The notes beneath the pieces were generated by a model. That model was not told the origin of the DNA and made no database searches. It saw only the letters and a program-made list of their open reading frames with translations. Position numbers and translations under genes: made by a program. From Dehalococcoidia bacterium (GTDB lineage Bacteria > Chloroflexota > Dehalococcoidia > UBA2979), in NCBI GenBank assembly GCA_019694855.1, contig JAIBBD010000004.1:9753-73752 (forward strand): a DNA stretch of 64,000 nt, in the 5' to 3' direction. Positions within the stretch are counted from its first letter, which is position 1. Every line of letters begins with the position of its first letter. Below, piece by piece: positions 1-64,000 of this stretch.

Positions 1-280
1 CGCAGACGGTCGTGAACCCGCCGCGCGCCGCGGCGGCCGTGCCGCTCGCGATGGTCTCCTTGTACTCGAAGCCTGGCTCGCGCAGGTGCACATGCAGGTC
101 GACGAAGCCCGGCGCGACCACGAGGCCGGTCGCATCGATCCGGTCCGCCTCGATCACCGCGTCGCCCTCGTTCGGCCCGACACGCGCGACACGGCCGTCG
201 ACGATCACCACGTCCGCGATGCCGTCGCGCCCGAGCGCCGGGTCAATGACGCGCGCGTTGTGGATCGCCAGCGTGGTCAT
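1..280 (-). CDS. pyrC: dihydroorotase, N-terminal part only (gene continues past the window start)
   Basis: Reverse-strand translation from the ATG at 280 gives [75 protein letters not shown], the typical dihydroorotase N-terminus with its HxH metal motif. The start overlaps the pyrB stop (ATGA), and the pyrB-pyrC order is conserved. Confidence 0.85.
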
Positions 281-1305
281 CGCATCGACTCCATCGGGGC
301 GGGTGCCGGCCGCCCGCCCATCCCCGCGAGGAGGTACAGCAGCGCCATGCGCACGGCGACCCCGTTCGTAACCTGCTCCTCGATGATCGAGTGGCTGCCC
401 GTCGCGACGTCGCCGGCGATCTCGACGCCCTCGTTCTTCGGGCCAGGGTGCATCAGCAGGTGGTCGGGGTGCGCCCTCGCGAGGCGTGCCGCCGTCACCT
501 GGTAGTGCGCCGCGTACTCGTGCAGCGAGGGCAATAGTCCGCCCTGCTGGCGCTCACTCTGCAGCCGCAGCGCCATCACGACATGGGCGCCTTCGAGGGC
601 GCGCTCGATGTCCGCCTCCACGCGCACGAGCGGCAGCGCCGCCTCCGCGTGCGCCGGCCGGTCCTCCACCCGCAGTCCGCGAGGCAGCAGCGTGGGCGGG
701 CCGCACACGACGACCTCGGCGCCCATCGCCGAAAGCCCCCACATGTCCGAACGCGCGACGCGGGAATGCGAGATGTCGCCCACCATGACCACGCGCTTCC
801 CGCGCAGGTCGCCGAAGTGCTTCCGCATCGTGTAGAGGTCGAGCAGTGCCTGCGTGGGGTGCGCGTGCGCCCCGTCGCCGGCGTTCACGATCGAGGCCTC
901 GGTGTGACTCGCGGCGAGGTACGCAGCCCCCGCCGAGGAGTGGCGCATCACGATCACGTCCGCGCCCATCGCCCGTAGAGTGCGCACCGTGTCGATGAGG
1001 GACTCACCCTTTTGCACCGACGAAGTGCTCGCGCTGAGGCTGATCACGTCCGCTCCGAGCACTTTGCCGGCCAGCTCGAATGAGGCGCGCGTGCGCGTCG
1101 AGTTCTCGTAGAACAGGTTCACGACCGTGTGCCCTCGCAACGCGGGCACGCGCGCAATGCGCCGGTCGAGCACCTCCCGCATGCGCTCGGCGAGTCCGAG
1201 AACTTCCTCGATCTCATCGCGGGTGAAGTCGTCCAGGTCGAGGACGTGGTGGTGCTCCCAAGTGCGCGTCGAGGTCGTCGCGGGTCGCTCTGCGGTCGTC
1301 GTCAT
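277..1305 (-). CDS. pyrB: aspartate carbamoyltransferase catalytic subunit
   Basis: 342-aa ORF with the ATCase motifs STRTR and HPTQ, and an SxxK carbamoyl-phosphate site. Confidence 0.95.
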
Positions 1306-1865
1306 GGCGCATCTCCTCCGCCGGCACGCACGATCACGGCGTCCCGGCCGTCCTCCTCCTGCAGCAGCACCTGCACATCGTCCAGGCGCGCTGTCGGGAC
1401 GTTCTTGCCGACGATGTCGGCGCGGATGGGGAGCTCGCGGTGCCCGCGGTCCACGAGCACCGCGAGCCGGACGACCCGCGGCCGTCCGTAATCGTTCAGC
1501 GCGTCGAGGGCGGCCCGCGTCGTGCGGCCGGTGAACAGCACGTCGTCGACGATGACGACGTTGCGTCCCTCGATGTTCGGGAGCGCGGTCGGCCGCGTGC
1601 GCGCGTCGAGCCCGCGCGCCGCGAGGTCGTCGCGGTGCAGCGTGATGTCCAGCGCGCCCACGGGCGGGCGCTCACCTTCGAAGCTCTCGATGATGCCGGC
1701 GATGCGCTCGGCGAGTGTGACGCCCCGCGTCTGGATGCCCACCAGCACGAGGTCGCGGAGGCCCCCGTTGCGCTCGACCACCTCGTGCGCGAGCCGCGTC
1801 AGTGTGCGTCGCACGCCTTCCTCATCGAGCACGATCCCGTGCGTCCGCTCGGACAGCTCAGGCAT
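1302..1865 (-). CDS. pyrR: bifunctional pyrimidine operon regulator / uracil phosphoribosyltransferase PyrR
   Basis: 187 aa with the PRTase motif [13 protein letters not shown] and a PyrR-like N-terminus. It sits just upstream of pyrB on the same strand with a 4-bp overlap. Confidence 0.9.
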
Positions 1866-1990
1866 GAAAAACCCTCCGAGGAAACCTGGAGGGTGGTGTC
1901 GGAAATGCGCGCGTGAAGTCTCGATGCGAGCCGAGGTGATGCATTCTGCGTCCTTTCCGGCCTCACGGGGCCGGTCTTAAAGACCGCGCT
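1866..1990 (-). promoter_or_regulatory. pyr leader with a candidate PyrR-binding hairpin / attenuator
   Basis: The minus-strand RNA contains the hairpin CCCUCCAGGUUUCCUCGGAGGG with a UCCAG loop-proximal motif resembling the PyrR binding loop (UCCAGAGAGG consensus). It is followed by a U run and the pyrR RBS/start. Further upstream lies a second hairpin, GGUCUUUAAGACC...GGCCCCGUGAGGCCGG. Confidence 0.4.
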
Positions 1991-2054
1991 GGGGTCGCGT
2001 GAAACAGCCTACCACCGAGGCGTTTCCTCACGCAAAGGGTGTGTCGGTGTGGGC

Positions 2055-2960
2055 TTACGAAGCCCCGCCGCGCTGCTCCCGCAGGAAGCGTTCGAGTTCG
2101 TCGACCATCGACTGTGCGTCGGGCAACTCTTCCGAGGAGTCATCCGGCTCAGGCGCCTGGCCGAGCAACTCGGCCTCTTCGGCGTCCTGGTGCTCCTCGA
2201 TCCGCTTGGCGTAGTCGACCATCTCGGGGTTCTTCGCGATTTCCTCCGCCACCTGGGCGTCGAAGCGCGCGACGAACACTTCGAGGTCGTGCAGGCGCAG
2301 GTCCAGTCGCAGGTTGCGGTTCAGCTGTTCGAGGAGCGCGAGCGTCCCTTTCGGGTTCGGCGACGCGTTCACGTAGTGCGGCACGCTTGCCCACATCGAG
2401 GCGGTCGGCAGTCCGGCCTCCTTCGCCAAGTTGTTGAAGACTCCGACGATGCCTGTCGGGCCCTCGTACCGCGACACCGTCGGCCCCGGCAGTCCGAGCA
2501 TCCGGCGCAGCTCCGGATCCTCCGAGGAGCCCTGCACGTGCACGGGCCGCGCATGGCTGACCTCCGCAAGCAGCGCCCCCAGCGTGACAATGGCGGAGAC
2601 GTCGAACGTCTTGCAGAGTTCGAGCAGCGCATCGGAGTACGCGCGCCACGAGAGGTGTGGCTCCGCGCCCTGGAACAGGATGACGTCCGGCCCGTCGCCT
2701 TCGCGGCGGTGGCCAACGAACTCGTTGGCGGGCCAGTCGAGGACACGCTCGCCATTCTCGAGGCGGACTTTCGGGCGGTTCTGGGTGAAGTCGTAGAACG
2801 GGTCGCAGTCGATGCTCGCGAACGGCGTCTCGCGCCAGCGGCGGCGGATGAAGCGGATCGCCCCTGTCGCCGATTCGCCCGCGTCGTTCCAACCAGACCA
2901 CGCCGCGATCAAGATCGGGCGCCGCAGTTCTGGGTGGCTCTCAATCCGCAGGTCGCTCAT
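2055..2960 (-). CDS. PAC2 (proteasome assembly chaperone 2-like) family protein
   Basis: 301 aa. N-terminal LIAAWSGWNDAGESATGAI and central VTLGALLAEV match the bacterial PAC2 family. No proteasome genes are in the window. Confidence 0.7.
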   Translation of the reverse strand: MSDLRIESHPELRRPILIAAWSGWNDAGESATGAIRFIRRRWRETPFASIDCDPFYDFTQNRPKVRLENGERVLDWPANEFVGHRREGDGPDVILFQGAEPHLSWRAYSDALLELCKTFDVSAIVTLGALLAEVSHARPVHVQGSSEDPELRRMLGLPGPTVSRYEGPTGIVGVFNNLAKEAGLPTASMWASVPHYVNASPNPKGTLALLEQLNRNLRLDLRLHDLEVFVARFDAQVAEEIAKNPEMVDYAKRIEEHQDAEEAELLGQAPEPDDSSEELPDAQSMVDELERFLREQRGGAS

Positions 2961-3022
2961 GGCTCAAGCATAGTCCCATCACCGAGGAAACACACCCCGA
3001 CACCCGCGCCCCTCGACGCCGC

Positions 3023-3274
3023 TCATTCGGTCGTCCCGGCCGGCGTCGCCGGTGCCGGTGGATCGAGGAACAGGTTCCAGCCGCGCACCTGGACGCGGGC
3101 TGCGAGCTTCGCGCCGTTGTGGAACCGCACCTGCGCAAACCCGCACTCCACGCACCCGAGGACGTCCCAGTTCGTCCCGCCGGGCCAGTGCCCGAGCACG
3201 CGCCCGACCGCTGTCCCGATGCTGCGGAGGAGCTCCGGCGGCACCTCGGTCATCTGGTGGTCGTGGTCTGCCAT
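3023..3274 (-). CDS. hypothetical small protein (83 aa)
   Basis: ATG start at 3274, same strand and 62 bp upstream of the PAC2 gene. No recognisable domain, and the coding call is weak. Confidence 0.4.
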   Translation of the reverse strand: MADHDHQMTEVPPELLRSIGTAVGRVLGHWPGGTNWDVLGCVECGFAQVRFHNGAKLAARVQVRGWNLFLDPPAPATPAGTTE

Positions 3275-3469
3275 GGCTCGCTCCTTCGATCAGGTTCCTG
3301 AACATTGAACGTTCGCGCCGGACTTGCCATCGGCCGGCGCCGGCCTCGCGTGGCTCAACTCACGAACCAGCTGTGGCCAGGATTATGCGCTTCGCCAATA
3401 ACGGCCGCGATCCCGAGAAGTAATGACGGAAGCCGCGCCGTCTCCTACCTCGAGGGCCGCTCGTGCTGG

Positions 3470-3850
3470 CTACTGGCCGACGAACGTCTTCGTCACCGCG
3501 TTCACCTGCACGGTGTACGTGCGCCCTGGCTGGAAGTCCGGCCCCAGCGTGATCGCGTGCTTCGCCGTCCCATAGATCGCGGTGCAGGCGCCGTTCTTCG
3601 GTATCTCGATGCGGTTCCAGACGCTCACCTCGACGGTGTCGCCATTGCGCACAACCTCGTAGCGGTCGAACGAGGCACACCCGCTCGGCAACCCCGACGT
3701 GACATCGAGGAAGTACTGCGGCGGGAACGACTCCGCGACGCGCACCTCGACCGACTCGATCGGCGCAAGTTCACTCGTCACGCGCGCGCCTTTCTCGTCA
3801 CCGCACGCGACGAGGAGCAGCACGGCCGCGGCGATGAGCAGCACCCGCAT
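3470..3850 (-). CDS. lipoprotein (126 aa)
   Basis: The internal Met MRVLLIAAAVLLLVACGDE gives a signal peptide plus lipobox (L-V-A-C). The longer 344-aa ORF upstream of it is low-complexity read-through and was rejected. Confidence 0.65.
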   Translation of the reverse strand: MRVLLIAAAVLLLVACGDEKGARVTSELAPIESVEVRVAESFPPQYFLDVTSGLPSGCASFDRYEVVRNGDTVEVSVWNRIEIPKNGACTAIYGTAKHAITLGPDFQPGRTYTVQVNAVTKTFVGQ

Positions 3851-3945
3851 GTCGGTGAAACGCCGGGGCGAGGTGCAGGGTTCCACCGGGAAGCGAAAGG
3901 GGCCCGCCGGCCCCCTTCGGTCCATGCTTCCCATAGGCCGTATGG

Positions 3946-4968
3946 CTACGACAGCCCGCGCTCCCCCAGGTATGCGACCAGGTCGGTGATGCGGCAGGCG
4001 TACCCGTACTCGTTGTCGTACCAGCCCATCGTCTTCACCATGTCGTTGTCCAGCACCATGGTCGACGGCGAGTCGAAGATCGCCGACGCCGGGTGCCCGC
4101 GGAAGTCCGTCGAAACCAGCTCCTGCTTCTCGAAGTAGAGGAATCCCTTCATCGGGCCCTCGGCCGCCGTCAGGAACGCTTCGTTGATCGCGCCCTTCGA
4201 GGCCGGCTGCGCCAGGTCCGTCACCAGGTCGACGACCGACACCGTGGGCGTTGGCACGCGGTACGCCACGCCGTTCATCCTCCCCTCGAGCTCCGGGATG
4301 ATCTTGCTGATGGAGCGCGCCGCGCCCGTCGAGGTCGGAATGATGTTCAGCGCCGCCGCCCGTGCCCGCCGCAGGTCCCGGTGCTTCGCGTCCACGAGGT
4401 TCTGGTCGCGGGTATAAGCATGAATGGTCGTCATGAAGCCGCGCCGGACCCCAAAGGCGTCGTGCAACACCTTCACCATCGGCACGACACAGTTCGTCGT
4501 GCACGAGCCGTTCGAGATGACGTGATGCCGGGCTGGGTCGTAGTCGAGGTGGTTCACGCCCATGATGACGGTCCAGTCCTCGTCTTTGCCGGGCGCGGAG
4601 ATGATCACCTTCTTCACGCTGCCACGCAGGTGCTTCGAGGCCATCTCGCGCGACTCGAATTCACCCGTCGACTCGATGACGATGTCCGCGCCGACCGAGT
4701 TCCAGTCGATCTGCGCCGGATCGTCCTCCCGGAACACCTTGATTTCGCGCCCGCCGATCGAGAAGCTGTCCGGCCCGTCCTCGATCTCTGCCGGGAAGCG
4801 CCCGTAGTCGCTGTCGAAACGCAGCAGGTGTGTGTGCATCGCGACGTCGCTGCGACCGTTGATCGCGACCAGTTCCCAGTCGTCGCGATGCAGCTCCCAC
4901 CAGGCGCGGACCGTCTGACGGCCGGTCCGGCCGAGTCCGTTGATGCCGACTCGCAGCTTGTTCGCCAT
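3946..4968 (-). CDS. gap: type I glyceraldehyde-3-phosphate dehydrogenase
   Basis: Translation from MANKLRVGINGLGRTGR (NAD-binding GxGxxG), with the ASCTTNC active-site Cys motif and WYDNEYGY C-terminus. The ORF-track N-terminal extension (to 5328) was rejected. Confidence 0.95.
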   Translation of the reverse strand: MANKLRVGINGLGRTGRQTVRAWWELHRDDWELVAINGRSDVAMHTHLLRFDSDYGRFPAEIEDGPDSFSIGGREIKVFREDDPAQIDWNSVGADIVIESTGEFESREMASKHLRGSVKKVIISAPGKDEDWTVIMGVNHLDYDPARHHVISNGSCTTNCVVPMVKVLHDAFGVRRGFMTTIHAYTRDQNLVDAKHRDLRRARAAALNIIPTSTGAARSISKIIPELEGRMNGVAYRVPTPTVSVVDLVTDLAQPASKGAINEAFLTAAEGPMKGFLYFEKQELVSTDFRGHPASAIFDSPSTMVLDNDMVKTMGWYDNEYGYACRITDLVAYLGERGLS

Positions 4969-5185
4969 CGTCCTCGTGTCTCCTCGTGATACTGCCGCGG
5001 GGAGTGCGGGCGGGTGCTGACTGACGCGCGTGCTCACGCGAATTGTAACGCTGCCGTGTACCGCCACTGAGCGCAAGAGACCCAAGTACGGCTGCCCATG
5101 AAGACAACATCGACGACCGATCTCGGGACGAGTCCGGGGGTCGATGTGGCCCGCCGATCGGCACGCCATGGTGCTGCGCCGGTCC

Positions 5186-7386
<2,201 letters not shown>

Positions 7387-7471
7387 TCACTTTCACGCGG
7401 CGACAGCTATGCACCGATGATCGGCTGGCGCGACGCGGCGGACAACCTTGATGGCCCCCGTTATCCGTGCT

Positions 7472-7506
7472 CCGTACGAATCGTACCGTACACTGCATAT
7501 CGTACA
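7472..7506 (+). promoter_or_regulatory. candidate operator of the VapB-type antitoxin (CGTAC repeats / palindromes)
   Basis: tccGTACGAaTCGTACcGTACactgcatatCGTACagg has four CGTAC units, including the perfect palindrome GTACGAATCGTAC, directly 5' of the RBS AGGAGG and the GTG start at 7518. This is the usual layout for RHH antitoxin autoregulatory sites. Confidence 0.45.
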
Positions 7507-7517
7507 GGAGGTGCCGT

Positions 7518-7775
7518 GTGCCGGCTGCCGATCGGTTCGAGGTCCGTCTGGACGGCGAGCGCCGGCGTAAGCTGGCCGAAGTCGCGGCTGTGTATGGCAC
7601 GAGCGCGTCCGAGGCCGTGCGAGTGATCATCGACCAGGCATACGACCGCATCACCCGTGATCGGCGTCGCCTCGCTGCCACAGCCCTCGCCTCGATGGCC
7701 GTAGAGGACGTCCCGGACGAGGAGGAGCTGGCGCGTCAGCTCAGCGATGCGCATGCGACCACCGGCCTTTCTTGA
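7518..7775 (+). CDS. ribbon-helix-helix (CopG/VapB-like) antitoxin
   Basis: GTG start 7 nt after AGGAGG. The N-terminal RFEVRLDGERRRKLAEVAAVYGTSASEAVRVIIDQAY fits the RHH beta-strand-helix-helix pattern. The ORF overlaps the downstream PIN toxin. The track's ATG at 7467 lies inside the operator and is less likely. Confidence 0.7.
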   Translation: MPAADRFEVRLDGERRRKLAEVAAVYGTSASEAVRVIIDQAYDRITRDRRRLAATALASMAVEDVPDEEELARQLSDAHATTGLS

Positions 7776-8199
7776 CACGAATATTCCGATCTACGCCGCG
7801 GGGCGCCCTCATCCTCTGAAGGCGCCCGCGGTTCGCGTCCTCACCCTGGTCGCGGAGTACCCCGAGGCGTTCATCACAGACGTCGAGGTCGTGCAGGAGC
7901 TGCTGCATCGCTACACCGCGCTGAGGCTCTGGGACGCGGGTCGCGCCGTAGTGGCCCAGTTCCTGGTGCTCATGGAAGGGCGCGTCGAGGCCGTCCTCGT
8001 CGACGACGTCCGCCGCGCCGCCGAGCTCGCCGATGAGCATCGCGATGTCGCCGCGCGCGACCTCTTGCACGCGGCCGTTATGCGCCGCCTGGGCGCGGAC
8101 GCGATCGTGAGCACCGAGAAGGACTTCGACCGCATTCGAGATGTGACCCGCCTGCCGCCAGCGGCGGTAGACGAGTGGAGTCCGGCGTTCACCGGGTAA
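7747..8199 (+). CDS. vapC: PIN-domain ribonuclease toxin VapC
   Basis: 150 aa. FLDTNIPIY (first conserved Asp), EVVQEL (Glu), DLLHAA (Asp) and a C-terminal acidic residue fit the PIN fold. It overlaps the antitoxin ORF; an alternative start is the ATG at 7753. Confidence 0.8.
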   Translation: MRMRPPAFLDTNIPIYAAGRPHPLKAPAVRVLTLVAEYPEAFITDVEVVQELLHRYTALRLWDAGRAVVAQFLVLMEGRVEAVLVDDVRRAAELADEHRDVAARDLLHAAVMRRLGADAIVSTEKDFDRIRDVTRLPPAAVDEWSPAFTG

Positions 8200-8222
8200 G
8201 CGGCTCCCCCGGCTGCCCTCCG

Positions 8223-9212
8223 TCAGTGCGCCCGGGGATGCACCTGCTCGTACACCTCGCGGAGATGCGCATCGGCGAGCTGCGTGTACACCTGCGTCGT
8301 CGACACGTTCGCGTGGCCGAGGAGTTCTTGGACGTCCCGAATCGAGGCGCCACCTCGCAGCATGTGCGTGGCGAACGAATGGCGCAGCGTATGCGGCGTT
8401 ACGTGCGCCTCGATGCCCGCCGACTTCGCGTATCCCTTGAGGATGAGCCAGAAACCTTGGCGCGTGAGCCGCTCACCGCGGCGGTTCACAAATAGCGCGA
8501 CCTGTGGCCGGTCCTTCAACAGTTGCGGGCGGGCCTCGTCGAAGTAACGCTCCACCGCCGCGACCGCCTGCTCGTACACCGGGATTGTGCGCTCCTTGGC
8601 TCCTTTGCCAAGGCACCGCACGAACGCCGGGCGCGGGAGGAAGTGCATGCTGTCGACATTCAGCGACACCAGCTCCGTCACCCGCATCCCCGTCGCGTAC
8701 ATCAATTCGAGCATCGCCCCGTCGCGGATGGCCTCCGCCGTGTCGAACCGCTGCGGCTCCCGCAGCAATGCATCGACGTCCGCGGTCGTCATCGGGCGCG
8801 GGACCGGCTTCGGCGCGCGCGGCGAGTCGATCGCCGCGGTGGGGTTCGAGGTGAGGTCGCCGTGGTCGAGCAGGAACGCGCAGAACGACTTCACCGCCGC
8901 CACCTTGCGGGCCACCGTCGCCGGCGCGTACGTCTGCTGCTTCAGCCAGAGGATGTAGTCCGTAACGAGGTCGCGTTCGATGTCCTTCGCCTCGAAGGCG
9001 ACGCCCGTCCCGCGGCGCTGGGTCGCAAAATCGTCGAACCGGGTGAGGTCGTTACGGTACGCGTCGATCGTGTTCTTAGAAGCGCCGCGCTCCGCCGACA
9101 TGTAATGTAGGAACGCTTCGATGCGTTGCTCCACGACGAACGCGCTCCCGCCCTCAGTCACTGTCGACTTTACATAGCCAATCAGCGGACGCCGCAGTAT
9201 ACAACCCGTCAT
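8223..9212 (-). CDS. xerD: tyrosine recombinase XerD/XerC family
   Basis: The C-terminal catalytic region has HTLRHSFATHMLRGGASIRDVQELLGHANVSTTQVYT and the R...K...HxxR...Y catalytic pattern. The N-terminal core-binding domain is AFLHYMSAERGASKNTIDAYRNDL. The ORF-track start (9356) adds a non-conserved 48 aa; the start was chosen at the internal ATG at 9212 and is uncertain. Confidence 0.8.
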   Translation of the reverse strand: MTGCILRRPLIGYVKSTVTEGGSAFVVEQRIEAFLHYMSAERGASKNTIDAYRNDLTRFDDFATQRRGTGVAFEAKDIERDLVTDYILWLKQQTYAPATVARKVAAVKSFCAFLLDHGDLTSNPTAAIDSPRAPKPVPRPMTTADVDALLREPQRFDTAEAIRDGAMLELMYATGMRVTELVSLNVDSMHFLPRPAFVRCLGKGAKERTIPVYEQAVAAVERYFDEARPQLLKDRPQVALFVNRRGERLTRQGFWLILKGYAKSAGIEAHVTPHTLRHSFATHMLRGGASIRDVQELLGHANVSTTQVYTQLADAHLREVYEQVHPRAH

Positions 9213-9299
9213 TCTGTCACTGTCCACTCGATTACCGAGCATAATGTCGCCTGAAACCGACTCCTCGGCTCGGATCGAGCCTGCCTGCGAGGAAACATA

Positions 9300-9905
9300 A
9301 TGACTCGGCTTCAGCCACTCCCGCCGGGTGAGCATCCGCCTCTTCATGGTACGCACGGCGTCTCCTTGCGCCCCGTCCGCGACTCGGACCTGCCTGACCT
9401 CCTCCGCTGGCGTCAGGATCCCGAAGTCGTGGAGTTTTGGGATGTCGCGCCCGAGACCATCGAGGAAGCGCGCGAGGAGTTCCTCGAGGCGGACATCGTC
9501 CCGTTATGGCGCTTCGTCATCGAATGGCAGGGGCGAGGCGTCGGCAGCGTCGAGTACAGCCACCCGTACGCCGATACCGACTACCTCTGGACCGCGGGCA
9601 TCGACATCTTCATTGGCGAGCCCGCCGCCCGGAACCGCGGCGTGGGCACCGAGGCGGTGCGTACGCTGCTCCAGTACCTGTTCGAGGTGAAGCACCTGCA
9701 TCGCGTCACGATCGACCCTGAAGTCGGCAACGCCCGTGCCATCCGCTCCTACGAGAAGGCTGGTTTCCGCTTCGACGGCGTGCTGCGACATAACGACCGC
9801 TTCGAGAACGGTCGCTACGTGGACACTCACTTCATGTCCATCATCGAGGACGAGTGGCCGGCCGCGAAGAACCGCTGGGAGGCTGAGGTCGACTCAGACG
9901 ACTGA
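9300..9905 (+). CDS. GNAT family N-acetyltransferase
   Basis: 201 aa with the acetyl-CoA binding motif RNRGVGTEAVRTLLQY and YEKAGFRFDG. It resembles aminoglycoside 6'-acetyltransferase-like and RimL-like proteins. Confidence 0.75.
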   Translation: MTRLQPLPPGEHPPLHGTHGVSLRPVRDSDLPDLLRWRQDPEVVEFWDVAPETIEEAREEFLEADIVPLWRFVIEWQGRGVGSVEYSHPYADTDYLWTAGIDIFIGEPAARNRGVGTEAVRTLLQYLFEVKHLHRVTIDPEVGNARAIRSYEKAGFRFDGVLRHNDRFENGRYVDTHFMSIIEDEWPAAKNRWEAEVDSDD

Positions 9906-10559
9906 CTCGTCGTCCTCCTCGAAGCCACCGGCGCCGCGCAGCGGCACGAACCGCACCCCGCCCAACGAAGTCGTCTCGATGCCAGCGGCCGTCCGCGTGA
10001 CCACGAGGAGCTCTTGGTCGTCGGCATGTTTGCCGACGGGCAACACCATGCGCCCACCGACGCGGAGTTGCCCCATGAGCGTCGGGGGAATCGAGGGCGC
10101 GACAGCCGTCACGAGGATGGCGTCGTAGGGCGCGAACGCGGGCGCGCCGAGCTCCTCACCTGCCGGGAGCACCGTCACATTCGTGACGCCGAGGCGTGCC
10201 AGCGTCCGCGCGGCCTGCTCGCGCAACGATCCCACGATCTCCACGCTCACGACGTCACGCACGAGTCGCGCGAGAATCGCCGCCTGGTACCCCGAGCCCG
10301 TCCCGACCTCCAGCACGTGCTCGTGGCCGTCGAGGCGCGCGGCCTCCGTCATCATCCCCACGATCAGCGGCTGCGAGATGGTCTGACCCTCGCCGATCGG
10401 GAGCGCCTGGTCATCGAAGGCGTACCGTCGCACACGCTCCGGTACAAACTCATCACGAGGCACTTCGCGCATCGCGTCGAGGACACGCTCGTCGCGCACG
10501 ACCCGCCCAACGAGGCGCACCATCTCCTCGATGGCTGTGTCTCGTCGCTCCGCTGTCAT
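9894..10559 (-). CDS. pcm: protein-L-isoaspartate O-methyltransferase
   Basis: 221 aa. TISQPLIVGMM and VLEVGTGSGYQAAILA (SAM motif I) are hallmarks of PIMT. Confidence 0.9.
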   Translation of the reverse strand: MTAERRDTAIEEMVRLVGRVVRDERVLDAMREVPRDEFVPERVRRYAFDDQALPIGEGQTISQPLIVGMMTEAARLDGHEHVLEVGTGSGYQAAILARLVRDVVSVEIVGSLREQAARTLARLGVTNVTVLPAGEELGAPAFAPYDAILVTAVAPSIPPTLMGQLRVGGRMVLPVGKHADDQELLVVTRTAAGIETTSLGGVRFVPLRGAGGFEEDDESVV

Positions 10560-12442
10560 ATCGACCGTTTGACGGTCTCCGCGAGACGGCGCGTGAAGCC
10601 CACCGTCGTGGCGATCTCCTCCACGCTCGCCTCCTGCAGCGCCCGCACTGAGCCGAACTTCCGCAAGAGCGCGCGCTTACGCCGCGGCCCGACGCCTGGA
10701 ATCGAGTCGAGGACGGAGCGCTGAGCCGACTGCCCGCGCAGCTTGCGGTGGTACGTGATCGCGAAGCGGTGAGCCTCGTCCCGTACGCGCTGGATCAGGT
10801 ACAGCGCCTGCGAGTCGCGAGGCAGCACGATCGGCTCGTCGACGTCCTTGACGAACACCTCCTCTTCACGTTTCGCGAGGCCGCACACCGGAACGTCCGC
10901 CAGCTCGAGGTCGCGCATGACGTCGAGCGCCGCCCCCAGCTGCCCCTTCCCGCCGTCGATGATGACGAGGTCCGGGACGATGTCCCACGCCGTCGGCTCC
11001 TCTTCCGCCGCGTCCACTTCGGCCGTCTCGGCCTGCGTCACGGTCGCCTCGCGCCGCCGGCGGCGGCTTGCGGCCAGCCGCGAGAAGCGCCTCGTCAGTA
11101 CCTCCCGCATCGAGGCGAAGTCATCCTGCCCCTCGACGGTCTTGATGCGGAAGCGCCGGTACTGGCCGTTCACCGGGGCGCCCTGCTCGAAGACCACCAT
11201 CGAGGCGACAGTGTTCGTCCCCTGGATCGTCGAGATGTCGTAGCACTCGATCCGGTTCGGCGGTGCCGGGAGATCGAGCTCGTCCTGCAGCAGCGTCATC
11301 GCAGCCTGCGTCTTGTCGCGGTCCGACATCCAGCGCACGCGGTGAGCGGCGAGCGTCGAGCGGGCGTTTTCCTCGGCGCTCGCGACCAGCTGGCGCAGCT
11401 CCCCTCGCTCCGGCACGCGGATCTCGACGGCGCTCCCGCGCCGCTCGCGCAGCGCCGCCTGCAGCTCCTCGAGATCGTCCGGTCGCATCGACAGCAGGAC
11501 GTTGCGAGGTACATACGTAGCCGACTCGAAGAACTGCGCGAGGAACGCTGACAGCACCTCGGCGTCCGAGGCATCCTGGGTCCCGTCGAGCATGAAGGAA
11601 TCGGTGTCCGCGACCGCCGTGCCGCGCACGAAGAACACCTGCACGCACGCCTCGTCACCGGACCGCGCGAGCGCGAACACGTCCGCGTCGAGCGGTGTCG
11701 TCGTCGCCATCTGCTGGCGCTCGGTCACGCGCCGGATCGCCTCCGCCTGGTCGCGCAGGCGGGCCGCGCGCTCGAACTCGAGGTCGTCCGAAGCCTTGAG
11801 CATCTCCGCCTCGACGTGGTCGAGTACCTCGCGGCTCCGTCCGTCGAGGAAGAGCACGGTCTGGTTGATGACCTCGTCGTACTCCTCCTTCGTACAGAAG
11901 GCGGTGCATGGGGCGATGCAGCGCTTGATGTAGTAGTCGAGGCAGGGACGGGGGTCCGTGCCGGTGATCGGCTTCGTGCATGACCGCCAGGGAAACAGCT
12001 TCTTCACCACGTCGAGCGTCCGCCGCACCGATCCCGCAGACGCGTATGGCCCGAAGTAGCGCGCCCCGTCGGCCTCGACGCGCCGTGTGATCGTCACCCG
12101 CGGCCACGGGTTTTGCACATCCACCTTCAGGTACGGGTAGTGCTTGTCGTCCTTCAGCCGCACGTTGTACTGCGGCTGGTGCCGCTTCACGAGCGTTGCC
12201 TCGAGGAGCAGGGCCTCCGCCTCGTTTCGCGTCAGCACGTGGTCAACGGTGACCACGAGCTGCGCCAGTGCCAGCACCTTCGGCTCGAGGCTCCGCGATG
12301 ATCCGAAGTAGGACCGCACCCGCGACCGGAGGTTCGTCGCCTTACCGACGTACAGCACGTCCCCGCGGACGTCTCGCATGATGTAGACGCCTGGGCGCTC
12401 GGGAAGCGCTCGTACCTGCTGCAGGACGCCGGGATCGGTCAC
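10556..12442 (-). CDS. uvrC: excinuclease ABC subunit C
   Basis: 628 aa. N-terminal GIY-YIG (PGVYIMRDVRGDVLYVGKATNLRSRVRSYF), a UvrBC interaction region, and C-terminal RNaseH-like and HhH domains. Confidence 0.95.
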   Translation of the reverse strand: MTDPGVLQQVRALPERPGVYIMRDVRGDVLYVGKATNLRSRVRSYFGSSRSLEPKVLALAQLVVTVDHVLTRNEAEALLLEATLVKRHQPQYNVRLKDDKHYPYLKVDVQNPWPRVTITRRVEADGARYFGPYASAGSVRRTLDVVKKLFPWRSCTKPITGTDPRPCLDYYIKRCIAPCTAFCTKEEYDEVINQTVLFLDGRSREVLDHVEAEMLKASDDLEFERAARLRDQAEAIRRVTERQQMATTTPLDADVFALARSGDEACVQVFFVRGTAVADTDSFMLDGTQDASDAEVLSAFLAQFFESATYVPRNVLLSMRPDDLEELQAALRERRGSAVEIRVPERGELRQLVASAEENARSTLAAHRVRWMSDRDKTQAAMTLLQDELDLPAPPNRIECYDISTIQGTNTVASMVVFEQGAPVNGQYRRFRIKTVEGQDDFASMREVLTRRFSRLAASRRRRREATVTQAETAEVDAAEEEPTAWDIVPDLVIIDGGKGQLGAALDVMRDLELADVPVCGLAKREEEVFVKDVDEPIVLPRDSQALYLIQRVRDEAHRFAITYHRKLRGQSAQRSVLDSIPGVGPRRKRALLRKFGSVRALQEASVEEIATTVGFTRRLAETVKRSI

Positions 12443-12515
12443 GAGTTCAAGTGTAGCGCCGCCGCCGGGGCGCCGATTCGAGGGCGGTCGGGACGGTCGA
12501 ACGAGATGGTTGAAG

Positions 12516-12591
12516 TGGCGCGCCCGGTAGGATTTGAACCTACGACCTCAGCCTCCGCAGGGCTGCGCTCTATCCCCTGAGCTACGAGCGC
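12516..12591 (-). tRNA. tRNA-Arg, anticodon read as GCG
   Basis: The reverse complement folds as a canonical 76-nt cloverleaf: acceptor GCGCUCG/CGGGCGC, U8 A9, D-arm GCUC...GAGC, anticodon stem CAGCC/GGCUG, loop C-U-GCG-G-A, T-loop UUCAAAU, 3' CCA encoded. It closely resembles bacterial tRNA-Arg(ACG) but has G34. Confidence 0.85.
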
Positions 12592-12613
12592 GCGTCAAAC
12601 AGAACGTCAAACC

Positions 12614-12700
<87 letters not shown>

Positions 12701-12727
12701 CCGAACTTCGCGTCTGCGTCCTTTCGC

Positions 12728-12804
12728 TGGTGGGCCGTAGTGGACTTGAACCACTGACCTCTCGCGTGTGAAGCGAGCGCTCGTACCAACTGAGCTAACG
12801 GCCC
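12728..12804 (-). tRNA. tRNA-Val (CAC)
   Basis: 77-nt cloverleaf. Acceptor GGGCCGU/ACGGCCC, D-loop AGUUGGUA, anticodon loop UU-CAC-AC, T-loop UUCAAGU, CCA encoded. Confidence 0.9.
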
Positions 12805-12867
12805 GCGTCGACGCCTTCGCGAATGCCTAGCGTATCGCCCGCGCTCACCCGGTTCAACTCGGTCGCC

Positions 12868-15800
12868 TCACTCACCACGGGCACGTGATTCGAGCGCGAG
12901 GTCCGCGCCGTGCCGCAGCGTCCGCGTCGCGATGACGCGAGGCCAGGCGAACCGCTGCACGAACCCCGGCTCGCCCGGCTGGGCTCCGTCGAGGGGTGAC
13001 AGTAGGGACTTCAGCGCGGTGCGGCCCTCCGCAGTCGGCCCCAGCGCCTGGTACGCAGCCCGGCACGTCGAGGCTCCGCTGTCGGTCACCACGAGGTCGA
13101 CCCATGCCTCACCCGCCCGGGCCGCGACGTCGCCTCGCGCCACGGTGAGCACGTCCCCGGGCACGCCCTCGTGCTGCAGCGCCTCGACGAGCGGGCCGAG
13201 GTGCGGAGCCGCGACGACTGCGACGCTGTTCCCCGCCACCAGTGTCGCTGCCAGCCAGCTCGGTGCCTGGGCGCCCCTCACCGCGAGGAGTGCGCGCCCG
13301 CGAGGCCAGTCGTAGCGCAGCTCGGTGTGCTGCCCCGCGGCCTGCACCGTCGGCGCGGGACGACCCAGCTCGCGCCTCGCCGCCTGCACCACATCGAGGA
13401 TCTGCAGCGCCTCGTCGGTGTCGCCTCCGCCGACTCGCGCGGCGCACCGCTCGAGGACCGCGATGCGATCTTCGAGGCTTGCCTCCCACCTCGGAGCCAG
13501 CCTGGGGGCCGCCGTGTCAGTCGCGATGCCATCGACGCCTTCGAGAGTGCCACGTTCGTCCTCGGGTACGTCTGTGCGCCGTACGAACGCCGACAGGGAG
13601 TCGGGCCCGCCCGCCTTCGGCCCCGTCCCCGACATCGCCATCCCGCCGAACGGCTCCACCCCCGGCCGCGCGCCCGTTGTCCCGCGGTTCACGTAGATGT
13701 TCCCCGCCCGTAGCGCCGAGGTAGCTCGCTCCACCGTCGAGGGGCTGCGCGAGTACACGCCGGCTGTCAGCCCGTACGCCGTCCCGTTCGCGATGTCATA
13801 GGCCTCCTCCTCGTCATCGAACGGGATCACGACGAGGATCGGCCCGAACAGCTCCTCGGTCGCCGTGGACGAGGACAGCGCCTGCGCGGCGTCCATCTGC
13901 ACGATCAACGGCCCCGCCTGCAGCGCCGTCGCGTCGAACAGGTCGAGGAGGACTTCGCCTTCGCGCCGCGCCTCGGCCGCCGCGCTCTGGAGTCGATCCC
14001 ACGCGCGCCGGTCGATGATCGGGTTCACCTCCGTCGCCGCCGCGTCCGCCGGGCCAATGTGTAGGCTGCGTGCGGCCTCGACGAGTCGGGCCGAAAGTCG
14101 ATCCAGGACGGACCGCTCGACGAGGACACGCGACACGGCCGAGCACTTCTGGTTCGCATGCCCGAACGAGGAGTGCACGATGCTGTCGACGGCCTCGTCC
14201 ATGTCCGCATCCGCAAACACGAGGGCGGCGTTCTTGCCGCCCATCTCTGCCACGAGCGCCTTCACGACGCCGTCTCGAGGTATGACCCGCGCCACGTCGT
14301 CATGCATCTGCACGCCCACGCCGCGGGAGCCGGTAAACGCCACCATCGCCACGTCCGGGCTCTCCACGAGCGCCTGCCCCGCTTCGGAGCCGTGCCCGGG
14401 CAGGCACACCAGCGCCCCCCGAGGCACCCCGGCCTCGTGCAACAGCGCGGTCAGCCGCAGTGCGACCAGCGGCGTCTGACCAGCCGGCTTCAGCACGACG
14501 CCGTTCCCCGTCGCCAGCGCCGCCACCGTCATCCCGCACGGGATCGCCAGCGAGAAGTTCCACGGCGGGATGACCGCCACCACCCCGCGAGGAGCGACGC
14601 GCCCCTCGAAGTCCCGGAACAGTTGCTCGGCCTGCACGGCGTAGTACCGCAGGTAATCGACCGCTTCGACGACCTCCGCCCACGCCCCCGCCCGGTCGCG
14701 TCCCCCTTCGAGCACGATCCAGGCGGCGAACGCGTGCGCACGCTCTTCGAGGAAATCCGCTGCCCGCCGCAGTATCCGAGCTCGCTCGCCCACCGGCGTC
14801 GTCGCCCACGGCGTGCTTCCCTCGCGCACCGCCGAGGCCACGCGTCGCGCCGTCTCGGCGTCGACGAACGGCACGACGCCGACCGGCCCCTCGTCGGGGT
14901 GCGATGGCGAATGGATCGCTACCGCCTCGCCGGCGAGCGCCTCGTCGCCGGCTCGAACCTCGTACGTCCGTCCCCATTGGGCCCGCGTCGAGGTCAGTGC
15001 ACGCTCGAATTCTTCGCGAAACCCCGCGTCGAACCACCGTGCCTCGGCCATCCGCACGAAGCCGCCCTCGCCGGCTGGCGCCGCGGCCGAATCGTCCGGC
15101 CGTTCCGCCGGCGGCCGCAGCAGCTCCTCAGGCTTGGCGCCGCCGCGGCTCTGCAGCAGGAACCCGGCTTGCGAGGAGTTCTCCAGCACTCGCCGTACGA
15201 GGTAGGCCATGCCCGGTAGCAGCTCGCCCACCGGTACGTAGTCACGCGTCGGCCATCCCATCCCGGCGAGTGCGCGGCTCATCCCCTCGTACGTCCGGAA
15301 CAACGTCTGGTGTTCGACCGTCCCCGAGGGCAGTCCCGCGGCCTCGGCGAGCGCCTCAGCCATCGCGTGTGAGCGCGCGTTGTGGCTGGCAACAGCCAGC
15401 CGGAGGTGTGGGTGGCCGCCGAGGAGTGTGCCTGCCGCCCGCTCGAACGATCGGTCGGTCGCGGCCTTCTCACTCCACACGGGCGCCGGCCAGCGATTGG
15501 CTGACGCCGTGATCGTCTCGAAGTCCCAGTACGCGCCCTTCACGAGCCGCACCTGGAACGGCGTCCCACGCTCCCGCGCAAACGCGACTATCGAGGCGGC
15601 GTTCGCCTCCGCGCTCCGCAGGTAGGCCTGCAACACGATCCCCGCGTCCGCCCAGTCTCCGAGCCGCTCTCCGCGCGCGAACGTGCGGCGGAACACCTCC
15701 CAGGTGAGGTCGCGATACGCGTGCTGCTCCATGTCGACGGTGAGCCCGATCCCCGCCCGCCGCGCCGCGTCCGCGATCGCCTCGAGAGGTGGGCGGACGC

Positions 15801-16440
15801 GCGCGATCGTCCCGTCCGGGTCCACTGGCGTGAATAGCGAGGTGAGCGACGACAGCTTGATTGAGAACTGCAGCGCCGGCGCCCCCGAGGCGGTCCGTTG
15901 CTGTGCCTGCGGCTCGCGCCTCAGCTGGTCGACCATCGCCAGGTACCGCTCGACGTACGACAGCGCCTCGGCTTCGCTCAGCACGGCCTCGCCCAGCAGG
16001 TCGAAGGAGGGCGCGCGTCCATGCCGCTCGAGGTACGTGAGCGTCTCACGGACGCTCTCCTCGCCGGGCGGCGTGATGAACCGCCGCGCGAACAGCTCCG
16101 CCGACCGCCGTGCGGTCTCGCCGACGACCGGCGCTGGCAAATGCTCGTCGCGGCCGACCCGGAGCAGCCAGCGCAGCGGTCGAGGCAGTCCCGGGAAGTC
16201 GTCGCCGAAATACTCGGCTGCGAGCCGCTTCGCCTCGTGCCCGTGGCGGTCATGGTCGAGCGAGGCGAGGACATCCATGTACCGCAGCAGCCGCGCGCGG
16301 AACCGCTCGTCGGCCACCGCGTTCGTGAGCAGCCAGTCCTCGATGCGCTCCGCCGGCCCCGCGCGGTACCCCGCGGCCCGTTCGAGCAGGGCGCGGCCGA
16401 GTTCCTGTGTCCGAGCTTCGAGGGCGGGATCGAGTGCCAT
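12868..16440 (-). CDS. putA: bifunctional proline dehydrogenase / L-glutamate gamma-semialdehyde (P5C) dehydrogenase PutA, long form with an extra C-terminal domain
   Basis: An N-terminal PRODH TIM-barrel region ([16 protein letters not shown]) is followed by an ALDH domain with catalytic Cys/Glu context ([17 protein letters not shown]) and about 250 further residues. The start was chosen at the ATG at 16440 ([10 protein letters not shown]) rather than the track's GTG at 16473. Confidence 0.9.
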
Positions 16441-16601
16441 GTGTCGAGGATAGCCGCTGCGCCGTCCCCACACCGGGCGAGGTTTCCCGTGCGCCGGATT
16501 GGGCTAGGATACGCCGAGTCGAGGCCGCCGCCCCCGACCGGCTTCCTCGCTACACTGACAACAGACGACGATTGCGGACACCTGAGAGCGGGAGACGCCC
16601 C

Positions 16602-19280
<2,679 letters not shown>

Positions 19281-19291
19281 GAGCCTCATCA

Positions 19292-20151
19292 TGACGACCG
19301 AGCAAGACGTCGACACGAGCAGCTGGAAGCAGACGCCAGACGGCATCCCGATCCCGCCGCCCTCCCCCGAGGACGTGCTCTACGAGAATCGCGACGGTGT
19401 CGGCTGGATCACGCTGAACCGTCCGCGTGTCCTGAACGCCGTCAACAAGAACGTCACGAGGCTCCTCGCCGCCGCCCTGGACCAGGCCGCGGCCGACGAG
19501 GACGCAAAGGCGGTCATCCTCATCGGCGCCGGGCGCGCCTTCTGCGCCGGCGGCGACATGTGGTCCTCGCTCTACCCGGACGACCAGCCCGCCCCCGAAG
19601 CCGCCGAGGTGCAGGGCAAGATCTGGTCGATGCCCAAGCCCGTCATCGCGGCCGTGCGCGGCCACGCCCTCGGGCAGGGCGCTCAGTTCGTAAACGTCTG
19701 CGACTTCACCGTCGCCTCCGACACGGCCCGCATCGGTGAGATCCAGATCCGCCAGGGCTTCTTCCCGCCTACGCTCATCTCGCCGTACCTGATGGGCATC
19801 AAGCACGCCAAGGAATTCATGCTCCTCGGCGACGCCTTCACCGCCGAGGACGCGTACCGCATCGGCATCGTGAATCGTGTTGTACCCGACGCCGAGCTCG
19901 AGGCCGCCGCCGAGGCGATGGCGAAGAAGCTCGCCGCCCTCCCCGCGACCGCCGTCCGCCTGAACAAGCTCCTCGTGAACCGCGTCTACGAGCTGGCCGG
20001 CTTCCAACAGGGGTTTGACTGGCGCAAGGACTACGCGCTCCGCACGCTCTCCGAGCAGAAGGACGAAGTCGCCGAGGCCCGTGTGCGCATCCGCGAAGAG
20101 CAGGGCTGGGCCGCGTTCAAGGAGGAGCGTAACAAGGGATACCAGGACTAG
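19292..20151 (+). CDS. enoyl-CoA hydratase/isomerase (crotonase) family protein
   Basis: Start MTTEQD after a GGAG RBS. The crotonase fold motif GAGRAFCAGGDM and the oxyanion-hole region are present. Confidence 0.85.
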
Positions 20152-20172
20152 CCGTCCGAGGGCGGGCCGTCG
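20152..20172. terminator. candidate bidirectional terminator hairpin between convergent genes
   Basis: GGGCCGTCG-TTA-CGGCGGCCC, an imperfect 9-bp GC stem, fills the 21-bp gap between the ech stop and the stop of the minus-strand glycoside hydrolase gene. Confidence 0.35.
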
Positions 20173-21282
20173 TTACGGCGGCCCGAACCATGCCTCGTAC
20201 GCTGCGCGCGGCTCACCGGCTGCGTTGCGCAGCGACACGCTGCCGAAGAGGCGGTACGCCTGCGCGTTCGAGCCGTCGTCGCGTAGCGCGTGCAGCAGCA
20301 GCCAGTTCTCGAGCCGCACCTCGTGCCCGCCGAGGAGCGCCGCGAGCTTCCCGATGTACTCAACCTGCTCGTGCTCGCCAGCTACCCACGGCAGGTTCGT
20401 CCCGCCGAGAGCCTCCGCCGGCCAGCCGGTCTCGGTCACCGCGACCGGCTTCGGTCCGATGCGTGCGAACAGCGGCTCGAAGTAGTCGTCCCGGATCGCG
20501 TCCGGCGCCGTCGCGCCGAGGAACGGGTACACCGACAGCCCCACGACATCGACCTTCGCGAGGTCGTGCGCCTCCAGCGCGCCCCAGAGCGGCTTCGTCC
20601 AGCCGTTCAGCGCGCCGAGGCCGGCCAGGTGCTCGTAGTTGAACACCGGGCCGACCAGTGTCTCCGGTGACGCCGCCTTGATCGCGTCGTACGCCGCGTT
20701 ATAAGCGGCCACCCAGTTCGCGTAGTCGCCCGGCGCCTGTTCGAAGTAGAACTCGTTCTCGTTGCCGAGGAAGACGTACGGTGGCCGGAACTCCGTCACA
20801 AACGCCCGCAGCATCGAGGCGTACCGCTCGCGCGCGTCCGTGTTCGTCCAGTCGTTCGTCGGGTTCGCCGCCGTCTTGATCAGCGGCGTGTTCCCCGCCC
20901 GCCACCCGAAGACCGGCACGGCCACAAGGCACCGCTTCGAGGCCTCAACCGCGACCGCGCGCGCCGCTGCGGGCGCCGCCCCCGCGTCCGACCCGCCGAC
21001 CGCATCGCCTCGCCAGGCCCCATTCCACAGCACTGCGCTGCCTCGATGGCTCCCCGCCTCTTCGTAGAAGGCGACGAGCGACGCGGGGTCGAGCCCGCCG
21101 GAGAGACTCATCCCGCGCGGCGACAGCCCCACGCCGCGCACGGACGATAGGGGCGGCGGGCAATCCTCCTCGACCCGCTCGCCCGACCCGCTCCCGCCAC
21201 ATCCGATGACAAGCAGCGCCACACCGAGGGCTGCAAGCAGCCAACCGAAGCGCGCCCGAGCCGGCGGAGAAACGTTGCACAT
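20173..21282 (-). CDS. secreted lipoprotein, clan GH-A (TIM-barrel) glycoside hydrolase-like
   Basis: Internal start MCNVSPPARARFGWLLAALGVALLVIGCGG gives a lipoprotein signal. FLGNENE (candidate acid/base) and VTETGWP (candidate nucleophile) are spaced as in GH5/GH26-type hydrolases. The upstream ORF extension was rejected. Confidence 0.6.
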   Translation of the reverse strand: MCNVSPPARARFGWLLAALGVALLVIGCGGSGSGERVEEDCPPPLSSVRGVGLSPRGMSLSGGLDPASLVAFYEEAGSHRGSAVLWNGAWRGDAVGGSDAGAAPAAARAVAVEASKRCLVAVPVFGWRAGNTPLIKTAANPTNDWTNTDARERYASMLRAFVTEFRPPYVFLGNENEFYFEQAPGDYANWVAAYNAAYDAIKAASPETLVGPVFNYEHLAGLGALNGWTKPLWGALEAHDLAKVDVVGLSVYPFLGATAPDAIRDDYFEPLFARIGPKPVAVTETGWPAEALGGTNLPWVAGEHEQVEYIGKLAALLGGHEVRLENWLLLHALRDDGSNAQAYRLFGSVSLRNAAGEPRAAYEAWFGPP

Positions 21283-21319
21283 CAACCGAATAGCGCCCCA
21301 CTCACGCGGCCGTTCGCCG

Positions 21320-21835
21320 CTAGAACATTCGCATCCCGCCTCGATGCGGCTCGAACCGCGCGGCGAGCATGCGCGCCAGCTGCGCGAGGTGCACGAGGTC
21401 GTGATGTGCCGCGTGGAACAACATTTCCTCGGCGGTGACGTGCCCCGCCGCCGAATGCTCGCCATCACGCGCCCACCCCGAGGCCTCGAGCGTCCGCAGC
21501 CAGACCACGTCCGCGTGCCGCCGCTCGGCAAACTCGTCTAACAGGTCGGCGGGCGTCCGGTTCCCGTACCCGGAGCGTGCCAGCTCCTCGTTCTCGTCGC
21601 GATTGAGCAGGAGCGGCCGCTCCTGCTCAACCATCGAGTGGATACGGTCGAGCGCGCCGATGCGCTGCGTGATCAGCAGGTGGGCAACCACGTCGTGCGG
21701 CGACCAGTCGCCCTCCGCCGCCGCCTCCATCGAGGCCGCGGAAGCGCCCTCGACGAGCGCGCGCACCGCCGCCGGCGTCCTCTCCAGCCGCGCGATCGCC
21801 TCCTCGCGCAGCTCCGCGAGGCCATCCTGGCTCAC
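21320..21835 (-). CDS. DinB/YfiT-like (DinB_2) metal-dependent hydrolase family protein
   Basis: 171 aa with a four-helix-bundle His pattern (HDVVAHLL ... HAAHHDLVHLAQL). Confidence 0.55.
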   Translation of the reverse strand: MSQDGLAELREEAIARLERTPAAVRALVEGASAASMEAAAEGDWSPHDVVAHLLITQRIGALDRIHSMVEQERPLLLNRDENEELARSGYGNRTPADLLDEFAERRHADVVWLRTLEASGWARDGEHSAAGHVTAEEMLFHAAHHDLVHLAQLARMLAARFEPHRGGMRMF

Positions 21836-24375
21836 GACGCCGCGAACGCCCGGCAGCGGATCGCTCGCGCGAGGTCGTCGTTCGCTTCACGCAGCGACCG
21901 CGCGAGCGTCGGCAGCCGCTCGCCGACCTCGGCCAGCAGCCGCTCCGACCGATCGAGGATCGCCTGGTCCACCCGCCCGGGGAACAGCCCGCCGAAGTAC
22001 GCGCTCGCCGCCTCGTGTGGCCGTGCCTCGAAGACCGCAGGCACCTCCTCGAAGAAGCGCTCCTCGTACGGCCGCGTCAGTTCGCGCTGGACGTACCACT
22101 GGAACCCGCTCATCGCCGCCGAAGTCAGGTGCAGCGACCCGTACCCCTCGTCGTGGAAGCGACGCCATGCCTCGGCCTTCGTCTCGGCATCGGGCTCCGA
22201 GGTCTCGCAGCGCAGGAGCGCCCGCTGCCCGCGGTCCGAGGGGTCGCGCTCGCGCTCGGCGGCCACGCGCGCCCCGGCCCCCTCGAGGCCGTAGGCGACA
22301 AAGCGCGCCGCCAGTTCCCATCGCATCTCCTGGTCGACCGTGAAGCCCGGCACGCTCACCTCGCCGTCCGCGAGGCGGGCGAACTGCACGATGTCCTCGG
22401 CGTTGATCGCCATGCCGATGAGCGCCCGCCCCCACATGATCTGCAGGTCGCCCTGGGGGACCGAATGGAGCTGGTCCCATGCCAGCTGGAAGAAGCGGTG
22501 GGCCTCCGCGAGCCGCTGGTCGTCCGGCACGAACCGCGCGATCGTCCCCTGCGCGTTGGCAAGGATCGTCTCGATCAGCTCGTGGCTGGGCTCGCTGCCA
22601 ATTTGTGCGGCGATCAGGCGCAGGTACTCTGTCGACTTCAGCTGCTGGTCACGCACCATGTTCCACAGCGCCTGCCAGATCAGCTGCCGCAGCAGCGAGT
22701 CCTCGATGCGGTCGAGGTGCTGCTGCGCGTACTCGAGCGACCGCGCGTCGAGCGCCACCTTCACGAACCCGTGGTCGTTGTGGTTCGGGAAGACGAAGTC
22801 CGGCAGCGCGCGTCCCGCCGCTTCCGCCACCTCGACCTCGACCCCGTCGAGGTGCACTGGCACCTCGTCGATACGCGCCACGTCGCCGTCGTTCCGCACC
22901 AGCGCGATGTCGAGGCGGTGCGGCCGGATGGTCGGATACTCCTCGGGCGCCATCTGGGTGACCGTCAGTCGCCCGATGTTGCCATCCGCCGGCTCCACCC
23001 GCGCCGCCACCGTGTTCAGGGACGGTGTCTCGAGCCATAGGCGCGCCCATTCGTGCAGGTCGCGGCCGACCCCCTCGCCGAGGGCGTCCAACCATTGCGA
23101 GAGCGTCGTGTTCTGGAAGGCGTGGCGGCGGAAGTAGATCCGCATCCCCTCGCGGAACCCGTCCATGCCCATCGCGGCGACGAGCTGCTTGATGACGGAG
23201 GCGCCCTTGCCGTACGTGATGCCGTCGAAGTTTAGGAACGTGTGTTCGGTGTCGGGCACCTGGCCCGCGATCGGATGCGTCGTAACGAGCTGGTCCTGCC
23301 GGTACGCCCAGCTCTTCATCCCGGAGTTGAAGTCCTGCCACGCCCCTCGGAACCGAGTCGCTTCCGTCAGGGTGAGATACGACATGTACGTGGCGAAGCT
23401 CTCGTTCAGCCACAGGTCGTTCCACCAGCGCATCGTCACGAGGTCGCCGAACCACATGTGCGCCATTTCGTGCAGTACGACCTCGGCGCGGCTTTCCCGC
23501 TGCCGGTCGGTGGGCGGGTCGCGGAACACCATCCGCTCCGAGTGCGTGATCGCGCCCACGTTCTCCATCGCCCCCGCGTTGAACTCCGGCACGAACACCT
23601 GGTCGTACTTCACGAACGGGTAGGGCGTGTCGAAGAACTCCTCGTAGAAGTCGAGCCCCTGCTTCGTGACGGTGAACAGCTCCTCCGTGTCGAGGTACGG
23701 CACGAGCGACTTCCGGCAAAACAGGCCGAGCGGAATGCCTCGATGCTCGTCGCGCACCGCCGAGTACGGCCCGGCGATGAGCGCGAACAGGTACGTGCTG
23801 AACGGCCGCGTCGTCTCGAACACCCAGCGCTGCCGGCCGTCCGAGGTCTCTTCCTGGTGCCGCGGACGCCCGTTGTTGATGACCTCCCAGTTCGCCGGCG
23901 CTACGACGGTCAACGCGTAGGTCGCCTTCAGGTCGGGCTGGTCGAAGTTGGGAAACAGTCGATGCGACTCGTACGGCTCGAAGTTGGAGTAGAGGTACTC
24001 CTCGCCATCCTCCGGGTCGATGAACTGGTGCAGCCCGTCCCCGGTATGGTCGTACTCATTCTCGTACACCACCCGCACCACGTTGTCGCGGGCCAGCGCG
24101 TCCGCCGGGATCGTGAGCCGGTAGCCCGTCCAGAGCAGCGCCGGGTCTAGCTGCCCCCCGTTGACCTCGAAGCGCTCGATCTGCTTCCCGCGGAAGTCGA
24201 GGAACGTGTCACTCCCGCCGTCGAACCGGAACCGGATGGTAACCTCGCCGCGATACGTCTCCGCGCCGCGCCGCAGGTCGAGCGACAGTTCGTAGCTGAC
24301 GCCGTTGACGTCGGCGGCTCGCGCTTCCGCCTCCGCCTGGGTCAACACGTCGCGTGCGGGCGCAGTCGTAGTCAT
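21832..24375 (-). CDS. pepN: aminopeptidase N (M1 family)
   Basis: 847 aa. GAMEN exopeptidase motif, zinc-binding HEMAHMWFGDLVT and WLNESFA (HExxH...E). Confidence 0.95.
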   Translation of the reverse strand: MTTTAPARDVLTQAEAEARAADVNGVSYELSLDLRRGAETYRGEVTIRFRFDGGSDTFLDFRGKQIERFEVNGGQLDPALLWTGYRLTIPADALARDNVVRVVYENEYDHTGDGLHQFIDPEDGEEYLYSNFEPYESHRLFPNFDQPDLKATYALTVVAPANWEVINNGRPRHQEETSDGRQRWVFETTRPFSTYLFALIAGPYSAVRDEHRGIPLGLFCRKSLVPYLDTEELFTVTKQGLDFYEEFFDTPYPFVKYDQVFVPEFNAGAMENVGAITHSERMVFRDPPTDRQRESRAEVVLHEMAHMWFGDLVTMRWWNDLWLNESFATYMSYLTLTEATRFRGAWQDFNSGMKSWAYRQDQLVTTHPIAGQVPDTEHTFLNFDGITYGKGASVIKQLVAAMGMDGFREGMRIYFRRHAFQNTTLSQWLDALGEGVGRDLHEWARLWLETPSLNTVAARVEPADGNIGRLTVTQMAPEEYPTIRPHRLDIALVRNDGDVARIDEVPVHLDGVEVEVAEAAGRALPDFVFPNHNDHGFVKVALDARSLEYAQQHLDRIEDSLLRQLIWQALWNMVRDQQLKSTEYLRLIAAQIGSEPSHELIETILANAQGTIARFVPDDQRLAEAHRFFQLAWDQLHSVPQGDLQIMWGRALIGMAINAEDIVQFARLADGEVSVPGFTVDQEMRWELAARFVAYGLEGAGARVAAERERDPSDRGQRALLRCETSEPDAETKAEAWRRFHDEGYGSLHLTSAAMSGFQWYVQRELTRPYEERFFEEVPAVFEARPHEAASAYFGGLFPGRVDQAILDRSERLLAEVGERLPTLARSLREANDDLARAIRCRAFAAS

Positions 24376-24447
24376 CGCGAGTCCCTTCGTTGGAGCAATG
24401 GTGGGTGGGTGTCCGCCCGGCGCCGCCCCCCGCTGGGGACGTGTCGG

Positions 24448-25284
24448 TCAGGTCGCAGTATACCGAGCGCCCTCGGAGCCCCGGCGCTCTGCCCGCAGAC
24501 GCAACGCGGCAATGACCGCGAGCGCCGCCGCAAGGCTGAACCAGGTCAGGGCGTACTCCATGTGCGGCTCGGTACTCACTTCCGTGCCCCAGTAGCGCAC
24601 GGGGAGGTCGCGTGGCGGCTGCGGGTCGCCGGGGTCGTGCGTCCCCTGGAGCAACCGCCAGCCGAGCACCGGATACGGCAGCTCGCGCGACATCGAGGGG
24701 ATGTCGAACCATGCCCAGGAGCCGTCGGGCGTCTTCCCGGCTGTCGTCCCCGTAACAATGATCGAGGCGCCCTCGGGCTTCAGCGGCGCGCGGGCCAGCC
24801 CCGCGACGGTCGCGCGGGGCTCGTTTGCCAGCTGCGCGAGCACGCGGTCCCGCTCCGTGAGCGGGTACCAGCCGCGGTTCACGAGGATCGCCGGCCCGCC
24901 GTCGTCGGGCTGCAGCGGCGTGACGACCTCCTCGCCGCGCGTGCCGTAGCGCGCGACATTCGCGAGTGTCATCGTGTGCGTGTTGTCCCACCGGCCGCTC
25001 ACCTGGACCCGGTGGAAGTCCACCTCGCTCGCCTGGTACGGCGGCTCCGTTCGCCATTGGAGGGGCGCCGCCGCCACGCTCTCATCTCGGGCGTGCTCGG
25101 CCGCATCCGCCTGGCGCTGCCGCGCCAGCTGCCATACCCCGAGGCCGACGAGGACCACGAATGCCAGCCCGAGCAGCCCCAGTGTCACGGGGAGCGACGG
25201 CTTGAACCGAACCCCGCGCGTCCCAGCCGCCATCTGTCCGTCCGATGTCGAGGTCATCCATCGAGGTTCCACCTCGCACCACAC
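24448..25284 (-). CDS. SURF1 family cytochrome oxidase assembly protein
   Basis: Two terminal TM segments (LGLLGLAFVVLVGLGVW and LTWFSLAAALAVIAAL) flank a periplasmic domain containing VNRGW. The exact start (M1, M10 or M18) is ambiguous. Confidence 0.7.
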   Translation of the reverse strand: MWCEVEPRWMTSTSDGQMAAGTRGVRFKPSLPVTLGLLGLAFVVLVGLGVWQLARQRQADAAEHARDESVAAAPLQWRTEPPYQASEVDFHRVQVSGRWDNTHTMTLANVARYGTRGEEVVTPLQPDDGGPAILVNRGWYPLTERDRVLAQLANEPRATVAGLARAPLKPEGASIIVTGTTAGKTPDGSWAWFDIPSMSRELPYPVLGWRLLQGTHDPGDPQPPRDLPVRYWGTEVSTEPHMEYALTWFSLAAALAVIAALRLRAERRGSEGARYTAT

Positions 25285-25365
25285 GACGGCAACTCCAGAC
25301 GGCCGCGGTGCCTCATGGCGGCCCGCTCACGAGACAGTCGCCAGCCGGCGGCGCATCATGACCTC

Positions 25366-26346
25366 GTGACCGAAGCACCGGTCCTCACGCGCGCGTACCG
25401 CGCTGGTTCCCTCGTCGCGGAGGGGTTTCCCCTTGCTGATGTCTCGTCGTTCCTCGAGTCTTCGGGGACAGTCGTCTGGGTCGACCTGCTCCAGCCGTCA
25501 TACGACCAGTTGATTACGCTCGCGCACGAGCTCGGACTCCATGAACTGGCGGTCGAGGATGCCCTCACCCGCAGCCAGCGTCCCAAGCTCGACCGCTACT
25601 CGACCCACCTCTTCTTCTCGTGCCAGGCGCTCCATCTCGATCGCCAGACGAGGAACCTCGATCGAACCGAGATCGACGCGTTCATCAACGAGCGCTGGCT
25701 CGTCACTGTTCGGAAGAGCGACGGCTTCTCACTCGACCACTTGGTGGAGCGCATCGAACGGTCGCCCGATCTGCTGGCTCACGGGGTCGGATACCTCGTC
25801 TACGTCCTGCTCGACCTGGTCATCGATGGCTACTTCGACGCCGTCGAGGCGTTCGACGAGTACTACGACGAGGCGAGCGACCGCATCTTCGGCGAAACCC
25901 CCTTCACGCCTCTCCAGCAGCGCGACTGGTTCCAGATGCGCCAGGCGCTCGTGCGCTTCCATCGCGTCGCCTTCCCCATGCGCGAGGCGGTCAACGCCTT
26001 CCTCCGACGCGAACACGAGATCAGCGCCGATCTGCACCCCTACTACCAGGACGTCTACGACCACGTCCTCCGCGTCGTTGAATCCACCGAGGCTCTCCGC
26101 GACCTCGTCGCCACCATCGTCGAGACGAATCTGAGTCTTCGCGACTACCGCCAGAATCAAATCATGAAGAAGGTCACGAGCTGGGCCGCCATCATCGCCG
26201 TGCCCACGCTCATCACCGGCTACTACGGGATGAACGTGCCGTACCCCGGTGCGGGCGAGACGTGGGGCGTGGTCGCCTCCTCTGGTCTCGCCCTCTTCCT
26301 CTCAAGCGCCCTCTACCTGCTCTTCCGCAGGAACGACTGGCTCTGA
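25366..26346 (+). CDS. corA: magnesium/cobalt transporter CorA
   Basis: The C-terminal 326 aa of a 645-aa track ORF, with the CorA signature YGMNV and two C-terminal TM helices. The start was set at the in-frame GTG (VTEAPVLTRAY); the upstream part of the long ORF is antisense to SURF1. Confidence 0.85.
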   Translation: MTEAPVLTRAYRAGSLVAEGFPLADVSSFLESSGTVVWVDLLQPSYDQLITLAHELGLHELAVEDALTRSQRPKLDRYSTHLFFSCQALHLDRQTRNLDRTEIDAFINERWLVTVRKSDGFSLDHLVERIERSPDLLAHGVGYLVYVLLDLVIDGYFDAVEAFDEYYDEASDRIFGETPFTPLQQRDWFQMRQALVRFHRVAFPMREAVNAFLRREHEISADLHPYYQDVYDHVLRVVESTEALRDLVATIVETNLSLRDYRQNQIMKKVTSWAAIIAVPTLITGYYGMNVPYPGAGETWGVVASSGLALFLSSALYLLFRRNDWL

Positions 26347-26419
26347 ATCGAGCGCTCCTCAGGCCCGCGCTATACTCGCCCCGTTCGAGGTCAGACGTAG
26401 CGTCCGAGGGAGCCACGCC

Positions 26420-28162
<1,743 letters not shown>

Positions 28163-28271
28163 CCGCGCGCACGCGCGACGTCCGTGCGAGGTCACCGGCG
28201 TACGATGGGGGTGTCCGAAGTACGTCATGTGCGCCGGGCTCGGTGCCCGGCTCCATCGTTCGGAGGAACGA

Positions 28272-29429
28272 GTGACGACGACCGACGCCGGCCAACTCCC
28301 CGAGGTCGCCATCCGCCGCGGTCTCAAGGACGTTTACTTCGACCGTACCCGCGCCTCCTACATCGACGGTCGCGCCGGCAAGCTCCTCTACCGCGGCTAC
28401 TCCATCCATGACCTCGCCGACCATTCCACGTTCGAGGAGACGGCCTACCTCCTCTTCTACAGCAAGCTCCCCACCGGCGACGAGCTCGCGGCCTTCGAGG
28501 CCGACCTCAAGGCCTCCCGCACCCTTCCCGACGAGATCTTCGACATCATCCACGCCGTTCGGCACGCCCACCCGATGGATGTCCTTCGCACGGCGACCTC
28601 AGCACTCGCCGCCTTCGACCCCGAGGTGAACGACAACTCCATCGAGGCGACCGTCCGCAAGGGCGTCCGGCTCACCGCGCAGGTCCCGACGATCGTCATG
28701 GCTCACGAGGCGATCAGGAACGGCCGCCAACCGGTCGCTCCGAACTTGAGCCTCTCCCACGCCGCCAACTTCCTGTACATGCTGACCGGGGAGGTTCCGA
28801 CAGACGACGCCGCGCGCCTGATGGACAAAGACTTCATCCTCCACGCCGAGCACGGCCCCAACGCCTCCGCGTTCACGGCGCGAGTTGTCGCCGGCACGCA
28901 GGCGAACCTGCACGCCGCCATCGTCGCCGCCATCGGTGCACTCTCCGGCCCCTCGCACGGAGGCGCCGCCGAGAACGTCATGCAGATGGCGATGGAGATC
29001 GGCGAGCCCGAAAACGCCGCCGCCTACGTGCAGCGCCTCCGCTCGGAGGGCAAGCCAGTGATGGGCTTCGGTCACCGCGTCTACAAGGCGGAGGACCCCC
29101 GCGCACGCCATCTTCGGGAGGGGGTGCGCCGCCTGAGCCTCGAGCGCGAGGAGCCGAAGTGGTACCACATCCTCGAGGCCGTCCAGGAGGCGATGCGCCC
29201 GTACGCGCGCCTCGGCGTCCACGTGAACGTCGACTTCTTCGCGGGCGTGATCTACTACCTCGTGGGCTTCCCGCCCGACCTCTTCGTCCCCATCTTCGCC
29301 GTGGGCCGCATCCCCGGCTGGACCGCCCAGGTCGTGGAGCAGTTCGAGAACAACATCCTCATCCGCCCGCTCACCCAGTACGTGGGCGAGATGGATCTCC
29401 CCTACATCCCGATCGAAGAGCGCGGCTGA
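28272..29429 (+). CDS. citrate synthase
   Basis: GTG start after a GGAGGAA RBS. Citrate synthase signature (GFGHRVYK), catalytic His/Asp context and PGW; about 385 aa, of the type-I/archaeal-like form. Confidence 0.9.
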   Translation: MTTTDAGQLPEVAIRRGLKDVYFDRTRASYIDGRAGKLLYRGYSIHDLADHSTFEETAYLLFYSKLPTGDELAAFEADLKASRTLPDEIFDIIHAVRHAHPMDVLRTATSALAAFDPEVNDNSIEATVRKGVRLTAQVPTIVMAHEAIRNGRQPVAPNLSLSHAANFLYMLTGEVPTDDAARLMDKDFILHAEHGPNASAFTARVVAGTQANLHAAIVAAIGALSGPSHGGAAENVMQMAMEIGEPENAAAYVQRLRSEGKPVMGFGHRVYKAEDPRARHLREGVRRLSLEREEPKWYHILEAVQEAMRPYARLGVHVNVDFFAGVIYYLVGFPPDLFVPIFAVGRIPGWTAQVVEQFENNILIRPLTQYVGEMDLPYIPIEERG

Positions 29430-30713
29430 TCAGGCTGGTGCCGACTCCGTCGCCAGTCGTGTTACGCGTACCTTCTTGATCCGCCGCCCGAGGATCGACA
29501 GCACCCGCAGCTGCAGCTCGTACTCCTCGCTGGTCACCTCGTCGCCCGGCACCGCCAGCCGTCCGAGGAGAGACAGGATCAGTCCGCCGACCGTGTCGAA
29601 GTCTTCGCTGTCGATCTCCGTGCCGAATAGCTCATTGAGGTCGTCGATCGAAAGGCGCGCGTCCACGATCGCCTCGTCCTCCGACAGCTGCTGCACGTCC
29701 ACATCCTCGACGTCGTACTCGTCCGCGATCTCCCCCACGATCTCTTCGAGAAGGTCCTCGACCGTCACGATGCCCGCCGTGCCGCCGTACTCATCGACGG
29801 CCACCGCCATATGCACCTTGTCCCGACGCATGTCCGCGAGCAGCTCGTCGACGTGTTTCGTCTCCGGCACGAAGTAAGGCGGCCGCGCGATCTCGCGGAG
29901 AGTCTGGTTGAGCCTCCCGGCCCGCAGGTAGGCGAGCAGGTCCTTCGCGTAGACCACCCCCACGATGTGGTCCATCGACTCCTCGTAGATCGGGACGCGG
30001 CTGAACCCGGTCTCGTTGATGATCCGCATCACGTCGCCTGCCGCCGCGTCGTGCGCCAGCGCCTGGATGTCCGGGCGTGGCGTCATCACCTCGCGCACGG
30101 TCTGCTCCGACATCGCGAGGATGCCACGCATCATCCGCCGCTCCTCCGACAGTGCACGTCCCGACGCGTTGTCGGTCCGCTCGAGGACGGACAGCAGCTC
30201 GTCAGCGGGGTTCGCCTCCGGGACGTCCGGGTCCCGCCCCACCGCACGTGCGATCGCCGCCGCGGGCGTGCTCCCGGCCCATGCCAGCGGCGAACACACC
30301 GCCTGTACGGCGAGGATCGGCCGCGCCAGCCGCAGCCCGGTGTTCTCAGGGTTGATCAGTGCGAAGGTGCGCGCCGTCTGCCGCAGAAACCCCACCACTA
30401 GCACCGAGGCCAGTGCGGCGATCACCATGCGCCAGCCCGTGAACTCGTCGCCGTCGACGATCAGGACGGTGATCGCCAGCGCCGTGATCACCGTGCTGAC
30501 GGTCACCGCCACGCTGAGCGAGCGCAACACTCGCTGCCGCTGGCGAATGTAGTTGTCGAGCAGGGTGTTCAGACTGCCGTCGTGCCCCGGCTGGCCGTGC
30601 CGCGCACGACTACGCGTGATCGCGCTCACGCTCGCCTCAGCCGCCGACACCAGCACGAGGATGAGCGACGACACGACGAGCAGCACCAGGGCGAGGAGTC
30701 GACCGGTATCCAA
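29430..30713 (-). CDS. CNNM/HlyC-CorC family transporter (DUF21 + CBS pair + CorC_HlyC domain)
   Basis: 427 aa with N-terminal TM helices, a CBS pair region and a C-terminal transporter-associated domain. Confidence 0.8.
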   Translation of the reverse strand: MDTGRLLALVLLVVSSLILVLVSAAEASVSAITRSRARHGQPGHDGSLNTLLDNYIRQRQRVLRSLSVAVTVSTVITALAITVLIVDGDEFTGWRMVIAALASVLVVGFLRQTARTFALINPENTGLRLARPILAVQAVCSPLAWAGSTPAAAIARAVGRDPDVPEANPADELLSVLERTDNASGRALSEERRMMRGILAMSEQTVREVMTPRPDIQALAHDAAAGDVMRIINETGFSRVPIYEESMDHIVGVVYAKDLLAYLRAGRLNQTLREIARPPYFVPETKHVDELLADMRRDKVHMAVAVDEYGGTAGIVTVEDLLEEIVGEIADEYDVEDVDVQQLSEDEAIVDARLSIDDLNELFGTEIDSEDFDTVGGLILSLLGRLAVPGDEVTSEEYELQLRVLSILGRRIKKVRVTRLATESAPA

Positions 30714-30737
30714 GCGAGATCGGTCCCCGTGGGGACC

Positions 30738-32117
30738 TCAGACCCCCTCTCCGGGTTCGCGGATCCGTCCCGGGACCCCCACGACACGCGCCGACGCCGG
30801 GACATCGCGCGTGACGATCGTCCCCGCACCGGTCCGCGCGTCGGCGCCCAGCTCGACTGGCGCGATCAGCACTGAATCGCTCCCGATGAAGGCGCGGTCG
30901 CCAATCGTCGTGTGGTGCTTCGTGGCGCCGTCGTAGTTCGCCGTCACGGTCCCGGCGCCGATGTTCACGTCAGCCCCAACGTCCGCGTCGCCGATGTACG
31001 AGAAATGGCCCACCCGTGTGCGCGCTCCCACGCGCGACGCCTTCACCTCGACATAATTCCCAAGGTGAACGTCCGCTTCAATCCGTGTCCCCGGTCGCAG
31101 ATGGCAGTACGGCCCCACCGTGACTCGCTCTGCGAGCTCCGACCCTTCGAGGGTCGACATCCCGACCTGACAGCCGTCGCCGATCGTCGAATCGCGCACC
31201 ACTGCGGAAGGCCCGATGCGGCACCCGCCGCCCACGGTCGTGCTGCCGAGGAGGTGGACACCGGGGAGCAGGGTAGTGTCCGGCCCGATCGCGACGCCCG
31301 CGTCAATGTAGGTCGTGGCCGGGTCGACGAGCGTCACCCCGTCGAGCATGACGCGCCGGCGGATGCGCTCGCGCATGATTTGCTCCGCGCGGGCCAGCTC
31401 GACACGCGTGTTGACCTGCTGCACTTCCGAGGACTCCACGACCTGGTATGCCTCCGCGCCCTGCGGGTGGTCGACCGCCCGCGCGATCGCGTCGGTCAGG
31501 TACACCTCGCCGCGCGGGCTCGGCTCGAGGTCGGCGAGCACCGGCCACAGCCATTCGGCCTCCGCCGCGTACAGTCCGGCGTTGACCTCCGGTTGCCCCC
31601 GGGTGACGGCATCTGCGTCCGACTCCTCCACGATGCCGTGGATACGTCCGTTCTGCCGTCGCACACGCCCGTACCCGGTCGGATCCTCGAGGTAGGCGGT
31701 GAGGAAGGTGAGCACCGCGTGCTCCTGCAGGTGACGCTGCGTCAACTCGCGCACCGTGCGTTCAGTGATCAGGGGCAGGTCCGCATTCAGAATGAGCAGG
31801 TGTGAGGCGTCGCCGGCCGCGACCCGCGCGGCGAGTGCCGCGTGCCCTGTTCCGAGCGGCTCGCCCTGGGGCGCGACCGCCGCCCCCGGCACTTGCGCCC
31901 GTACTGCCTCAGCGACCTCGCCGTCCGCATCCGCGGTGACCACCACGATCCGCTCGATGCCAGCCGCACGCACGGTGTCACAGACATGCAGCATCATCGG
32001 CCGGCCCGCCACCGGGTGGAGCACCTTCGGCAGTCTCGAGCGCATGCGCGTACCGCGCCCGGCCGCGAGCACGATCGCGGTCCAGCCGTCGAGGGGCGGG
32101 GATTGGGGACGCGTCAT
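30738..32117 (-). CDS. glmU: bifunctional UDP-N-acetylglucosamine diphosphorylase / glucosamine-1-phosphate N-acetyltransferase
   Basis: 459 aa. N-terminal nucleotidyltransferase (LAAGRGTRMRSRLPKVLH) and C-terminal left-handed beta-helix hexapeptide repeats. Confidence 0.95.
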   Translation of the reverse strand: MTRPQSPPLDGWTAIVLAAGRGTRMRSRLPKVLHPVAGRPMMLHVCDTVRAAGIERIVVVTADADGEVAEAVRAQVPGAAVAPQGEPLGTGHAALAARVAAGDASHLLILNADLPLITERTVRELTQRHLQEHAVLTFLTAYLEDPTGYGRVRRQNGRIHGIVEESDADAVTRGQPEVNAGLYAAEAEWLWPVLADLEPSPRGEVYLTDAIARAVDHPQGAEAYQVVESSEVQQVNTRVELARAEQIMRERIRRRVMLDGVTLVDPATTYIDAGVAIGPDTTLLPGVHLLGSTTVGGGCRIGPSAVVRDSTIGDGCQVGMSTLEGSELAERVTVGPYCHLRPGTRIEADVHLGNYVEVKASRVGARTRVGHFSYIGDADVGADVNIGAGTVTANYDGATKHHTTIGDRAFIGSDSVLIAPVELGADARTGAGTIVTRDVPASARVVGVPGRIREPGEGV

Positions 32118-32299
32118 GCTGCTGGAGCGTCTATCGTGGGGCTCGGCGGGGTCGATGGGTGCTCTCCGACCGTCGATGAGTGCGGCTCGCAGGGCGCATC
32201 ACGGCCCCAAAATTGACTCGTCAGACGGGCCCATTCTACACTCCGGCCCAGTCCTGCTGCCATCCGGCCGACCGCCGACTCACTGTTCCGAGGCTCACC

Positions 32300-34987
32300 G
32301 TGACCGTCGACGAACTGCGCGATGCGTTCCTTGCATTCTTCGAGGGGCGCGGCCACCGGCGTATCCCCTCGTCGCCCCTCGTCCCTCACGGCGACCCCTC
32401 CCTGCTCTTCACGTCCGCCGGCATGGTGCAGTTCAAGCCCTATTTCATGGGCCTCGAACTGCCGCCAGCTACCCGCATGACCTCGGTACAGAAGTGCTTC
32501 CGCACGACCGACGTCGAGGAGGTCGGGGACGCCTCGCACCTCACGTTTTTCGAGATGCTCGGCAACTTTTCGATCGGCGACTACTTCAAGCCGGACGCCA
32601 TCGCCTGGGCGTGGGAGTTCCTCACCGGCGCGCTCGCCCTTCCGCCCGAGCGACTCTGGGCCACGGTCTACCTGGACGACGACGAGGCGTACGACCTCTG
32701 GAAGCAGCGGGGGCTCCCCGAGGAGCGCATCCTCCGCTACTCCGCCGACCAGGGGAACTTCTGGGCCTCGGGTGACACCGGCCCCTGTGGGCCCTGCTCG
32801 GAAATGCACTACGACTTCGGCCTGACCGCGGGCTGCCCCCGCTGCGCCGATGGCACCTGTCACCCCGATGTCGGCTGCGGCCGCTTCCTGGAGATCTGGA
32901 ACCTCGTGTTCATGGCGTTCGACCGCCAGCCGGACGGCTCGCTCCAACCGCTCCCTGCGCAGAACATCGACACCGGCGCCGGCCTCGAGCGTGTCGCCTG
33001 GGTGCTCCAGGACGCGAAGTCGGTCTACGACACCGACCAGCTCCGCCGCATCCTCGCAAAGGTCGAGGAGCTCGCGCCCGAGTACCGCTACGACCCCGTC
33101 GCCGACCCTGACACCGCCCGCGCGATGCGCTCGATCACGGAGCACGCCCGCGCCATCGCCTTCCTCGTCTCCGACGGCGTCCTCCCCGGCAACGAGGGCC
33201 GAGGCTATGTCCTCCGCCGTGTCCTCCGCCGAGCCGTGTACTTCGGCTACACGATCGGCCTCCGCGAGGCGTTTCTCGAGCAGGTCGTGGACGCGGCCAT
33301 CGAGGCGTCCTTGACCGCGCACCCGGAGCTCGCCCCGCAGCGAGCCTTCATTAAGCGCGTCGCTGCCCGCGAGGAGGCTCGCTTCCAGCAGGTGCTCGCG
33401 CGCGGCCTCGAGCTGCTGGAGCAGGTCTTCGAGCGCGAAGCGGCCACGAAGCGCATCCCCGGCCGCGACATGTTCACGCTGTATGACACCCACGGCCTCC
33501 CGCCCGAGCTCACCGTCGAGGTCGCCGGGCAGCGCGGCTTCACGGTCGACCGCGAGGCCTTCGAGGCCGAGATGGCCGCGCAGCGCGTACGCTCCCGCGG
33601 CGACGGCACGTTCGAGGACTACGACGACCCGACCGCCGAGCGCTACGCCGCCCTCGGCGTAACGAGCGCCTTCGTTGGCTACGAGCAGCTCGAGACGCGG
33701 TCGACCATCTCCGCCATCGTCGCGGAGGGCCTGAACGTTGAGCGCCTGACGGCGGGCGAGGCGGGCTCCGTCGTGCTGCCCGCGACGAGCTTCTACCCCG
33801 AGGGTGGCGGCCAGGTCGGCGACCGTGGCGATCTGGTCACCCCCGACGGACGCTTCCTCGTCGAGGACACCCAGCGCTACGGCGAGGCAATCGCCCACCT
33901 CGGCCAGGTCGTGGAGGGGCATATCGCCATCGGCGACGCCGTCGAGGCGCGCGTGGGCCCCGAGTGGCGCAACGGCAGCGCCCGCAACCATACCGGAACG
34001 CACCTCCTCCACGCCGCGCTGCGCCAGGTGCTTGGCGAGCACGTGCGCCAGTCCGGCTCCTACGTCGGCCCCGAGCGCCTGCGCTTTGACTACACCCACC
34101 CCGAATCACCGACCCCCGAGCAGCTCCGCGAGGTACAGCGCCTGGTGAACGGCCGGGTCCGCGACGACATCGAGCGCGAAATCGTCGAATTACCCTACGA
34201 GGACGCGATCGCCCGCGGCGCCATCGCGTTCTTCGAAGACCGCTACACCGCGAACGTTCGCATGGTTGAGTACTGCGAGGCGCATGCGCACAACCCCGAG
34301 CATGGCCACTCCCACGGTGAGTGCTTTAGCCGGGAGCTCTGTGGCGGCACGCACCTGCACTCGACGGGCGGTGTCGGCATGCTCGTGATCGTCAGCGACT
34401 CCAGCATCGGCGCCGGACTCCGCCGCATCGAGGCCGTGACCGGCCCCGAGGCGGAGCACTACGTCGAGGAGCGCCTCGACCTCGTTGACTCGCTCATGCA
34501 GCGCTTCCGTGTCCCCGCCGACGAGGTGTTGCGCCGCCTGGACTCCCTCGAGACGCAGCTCGCGGAGGAACGTCGCAGGGGCGAGCAGCTCGCTGCCCGT
34601 GCCTCCCGAGGCGTCGCCGAAGACCTCGCTGCAAAGGCCGAGGCGATCGGGGACACCCACCTGCTGATTACTCGGGTCGACGCCGATTCCGCCGACGCCC
34701 TGCGTGCGCTCGGCGACCGCCTCCGCGAGCGCCTCGGTAGCGCGGTGGTCACGCTCGGCGCCGTCATCGGCGACCGTCCGTCCTTCCTCGCGCTGGTCAC
34801 TGACGACCAGGTCGCGCGAGGTGTGCGCGCGGACGAGCTCGTGAAGGCCGCGGCCGCCGTTGCCGGCGGCGGGGGTGGAGGCCGCCCGCAGCTCGCCCAG
34901 GCCGGCGGCAAGGACGCGAGCAAGCTCGACGAAGCCCTCTACGCCGCTCGCCTCGCCGCTCGCGAGAAGCTCGCATCCTCGACATAA
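32300..34987 (+). CDS. alaS: alanine--tRNA ligase
   Basis: GTG start (VTVDELRDAF). Class II motifs FTSAGMVQFKPYF and HHTFFEMLGNFSIGDYFK, the editing domain HxxxH...CGGTH, and a C-terminal DHHA1 region. Confidence 0.95.
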   Translation: MTVDELRDAFLAFFEGRGHRRIPSSPLVPHGDPSLLFTSAGMVQFKPYFMGLELPPATRMTSVQKCFRTTDVEEVGDASHLTFFEMLGNFSIGDYFKPDAIAWAWEFLTGALALPPERLWATVYLDDDEAYDLWKQRGLPEERILRYSADQGNFWASGDTGPCGPCSEMHYDFGLTAGCPRCADGTCHPDVGCGRFLEIWNLVFMAFDRQPDGSLQPLPAQNIDTGAGLERVAWVLQDAKSVYDTDQLRRILAKVEELAPEYRYDPVADPDTARAMRSITEHARAIAFLVSDGVLPGNEGRGYVLRRVLRRAVYFGYTIGLREAFLEQVVDAAIEASLTAHPELAPQRAFIKRVAAREEARFQQVLARGLELLEQVFEREAATKRIPGRDMFTLYDTHGLPPELTVEVAGQRGFTVDREAFEAEMAAQRVRSRGDGTFEDYDDPTAERYAALGVTSAFVGYEQLETRSTISAIVAEGLNVERLTAGEAGSVVLPATSFYPEGGGQVGDRGDLVTPDGRFLVEDTQRYGEAIAHLGQVVEGHIAIGDAVEARVGPEWRNGSARNHTGTHLLHAALRQVLGEHVRQSGSYVGPERLRFDYTHPESPTPEQLREVQRLVNGRVRDDIEREIVELPYEDAIARGAIAFFEDRYTANVRMVEYCEAHAHNPEHGHSHGECFSRELCGGTHLHSTGGVGMLVIVSDSSIGAGLRRIEAVTGPEAEHYVEERLDLVDSLMQRFRVPADEVLRRLDSLETQLAEERRRGEQLAARASRGVAEDLAAKAEAIGDTHLLITRVDADSADALRALGDRLRERLGSAVVTLGAVIGDRPSFLALVTDDQVARGVRADELVKAAAAVAGGGGGGRPQLAQAGGKDASKLDEALYAARLAAREKLASST

Positions 34988-34994
34988 CACGTCG

Positions 34995-35393
34995 ATGCGC
35001 TGGCTAGGCGTCGACCCGGGCGCTGTCCGCGTCGGCCTCGCCGTCTGCGACGAGGCCGAGCGCCTCGCCGTCCCCCTCGAGGTCGTACCCGCCTCGGCTG
35101 CCGTCCCCGCCGTCCGTACGCAGGCCGCCCGCAATGAGGTCGGCGGGGTCGTGGTCGGGCTCCCGCTTTCGCTCGCTGGCCACGAGGGGTCCTCGGCCGT
35201 CGCCGCCCGGCGGCTCGGAGAACGCATTCGGCGTGTAGTCGGGCTCCCCGTAGAATACGAGGACGAGCGGTTCACCTCCGTGGCCGCCGGCGATCCCGGG
35301 CGTGGGGGCAGGCCTCGGGACGACATCGCCGCGGCGATCATGCTCCAGCAGTTCATCGACCGGAGAAGGCACGATGCCGGGCGCGCTCCGTAA
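34995..35393 (+). CDS. ruvX: Holliday junction resolvase-like / pre-16S rRNA nuclease RuvX (YqgF)
   Basis: Start MRWLGVDPGAVRVGLAVCDE, the RNase H-like YqgF N-terminus. Conserved position after alaS. Confidence 0.85.
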   Translation: MRWLGVDPGAVRVGLAVCDEAERLAVPLEVVPASAAVPAVRTQAARNEVGGVVVGLPLSLAGHEGSSAVAARRLGERIRRVVGLPVEYEDERFTSVAAGDPGRGGRPRDDIAAAIMLQQFIDRRRHDAGRAP

Positions 35394-36453
35394 CCCGCTC
35401 GTCCTCCTCGTGGCGTTCCTCGTATACCTGCTCGTCCTCGCAGGAATCGCCTTCACGGTCATCCAGGGTTCCCCCGATGCGGTCGCCGAGGAGCTCACAA
35501 CCGCCTCGCCCGACGTGAGCTTCGGCGCCGGGCAGCCCGTGACCTTTGTCGTTAAGGCGGGCATCTCAGCCAGCCAGATCGCTGCAGACCTCGAGGATGC
35601 GCGGGTCATCTCCGACCGGCGCCGCTTCGAAGCCCTCGCCAAGCTCACGGGCGAAAGCGCCGACCTCAAAGCAGGCTGCTACGTCTTCTCCGAACGCACG
35701 CCTGCCGCCGAGGTCATCGTCCGCCTCCGCGAAGGCATCACATCGCTCAGCTCGCTCGCGGTCCCGGAGGGACGCCGCGTCGAAGAGGTGGGTGCCGCCC
35801 TCGAGCGTGCCGGTATCACCACCGCCGACGCCTGGCGCGCCGCGCTGCAGAGCGCTCCGCGCGACGTCCTCCCCGAGGCCCCGCCCGGCGACTCGCTGAA
35901 CGGATACCTCTTCCCCGCCACGTACCCCGTGGAGTGCCGCGCCGATGCGCCGAAGATGGTGCAGGCGATGCTCGAGGCGTTCACCGCAGAGGTCACTCCC
36001 GCGCTGGTCGAGGAGGCGAAACAGAAGGGCCTCTCGCTGCACCAGGTCGTCACGCTCGCCTCGATCGTCGAGCGCGAGGCTGCGATCCGCTCGGAGCAGC
36101 CGATCATCGCCTCGGTCTTCCTGAACCGCCTCGACGAGGGCATGCCGCTCCAGGCCGACCCGACGGTGCAATACGCCATCGCGACCGCGAACCCGCCGCA
36201 GGGCGGCGCCTCCTGGTGGAAGACCGGGCTCACCGAGGCCGACCTCGGGTTCGAGTCGCCTTACAACACCTACCTCCACAAAGGCCTGCCGCCCGGACCG
36301 ATCGCCAACCCCGGTATCGACGCCATCCTCGCCGTGATCCGCCCGGCGAAGACCGACTACCTCTACTTCGTGGCTAAGGGCGACGGTTCGCACGCGTTCG
36401 CCTCCACGCTCGCGGAACACAACGCCAACGTGCAGCGGTACCAGTTGCCGTGA
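35374..36453 (+). CDS. mltG: endolytic murein transglycosylase MltG (YceG-like)
   Basis: Start MPGALRN after a GGAGAAGG RBS. N-terminal TM helix then the YceG domain (PEGRRVEEV, LASIVEREA). Conserved position after ruvX. Confidence 0.85.
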   Translation: MPGALRNPLVLLVAFLVYLLVLAGIAFTVIQGSPDAVAEELTTASPDVSFGAGQPVTFVVKAGISASQIAADLEDARVISDRRRFEALAKLTGESADLKAGCYVFSERTPAAEVIVRLREGITSLSSLAVPEGRRVEEVGAALERAGITTADAWRAALQSAPRDVLPEAPPGDSLNGYLFPATYPVECRADAPKMVQAMLEAFTAEVTPALVEEAKQKGLSLHQVVTLASIVEREAAIRSEQPIIASVFLNRLDEGMPLQADPTVQYAIATANPPQGGASWWKTGLTEADLGFESPYNTYLHKGLPPGPIANPGIDAILAVIRPAKTDYLYFVAKGDGSHAFASTLAEHNANVQRYQLP

Positions 36454-37301
36454 CGCAGCGCATCGCCCTCCTCGGCCACCCGGTCGCCCACTCGATCTCT
36501 CCGCGCTTCCAGCAGGCCGCCCTCGACGCCCTCGCTATCGACGCCCGGTACGAGGCGTGGGACGTCCCTCCCGCCGACCTCCCCATCGCGCTCGAGCGCT
36601 TGCGCTCCGCCGAGCTGCTGGGCGCCAACGTCACCGTCCCGCACAAGGAAGCCGTGTTCCGCCTCGTCGACCGCCTCGACCCGCTCGCCGAACGCGTCGG
36701 CGCGGTGAACACCATCGTCCGCCGCGACGGCCAGCTGCACGCCACGAACACGGATGTCGCCGGCATCCTCGCGGCCCTCGCGGGCATCCCGCTGCACGGC
36801 GCGAGCGTCTTGCTCCTCGGCGCCGGAGGCGCCGCGCGCGCGGTCGTTGTCGCTATGCATCAAGCGGGCGTCAGCCGGCTCACCATCGCGAACCGCACAC
36901 TGGACCGCGCGCGCGCCCTCGCGGTGCTCGCCCCCGGTATCGAGGTCATCCCCTGCTCCCTGGAGGCCACGGACGCCACGCTTCGCGAAGCGATGGCCGG
37001 GGCAAGCCTCGTCATCCAGTCCACCACGATCGGTATGCTCCACGGCCCGGACGAGGCAGGGTCACCCGTCCCCGCTGACTGGTTCCAACCGGGGCAGACC
37101 GCCTTCGACCTCGTCTATAACCCCGAGCGTACCCCGTTCTTGCGTGCCGCTGAGGCCGCCGGCGCACGCCCACTCGGCGGGCTCGCCATGCTCGTACACC
37201 AGGGCGCCGAGGCGTTCCGCCTCTGGACGGGGGTCGAGCCGCCGCTCGACGTCATGTTCGACGCCGCGCGTACCGCGATGAAAGAGATGGCGTCGAGGTG
37301 A
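36450..37301 (+). CDS. aroE: shikimate dehydrogenase
   Basis: 283 aa. GHPVAHSISP substrate motif and the NADP-binding LLGAGGAARAV. Confidence 0.9.
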   Translation: MTQRIALLGHPVAHSISPRFQQAALDALAIDARYEAWDVPPADLPIALERLRSAELLGANVTVPHKEAVFRLVDRLDPLAERVGAVNTIVRRDGQLHATNTDVAGILAALAGIPLHGASVLLLGAGGAARAVVVAMHQAGVSRLTIANRTLDRARALAVLAPGIEVIPCSLEATDATLREAMAGASLVIQSTTIGMLHGPDEAGSPVPADWFQPGQTAFDLVYNPERTPFLRAAEAAGARPLGGLAMLVHQGAEAFRLWTGVEPPLDVMFDAARTAMKEMASR

Positions 37302-37960
37302 GCTTCATCGCGGTCGGCATCATCGTCTTTCTGCTCCTCGGCCTGGTGATCGGCTTCACGATCGTCCAGTCCGCCTTCTCCCACCGGCACTGGCGCAGGG
37401 TCATCGCTGAAGGCGACCAGCCGACGCTGCTCGCCGCCGTCGAAGAAGCCCTCGAGACGTTTCGAGGCATGCGCGCTCCCCGCGGCACGCCCCCCGCCGA
37501 CTGGCGAGGCCTGCAGTCGGCCGCCCTCGTCGCTGCGGATCGAGACCGCTGCCGCGTCTCGCTGGTCGTCGAGCCCGATGTCCGTGTCATCGGGACCGAG
37601 CGTCGCGAGGTCGGTCCCGCCGAAAGCGTTGCCCGCCGCGTCGCCGTGCGCATGGTCGAGCGCCTGCTCTACGAGATCCCGCTCGCGCGCTTCCAGGCCG
37701 TGCAGGTAGACGTCTACACCGAGTACCGTAGCCCCCAGGGCCAGCTCAGCTCGGAGTGTCTGCTCACCACGCAGGTCTCGCGGTTGATGGCCAGCGAATC
37801 GGACTGGGACGAGCTCGAGGCGGGCGCGATCCTCGCGGACTGGCGGACCCGCGAACGCCAACCCGGCGAGCATGTGAACCCGGAGGAGGGTGCCTTGATC
37901 GCGCCGATGCCGTCGACCAATGGGCAGGGCAGCCTGCCTCACGAGGACATCACCCCGTGA
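37298..37960 (+). CDS. uncharacterized membrane-anchored protein embedded in the aro operon
   Basis: 220 aa with an N-terminal TM helix (FIAVGIIVFLLLGLVIGFTIV). Its start overlaps the aroE stop and its stop overlaps the aroC start. Confidence 0.6.
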   Translation: MSFIAVGIIVFLLLGLVIGFTIVQSAFSHRHWRRVIAEGDQPTLLAAVEEALETFRGMRAPRGTPPADWRGLQSAALVAADRDRCRVSLVVEPDVRVIGTERREVGPAESVARRVAVRMVERLLYEIPLARFQAVQVDVYTEYRSPQGQLSSECLLTTQVSRLMASESDWDELEAGAILADWRTRERQPGEHVNPEEGALIAPMPSTNGQGSLPHEDITP

Positions 37961-39147
37961 CCGCCTTCCGCTTCCTGACTGCCGGCGAGTCCCACGGCAA
38001 GGGCCTCACCTCGATCGTCGAGGGCGTCCCCGCCGGCCTGCCGCTGACCGAGGACCAGATCGCCGCCGACCTCGCCCGTCGGCAGGGAGGCTACGGCCGC
38101 GGTCGCCGCCAGCAAATCGAGAAAGATCGCGCCGAGATCACCGCTGGCGTTCGCCATGGCCTCGCCACCGGCGCCCCCATCGCGCTCTGGGTCGTGAACG
38201 CCGACCACCAGAACGCCAACTGGCAGGTCCGCATGTCCGTCGGCCCCGTCGACGAGGAGGTCGAGCGCGTCACGCTCCTTCGCCCTGGCCATGCCGACCT
38301 CGCCGGCACTCAGAAGTACGGCTTTGACGACGTGCGCCCCATCCTCGAGCGCTCGAGTGCTCGCGAAACGACTCAGCGCGTTGCTGTCGGCGCGATCGCG
38401 CGCGCCGTGCTCGCCGAGATCGGCATCGAGATCCACTCGCACTCGCTCGAGATCGGCGACGTCGTCGCACACGTACCCGACCGCATCGACTGGGCCGCCG
38501 TCGAGGCCTCGCCCGTCCGCGTCGCCGATCCGGCCGCGGAGCCGCGCATGATCGCCGCCATCGACGCCGCGAAGGAGAACCTCGATAGCCTCGGCGGCGT
38601 TTTCGAGGTTCGCGCCACCGGCGTCCCGATCGGCCTCGGCAGCCACGTGCAGTGGGATCGCCGGATGGACGCGCGCATCGCCCAGGCCATGCTCTCCATC
38701 AATGCGGTGAAAGGCGTCGAGATCGGAGACGCCTTCGCCAACGCCCGCAAGCCGGGCTCCGAGGTGCAGGACCTCATCCTTCCCGCTGACGCCTGGGAGC
38801 GCCGCCCCTGGGAGCACGCTACGAACCGCGCTGGTGGGCTCGAGGGCGGCATGTCGAACGGCGAGGAGATCGTCGTCCGTGCTGCGCTCAAACCGATCTC
38901 CACGATCCCGCGCCGGCTCCCCTCGACCGACCTGCTCACCGGCGACGAGGCGACCGCCTTCTACGAGCGCGCCGACGCGTGCGTGGTTCCCGCCGCCGGC
39001 GTGATCGGCGAGGCTATGCTCGCCATCGTCCTCGCCGAGGCCGCCCTCGAGAAGTTCGGCGGCGACCACATCGAGGAGTTCCGACGCAATTGCGCCGCCT
39101 ACCTCGCCACCGTCGGCCCCCGCGAGCGCGAGGGCGCGCCCCGATGA
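37957..39147 (+). CDS. aroC: chorismate synthase
   Basis: GTG start (VTAFRFLTAGESHGKGL); chorismate synthase signatures throughout. The upstream extension of the track ORF was rejected. Confidence 0.93.
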   Translation: MTAFRFLTAGESHGKGLTSIVEGVPAGLPLTEDQIAADLARRQGGYGRGRRQQIEKDRAEITAGVRHGLATGAPIALWVVNADHQNANWQVRMSVGPVDEEVERVTLLRPGHADLAGTQKYGFDDVRPILERSSARETTQRVAVGAIARAVLAEIGIEIHSHSLEIGDVVAHVPDRIDWAAVEASPVRVADPAAEPRMIAAIDAAKENLDSLGGVFEVRATGVPIGLGSHVQWDRRMDARIAQAMLSINAVKGVEIGDAFANARKPGSEVQDLILPADAWERRPWEHATNRAGGLEGGMSNGEEIVVRAALKPISTIPRRLPSTDLLTGDEATAFYERADACVVPAAGVIGEAMLAIVLAEAALEKFGGDHIEEFRRNCAAYLATVGPREREGAPR

Positions 39148-40847
39148 CGAGCGGTACGCCGACCACGCCTTGCCAGCAGATCGTGCTCGTCGGTCTCTCC
39201 GGCGCCGGCAAATCGACCGTGGGTGCGATCCTCGCCCGCCGCCTCGGCTGGCCGCTCATCGACACCGACGATCTCGTCGCGAAGCGCCACGGCAGCACGC
39301 CCGCCGAGATCATCACCTCGAAAGGTGAGCCCGCCTTCCGTGAGATCGAACGCGCGGCCGTCCACGAGGCGGCCCAGCAGACGCCCGCGGTCATCGCGAC
39401 CGGAGGCGGCGCGTTCCAGCTGCCGGCTTCCCGCGCGGCCCTCGGCGAGCGCGGTCTCATCTGCTACCTCGACGCGACGCCCGGCGAGATCGCGCGCCGC
39501 CTGCGCGCGGCGCCTGACGCCAGCGACCGCCCCCTCATCGCGGGCGACGACCCTGAGAGCCGACTCCAGCAACTCGATGCCGAACGCCGCCTCGCGTACA
39601 GTCACGCCGATCTCTGGGTGCCCGTGCAGGGCATGGATCCCGAGACGGCCGCCGCCCGCATCCTGCACACCTGGGCGACCGAGGCCGACCGGCTGCGCTC
39701 GCTGCCCCTCCGCCTCGACCGCCTCGGCGCGGCGCGCCCCTCGGCCGTACCCGAGGCGCTGGTCGACACCGGCCAGGACCGCTACCCGATCTGGATCGGG
39801 TCGGGCCAGCTCACCCGTCTCCCCGAGCGGCTCCGCATGGTCGGCGTCACGGGCCGGGTCTTCCTCATCTCCGACACCAACGTCATCGAGGCGCACGGCA
39901 TGCGCATCGCCCAGGCCCTCGATGGTGCGGGCATCCCCGGGGCCTCGTACATCGTCCCCGCCGGCGAGGCCTCAAAGACGCTTCGTGTCGCCGATGAGCT
40001 GTACCGCTGGCTCGCCGAGCAGCGGGCCGAACGTCGCGACGCGATTCTCGCCCTCGGTGGTGGCGTGATCGGCGACCTCGCGGGATACGTCGCCGCCACC
40101 TACCTCCGCGGCATGCCGCTCATCCAGGCGCCGACCTCGACGCTGGCCATGAACGACGCTGCCATCGGCGGCAAGGTTGCCGTCGACCTCCCGGCCGGGA
40201 AGAACCTGGTCGGCGCCTTCCATCAGCCGCACGCCGTCATCGCGGACACGGACACCCTGCGCACATTCCCGAGGCGCTCCTACACCGAGGGCTTTGGCGA
40301 GGTGATCAAGCACGCTCTCATCCTCGACCCCCCGCTGCTGCGTGACCTCGAACGACACGCTGGCTCGCTCGCCGCCGGGACACCGGATCCCGAGGTTTTG
40401 GCGAGCGTCTTCACGCGGTCGGCGCGCCTCAAGGCGCTGGTGGTGTCGGCGGACCCCACCGAGCGTGGTCTGCGTGCCATCCTGAACTACGGCCACACCA
40501 TCGCCCACGGCATCGAGGCCGCCGCCGGCTACGGCAACGACTACCTCCACGGTGAAGCTGTCGCCGTCGGCATGATGGGCGCGGCGCGCATCGCCGTTCG
40601 CTTGGGACTCCTCGACGAGGAGGTCCTCGCTCGTCAGGGCGACGTGTTGCGCGCCTTCGGTCTGCCTCTTTCGGCGCCCGGCGTCCCCGCGAATGCGATC
40701 CTGAATGCCATGCGTCTCGACAAGAAGGTCGTCGCCGGCAGGCTGCGCTTCATCCTGCTCGAGGACGTCGGCCGCCCCGTCGTCCGCGACGACGTCCCCG
40801 AAGACCTCGTCGCCGAAGTCGTCCGGGGACTCGTCGCCAGCTCGTGA
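39144..40847 (+). CDS. aroKB: bifunctional shikimate kinase / 3-dehydroquinate synthase (AroK-AroB fusion)
   Basis: One continuous frame. The N-terminal ~170 aa is shikimate kinase (IVLVGLSGAGKSTVG Walker A, IDTDD, ATGGG lid). From about residue 215 it is dehydroquinate synthase (GGGVIGDLAGYVAATYLRG, TLAMNDAAIGGK, NYGHTIAHGIEA metal site). The ATG overlaps the aroC stop. Confidence 0.88.
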   Translation: MTSGTPTTPCQQIVLVGLSGAGKSTVGAILARRLGWPLIDTDDLVAKRHGSTPAEIITSKGEPAFREIERAAVHEAAQQTPAVIATGGGAFQLPASRAALGERGLICYLDATPGEIARRLRAAPDASDRPLIAGDDPESRLQQLDAERRLAYSHADLWVPVQGMDPETAAARILHTWATEADRLRSLPLRLDRLGAARPSAVPEALVDTGQDRYPIWIGSGQLTRLPERLRMVGVTGRVFLISDTNVIEAHGMRIAQALDGAGIPGASYIVPAGEASKTLRVADELYRWLAEQRAERRDAILALGGGVIGDLAGYVAATYLRGMPLIQAPTSTLAMNDAAIGGKVAVDLPAGKNLVGAFHQPHAVIADTDTLRTFPRRSYTEGFGEVIKHALILDPPLLRDLERHAGSLAAGTPDPEVLASVFTRSARLKALVVSADPTERGLRAILNYGHTIAHGIEAAAGYGNDYLHGEAVAVGMMGAARIAVRLGLLDEEVLARQGDVLRAFGLPLSAPGVPANAILNAMRLDKKVVAGRLRFILLEDVGRPVVRDDVPEDLVAEVVRGLVASS

Positions 40848-40866
40848 CGACCGAGGAGCCGCGCTC

Positions 40867-41160
40867 GTGACCTCCTATCGTCGTCGTCGTCGCATCGTGG
40901 CGAAGGCCGTTGGCCGCGTGCAGGGCGTCGGCTACCGCGCGTTCTGTGCCCATGAGGCAACCCGGCTCCTCGTTGAGGGCTACGCGAAGAACCTCCCCGA
41001 CGGCCGCACCGTCGAGGTCGTCGCCGAGGCCGACGAACCCACCCTCCGCACCTTTATCGAGCGCCTCCGAGAGGGCCCCACGATGTCGCACGTCGACAGC
41101 GTCACCTTCCGCTGGGAGGACTCGACGGGCGAGTTCGACGGCTTCGAGGCCGTGATCTGA
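40867..41160 (+). CDS. acyP: acylphosphatase
   Basis: GTG start after a GAGGAG RBS, about 97 aa, with the acylphosphatase signature VQGVGYR. Confidence 0.75.
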   Translation: MTSYRRRRRIVAKAVGRVQGVGYRAFCAHEATRLLVEGYAKNLPDGRTVEVVAEADEPTLRTFIERLREGPTMSHVDSVTFRWEDSTGEFDGFEAVI

Positions 41161-41265
41161 GCCCAGCCCCCTCCTCGCGGCGAGCGGCTCGTTGAGGGCC
41201 CGTATGGTAGTCTCCCCACACTCGCGCTCACTGCTGCGGCATCATCCGCTTCGAAGGGGATCCGA

Positions 41266-42510
41266 ATGAACGTCCGCCGCTCGCCACGGCTGCTGCTCCT
41301 CGTGCCCTTGCTCGCGCTCGCGCTCGGCCTCTCGCTCGCCTGCTCCGACGATGGCGGCGACAGCGACCTCCCGCTGACTGTGGGCGCGCTCGTCCCGGTC
41401 ACCGGCTCCCTGTCCTCCTACGGTGAAGCGAGCCAGGCGGCGCTCAAGCTGGCGGCGGACTCCATCAACAGCGGCTCCGGCGCCAAGGTGAACCTCCTGA
41501 TCGAGGACACCAAGACCGACCCCCCGACCGCGCTGGCCAAACTGCAGTCACTTCATGAACGCGGCGCCAAGATCGTGATCGGCCCCTTCGCCAGCTCCGA
41601 GGTAAAGGCGGTCAAGGACTTCGCGGACCAGAACGGCATCGTCCTCGTCAGTCCGTTGAGCACCGCGCGATCCCTCGCGGTCGCTGACGACAACGTCTTC
41701 CGCTTCACCCCGGATGACGACAAGGAAGGCGTCGCCGTCGCCGCGCTCGCCTGGGCGGACGGCATCAAGACACTGATCGCCGTCAGCCGCAACGACGAAG
41801 GCAACCTCGGGCTGCAGACCTCGATGAAGAGCGCCTTCGAGAAGCTCGGCGGCAAAGTCGTCTCCGGCGTTACGTACCCCGCCGACGAGAAGGAGTTCTC
41901 CGACGAGATGCGTACCGTCGCGGCGGCGCTGACCGGCGCGAAGGCATCGGGCGCCCCCGTCGGCATTTACCTCACCGCGTTTGGCGAGGTGGACGCCCTC
42001 TTCAACGCTGCCAACACGAACGCCGACCTCAAGGCGGTGAAGTGGTACGGCAGCGACAGCGTCGCCTTGAGCGCGGACCTGCTCAGTGACAAGACCGCCG
42101 CCGCGTTTGCGCAGGCTGCCTACTACCCCAACCCCATCCTCGGCCTGAGCGAAGCCGACAAGAGCCGTTGGGCGCCGGTGCAGCAGCAGCTCGCTGGCAC
42201 GCTTGGGCGCCAGCCAGACGCCTTCGCGCTCGCCGCCTATGACGCCCTCATGGTGGCACACGAGGCGCTCGACAAGGCCGGCGGGGACAAGGCCGAGGTC
42301 GCCGATCTCAAGAAGCAGTTCGTCACCCTGGCAAATGGCCACCAGGGCCTGACCGGCCCCACGAAGCTGAACGCCGCGGGCGACCGCGACATCGCCATCT
42401 ACGATTTCTGGGCCGTCTGCAAGCAGAACAACGACTTCTTCTGGTACCGCGCCGCGTCGTACGTGGCGGGCGAGAGCAACCCGATCTCCCGCCCGGAGAA
42501 GTGCCAGTAG
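41266..42510 (+). CDS. ABC transporter substrate-binding lipoprotein, periplasmic-binding-protein type I (Liv/branched-chain amino acid-like)
   Basis: Signal peptide plus lipobox LSLACSD. A PBP1-fold pattern across 414 aa. No permease or ATPase genes are adjacent. Confidence 0.75.
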   Translation: MNVRRSPRLLLLVPLLALALGLSLACSDDGGDSDLPLTVGALVPVTGSLSSYGEASQAALKLAADSINSGSGAKVNLLIEDTKTDPPTALAKLQSLHERGAKIVIGPFASSEVKAVKDFADQNGIVLVSPLSTARSLAVADDNVFRFTPDDDKEGVAVAALAWADGIKTLIAVSRNDEGNLGLQTSMKSAFEKLGGKVVSGVTYPADEKEFSDEMRTVAAALTGAKASGAPVGIYLTAFGEVDALFNAANTNADLKAVKWYGSDSVALSADLLSDKTAAAFAQAAYYPNPILGLSEADKSRWAPVQQQLAGTLGRQPDAFALAAYDALMVAHEALDKAGGDKAEVADLKKQFVTLANGHQGLTGPTKLNAAGDRDIAIYDFWAVCKQNNDFFWYRAASYVAGESNPISRPEKCQ

Positions 42511-42514
42511 CGCC

Positions 42515-43024
42515 CTACCGGCGTCCGCGCCGTCGCCATCGACCGAGGAATCCCTGTCCGCCGTCCGCGGACGGGGATTCCTGCTTCTCGCCCCCCAACC
42601 GCTCTTCGATCAGCGCCGCGAGTCGGTCACCCTCGCCAGTGGCGAACACGCCGAGGTCGCCCAGTAACGCCACCGTCGGCACCGTCGCTACGAGGTCGGC
42701 ATCGTCCGCACTCCTCGTGTGGTCGTCGTCCGAGGAAATCTGTACGGTCGCGCATCCCGCTGCGCGGAATCCTTCCGCGAGCAGCACATCGAGGTTGGGC
42801 TCGATCGATCCCACGAACTCAACCAGCTCGCTGGCGTCGAAGTGACGCGACACCGTGACACGTCCGCCGTTCGACAGCACGAACACGGCCGTCGAATCGT
42901 CGCGCAGCACGACCGAGGCCACGCGGCGCCCCCGTCGTCGCAGCGCCTCGGTCAGCGCCGTGATGAGCAGTGATTTACCGGACGCCGACGGCCCCACCAC
43001 ACAGATCAGGGCGGGGTGGGTCAC
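42515..43024 (-). CDS. mobB: molybdopterin-guanine dinucleotide biosynthesis adapter protein MobB
   Basis: The GTG start overlaps the moeA stop (GTGA). P-loop ICVVGPSASGKS and a length of about 169 aa are typical of MobB. The track's N-terminal extension was rejected. Confidence 0.75.
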   Translation of the reverse strand: MTHPALICVVGPSASGKSLLITALTEALRRRGRRVASVVLRDDSTAVFVLSNGGRVTVSRHFDASELVEFVGSIEPNLDVLLAEGFRAAGCATVQISSDDDHTRSADDADLVATVPTVALLGDLGVFATGEGDRLAALIEERLGGEKQESPSADGGQGFLGRWRRRGRR

Positions 43025-44328
43025 AGCGGCAGGGGCGCTCCGAGGAGGATCACGTCGCACTCCTCGCCCGCCTCGATCGTCGCCACGTCCTCCGGCACGA
43101 TCGCGTACCCATTGGCGAGCGCCATCGAGGTCAGCACGCCGGACCCCTGCGGCCCCGTTAGGTTTACGACATAACCATCGCCATCCGACCTGACGATAGC
43201 GCGCGCGTAGAACCGCCGCGGGTCGGGATTCACGATGCGCTCGTGCGTGACTGCGCGCACCGTCGGGCGCACCCACGCCTCCGGCTTGCCCAGCAGGGTG
43301 AACAGCGCCGGCCGGCCGAACAGCTCGAACGTCATGAGCGCGGACACGGGGTTGCCCGGCAGTCCGAGGTGGGGCACGACCCGGTCACCAGCCGCCCGGA
43401 AGGTGCCAAACGCCAGCGGCTTCCCCGGCCGCATGCGCACCGTCCAGAAACCGACCTCGCCCTCGCGTGCCAGCACTTCCTTCACCACGTCGAAATCGCC
43501 CCGCGACACGCCCGCGGAGGTAATGAGCAGGTCCGCTGTCTCGAGGGCCTCGTGGATGCGCGCCGTCAACGCCTCTACGCTGTCGCGCGCGACATCGAGG
43601 ATGGTCGGGACACCGCCGCAGTCTCGCACCGCCGCCGCAATCCCGAAGGCGTTTGAGTCGTAGATCTTGCCCGGCCGCAGTGGCTCGCCCGGCCGCAGCA
43701 GCTCGTCGCCCGTCGACAGCACCGCGACCCGCGGACGTCGGTGTACCGGTGCGTGGTCGAGCCCCAGCGAGGCAAGCACACCGATTTGTGCCGGCCCGAG
43801 CACGGTGCCCGCCGCGAGCACGACTTCACCCGCCCGCACGTCCTCGCCGGCCCGCCGGATGTTCGCTCCGAGGCGCGCCGCGACGTCGACTCGTACGCGC
43901 TCGCGGGGAGCGTCGCTCCAGCGCCCGTGCTCCTGTTCGTCAGTCTCCTCGAAGGGGACGACCGCGTCCGCACCGTCCGGCATCGGCGCGCCCGTCATGA
44001 TGCGCACGGCCTCGCCAGGCCCGACGGCGCCGTTGAAGAGTGAACCCGCGGCGAGATAGCCCGTGACGCGCAGCTCCCGCGGCGTGGAGGGTGCTGCCCC
44101 CTCGGTGTCTGCCGCTCGTACGGCATACCCGTCCATGCTCGTGTTGGCCATCGGCGGGATGCTGAAGCTGGCCCGCACGTCCTCGGCTAGCACCTGCCCC
44201 AGCACCTCGGTCAGCGGCGTCTGCTCTACTGGCAGTGGTGAGAAGTGTTCGAGGATGCGCGCGCGCGCTTCCTCCACCGAGATCATGCCCGACGGCCCCG
44301 GCGGCCCGTGGTGGGCGATGGTCGTCAC
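43021..44328 (-). CDS. moeA: molybdopterin molybdotransferase MoeA
   Basis: 435 aa. The MoeA N-domain (SVEEARARIL), the MoCF biosynthesis domain (GDxxxG-like) and the C-terminal domain. Confidence 0.9.
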   Translation of the reverse strand: MTTIAHHGPPGPSGMISVEEARARILEHFSPLPVEQTPLTEVLGQVLAEDVRASFSIPPMANTSMDGYAVRAADTEGAAPSTPRELRVTGYLAAGSLFNGAVGPGEAVRIMTGAPMPDGADAVVPFEETDEQEHGRWSDAPRERVRVDVAARLGANIRRAGEDVRAGEVVLAAGTVLGPAQIGVLASLGLDHAPVHRRPRVAVLSTGDELLRPGEPLRPGKIYDSNAFGIAAAVRDCGGVPTILDVARDSVEALTARIHEALETADLLITSAGVSRGDFDVVKEVLAREGEVGFWTVRMRPGKPLAFGTFRAAGDRVVPHLGLPGNPVSALMTFELFGRPALFTLLGKPEAWVRPTVRAVTHERIVNPDPRRFYARAIVRSDGDGYVVNLTGPQGSGVLTSMALANGYAIVPEDVATIEAGEECDVILLGAPLPL

Positions 44329-44370
44329 GCTCTGCCGCCCTCGAGGGCCGTCCGTGTCATTGCCGGCGGA

Positions 44371-44622
44371 CTACCCGAGCTGCACCGACAGGCAGGTGGT
44401 CGTGCGCTGCACGCCCGGCACCCGCTGGATGTCCTCCGTGATGCACTTGCCCAGCATGTCGAGGTCATCGGCCTCCAGCTGCACGATCACGTCGAACGGC
44501 CCCGTAACGGTGTCCACCGCCAGCACGCGTGCCAGCGTCGGCGCCAGGTCGCGCATCGCGCGTCCCACGGCCTGTGTTCGTCCGACTTCGGTCTCGACCA
44601 GGATGTAGCCTCGAATCGGCAT
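44371..44622 (-). CDS. stand-alone Lrp/AsnC ligand-binding (RAM) domain protein
   Basis: 83 aa (YILVETEVGRTQAVGRAMRDLAPTL...DVIVQLEADD) matches the AsnC C-terminal RAM domain with no HTH. Co-directional and immediately upstream of moeA-mobB. Confidence 0.65.
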   Translation of the reverse strand: MPIRGYILVETEVGRTQAVGRAMRDLAPTLARVLAVDTVTGPFDVIVQLEADDLDMLGKCITEDIQRVPGVQRTTTCLSVQLG

Positions 44623-44698
44623 CGCGGGACCTTTCAGTGGTGCTCGCCCAGTCTCCTCCCGTGATTGTACGAGAGCGCGACGCCACGCACGCGGCCGC

Positions 44699-45931
44699 TC
44701 ACGCCTCCGCGCCGCTCACGAGCGCGGGCGCTCCCACCGACGCCGCTCGGCGATGTGCGCGCAGCCAGACCGGCCCGAGGATCAGCGCCCCCACCGCCAG
44801 TGCCGCTCCCAGCATCGCGAACGCAGCCGGCAGGCCCTCGCGGTCAGCGACCGCCCCGGCCAGGGGCCCCAGCGGCGCGATGAACAACCCGCGCGACAGC
44901 GACTCGAGCGACAGCACCGTTGCCCGCTGCTCCGAGGGCACGCGCCGGTTCACATACCCGGTCGTCAACGGGATGATCGTCGACTCCAGCAGCGCCAGCA
45001 CCGGCACGAACGCGAACGCCGCGAGCGTCGGCACCGTCGCCAGCCCCACGTACGCGGCCACGCCCCCGGTCGCGAGCACGCACAGCACCGTCGCCTCGCC
45101 AACTCTCCGCAGCACCGACGCCACCATGAACGCCCCGAGGGCTGCCGCGAGCCACGGCACCACCTGCAGCGACGAGAAGGCGGGCCCGACCTCGACGCCG
45201 CGGTCGAGCAGCAGCGGCTGCACGAAGTACATCGCCGCGCCCATCGCGCCGCTGATCAGGCCGCCGAACGCGACCAGCCACCGCAGCGCCTCATCTCGCC
45301 ACGCGATGCGAAACGCCTGCGTCATGTTCCCGAAGTAACGCGTCACGACCTCAGACGCTGACCGGTGTGGAGCCTCGACCATCAGGAAGGCCACGCTCGC
45401 CGCCACGAGGTATACGGCCATCCCGACGAAGACCGTGAAGCGAAGGCTCGTCAGCACCGCCAGCGGTCCCCCCACCGAGGTGGCCGCCGCCACGCCGATC
45501 CACACTGCAGCCTCGCCACGGCCGGCGTGTCGTTCGTACTCGTCCTCGCGTCCGATCGCCTGCAGCGAGTCGTATAGCAGCGCGAGGTCCGCCCCCGACA
45601 TCAGCGCCGCCGCCAGCGCCCACAGCATGAACGAGGCGAGCATGACCGCGAACGTCGTCGCGAACGCGAAGGTCCCGAGCGCCACCACCATCACGAGGCA
45701 CCCCAGCCCCACCGAGAGCGATCGCCCCCAGCGGTCGGCCACCGCCCCCGTCGGCACCTCAAGGAACACCGTCGCAAGGAAATACAGCCCGTCCGCCGCG
45801 GTCACCTCGGCCAGCGAGAACCCTTGCTCCACCGTCAGGAAGACGACCCACACGGGGATCCACACCTGCGCGTCCCGCAGGAAACGGTAGATGTAGAACA
45901 GCCGGATGTTCAGCTCGAGCGAACGCCGCAT
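44699..45931 (-). CDS. MFS transporter
   Basis: 410 aa, about 12 predicted TM helices, with the MFS motif region GAVADRWGR. Confidence 0.8.
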   Translation of the reverse strand: MRRSLELNIRLFYIYRFLRDAQVWIPVWVVFLTVEQGFSLAEVTAADGLYFLATVFLEVPTGAVADRWGRSLSVGLGCLVMVVALGTFAFATTFAVMLASFMLWALAAALMSGADLALLYDSLQAIGREDEYERHAGRGEAAVWIGVAAATSVGGPLAVLTSLRFTVFVGMAVYLVAASVAFLMVEAPHRSASEVVTRYFGNMTQAFRIAWRDEALRWLVAFGGLISGAMGAAMYFVQPLLLDRGVEVGPAFSSLQVVPWLAAALGAFMVASVLRRVGEATVLCVLATGGVAAYVGLATVPTLAAFAFVPVLALLESTIIPLTTGYVNRRVPSEQRATVLSLESLSRGLFIAPLGPLAGAVADREGLPAAFAMLGAALAVGALILGPVWLRAHRRAASVGAPALVSGAEA

Positions 45932-45999
45932 CCAACCACTGTAGCCAGTTCCGCGCCCGCCTCGCTGCCCGCAACGCGGCGCTCGGCTACACTCGCTCC

Positions 46000-47205
46000 A
46001 TGGCCACGATCCAAGGGGCTTACGATGCCCTAGCGCGACTCGAGCACGTTCGGAACCAAATGGAACAGCGTCGCGCCGTCCTCGAGCCGATATCGGCGTA
46101 TCAGTCGCTGTACGCGGAGTGGGGCGTCATTTCGACGAGGTTGGACTCGTTGCTGCGAGCGCTTGCGCCCGACGCGACGATGGCCACAACTGGGGAGGAC
46201 GCGGCCGAAAGCCTCGGCGAAGCGCTCCGTACGCTCGAATCGGCACGCACTGCCCTGCTTGGACGATCTGGGAGTCTGACCTTGGGGTTGCGGGCGTTGG
46301 GCACGCTGCTTCCGGAGGAGCGCCGAGAGGTCGGCAGGCTTGCCAACTCCCTCAGGGATGAGATCGAGAACTTTCTGCGGGAGTCCAGCGAAGCTTTGCG
46401 CGCCGCCGCCCTCGCCGCGCAGGTCGCAGCCGGCGCCATCGACGTCACGCTGCCCGGCCGCCCCGTCACGCGCGGCGGCCTGCACCCGGTCACGCGCACG
46501 AAGCGCGAGATCCTCGCCGCCTTCGCCCGCATGGGCTTCGATACGGTCGAGGGCCCCGAGGTCGAACTCGACGAGTACAACTTTGAGCGCTTGCGCATTC
46601 CCGCCGACCATCCCGCCCGTGACATGTGGGACACCTTCTGGCTCTCCTACGAGGTCGGCGGTGTCCGCCCGATGCTGCTGCGCACGCACACCTCTCCGAT
46701 GCAGATTCGCTACATGGAGACGCACGAGCCGCCGATCCGCATCGCCGTCCCCGGCCGCTGCTATCGCTACGAGGCCACCGACGCCACCCATGAGTGGATG
46801 CTGCAGCAGGTAGAACTCCTCGTCGTCGGCGAGGGCGTCTCGATGGCGCAGCTGAAAGGCACGCTCCAAGAGTTCGCCCGCCAGCTCTTCGGCCCTGACA
46901 CCCGCGTGCTGCTGCGCAACTCCTACTTCCCATTCGTGGAGCCCGGCGTCGAGCTCGCCGTCTCCTGCTTCGCCTGCCCGGGCACGGACCCGTCCTGCTC
47001 GGTCTGCCGAGGCTCCGGCTGGCTCGAGATCATGGGCGCCGGCATGGTGCACCCCGAGATCCTCGCCGCCGCCGGCTACGACACCGACCGCTACACCGGC
47101 TTCGCGGCGGGCATGGGCGTCGAGCGCATCACGATGCTGAAGTACGGCGTCGAGGATATCCGCCACTTCTACTCGAACGACCTCCGCTTCCTCGCGCAGT
47201 TCTGA
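46000..47205 (+). CDS. pheS: phenylalanine--tRNA ligase alpha subunit
   Basis: Class II motif 2 (RCYRYEATDATHEWMLQQVE) and motif 3 (GFAAGMGVERITMLKYGVEDIRHFYSNDLRFLAQF), an extended coiled-coil N-terminus and a Cys4 insertion (CFACPGTDPSCSVC). No pheT follows. Confidence 0.93.
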   Translation: MATIQGAYDALARLEHVRNQMEQRRAVLEPISAYQSLYAEWGVISTRLDSLLRALAPDATMATTGEDAAESLGEALRTLESARTALLGRSGSLTLGLRALGTLLPEERREVGRLANSLRDEIENFLRESSEALRAAALAAQVAAGAIDVTLPGRPVTRGGLHPVTRTKREILAAFARMGFDTVEGPEVELDEYNFERLRIPADHPARDMWDTFWLSYEVGGVRPMLLRTHTSPMQIRYMETHEPPIRIAVPGRCYRYEATDATHEWMLQQVELLVVGEGVSMAQLKGTLQEFARQLFGPDTRVLLRNSYFPFVEPGVELAVSCFACPGTDPSCSVCRGSGWLEIMGAGMVHPEILAAAGYDTDRYTGFAAGMGVERITMLKYGVEDIRHFYSNDLRFLAQF

Positions 47206-47215
47206 CCGCGCCTCG

Positions 47216-47707
47216 GTGGCCACCAGCAACGCTCGCTCCGGTGTCCGCCTCGAGCTGCTCTGGGCCCTCGCCACGATCGTCTCCGTCCTCGCCGTGCTCA
47301 CCTGGCGCTGCGCCCTCGATCCCGGCGCGACGAGTTCCGCCGGCTCCGCTGCTGCGGAGACGCCCGCTGCCACCCCCTTCGCGCCGTGCGGCGACGAGGT
47401 CAATCGTCCGGACGAGCCTCTGAACCTCGAGGGTCGTGCCTGCTTGCTCACCGCCGCTCCCGCCGGTACCCGCGTCGAGTTCAACACCACCCGCTTCACG
47501 GTCGAGGGCCAGCCCGTCTTTTGGCGCATCCGGGTCGTTGCTTGGGGCGACGTCGAGGTGACCGTCGACAACCGTGCCGATGAGTTCTCAGGCGCCGCCC
47601 GTCGGCGCGTCACGACCTACCACTGCACCTCGCTCGCCCGTTCTGCGGCGGACGGGCAGCGCATCGACGTTCTCGGCTGCACAAGCGGCGACGTCCTGAC
47701 CTTCTGA
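47216..47707 (+). CDS. hypothetical secreted/membrane-anchored Cys-containing protein (163 aa)
   Basis: Starts 10 bp after the pheS stop. N-terminal hydrophobic helix (LLWALATIVSVLAVL), then four Cys residues. No known domain. Confidence 0.5.
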   Translation: MATSNARSGVRLELLWALATIVSVLAVLTWRCALDPGATSSAGSAAAETPAATPFAPCGDEVNRPDEPLNLEGRACLLTAAPAGTRVEFNTTRFTVEGQPVFWRIRVVAWGDVEVTVDNRADEFSGAARRRVTTYHCTSLARSAADGQRIDVLGCTSGDVLTF

Positions 47708-47741
47708 GACACGCAGGGCCTGCTGTTCGGGAGCTACGCTT

Positions 47742-47793
47742 GACAGTCAGCATTTGCTCAGATAAAACCTACTAACTGGATAGGGATTATCGA
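47742..47793 (+). promoter_or_regulatory. candidate promoter/operator of the Rrf2 regulator gene
   Basis: A locally AT-rich stretch contains TTGACA, a 17-bp spacer and TAAAAC (a -10-like hexamer). It is followed by ctactaactggatagggattatcg immediately 5' of the ATG, a possible Rrf2 autoregulatory site. Confidence 0.45.
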
Positions 47794-48258
47794 ATGAAGC
47801 TTTCCACCCGCGGTGATTATGCCGTTCGCGCCCTCCTCGAGCTCTCGACGGCGGAGGCGGACAACGCCATCCCCCTCGGAGAGCTCGCCGAACGCACCCG
47901 CATCCCCGCGAAGTACCTCGAGCAGATCCTGATGCGCCTTCGCACGGCCCGCGTCGTGCGAGGAAAGCGCGGGGCACGTGGCGGGTACATGCTCGCCCGC
48001 GACCCCCACCGCGTCACCGTTGGCGAGGTGATCCGCGCCATGGAGGGCCCGCTGGCGCCCAGCCTCTGCGCGAGTCAGACCGCCCACACTGCATGCCCCG
48101 CCTACCGTTGCCCCAGCGAAGACGCCTGTGTGATGCGGGGCCTCTGGGCCGAGGTTCGCGACGCCATCGCCGGCATCGTCGACCACACCACCTTTGGCGA
48201 CCTCGCGGCCCGCACCCGCGAGCAGCAGGCCGCCGCGCGCGAGATGTACTACATCTGA
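47794..48258 (+). CDS. Rrf2 family transcriptional regulator (IscR/CymR/NsrR-like, with Cys ligands)
   Basis: N-terminal wHTH (MKLSTRGDYAVRALLEL...IPAKYLEQILMRL) and a cluster of Cys residues (CASQTAHTACPAYRCPSEDAC) compatible with Fe-S ligation. Confidence 0.85.
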   Translation: MKLSTRGDYAVRALLELSTAEADNAIPLGELAERTRIPAKYLEQILMRLRTARVVRGKRGARGGYMLARDPHRVTVGEVIRAMEGPLAPSLCASQTAHTACPAYRCPSEDACVMRGLWAEVRDAIAGIVDHTTFGDLAARTREQQAAAREMYYI

Positions 48259-48425
48259 TGGCAGGCGACCGCGATGCCACCGCCCTCGATCCGCGCGAGC
48301 GCCAGGTCCTCGCCGAGGTGCTGCAGGCCATCCGTTCGGTCCGGCACGGCTACGTGCAGATCACGCTGCAGGATTCGAAAGTCGTCCAGATCGACACGCT
48401 CGAGAAACGCCGCTTTGAACGCTGA
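48258..48425 (+). CDS. YezD/DUF2292 family small protein (55 aa)
   Basis: Its ATG overlaps the Rrf2 stop (ATGA). HGYVQITLQDSKVVQIDTLEKRRF matches the DUF2292 core (GSV.i.IqDGKVVQIEk.EK.R). Confidence 0.6.
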   Translation: MAGDRDATALDPRERQVLAEVLQAIRSVRHGYVQITLQDSKVVQIDTLEKRRFER

Positions 48426-48477
48426 CGATATGCCACCTCCGCCGCGCGTACGGGCGCGGGCTGACCAGTCAACTGGA

Positions 48478-48508
48478 GGCCCCTCGCGAACAGCGAGGGG
48501 CTTTTCGT
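48478..48508 (+). terminator. rho-independent terminator after the Rrf2-YezD operon
   Basis: GCCCCTCGC-GAACA-GCGAGGGGC followed by TTTTCGTT. A second GC hairpin, CCCTCGCGCCGCGAGGG, follows at about 48525. Confidence 0.6.
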
Positions 48509-48600
48509 TGCCCGTTCAAGGTCGCTGTACGGGGCCCTCGCGCCGCGAGGGCGACCCGCAACCAACGACTCGACGCACGACCGACTGGAGCAGTAAGCAC

Positions 48601-49692
48601 ATGCGCGCGTTTACGCACCGCCTGACCGCCACACTGGCGTTTGCCACCGCCGTCCTCTTCGTTGCCGCGACCGTCGCTGCCTGCGGCGGAGACGACACCG
48701 CCAACACCGGCCCGGGCGCCTCGGCCATCGCGAAGGTCGAGAACGTCACCCTCCGCCTCGGCTACTTCCCGAACATCACCCACGCCCAGCCCCTCGTCGG
48801 CCTCGAGCGCGGCACCTACGCCGAGGAGCTTGGCGCCAACGTGAAGCTCGAGACGAAGACCTTCAACGCCGGCCCGGCCGCCATCGAGGCGCTCTTTGCG
48901 GGCGCGATCGACGCCACCTACATCGGCCCAAACCCCGCGATCAACGGCTACGTGCAGTCCGAGGGCAAAGACCTCCGCATCGTCGCCGGCGCCACCAGCG
49001 CCGGAGCGTCCCTCATCGTGCGCGCCGACGCCGGCATTGGTACGCCAGCGGACTTCGCGAACAAGAAGGTCGCAACGCCTCAGCTCGGCAACACCCAGGA
49101 CGTCGCCCTCCGCGCCTGGCTCCAGAAGAACGGCCTCAAGGACAAAGATCACGGTGGCAACGTCCAGGTCATCCCGACCGCCAACGCCGACACGCTCACG
49201 CTCTTCCAGCGCGGACAGATCGACGCCGCCTGGGTCCCGGAGCCCTGGGGCACGCGTCTCATCCAGGAAGCGAATGGACGCCTCTTCCTCGACGAACGCG
49301 ACCTCTGGCCAAACGGCGACTTTGTCACCACCCAGCTCATCGTCCGCACCAAGTTCCTCAACGAGCACCCCGAGGTCGTCCAGAAGCTGCTCCTCGCGCA
49401 CGTGAAGACCACGCTCTGGATCAATGACAACCCGGACGAGGCCAAGAAGCTCGTCAACCAGGGCATCAAGAAGGTCACCAACGCCGCGATCCCGGATGCC
49501 GTCATCAACACCGCCTGGCGCAACCAGAAGGTCACCTACGACCCCATCGCCTCGAGCCTGCGCAAGTCGGCCGATGACGCCTTCGCCCTCGGCTACCTTG
49601 GCGACAAGAAGCCCGACCTGGCGAACATCTACTCGCTCGACCTCCTCAACAAGGTCCTCGCGAGCCTGAATCTCAAAGCCGTACAGCAATAG
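48601..49692 (+). CDS. ABC transporter substrate-binding lipoprotein, NitT/TauT family (SsuA/TauA-like)
   Basis: Start MRAFTH after a GGAG RBS. Lipobox VAACGG. PBP2-type NMT1/SsuA-like pattern. Confidence 0.8.
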   Translation: MRAFTHRLTATLAFATAVLFVAATVAACGGDDTANTGPGASAIAKVENVTLRLGYFPNITHAQPLVGLERGTYAEELGANVKLETKTFNAGPAAIEALFAGAIDATYIGPNPAINGYVQSEGKDLRIVAGATSAGASLIVRADAGIGTPADFANKKVATPQLGNTQDVALRAWLQKNGLKDKDHGGNVQVIPTANADTLTLFQRGQIDAAWVPEPWGTRLIQEANGRLFLDERDLWPNGDFVTTQLIVRTKFLNEHPEVVQKLLLAHVKTTLWINDNPDEAKKLVNQGIKKVTNAAIPDAVINTAWRNQKVTYDPIASSLRKSADDAFALGYLGDKKPDLANIYSLDLLNKVLASLNLKAVQQ

Positions 49693-49717
49693 CCACCATC
49701 TGCGGGAGGAAGTCGCC

Positions 49718-50647
49718 ATGACGGTCATCGTCACGCAGCCCGACATCGAGGACAGCGCCGATCCCGCCGTCGAGGCGGCCGTCGCCCCTCCTCCTGCACC
49801 ACGGGCGACGGCGGCCCCGACGGTGTCGCTCCCGGCTACAACGACGCCCGTTTCACCCGTGGAGGGCGAGCAGCCTGTGCTCGCCCTCCACAGCGTCTCC
49901 AAGCGCTTCCACACACGACGCCAGGACACGCTGGCACTCGACCGCGTGACCCTCGAGGTTCGCCCTCGCGAGTTCATCTGCATCGTCGGCCCGTCCGGGT
50001 GCGGCAAGTCCACGCTGCTGAACATCGCCGCCGGCATCGACCGCGACTACGAAGGCCAGGCCCTCTTCGAGGGCGCCCCCATCCGCGGCGCCGCACGCGA
50101 GCGTGCCGTGGTGTTCCAGGAGCCCGCGCTGTTCCCGTGGCTGAACGTCCGCGCCAATGTCGAGTTCGGACTCAAGCTGCGCGACGTCCCGAAGCGCCAG
50201 CGCCGCGAGGTCGTCGACCGTCAGCTCGCCCTCGTCGACCTCTCGAAGTTCGAGCGCGCGTACATCCATGAGCTTTCGGGCGGCATGAAACAACGGGCCC
50301 AGCTCGCCCGTGCGCTCGCGGTGGAGCCGCATGTCCTACTGATGGACGAGCCGTTCGCGGCGCTCGACGCCCAGACACGCGACGACCTCCAGCTCGAGCT
50401 GCAGTCCGTGTGGGCACGCATCGGCACCACCGTCCTCTTCGTCACCCACAACGTGCGCGAGGCGGTGATCCTCGGGGACCGCGTCGTGGTCATGTCCGCG
50501 AGCCCGGGGCGCATCAAGCGCATCATCGATGTTCCGCTCGAACGCCCACGTACCCCGGACGACCACGCCGTCGCCGACCTCGCCGCCCAGATCCGTCTCG
50601 AGCTCCAGAACACCGCCGAGGACCTGGAGCCCCGCTATGCCATCTAG
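49718..50647 (+). CDS. ABC transporter ATP-binding protein, NitT/TauT family
   Basis: Walker A GPSGCGKST, ABC signature LSGGMKQR, Walker B LLMDEPF. A low-complexity N-terminal extension of about 60 aa is either unusual or marks a later true start. Confidence 0.85.
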   Translation: MTVIVTQPDIEDSADPAVEAAVAPPPAPRATAAPTVSLPATTTPVSPVEGEQPVLALHSVSKRFHTRRQDTLALDRVTLEVRPREFICIVGPSGCGKSTLLNIAAGIDRDYEGQALFEGAPIRGAARERAVVFQEPALFPWLNVRANVEFGLKLRDVPKRQRREVVDRQLALVDLSKFERAYIHELSGGMKQRAQLARALAVEPHVLLMDEPFAALDAQTRDDLQLELQSVWARIGTTVLFVTHNVREAVILGDRVVVMSASPGRIKRIIDVPLERPRTPDDHAVADLAAQIRLELQNTAEDLEPRYAI

Positions 50648-51425
50648 TCGCTTCCTGCCGTCGTCCGAGCTGCTCTGGAGGCTACTGCGCATCCTCGCGT
50701 TCTATGCGCTGTTGGTCGTGGCCTGGGAAGCCGTCGCGAAAGCCGAGATCTGGTCGCCCTTCCTCTTCCCGGCCCCCGAGAAAGTCTTCGATGCCCTGCG
50801 GAACAACATCGAAAGCGGTGTCCTCTTCGAGGCACTGCGAGGGACGATGAAGCGACTGTTGGTTGGCTATGGAATCTCGTTTGTGATTGGCATGGCCCTC
50901 GGGTTGTTCATCGCTTCCTGGAAGTGGGCCGACGAGACGGTCGGCGGCATCGTCCTCGGCCTGCAGTCGCTGCCCAGCATTGTCTGGTTGCCCATGGCCG
51001 TCCTCTGGTTCGGCCTGAGCGAGCGCGGCATCATCTTCGTCGTCCTCATGGGCTCCACGTTCTCTATCGCCCTCTCCGCACGCGCGGGCATCCGCGCCCT
51101 CCCGCCGCTGCTCGCGCGCGCCGCCGGCACCCTGGGAGCCTCGCGTTTGCAGATGTACCGCTACGTGGTGCTGCCCGCGATGATTCCCGCCATGATTCAG
51201 GGGATGAAGCAGGGCTGGTCATTCGCCTGGCGCTCCCTCATGGCGGCCGAGCTCCTCCTCAGCGTCGGCATCGGGCACCAGCTCCAGATCGGCCGCGACC
51301 TGAACAACATCAGCATGGTCTTCGCGATCATGCTGGTCATCGTCGCCGTGGGCGTCGCCGTCGGCCTCCTCTTCAGCCGGGCCGAGGCTTGGGTGCACGA
51401 ACGCTGGGGCTTCGCTGCCGGGTGA
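50637..51425 (+). CDS. ABC transporter permease, NitT/TauT family
   Basis: Its ATG lies 11 bp inside the ATPase gene. About 6 TM helices with an EAA-like loop (ALSARAGIRALPPLLARAAGTLGAS). Confidence 0.85.
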   Translation: MPSSRFLPSSELLWRLLRILAFYALLVVAWEAVAKAEIWSPFLFPAPEKVFDALRNNIESGVLFEALRGTMKRLLVGYGISFVIGMALGLFIASWKWADETVGGIVLGLQSLPSIVWLPMAVLWFGLSERGIIFVVLMGSTFSIALSARAGIRALPPLLARAAGTLGASRLQMYRYVVLPAMIPAMIQGMKQGWSFAWRSLMAAELLLSVGIGHQLQIGRDLNNISMVFAIMLVIVAVGVAVGLLFSRAEAWVHERWGFAAG

Positions 51426-51475
51426 CCCTCCGCCGAGGAGGCCGGCCCGCCCGGACGCGCGGTGACCATGACATT

Positions 51476-51530
51476 TCTGTTCGTAATCACCGCGGTGACG
51501 CGCCGAATTCATTCCCTTCGTAATCGAAAA
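51476..51530. promoter_or_regulatory. AT-rich intergenic region with a palindrome and direct repeats (candidate operator/promoter of the downstream SBP gene)
   Basis: A perfect palindrome TCACCGCGGTGA (51486-51497) is flanked by two TTCGTAATC direct repeats (51479-51487 and 51516-51524). The GC content is markedly lower than in flanking genes. Confidence 0.4.
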
Positions 51531-51617
51531 TGGGGCCACTTTCGATCGTTATTTGAGCGTATCCCCAACCCTCTATTACGTTCTCTGCACGGCAAACGTA
51601 TCCAGAGGGGAGACTAC

Positions 51618-53399
51618 ATGTCAGATCCAATCGAGACGCAGGAGGGGCGCTGGTCGATGAACCGCCGTGCCCTCCTCCGAGGTGGTTCGCTCGCCTTCGC
51701 GGGCGTCGCCGCCGCCGCCCTCATCGGCTGTGGCAGCGACGACGAGAAGTCCAGCGGCAGCGCCTCGAGCACCGCGCCGGCCGGGACCGGCACCGCTGCC
51801 GCCTCCAATGTCGACCAGGCTCCGGGGCTGCCTTACCCCTTCAACTTCAAGGAGCCGAACAAGACCGCCAAGGACGGCGGCACCATGACCGTGGGCGTCA
51901 GCTGGGATGTCTCGACGTTCGACCAGGCCAAGTCCGCCGCCGGCGGCACCATCACGGTCCCGAACATCGTTGCCGACCGGCTCATCGGCTTTAAGAGCGG
52001 CGTCAACTACGACCGCCTGAAGCTTGAGCTCAAGCCGGAGCTCGCGACCTCCTGGGAGCGCAGCCCGGACGGCCTCATCTACACCTTCAAGATTCGCCCG
52101 AACGTGAAGTGGCAGAACGTCGCCCCGGTCAACGGCCGTGCTTTCGTTGCCGCCGACGCCGCTTACGCGTACGAGCGCTACCGCAAGGAAGGCGTCCACA
52201 CCGCCATTTGGTCGGACGTCGACAAGATCGAGGCCACCGACGCCTCCACCCTGAAGATCACGATGAAGAAGCCGCTCGTCGACTTCCTCAACAACCTCGC
52301 CGGCCGCTACCAGACCATCTTCCCCAAGGAGTCCGTCGACGACGGCTCCATCGAGAAGAAGCCCATCGGCACCGGCCCGATGATCTTCCAGGACGCCAAG
52401 GCGCAGCAGCAGGTCACCCTGACCAAGAACCCTGACTACTGGCAGGGCAAGGTGCACCTCGACGGCTGGGTCTTCAAGATCATGCCGGACATCGCAGCCC
52501 GCACCGCCGCCTTCCGCGCCGGTCAGCTCGACTACGGTTACGGTCTCGCCGCGAAGCTCAGCGAGGCGCAGAACATCGAGAAGTCGATGACCGGCCTGCA
52601 GATGCAGATCACCGGTGGTGAGTCCGGCGGCTACGGCTTCGGCATGAACGTGTCGAACCCCAAGTTCAAGGACGAGCGCGTGCGCCGCGCTATCGCCCTG
52701 GCGCAGGACCACCAGACGTCGCTCCAGCTCATCTACGAGGGCCTCGGCGTTGCGCTGCCCGACCAGTACTGGACCTTCGTCTTCGACACCCAGCCCGACT
52801 TCAAGACAGGCGGCCTCGGCCAGTGGACCAAGGCCTCGGGCGACCCCGCCCAGGCGAAGCAGCTCCTTGAGGCTGCCGGTGCCGCGAACCTGACGATCGA
52901 CGCCACGTACTACACGTACGCCGGCTACGACGCCACCCGGCCCGAGGTGCTCACCGACCAGTTCCGCCGCGCGGGTATCACCCTCAACGCCAAGAAGGTC
53001 GAGTACACCGAGTTCAACTCGCAGTGGGTCGGCGCCAAGCTCGCCGAGGCCACCACGAGTGGCTGGGGCGCCCCGGGCTTCGACGCGGACAACTACTTCT
53101 ACAACCAGCTGTACTCCACGTCGCCCGGCAACCGCCACCAGATCAAGGACCCGCAGATCGACCAGTGGGCCGAGCAGCAGCGGGTCGAGCTCGACCCGGC
53201 CAAGCGCAAGGATCTCCACAAGAAGATCTGGGACCGCGTCTGGACCGACCAGATGTACCGCATCCCCCAGGCGGGTGGGTACGCCTTCGAGCTCTACCAG
53301 CCGTGGCTCCGCGGCTTCCGCACCGGCGGTCCCCGCGGTACCTCCGGCTACTTCTACGACTGGGGCGAGCAGGTCATCGACATGTGGCTCGACAAGTAG
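51618..53399 (+). CDS. ABC transporter substrate-binding protein family 5 (peptide/nickel/opine type), Tat-lipoprotein, orphan
   Basis: Start MSDPIETQEGRW after a GAGGGGAGA RBS. Twin-arginine motif NRRALLRGG then lipobox LIGCGS. SBP_bac_5-like features throughout. No cognate permease or ATPase genes are nearby. Confidence 0.85.
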   Translation: MSDPIETQEGRWSMNRRALLRGGSLAFAGVAAAALIGCGSDDEKSSGSASSTAPAGTGTAAASNVDQAPGLPYPFNFKEPNKTAKDGGTMTVGVSWDVSTFDQAKSAAGGTITVPNIVADRLIGFKSGVNYDRLKLELKPELATSWERSPDGLIYTFKIRPNVKWQNVAPVNGRAFVAADAAYAYERYRKEGVHTAIWSDVDKIEATDASTLKITMKKPLVDFLNNLAGRYQTIFPKESVDDGSIEKKPIGTGPMIFQDAKAQQQVTLTKNPDYWQGKVHLDGWVFKIMPDIAARTAAFRAGQLDYGYGLAAKLSEAQNIEKSMTGLQMQITGGESGGYGFGMNVSNPKFKDERVRRAIALAQDHQTSLQLIYEGLGVALPDQYWTFVFDTQPDFKTGGLGQWTKASGDPAQAKQLLEAAGAANLTIDATYYTYAGYDATRPEVLTDQFRRAGITLNAKKVEYTEFNSQWVGAKLAEATTSGWGAPGFDADNYFYNQLYSTSPGNRHQIKDPQIDQWAEQQRVELDPAKRKDLHKKIWDRVWTDQMYRIPQAGGYAFELYQPWLRGFRTGGPRGTSGYFYDWGEQVIDMWLDK

Positions 53400-53423
53400 T
53401 CGAGTCGCGCTAGCGACCGGTGT

Positions 53424-53477
53424 GGTCCGCCTCGTGCCGCTTGATCGTGGCACGAGGCGGACCTACCGTTTTTTCGA
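53424..53477 (+). terminator. strong rho-independent terminator
   Basis: A perfect 15-bp stem GGTCCGCCTCGTGCC ... GGCACGAGGCGGACC followed by TACCGTTTTTTCG. Confidence 0.8.
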
Positions 53478-53587
53478 GGAGTGTTCGATGACGCACGCCG
53501 CCTCCCGCACCCGCGCCCATGCCTGCTCGGCCATGCCGCTGCGAGCTCGTCTGCGTCGTTAGACTCCCGTCCCGAACGCTCGATGAC

Positions 53588-53620
53588 ACGCCGCGGCAGC
53601 TCCCGCGGCGTTTTGCTGTA
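53588..53620 (+). promoter_or_regulatory. terminator-like hairpin inside the hisZ leader (possible attenuator)
   Basis: ACGCCGCGG-cagctc-CCGCGGCGT followed by TTTTG, about 100 nt upstream of the hisZ start and downstream of the previous gene's own terminator. Confidence 0.35.
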
Positions 53621-53715
53621 ACCCACCTGCACCGGATCGAGGAACGCGACCGTTGAGCACCGTAGAATCCCCCGAGAACACATCGGCTCTCGCCAGGGAC
53701 GCGCGAGGAGACAGC

Positions 53716-54696
53716 ATGGACAGTGTTTGGCGTAGCCGCGGCATGCGTGACTTCGGCCCGGACGCCATGCGCCGCTTCCGCCGCGTTGAGCGCGCCTTCC
53801 TCGATGTCACCGCAAGCCGCGGCTATGCCGAGATCCGCACGCCCGCTATCGAACCGATCCATCTGTTCACGGCCACCGGGTCGCTCTCACCGCAGCTCCT
53901 CGACCGCGTGTACTCATTCCTCGACTGGGACGGCTGGAGTGGCGAACGCGTCGTCCTACGGCCCGACAGCACCGTCCCCGCCGCCCGCTGGTATGAGACG
54001 AATTGGCGCGATGCCTCGCCGGCCCGTCTCTCCTACGTCCAGCCCGTCTACCGCTTCGAGCCCGGAGACGCCGAGCGCGAGCAGTGGCAATGCGGCGTCG
54101 AGCTGTTCGGACTCGAGGCGCTCGAGGCGGACGGCGAACTGTTGCGGCTTGCCGCCGACTTCCTCGCCGCGCTCGGACTCGATGACCTCACGTTCGACCT
54201 CTCGCACGCGGGCCTCATCCGAGCCGTCCTCGTGGCCGGCGGCCTCGACGCCGTCGAGCAGCTCGCTGCCTACGACCGTCTCCTCGGGGGAGACCAGACT
54301 ATTCTCGCGGACCTCAGTGCACGCCACCCGGAGCGAAGCGCCGCCCTGCGCCTCCTCTTCGACGTGAACGGCGCGGGCGGCGGTTACATCGCGAATCTCC
54401 GCGCTACCCTCGGGGCGGCAATCCCCGACACCGAGGAGCCCCTCCTCGAACTCGAGGCCGCGGCCGCCGCCCTCGACGAGGCCGGATGCACGTACCGTCT
54501 CGTCCCCGCCACCGCGCGCAACTTCGAGTACTACACCGGGCTCACGTTCCGCCTCAGCTCCGGCGCAACCGAGTGCATCCGGGGCGGGCGCTACGACGGC
54601 CTGGGCGCCGCCCTCGGGGAGCGCTCCGCGCCCGCGTCGGGCTTCGGCGCCGACATCGTCAGCCTCGCTCGCCTGCTCGAGGCCTTCGAGGAATGA
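53716..54696 (+). CDS. hisZ: ATP phosphoribosyltransferase regulatory subunit HisZ (HisRS paralogue)
   Basis: Class II aaRS-like catalytic core without the anticodon domain (RGMRDFGPDAM..., GYAEIRTPAIEP, ERVVLRPD, GGRYDGL). Start chosen at ATG 53716 after a GAGGAGA RBS; the track ORF begins at 53653. Confidence 0.85.
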   Translation: MDSVWRSRGMRDFGPDAMRRFRRVERAFLDVTASRGYAEIRTPAIEPIHLFTATGSLSPQLLDRVYSFLDWDGWSGERVVLRPDSTVPAARWYETNWRDASPARLSYVQPVYRFEPGDAEREQWQCGVELFGLEALEADGELLRLAADFLAALGLDDLTFDLSHAGLIRAVLVAGGLDAVEQLAAYDRLLGGDQTILADLSARHPERSAALRLLFDVNGAGGGYIANLRATLGAAIPDTEEPLLELEAAAAALDEAGCTYRLVPATARNFEYYTGLTFRLSSGATECIRGGRYDGLGAALGERSAPASGFGADIVSLARLLEAFEE

Positions 54697-56108
54697 GCGG
54701 CGAGATTCGCGTCGCCCTCCCCCGTGGCGAGCTGCGCGACGCGCTCGCTGAGCAGCTACGCGACGTCGGCTTCGTCCCCGCAGGCTACGGTGAAGGCTCC
54801 CGCGCCTACCGCTTCGAGGTGACCGGGCACCCGGCCGTCGTCGTCCGCGTGTTCTCCGACCGCGACATCCCGATCCAGGTCGCGCTCGGCCAGTACGACC
54901 TGGGCATCACCCGCAGCGCCTGGGTCGACGAGCTGCTCGTCCGCCATGCCCAGGACTCGATCGTCCCGCTGCGCCCCCTCGATCTCGGCCGCGAGCGTCT
55001 GGTCGTGGCCGCCCCGGCCGGCACGGACCTCGCCGCGCTCGCTGCCTCTCGAGTGGTGCGCGTCGCCACCGAGTATCCGCACCTCACGTCACGTTTCCTG
55101 AATCGCCTTCGCGTCCCCTCGTATCGCCTGTACGAGGTCTGGGGTCAGGCCCAGGCCTGGCCCCCCGAGGACGCCGACGTCGCCGTCGTCCCGGAGCAGA
55201 CCCTCGCTGGCGAAGACCTTGTTGCCCTCGCCACCGTCCACGAGGGATCGCCGTGGTTGATCGCCAACCGTGCGTCCCTCGCCACTCGCGACCTCGCGAG
55301 CGCGCTCGATGCGCTCCTGCGCCTGCCGATGCAACCCGCCCCTGGAGGCCCCGTCGACCCGCCCCCGCTGCCCCGCACGCGCGCCCCACGCCTCACGGCC
55401 CTCGACGAGCGACAGAACTTCCGTATCGCCGTGCCCGACGGGCACGCGCAGCGCCACACCTTCGCCTCGCTCGCTGACGCGGGCATCGCCTTCGAAGGCT
55501 ACGAGGAGCGCGCCGCCATCCGCCGCCCGCGCTCGTCGCTCCCCGGGGTCGAGGTGAAGGTCATCCGTCCGCAGGACATGCCGATGGCCGTCGCCCTCGG
55601 CGCGTACGACCTCGCGCTGACGGGCCGCGACTGGCTCGCCGCCCACCTCTCGGCCTTCCCGGGCTCGCCCGTCGTCGAACTGGCCGACCTCCGGCGCAGC
55701 CGCTATTCGCTTGGTGCGGTCGTCCCCGAGGACCTGCCCGCCGACACGATCGAGGAGGCCATCGCCTACTGGCGTCGCGAAGACGCGAACCGCCCGATCC
55801 GCGTCGCCTCCGAGTACGTCGCCCTCGCCGACGACTACGCGCGTGAACGCCGTCTCGGCCGCTACCAGGTCATCCCCATCGCCGGCGCTTCCGAGGGCTT
55901 CGTCCCGGACGACGCCGAGATCCTCATCGAGGGCTCCGAGACCGGCACCACCCTGCGCGCCAACCGCCTGCGTATGATCGATATCACGATGGAGTCGACA
56001 AACTGCGCCATCGGCGCGCTGGAGCGCCCGGCCGGCCTCCGTGGCGAGCTCCGCGACCAGCTGGTCGAGCGCCTTCGCGCGGCCGCCGCCGCGCTCGTGG
56101 TGGCGTAG
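54693..56108 (+). CDS. hisG: ATP phosphoribosyltransferase HisG, apparent tandem duplication of the short-form fold (about 471 aa)
   Basis: The ATG overlaps the hisZ stop. Residues 1-210 show IRVALPRGEL, DIPIQVALGQYDLGITRSAW and a degenerate signature (GQAQAWPPEDADVAVVPEQTLAGEDL). Residues ~240-471 repeat the pattern with FRIAVPDGHAQ, DMPMAVALGAYDLALTGRDWL and an intact HisG signature (EGFVPDDAEILIEGSETGTTLRANRL). Confidence 0.8.
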   Translation: MSGEIRVALPRGELRDALAEQLRDVGFVPAGYGEGSRAYRFEVTGHPAVVVRVFSDRDIPIQVALGQYDLGITRSAWVDELLVRHAQDSIVPLRPLDLGRERLVVAAPAGTDLAALAASRVVRVATEYPHLTSRFLNRLRVPSYRLYEVWGQAQAWPPEDADVAVVPEQTLAGEDLVALATVHEGSPWLIANRASLATRDLASALDALLRLPMQPAPGGPVDPPPLPRTRAPRLTALDERQNFRIAVPDGHAQRHTFASLADAGIAFEGYEERAAIRRPRSSLPGVEVKVIRPQDMPMAVALGAYDLALTGRDWLAAHLSAFPGSPVVELADLRRSRYSLGAVVPEDLPADTIEEAIAYWRREDANRPIRVASEYVALADDYARERRLGRYQVIPIAGASEGFVPDDAEILIEGSETGTTLRANRLRMIDITMESTNCAIGALERPAGLRGELRDQLVERLRAAAAALVVA

Positions 56109-56109
56109 C

Positions 56110-56862
56110 GTGCCCTCGCTCGGGTCGCACCTCGCCAGCGCCCGCGTCCTCGCGGGCCGCCTCGCGCACCCCGGCATCGAGGCCGACCGTGGCGCCTATT
56201 ACCTCGGCGCGACCGCGCCCGACATCCGCGTGCTCACGCGTCTCGACCGCGAGCACACGCACTTCTTCACGCTCGACGATTTCGAGGATCAGGACTCGGT
56301 CGCTCGCCTCTTCGCCGAGCACCCGCACCTTCGCGACGCCGTCGTCCTCGATGCCACGACGCGCGCCTTCATGGCGGGCTACCTGACGCACCTCCTCATG
56401 GACCAGCGTTACATCGAGCGCATCTACCGTGAGTTCTTCGGCGCGTCCTCGGCCTACCAGGGCGACCCGCGCGGCAACATCCTCGACCGTCTGCTGCAAT
56501 ACGAGATGGACCGACGGGAGCGCGAGGACGTCGACGCCATGGCCGAGATCCGCGACGCCCTGACCGACACCTCCGCCGCGGCCGACATCGGCTTCATCGA
56601 GCGCGCCACCCTGCAGCAATGGCGCGAGGTCGCCTGCGACATCGCTGGCCAGCCGCCAACCTGGGACCGTTTCCAACGCATCGCCAGCCGCCACCTCCCG
56701 GCCGCCGGCATCGACACCGAGGAGGCCCTCGAGCAGTTCTACCGCGACCTGCCCGACCTCCTGAAGGAAACCATCGACCACGTCACCGAGGAGCGCATGC
56801 GCGAGTTCATCGACCTCACGGTGGATGACGCCACCGACCGGCTGAAGGAGTACCTCCAGTGA
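56110..56862 (+). CDS. uncharacterized protein, Zn-dependent phospholipase C-like / metal-dependent hydrolase-like, embedded in the his operon
   Basis: The GTG start is 2 bp after the hisG stop and the stop overlaps the hisD GTG. The N-terminal GSHLASARVLAGRL resembles the Zn-PLC family start (SHLWIVNRAI); His/Asp-rich. Function unknown. Confidence 0.6.
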   Translation: MPSLGSHLASARVLAGRLAHPGIEADRGAYYLGATAPDIRVLTRLDREHTHFFTLDDFEDQDSVARLFAEHPHLRDAVVLDATTRAFMAGYLTHLLMDQRYIERIYREFFGASSAYQGDPRGNILDRLLQYEMDRREREDVDAMAEIRDALTDTSAAADIGFIERATLQQWREVACDIAGQPPTWDRFQRIASRHLPAAGIDTEEALEQFYRDLPDLLKETIDHVTEERMREFIDLTVDDATDRLKEYLQ

Positions 56863-58196
56863 CGGCCCACTCCCTGCGGATCGTCGAGGGCGCCGGGGCC
56901 GCCCGCCAGTCGGTCCTCAATCGCGGGGCCACCGCCGACGCCACCCTCCCCGACGCCGTTCAGCGCTCCATCGCCGAGACCTTTGGAGAGCCACTCACCG
57001 CCGCCCAGGTCGTCGCCCGCATCATCGAGGACGTCCGTCGCGAGGGGGACGCCGCCGTGAAGCGCTACTCCCAGCGCTTCGACGGCTCCGCGGACGCCCC
57101 CATGGAAGTCACTTCCGAGGAGATTGATGCCGCCTTCTCGATGGTCGCCCCCGAGCTCCTCGAGGCCGTCGAGTTCATGGCGGACCGTGTGCGCGCCTTC
57201 CATGTCCACCAGCGCCAGCACGGCCCCCAGCCCTTCACCGAGCACGGGCTCGGCATGATCGTCCGCCCCATCCAGCGGGCCGGCATCTACATGACGGGCA
57301 ACGTGGCTGTGCTCCCGTCGTCCGTCGTGCACACGGCCGTCCCAGCCGTCGCCGCGGGCGTCGAGGAGATCGTGGGCGTCACCGCCGCCCTGCCGGACGG
57401 CTCAGTGCACCCGCTGAAGCTCGTCGCCTCCCGCCTGGCAGGCGTGCAGCGCGTCTTTCGCGCCTCGGGCGCCCAGGCGCTGGCCGCCCTCGCCTTCGGC
57501 ACAGAGTCGATCCCGCGCGTCGAGAAGGTCTTTGGCCCCGGCAACATCTTCGTCACGCTCGCCAAGCAGCAGCTCTACGGGCAGGTCGGCATCGATGCGC
57601 TTTATGGCCCCACCGAGACGGTCGTCCTCGCCGACGACTCAGCCTCGCCGGACCTCTGCGCCGCCGACCTCCTCGCACAGGCCGAACACGACGCGCTCGC
57701 CCGCCCCGTCCTCATCACCACGAGCGTCGAACACGCCCGCGCGGTCGCCGAAGAGGTCGAGGCCCAGCTCGCCGACCTCGAGCGTGGCGCCATCGCCCGT
57801 GCCGCCATCGAGCGCGGTGGCGCCGTCGTGGCCGCGGACCTCGACGAAGCGATCGCGCTGGCCAACGAGTTTGCCCCCGAGCACCTCTGCCTCGTGACCC
57901 GCGACCCCGAGGCGGTCGCCGCGCGCATCCAGAACGCGGGCGGCCTCTTCATCGGCGAGTCCTCCCCCGAGGTGCTCGGCGACTACGTAGCCGGGCCTAG
58001 CCACGTCATGCCGACGGGCGGCTCGGCGCGCTTCGCCTCGCCCCTCACCGTGAACGACTTTCTCAAGACGATCTCCACGATCGCGCTCTCCGAGGACGAT
58101 CTACGCCGTATCGGCCCCTACGCCGCCGCGCTCGCCCGCGCCGAGGGCCTCACCGGCCACGCTCGCTCCATCGAACTCCGTCTCGAGGGCCGCTAG
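56859..58196 (+). CDS. hisD: histidinol dehydrogenase
   Basis: 445 aa with the HisD signature and NAD/zinc-binding regions (ESSPEVLGDYVAGPSHVMPTGGSARF). Confidence 0.95.
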   Translation: MTAHSLRIVEGAGAARQSVLNRGATADATLPDAVQRSIAETFGEPLTAAQVVARIIEDVRREGDAAVKRYSQRFDGSADAPMEVTSEEIDAAFSMVAPELLEAVEFMADRVRAFHVHQRQHGPQPFTEHGLGMIVRPIQRAGIYMTGNVAVLPSSVVHTAVPAVAAGVEEIVGVTAALPDGSVHPLKLVASRLAGVQRVFRASGAQALAALAFGTESIPRVEKVFGPGNIFVTLAKQQLYGQVGIDALYGPTETVVLADDSASPDLCAADLLAQAEHDALARPVLITTSVEHARAVAEEVEAQLADLERGAIARAAIERGGAVVAADLDEAIALANEFAPEHLCLVTRDPEAVAARIQNAGGLFIGESSPEVLGDYVAGPSHVMPTGGSARFASPLTVNDFLKTISTIALSEDDLRRIGPYAAALARAEGLTGHARSIELRLEGR

Positions 58197-59297
58197 ATGC
58201 GCGCTTTCGACCTCCAGGCCGCCCTCCGCCCGGCCCTTCGCGGCATGACGGGCTACAGCCCGATCGCCCCGCCCGAGGAGGTCGCCGCCCGCTACGGCAT
58301 CCCGGTCGAGCGCATCGTGAAGCTCGACGCCAACGAAAACCCCTACGGCCCCTCGCCCCGTGCCGTCGAGGCGGTGCGCGCCCTCACTGGCGCCAACCGC
58401 TACCCGGACCCCGACCAGCGTGCCATCCGCACCGCCCTCGGGGCCCGCCACGGCATCGACCCCGACTGCATCGTCGCCGGAGCCGGCTCCGACGAGATCA
58501 TCGACCTGCTCTTCCGCGCCTTCGTCAGCCCCGGCGACCGCGTCGTCGTCGCTTCGCCCACCTTCGGTATGTACGCCTTCGACGGCGAGCTGCAGGGCGC
58601 CGAGGTTGTCGACGTCCCGCTGCGCGACGACTGGTCCTTCGACGCCGATGCCCTCGTCGAGGCGGCCTCGACCGCGCGCCTCGTCTGCATCCCTTCGCCG
58701 AACAACCCGACGGGCAACCTGCTCCCGCGCGACCTCGCCGAGGCCATCGCGGCCACGGGCGCGCTCCTCGTCATCGACGAGGCCTACATCGAGTTCGCCC
58801 ACGCCGAGTCGCTCGCTTCGGCCGCCGCAGACGGCCAGTCCATCGTCGCGCTACGCACCTTCAGCAAGTGGGGCGGCCTCGCCGGCCTCCGCATCGGCTA
58901 CGGCATCATGCCGCGCGAGCTGGCGCGCACCCTCATGCTCGTGAAGCAGCCCTACGGCGTGAACGTCGCCGCTGAGGCTGCCGCGCTCGCCTCCCTCGAG
59001 GACGTCGCGCTCCTCGATGAGCGCGCGTGCACCCTCGCCGGTGAGCGCGAGCGCATGGCCGAGGCGCTTCGCGGTCTCGGCTGGCTCGAACCCGCGCCGT
59101 CGGAGGCGAACTTCACCCTCGTCCGCCTGCTGCGCTCGGACAGCGTCACCGTCCGCGAGGCGCTGCGCCGCCGCGGCATCTTCGTCCGCACCTTCGAACA
59201 CGCGCGTCTGGCCAACCACGTCCGCATCTCGGCCGGACGTCCCGAGGACACCGAGCGGCTCATCGCCGCGCTCAAGGAGATCGAGGATGAGCTGTGA
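58197..59297 (+). CDS. hisC: histidinol-phosphate aminotransferase
   Basis: 366 aa, class II aminotransferase; the PLP-lysine region TFSKWGGLAGLRIGY. Confidence 0.93.
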   Translation: MRAFDLQAALRPALRGMTGYSPIAPPEEVAARYGIPVERIVKLDANENPYGPSPRAVEAVRALTGANRYPDPDQRAIRTALGARHGIDPDCIVAGAGSDEIIDLLFRAFVSPGDRVVVASPTFGMYAFDGELQGAEVVDVPLRDDWSFDADALVEAASTARLVCIPSPNNPTGNLLPRDLAEAIAATGALLVIDEAYIEFAHAESLASAAADGQSIVALRTFSKWGGLAGLRIGYGIMPRELARTLMLVKQPYGVNVAAEAAALASLEDVALLDERACTLAGERERMAEALRGLGWLEPAPSEANFTLVRLLRSDSVTVREALRRRGIFVRTFEHARLANHVRISAGRPEDTERLIAALKEIEDEL

Positions 59298-59902
59298 CGA
59301 ATAGCCTCGGACGCCGTGCCGCCGTCGATCGCGAGACCGCCGAGACCCGCATCCACGTCGACCTCAACGTCGACGGCCGAGGGCTGGCCACCGTCCGCAC
59401 CGGCATCGGCTTCTACGACCACATGCTGAGCGCCTTCGCCAAGCACGGCCGCTTCGACCTCGAACTGACCTGCGACGGCGACCTCGAGGTAGATGCGCAC
59501 CACACGATGGAGGACTGCGCCATTGCGCTGGGCGCCGCCTTCGACCGGGCGCTTGGCGATCGAGCCGGCCTCGTCCGCATGGGGGACGCCCTCGTCCCGC
59601 TCGACGAGGCGCTCATTCAGGCTGCTATCGACCTCTCGGGCCGCCCCTTCGCGGCTGTTTCGCTCGCCTTCGTCGGCGAGCGCATCGGCGAGGCGCCCAC
59701 CGAGATGGTGGCGCACGTCCTGCAGTCGTTCTCCGTTGGCGCGCGGCTGACGCTGCACGTCCGACAGCTCGCGGGCGCCAACGACCACCACATCGCCGAA
59801 GCCACGATGAAGGCGCTCGGCCGCGCCCTCGACGCCGCCACCCGCCCCGACGAGCGCATCGCCGGCGAGGTCCCCAGCACGAAGGGCACCCTCACGACGT
59901 AG
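59294..59902 (+). CDS. hisB: imidazoleglycerol-phosphate dehydratase
   Basis: 202 aa with the IGPD signature motifs (IGFYDHML, DAHHTMEDCAIALG, HHIAEATMKALGRAL). Confidence 0.95.
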   Translation: MTNSLGRRAAVDRETAETRIHVDLNVDGRGLATVRTGIGFYDHMLSAFAKHGRFDLELTCDGDLEVDAHHTMEDCAIALGAAFDRALGDRAGLVRMGDALVPLDEALIQAAIDLSGRPFAAVSLAFVGERIGEAPTEMVAHVLQSFSVGARLTLHVRQLAGANDHHIAEATMKALGRALDAATRPDERIAGEVPSTKGTLTT

Positions 59903-59918
59903 CCTTCGAGGCCCGGCG

Positions 59919-60422
59919 CTACGTCCCCTCGCCTCGCGGCTCCTCGTGCTCGGGCATGGACGCGCCGCTCCGCGCCTCCTCGCGCCGCCCGAGGCGTGAA
60001 CCGCGGTTCCGCTGCCGTCCCACGTCGTAGATCGCGTCTGAGAGCGGCGCCAGCTCCAGCAGCACCACCACCGTCACGGTGACCAGCGCCGCTGTGAGCC
60101 ACATGTCCTCCGCCACCGCCAGACCGATCCCTGCCAGTACCCACACCATTGCCGCTGTCGTGACGCCGCGCACCCCCACCCCGCGCTGGAAAATGAGCCC
60201 CGCCCCGAGGAAGCCGATGCCCTGCACGACCCCGGCCGCCACCCGCGAGTCGCCGTAGAGCACGCTCGTCTCCCCGAACAGCGCCGCCCCCACGCACACC
60301 AGCGCCGAGGTACGCACGCCCGCCTCGTGACCCCGAAACTCCCGCTCGACTCCGATCAGCCCACCGAGCAGCAACGCCAACAGCAGGTGCACGAACACCT
60401 CGAACTGATCGCCGTTGCTCAT
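59919..60422 (-). CDS. MgtC/SapB family membrane protein
   Basis: Start MSNGDQFEVFVHLLLALLLGGLIGVEREFRGH, the canonical MgtC N-terminus, with 4-5 TM helices. The upstream 62-aa extension in the track was rejected. Confidence 0.8.
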   Translation of the reverse strand: MSNGDQFEVFVHLLLALLLGGLIGVEREFRGHEAGVRTSALVCVGAALFGETSVLYGDSRVAAGVVQGIGFLGAGLIFQRGVGVRGVTTAAMVWVLAGIGLAVAEDMWLTAALVTVTVVVLLELAPLSDAIYDVGRQRNRGSRLGRREEARSGASMPEHEEPRGEGT

Positions 60423-60519
60423 CCGTGCCGCCCCGTCCGCGCTTCGCTGGACACAACGCCGTCCGAGGTCAGATCGTAGCAGTGCAGCCCGCAACCGCCT
60501 CCGAGGAGTGAGCGCACCA

Positions 60520-60924
60520 ATGAACCTCGACTTTGCCTTCCTCTGCGACAGCGCCCAGGAGGGCGGCGGGAAGGTGCACGCCCTCGGCATCGGCTTCGAC
60601 ACCATCAACGCCGCCCAGGTCCCCGTGACCTACCCCCTCCTCACCATCGTCGTCCAGCTCCGCTACTCCATCGCCGAGGCGGGCGACAAGTCGATCTCCA
60701 TCCGCCTCATCGACGCCGACGGCCGCGACATCGTGACCCCGGTCGCCCAGACCGTGCCCTTCCCCGCCCCCGAGGGCGCCCGCTCGAACGCCGCCCGCCT
60801 CATCGTCGCCTTCGGCGGCGTCAACTTCGCCACCTACGGCGACTACGCCGCGCACGTCACCCTGAACGGCTCCGAGGTGGCCAGCCTGCCGATTGTCGTG
60901 CTGCCCGCTTCCGCGCCCGCATGA
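60520..60924 (+). CDS. hypothetical protein (134 aa) translationally coupled to hisN
   Basis: ATG at 60520; the stop overlaps the hisN ATG (ATGA). No recognisable domain. Beta-rich, with a hydrophobic C-terminus. Confidence 0.5.
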   Translation: MNLDFAFLCDSAQEGGGKVHALGIGFDTINAAQVPVTYPLLTIVVQLRYSIAEAGDKSISIRLIDADGRDIVTPVAQTVPFPAPEGARSNAARLIVAFGGVNFATYGDYAAHVTLNGSEVASLPIVVLPASAPA

Positions 60925-61754
60925 CCTCCACACCCGAGCTGCTCGCCTTCGCCCTCGAGCTCGCCGACCTCGCCGACGGCATCACGATGCGGCACTACCG
61001 AGGCGGCGGCGATGTCTGGCGCAAGTCGGACGGCACCCTCGTCACGCTCGCCGACACCTCGGCCGAGTCCGCCATCCGCGCGCGCATCCTGGAGCGCTTC
61101 CCCGACCACGCCGTCGAGGGCGAAGAGGAGGGGCTCACGCTCCCCCCCATGCCGATGGACGAGCCCACGGACGAACCCGCCGAGGCAGCCCCGCCCGCCG
61201 ACCGCGTGAAGTGGATCGTCGACCCCATCGACGGCACCCATAACTTCGCCCGCGGCGCGCCCGTCTGGGCTACGCTCATCGCCTGCGAGGTCAACGGCCG
61301 CCTCGAGGTGGGCGTCGCCTCCGCCCCTGCCCTCGGCACCCGCTGGTGGGCCGCCCGCGGCGAAGGCGCGCACCGCCGCGACGCCCTCACCGGCATCACC
61401 GAGCGCATCCACGTCTCCACCCGCGCCCGCCTCGAGGACGCCCAGGTCCTCTACGGCTCCTACACCCTCACCATGGCCGCTTGGGGCGGCCGCGCCGACC
61501 GCCTCCTGCGCGCCAGCTGGCGTCAGCGCGGCTTCGGCGACTTCTGGGGCCACTGCCTGGTCGCCGAAGGCGCCGCCGAAGTCATGCTCGAAGGCGAAAT
61601 CGCCCCCTACGACATCGCCGCCGTCATGGTCATCGTGGAAGAAGCCGGCGGCCGCATGACCGACATCGAGGGCGTCGCGCGCATCGACGCCGGCCACTGC
61701 ATCACCTCGAACGGCGTGGTGCATGACGAGGTGTTGGGGGTGTTGGAGGGGTAA
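60921..61754 (+). CDS. hisN: inositol monophosphatase family protein, probable histidinol-phosphatase (HisN-type)
   Basis: IMPase metal motifs WIVDPIDGTHNF and the EE...DP context (AVEGEEEG). The his-cluster context suggests HisN. Confidence 0.75.
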   Translation: MTSTPELLAFALELADLADGITMRHYRGGGDVWRKSDGTLVTLADTSAESAIRARILERFPDHAVEGEEEGLTLPPMPMDEPTDEPAEAAPPADRVKWIVDPIDGTHNFARGAPVWATLIACEVNGRLEVGVASAPALGTRWWAARGEGAHRRDALTGITERIHVSTRARLEDAQVLYGSYTLTMAAWGGRADRLLRASWRQRGFGDFWGHCLVAEGAAEVMLEGEIAPYDIAAVMVIVEEAGGRMTDIEGVARIDAGHCITSNGVVHDEVLGVLEG

Positions 61755-61867
61755 TCACCCGTGGCACCCCCGTCCTATCGGCCGGCACGGAACTTCATGA
61801 ATCTCGTCGGGGAAGATTGTCCACAGACGAGTGCTTGGCCGCCCCCACGGCGATGTCATACCGTTAG

Positions 61868-64000
61868 CGCGATGACGAATCCCCTCCCCAACGTCGACTT
61901 CCGACAGATTCGGCCCTATGGGCAGCCGGCTTCCCGATCGAGCGGGTTCGAGGAGCTCGCGTCGATCTTGATCGAGCATGGCGCGGTCGACTGGCCTAGC
62001 GGCACACGATTTCACCGCTTCGGGAACCCCGATGGCGGCCGCGAGGCGAAGGCTGTGCTCCCGAATGGGGACGTCTGGGCATGGCAGGCAAAGTACCTAT
62101 TCGAATTCGATTCGTCTGCGGCCGGACAGGTGACTTCCTCAGTGCGTCGTGTTCTGGAGAGTGAACCGGACCTGAAGCGCTATTTCGTCGCTATGCCGCT
62201 AGACATGCCAGCAGGCGACACGAAAGACCGCACGTCGGCGCACACGCGCTGGACTGAGAAGGTCTCCGAATGGGAGCAGCTTGCTCGCAAGAACAACCTT
62301 AACGTGGAGTTTGTCTTCGTCGGCGCCCATCAGCTCGTCACGACGCTAACTGAGGCTGAGCACGCTGGCCGCCTACGGTACTGGTTCGGCCTCGACATCT
62401 TGACCCCCGAATGGCAGGAGCGTCGCCTTGAGGAGGCCAAAGCAAAGGCGGGGCGCCGCTATACGCCAAGCCTCCACGTGGAAGTGGAGGCAGTCCGGTC
62501 CCTCGATGCGGTCGGCCGCCGCGATGCTTACGTGTCACGATGGCAGGCGATCCTCGCCGAATTGAGGGAAGCCCGACGATGGACTTGGCGGCCGCCGAAG
62601 GACGCCGCTGACGAGTTTGCCGAGGCACTTCCTAAGTGCGAAGCCGCACTCGATGAGGCCGACGTGGCACTTGGACTCATGATTACCGCGGCCCGGTCGA
62701 CGGAGAATCTTCCTCGGATCGATAGCCCGCTCAACCTCGCGATGGAAGCCGTAGGCGAGGTGGAAGAACTCCTTCACCGACACTCGTTGACCAAAGGCGG
62801 CTATTTCGTTGGAGATGCTGCCTCCCTGTACTCGCACATACGAGATGCGATCGGTGCGCTGTGGCAGGCCAGAGAGCTCGCGAACGCCGCGGCGACACAC
62901 GCGGCACGTGACAAGGTACTTCTCGTAACAGGACGCGCTGGCGTCGGAAAGACGCATCTCCTATGCGATGTGGCGACTCGGCGAACTGCTGACGGGTACC
63001 CAACTGTTGTCCTTCTCGGGCAGGACTTCGATGGCAGGTCGCTACTCTCGCAAATCAGCGAACGGACACAACTCGGTGGGACACTGGACGACATCCTGGG
63101 TGTGCTCGATGCTGCGGCGGAAGCCTTCAGCTGCACTGCGCTCTTGATCATCGACGCGCTAAACGAGAGCGAACGTGCCGAGCGTTGGAGGGATGAATCT
63201 CGAGCTCTACTCGCCGCTGCCACCCGCTTTTCTCACATAGCAGTAGTGCTGTCTTGCCGCTTGGAGTTCGTTGAGAAGGTCATTGGTGACCACCGACTGC
63301 CAACGGTCGAGCACGTCGGTTTTGCAGAAGCGACCGACGTTGCTGTTCAACGATTTACCCGGGAATTTGGGCTGGAGCCACCGACGTTCCCTCTGCTCAA
63401 CCCGGAGTTCAGCAACCCGCTCTTCCTCAAGCTAACGTGTGAGGCCCTCTCAACGCTTGGGAGGACTCGCTTTCCCTTTGGTTCAGCCGGCCTCACTACG
63501 ATATACGAGGTCTTCTTGGAGGCTGTGAACAAGCGGCTTTCCGAACCCGATCGCTGCGACTATGACGAGCACAGCGACACAGTTGGCCAAGCGATACGAG
63601 AGATAGCGCTCCTCGGGCCCGGTCCGCTTGATCGAGCTGACGTGCAACGCATCACCGATAGGATTTTGCCCGGCCATTCGTGGTCTCGATCGCTGATGAA
63701 CGGGCTGATCTCCGAGGGAATCCTCCTGGAGATCTACGACAGGCGAATCGTCTTCGGATACCAGCGGTTGGGAGACATGACGCGCGCGGGCGTAATCGCC
63801 GAGAGGGGCCCAGATGGCGTGCGCGCGTGGCTCCAGCAGCTCGACGACGATGTCTGGCGCGAGGCGGGAGTGCTGGCCGCGCTGGCCGTGATCGTGCCGG
63901 AGCGCCACGGCCAGGAACTCGTCATCCTCGCCGCAGATGACGAAGGTAGGGTCTCATACCACATCGTCGACAGCTTTCTCGAGAGCCTGCTCCTTCGCGC
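61868..64000 (+). CDS. STAND (NACHT-like) P-loop NTPase with an N-terminal Mrr-like PD-(D/E)xK nuclease motif; candidate Avs-like antiviral defence protein, 3' truncated by the window end
   Basis: Open frame from ATG 61868 to the window end (711 aa, no stop; absent from the ORF track). aa 46-75 read HRFGNPDGGREAKAV...VWAWQAKY (Mrr catalytic GDGGID...QxK pattern). Walker A is LLVTGRAGVGKTHLL (aa ~351), Walker B ALLIIDALNESE (aa ~424), a sensor-1-like VVLSCR, and a GxP-like NPLFLKLTCEAL. GC is lower and codon usage differs from the neighbours. Confidence 0.75.

Follow-up and report, generated by a model that had tools for sequence, protein, structure and literature searches.

An Avs2-family gene with a predicted Mrr-like nuclease domain, horizontally inserted between hisN and purC in a Dehalococcoidia genome

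The window analysed here, a 64,000-nt stretch of DNA from a high-GC Dehalococcoidia (Chloroflexota) genome, ends within a gene, and the locus raises the question of what protein the frame crossing the right edge encodes and how it came to lie beside a series of his genes. Translation of the + strand reveals a frame devoid of stop codons from ATG 61872-61874 to base 63998, i.e. 709 codons, a length that would arise by chance with a probability of about 2e-10 at the local base composition. The initial annotation rightly described an open frame running off the window, but placed its start at 61868, where the reading is riddled with stop codons; the true ATG is at 61872. Two alternative in-frame starts exist upstream (GTG 61761 and ATG 61797), and ATG 61872 matches the position at which homologues begin (e.g. 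MPDAPDIDFARIRPYGQP). We assign this feature (61872..64000, + strand) as the 5' part of an Avs2 (AVAST type 2) gene, comprising codons 1-709 of approximately 1394, based on the open frame, on PADLOC, NCBIfam and PDB matches, and on an orthologue in another Dehalococcoidia genome, termed here L002. It is preceded by hisN, the native gene on the left side of the insertion (histidinol-phosphatase, 60921..61754, + strand; NCBIfam TIGR02067, E = 2e-68), and by an intergenic spacer that separates the stop codon of hisN from the start codon of Avs2 (61755..61871, + strand), in which a sigma-70-like promoter (scan for sigma-70 consensus sites only) and an intrinsic terminator were looked for and neither was found. 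The gene order to the left of Avs2 is hisG, hisD, hisC, hisB, an MgtC-like gene on the minus strand, and hisN, in agreement with the his neighbours originally named. There is no tRNA within 20 kb of the Avs2 gene and no Rfam family near it.

Comparison with curated profiles places the protein in the Avs2 family. The window fragment matches the PADLOC Avs2 model PDLC02164 with E = 4.3e-160 and 533 bits over aa 6-709, and five more PADLOC Avs2 models match it with 204-346 bits. Because the alignment with PDLC02164 starts at residue 6, the N-terminal effector domain is already included in that model. The sole strong match in NCBIfam is Avs2 (NF041813; E = 5e-90, 303 bits), a model that begins at residue 192 and hence does not contain the Mrr-like effector. 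Its equivalog cut-off of 1000 bits is reached neither by the fragment (303 bits) nor by the full-length L002 orthologue (715 bits); we therefore regard the protein as a member of a divergent Avs2 lineage, with no competing family for the match. EcAvs2 (9o4e; E = 1.1e-45, aa 177-708) is the one solved structure that the fragment genuinely matches. The general Pfam models for such NTPases all score below their gathering thresholds with the fragment: NACHT 18.6 bits (cut-off 26.7), nSTAND3 19.8 (27.2), NB-ARC 12.3 (23.5), and AAA_16 22.5 (32.6); the sub-threshold matches of AAA_16, nSTAND3 and NACHT are centered on the Walker A motif. Thus, the search with STAND/NACHT profiles that had been proposed is positive for the Avs2 models of PADLOC and NCBIfam and negative for those of Pfam, and membership in the STAND NTPases rests on homology to EcAvs2, which has been described as a STAND NTPase (PMC13601566). 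By sequence, the frame at the window edge is a member of the Avs2 family. The original reading of an Avs-like protein combining a nuclease with a STAND NTPase is borne out by the PADLOC, NCBIfam and EcAvs2 matches, while the view that its family could not be settled was too cautious: membership in Avs2 is demonstrated despite the truncation by the matches to PDLC02164 and 9o4e.

The N-terminal effector (aa 1-175; 61872..62396, + strand) has a Mrr-like PD-(D/E)xK nuclease fold with a helix-strand-strand-strand-helix-strand core. In an alignment of 37 homologous N-terminal domains, with identity down to 31%, residues E27, E28, D54, G56, E58, W71, Q72 and K74 are invariant, and this set fits the Mrr-type PD-(D/E)xK pattern of a helix-1 glutamate followed by D-G-G-x-E and Q-x-K. 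The predicted catalytic residues are F26-E27-E28 in helix 1, D54-G-G-x-E58, and W71-Q72-A-K74 (61947..62096, + strand); D54 lies within HRFGNPDGGREAKAV (aa 48-62), and Q72 and K74 within VWAWQAKY (aa 68-75). In the structural model of this domain (pLDDT 94) the three groups are located in helix 22-38, in the loop before strand 59-62, and in strand 68-73, respectively. A profile built from the N-terminal alignment matches only one PDB sequence, namely the N-terminus of EcAvs4 (8dgf), with E = 0.008. Matches found with Foldseek agree with the Mrr-like nuclease fold, and the values listed against known structures, in a column that carries no label, are 11.9 for EcAvs4, 9.8 for LlaBIII, 9.1 for both MspJI and AspBHI, and 8.7 for FokI. 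The structural comparison with restriction endonucleases suggested at the outset thus returned a restriction-endonuclease-like fold. The suggested check against Pfam Mrr_cat (PF04471) failed: neither this model nor Mrr_cat_2 matches the window protein at E <= 10, and among the 37 N-terminal domains one homologue matches each Mrr model (E = 0.088 and 0.11), with essentially nothing otherwise. The nuclease fold is well supported despite this failure, because of the invariant residues, the EcAvs4 profile match and the Foldseek results, and on the same grounds the initial description of the N-terminus as Mrr-like can be retained. We therefore consider the domain a well supported, predicted Mrr-like PD-(D/E)xK nuclease, in which K74, judged by position and motif, would be the counterpart of K71 in KpAvs2.

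The effector is followed by a helical extension (about aa 176-343, boundaries approximate; 62397..62900, + strand) that aligns with EcAvs2 from residue 165 of the latter; in both EcAvs2 and KpAvs2 a helical extension or bundle separates the effector from the ATPase (PMC13601566, PMC11564622). All motifs quoted in the initial annotation are found in the translation of the NTPase core, although the Walker A lysine, given there as K361, is correctly numbered K360. The Walker A (P-loop) motif GRAGVGKTHLL (aa 354-364; 62931..62963, + strand) aligns with GKAGIGKSHLL of EcAvs2, and the Walker B motif LLIIDALNESE (aa 424-434, with the D428/E433 region; 63141..63173, + strand) aligns with VLVFIDAINEGN. 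The core thus displays the features of STAND NTPases, a GxxxxGK[ST] Walker A (GRAGVGKT, aa 354-361) and a Walker B of the form hhhhD followed by acidic residues. The segment VVLSCR (aa 458-463; 63243..63260, + strand) aligns with LIMSVR of EcAvs2, and by analogy with STAND NTPases in general it probably provides the sensor-1 arginine, R463. The segment NPLFLKL (aa 515-521; 63414..63434, + strand) is identical in EcAvs2 (NPEFSNPLFLKL versus NPEFKNPLFLKL in 9o4e) and may play the role of a GxP-like motif.

Since the C-terminal half of the protein lies beyond the window, the intactness of the sensor half in this copy rests on an orthologue. A protein-level scan with HisN identified relatives in two Dehalococcoidia MAGs, whose HisN proteins are 91% and 89% identical. 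One of these MAGs, L002 (JAWKPL010000001.1), carries the same Avs2 gene at 11800-15984, encoding a complete protein of 1394 aa that includes the Avs2 sensor and is 98.6% identical over the shared 709 aa. The two copies differ at 31 of the 2127 shared bases; 21 of these differences fall on third codon positions, and the protein changes at 10 residues. This predominance of third-position differences with few amino-acid changes indicates purifying selection. On PDLC02164 the L002 protein reaches 989 bits, and its alignment with another PADLOC model, PDLC02162, runs from end to end (residues 8-1328 against 3-1345 of 1379). Its residues 177-974 match EcAvs2 165-989 (9o4e) with E = 6.5e-119, and a separate search with its last 420 residues aligned aa 989-1321 with the C-terminal sensor of EcAvs2 (1099-1442; E = 1.1e-35). 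In a pairwise alignment, the EcAvs2 residues T1128 and R1130 correspond to P and A in the L002 orthologue, while R1132 is retained; all three have been described as contacts of the bridging ATP (PMC13601566). The tripartite layout of the family is thus demonstrated, with the effector and the NTPase inside the window and the sensor seen only in the 98.6% identical orthologue. In L002 the Avs2 gene stands alone, between a hisN remnant and purC, and no integrase, transposase or partner defence gene was found beside it. A 217-aa ORF between two copies of the hisN 3' end in L002 was dismissed as an Arg/Gly/Pro-rich out-of-frame artefact without any homologue.

Several lines of evidence support the earlier claim that the gene was acquired horizontally. 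The last two 1-kb bins of the window have a GC content of 0.620 and 0.602 (z = -3.2 and -4.0), compared with a mean of 0.691 (sd 0.022, minimum 0.638) in the other 61 bins, and GC3 is 0.69 in the Avs2 frame versus 0.90-0.93 in hisD, hisC, hisB and hisN, so the lower GC reported initially is real. Codons ending in A or T make up 31% of the Avs2 frame versus 8%. Of the rare codons singled out before, CTA (12.7 versus 1.3 per 1000 codons) and ATA (7.1 versus 0) are indeed enriched, but TTA is never used in frame in the Avs2 fragment. The left boundary of the acquired segment (61822..64000, + strand) lies at about 61822, at a break in GC and GC skew, and by blastn the segment is 98.1% identical to L002 11750-13928. 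Within it the Avs2 gene is 98.5% identical to the L002 copy, whereas identity drops to 86% in the flanking his genes (blastn); in L002 low GC is limited to 11500-16000, i.e. to the Avs2 gene. In the relatives L004, L008 and L009 hisN and purC are convergent and about 300 nt apart, and in L005-L007 the gap measures 443-1275 nt, while in L002 it extends to 5539 nt and contains Avs2; the short gaps in the relatives therefore identify the Avs2 gene as an insertion into the hisN-purC spacer. The second of the two close relatives, L003, lacks Avs2, and the corresponding site there is occupied by low-GC DNA containing RHS-repeat ORFs. In L002 the insertion is not flanked by direct or inverted repeats. 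The best match of the window protein in the protein database is 69% identical, and its named relatives there belong mostly to Actinomycetota (Kribbella, Mycetocola, Blastococcus, Micromonospora and Arthrobacter). The identity of 98.5% against 86%, the adjacency of hisN and purC in relatives and the GC3 of 0.69 together support a recent horizontal insertion of the Avs2 gene into the convergent hisN-purC region of this genome.

Taken together, the locus is very probably explained by a single-gene Avs2 defence protein that was inserted horizontally in the hisN-purC spacer and acts by the mechanism of the characterised Avs2 proteins. Two alternatives deny it this identity or this function, and neither appears persuasive. 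According to one of them the protein would belong to another STAND defence family, such as Avs4, or would be a generic NACHT/AAA+ protein without a role in defence; among solved structures EcAvs4 comes closest to the N-terminal domain, and weak Pfam matches extend to many AAA families. Membership in Avs4 was nevertheless rejected, as the NCBIfam Avs4 model touches only aa 24-149 with E = 0.0045 and 14 bits, and the PADLOC matches include no Avs4 model, yet comprise six Avs2 models at 204-533 bits. A generic AAA+ or housekeeping protein was likewise rejected on the basis of the PADLOC and NCBIfam Avs2 matches, and as the NTPase and sensor align with EcAvs2 over nearly their whole length, we regard this alternative as extremely improbable. 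It is also improbable, if to a slightly lesser degree, that the window copy no longer functions and represents a decaying or inactive relic, interrupted beyond the window by a truncation or frameshift. The 3' 685 codons do lie outside the window, loss or degradation is frequent among defence genes, and no promoter-like site precedes the frame, but the promoter scan was limited to sigma-70 consensus sites, all 709 codons are unbroken, none of the catalytic-type residues or Walker motifs is disrupted, most differences from L002 are synonymous (21 of 31 at third positions), and the L002 copy is full length. Over the part within the window the gene is demonstrably intact.

A more serious, though still unlikely, alternative accepts the Avs2 identity and concerns the trigger: the lineage of Actinobacteria and Chloroflexota to which the protein belongs might sense something other than the large terminase, for instance a small phage protein resembling Ksap or a different protein with an ATPase fold, or might bind the large terminase in a way unlike EcAvs2. 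Ksap1 and other non-terminase proteins activate KpAvs2 in vivo (PMC11564622), Ksap1 and vs.8 also trigger EcAvs2 (PMC13601566), and certain Avs2 proteins require partner genes or answer to non-terminase triggers (PMC11564622). The replacement of T1128 and R1130 by P and A in the L002 orthologue and its score under the NCBIfam equivalog cut-off point in the same direction. On the other hand, homology between the C-terminal sensor and its EcAvs2 counterpart is clear (E = 1e-35), terminases trigger every Avs2 protein tested, the type of Avs2 sensor has been reported to be clade-specific (PMC13581612), and mutations of single bridging-ATP residues do not impair defence by EcAvs2 (PMC13601566). As a speculation to which we give a similarly small chance, the Avs2 lineage shared by this genome and Actinomycetota (approximately 1394 aa) might have a mode of trigger recognition unlike that of EcAvs2, or its trigger might be a protein other than the terminase from phages of Chloroflexota or Actinobacteria; independently of this, the 3' end of hisN and the hisN-purC spacer might form a recombination hotspot for defence or toxin cargo, operating via a duplicated hisN 3' segment of 130-176 nt. 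The cargo that bears on the hotspot consists of Avs2 in two genomes and RHS-repeat genes in a third, and no integrase was seen.

For the preferred reading, that of a typical Avs2 defence protein, the trigger, the oligomerisation, the DNA cleavage and the defence phenotype would follow by analogy with EcAvs2, KpAvs2, SeAvs3 and EcAvs4 (PMC13601566, PMC11564622). From the N- to the C-terminus the protein would comprise the Mrr-like nuclease (aa 1-175), the helical extension, the STAND NTPase and, beyond the window, TPR and the C-terminal sensor, and in the resting state it would be an autoinhibited monomer. Upon infection the sensor would engage a phage-encoded protein, most likely the large terminase subunit through its ATPase domain; in EcAvs2 this domain of the terminase is where a C4 tetramer forms (PMC13601566). 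The ATP-bound STAND modules would then assemble into a tetramer, which would gather and thereby activate the four N-terminal nuclease domains, and the indiscriminate cleavage of dsDNA would abort the infection.

The combination of nuclease and NTPase, which the initial annotation thought might be new, proved to be a familiar one, already present in the PADLOC Avs2 models, in the literature and in KpAvs2. An Mrr-like nuclease joined to a STAND NTPase is the standard and commonest architecture of Avs2: Mrr-like dsDNA nucleases occur in most Avs2 homologues, and EcAvs2 has an effector of a less common type (PMC13601566). When the N-terminal domain was used for an exhaustive profile search, 2610 cluster representatives were retrieved at E <= 0.001; the domain is N-terminal in every one of the 150 listed, the longest of which measure 1.38-1.63 kaa, and all six sampled carriers were called Avs2 by PADLOC. 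A word-indexed search with the same domain returned only close, unannotated fragments, so that the size of the family was seen through the exhaustive profile search. The nuclease and Walker A point mutants proposed earlier have in effect been made in KpAvs2, whose Mrr nuclease degrades DNA non-specifically and causes abortive infection, and in which the K71A and K337A mutants lose defence (PMC11564622).

Beyond annotation the importance of the locus is small, as it holds a typical Avs2 gene with the commonest effector of the family, the mechanism of which has already been worked out in the homologues from E. coli and Klebsiella, including a cryo-EM structure. It does record Avs2 in a high-GC genome of Dehalococcoidia (Chloroflexota), a group for which few phages have been studied. 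With its clean boundaries, the empty hisN-purC sites in relatives and a copy of 98.5% identity in a background of 86%, it represents a textbook case of a single-gene defence system that has recently moved laterally. The curated thresholds of NCBIfam and Pfam leave the protein unnamed, and Avs2 lineages of this kind are therefore probably under-annotated.

Of the closest known systems, KpAvs2 from Klebsiella pneumoniae (Béchon et al. 2024, PMC11564622) is described with the same layout as the window protein: an N-terminal Mrr-family endonuclease is followed by a helical bundle, then by a STAND NTPase and finally by a long C-terminal sensor of the Avs2 type. A catalytic lysine lies near residue 71-74 in both proteins, and the Walker A lysine is K337 in KpAvs2 and K360 in the window protein. 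KpAvs2 differs in that its three-gene operon also encodes a radical-SAM protein and Avap2, on the latter of which it depends, whereas the L002 orthologue stands alone; its host also belongs to a different phylum. EcAvs2 from E. coli (PDB 9o4e; Evans et al. 2026, PMC13601566) possesses a homologous helical extension, STAND NTPase, TPR and C-terminal sensor, with conserved Walker A, Walker B and NPLFLKL motifs. Its N-terminal effector is different and uncharacterised, so that the alignment begins at residue 177 of the window protein, which has the commoner Mrr-like nuclease; the protein described here (as the 1394-aa L002 orthologue) is also about 90 residues shorter than EcAvs2 and lacks the bridging-ATP residues T1128 and R1130. 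EcAvs4 (PDB 8dgf) is related only in the effector domain, at 12-14% identity, while its NTPase and sensor represent a different Avs family, in which the portal protein is sensed. The Mrr-type restriction nucleases MspJI, AspBHI and LlaBIII are set apart by the lack of a detectable Pfam Mrr_cat match in the window protein and by the use of the domain: in those proteins it belongs to restriction enzymes that read DNA modification, whereas in the window protein it would serve as an effector under the control of the STAND NTPase.

The his flanks of L003, the second Dehalococcoidia MAG, are 91-93% identical to those of L002 (JAWKPL010000001.1, the MAG with the full-length Avs2 orthologue), and the two genomes are close relatives. 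At the position that matches Avs2 of L002, the DNA of L003 is low in GC (0.60-0.67) and has ORFs that contain RHS repeats (16000-20801); the site downstream of hisN therefore varies among related genomes. L002 possesses two copies of the terminal ~176 nt of hisN (10631-10804 and 11573-11748), 97% identical and spaced by 944 nt, and the Avs2 insertion directly adjoins the second of them. In L003 a ~130-nt copy of the hisN 3' segment is found at 15803-15934, 5 kb downstream of its hisN, where it borders the low-GC region with the RHS-repeat ORFs, and in the window the segment is single-copy. The duplicated segments of L002 and L003 resemble a scar left by site-specific insertion events at the 3' end of hisN, but no integrase was seen.

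In the window the Avs2 gene is in-frame with hisN, from which it is separated by one TAA and 117 nt (junction at 61752-61874). Within these 117 nt we could recognize neither a sigma-70-type promoter nor a terminator; hisN transcription may read through into Avs2.

In the window, the hisG-containing ORF (54486-56108, plus strand) encodes 540 aa, with the hisG match limited to residues 313-509. In high-GC DNA mechanical ORFs are usually much longer than the actual gene; this one either far exceeds its gene or includes other coding content upstream. The 99-nt tRNA-Gly(gcc) called by ARAGORN at 40012-40110 (minus strand) has no match to the Rfam tRNA model at the gathering score, in contrast to three tRNAs at 12516-12804, which the same model found; the call could be spurious, or the tRNA could be atypical or interrupted.

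Besides the hisN-downstream site, the interval between hisB and the MgtC-like gene is a second variable spot of the his region: the stretches compared are 59904-60027 in the window, 6522-9099 in L002 and 4303-9090 in L003, and the two MAGs have 2.6 kb and 4.8 kb, respectively, of DNA that is absent from the window.
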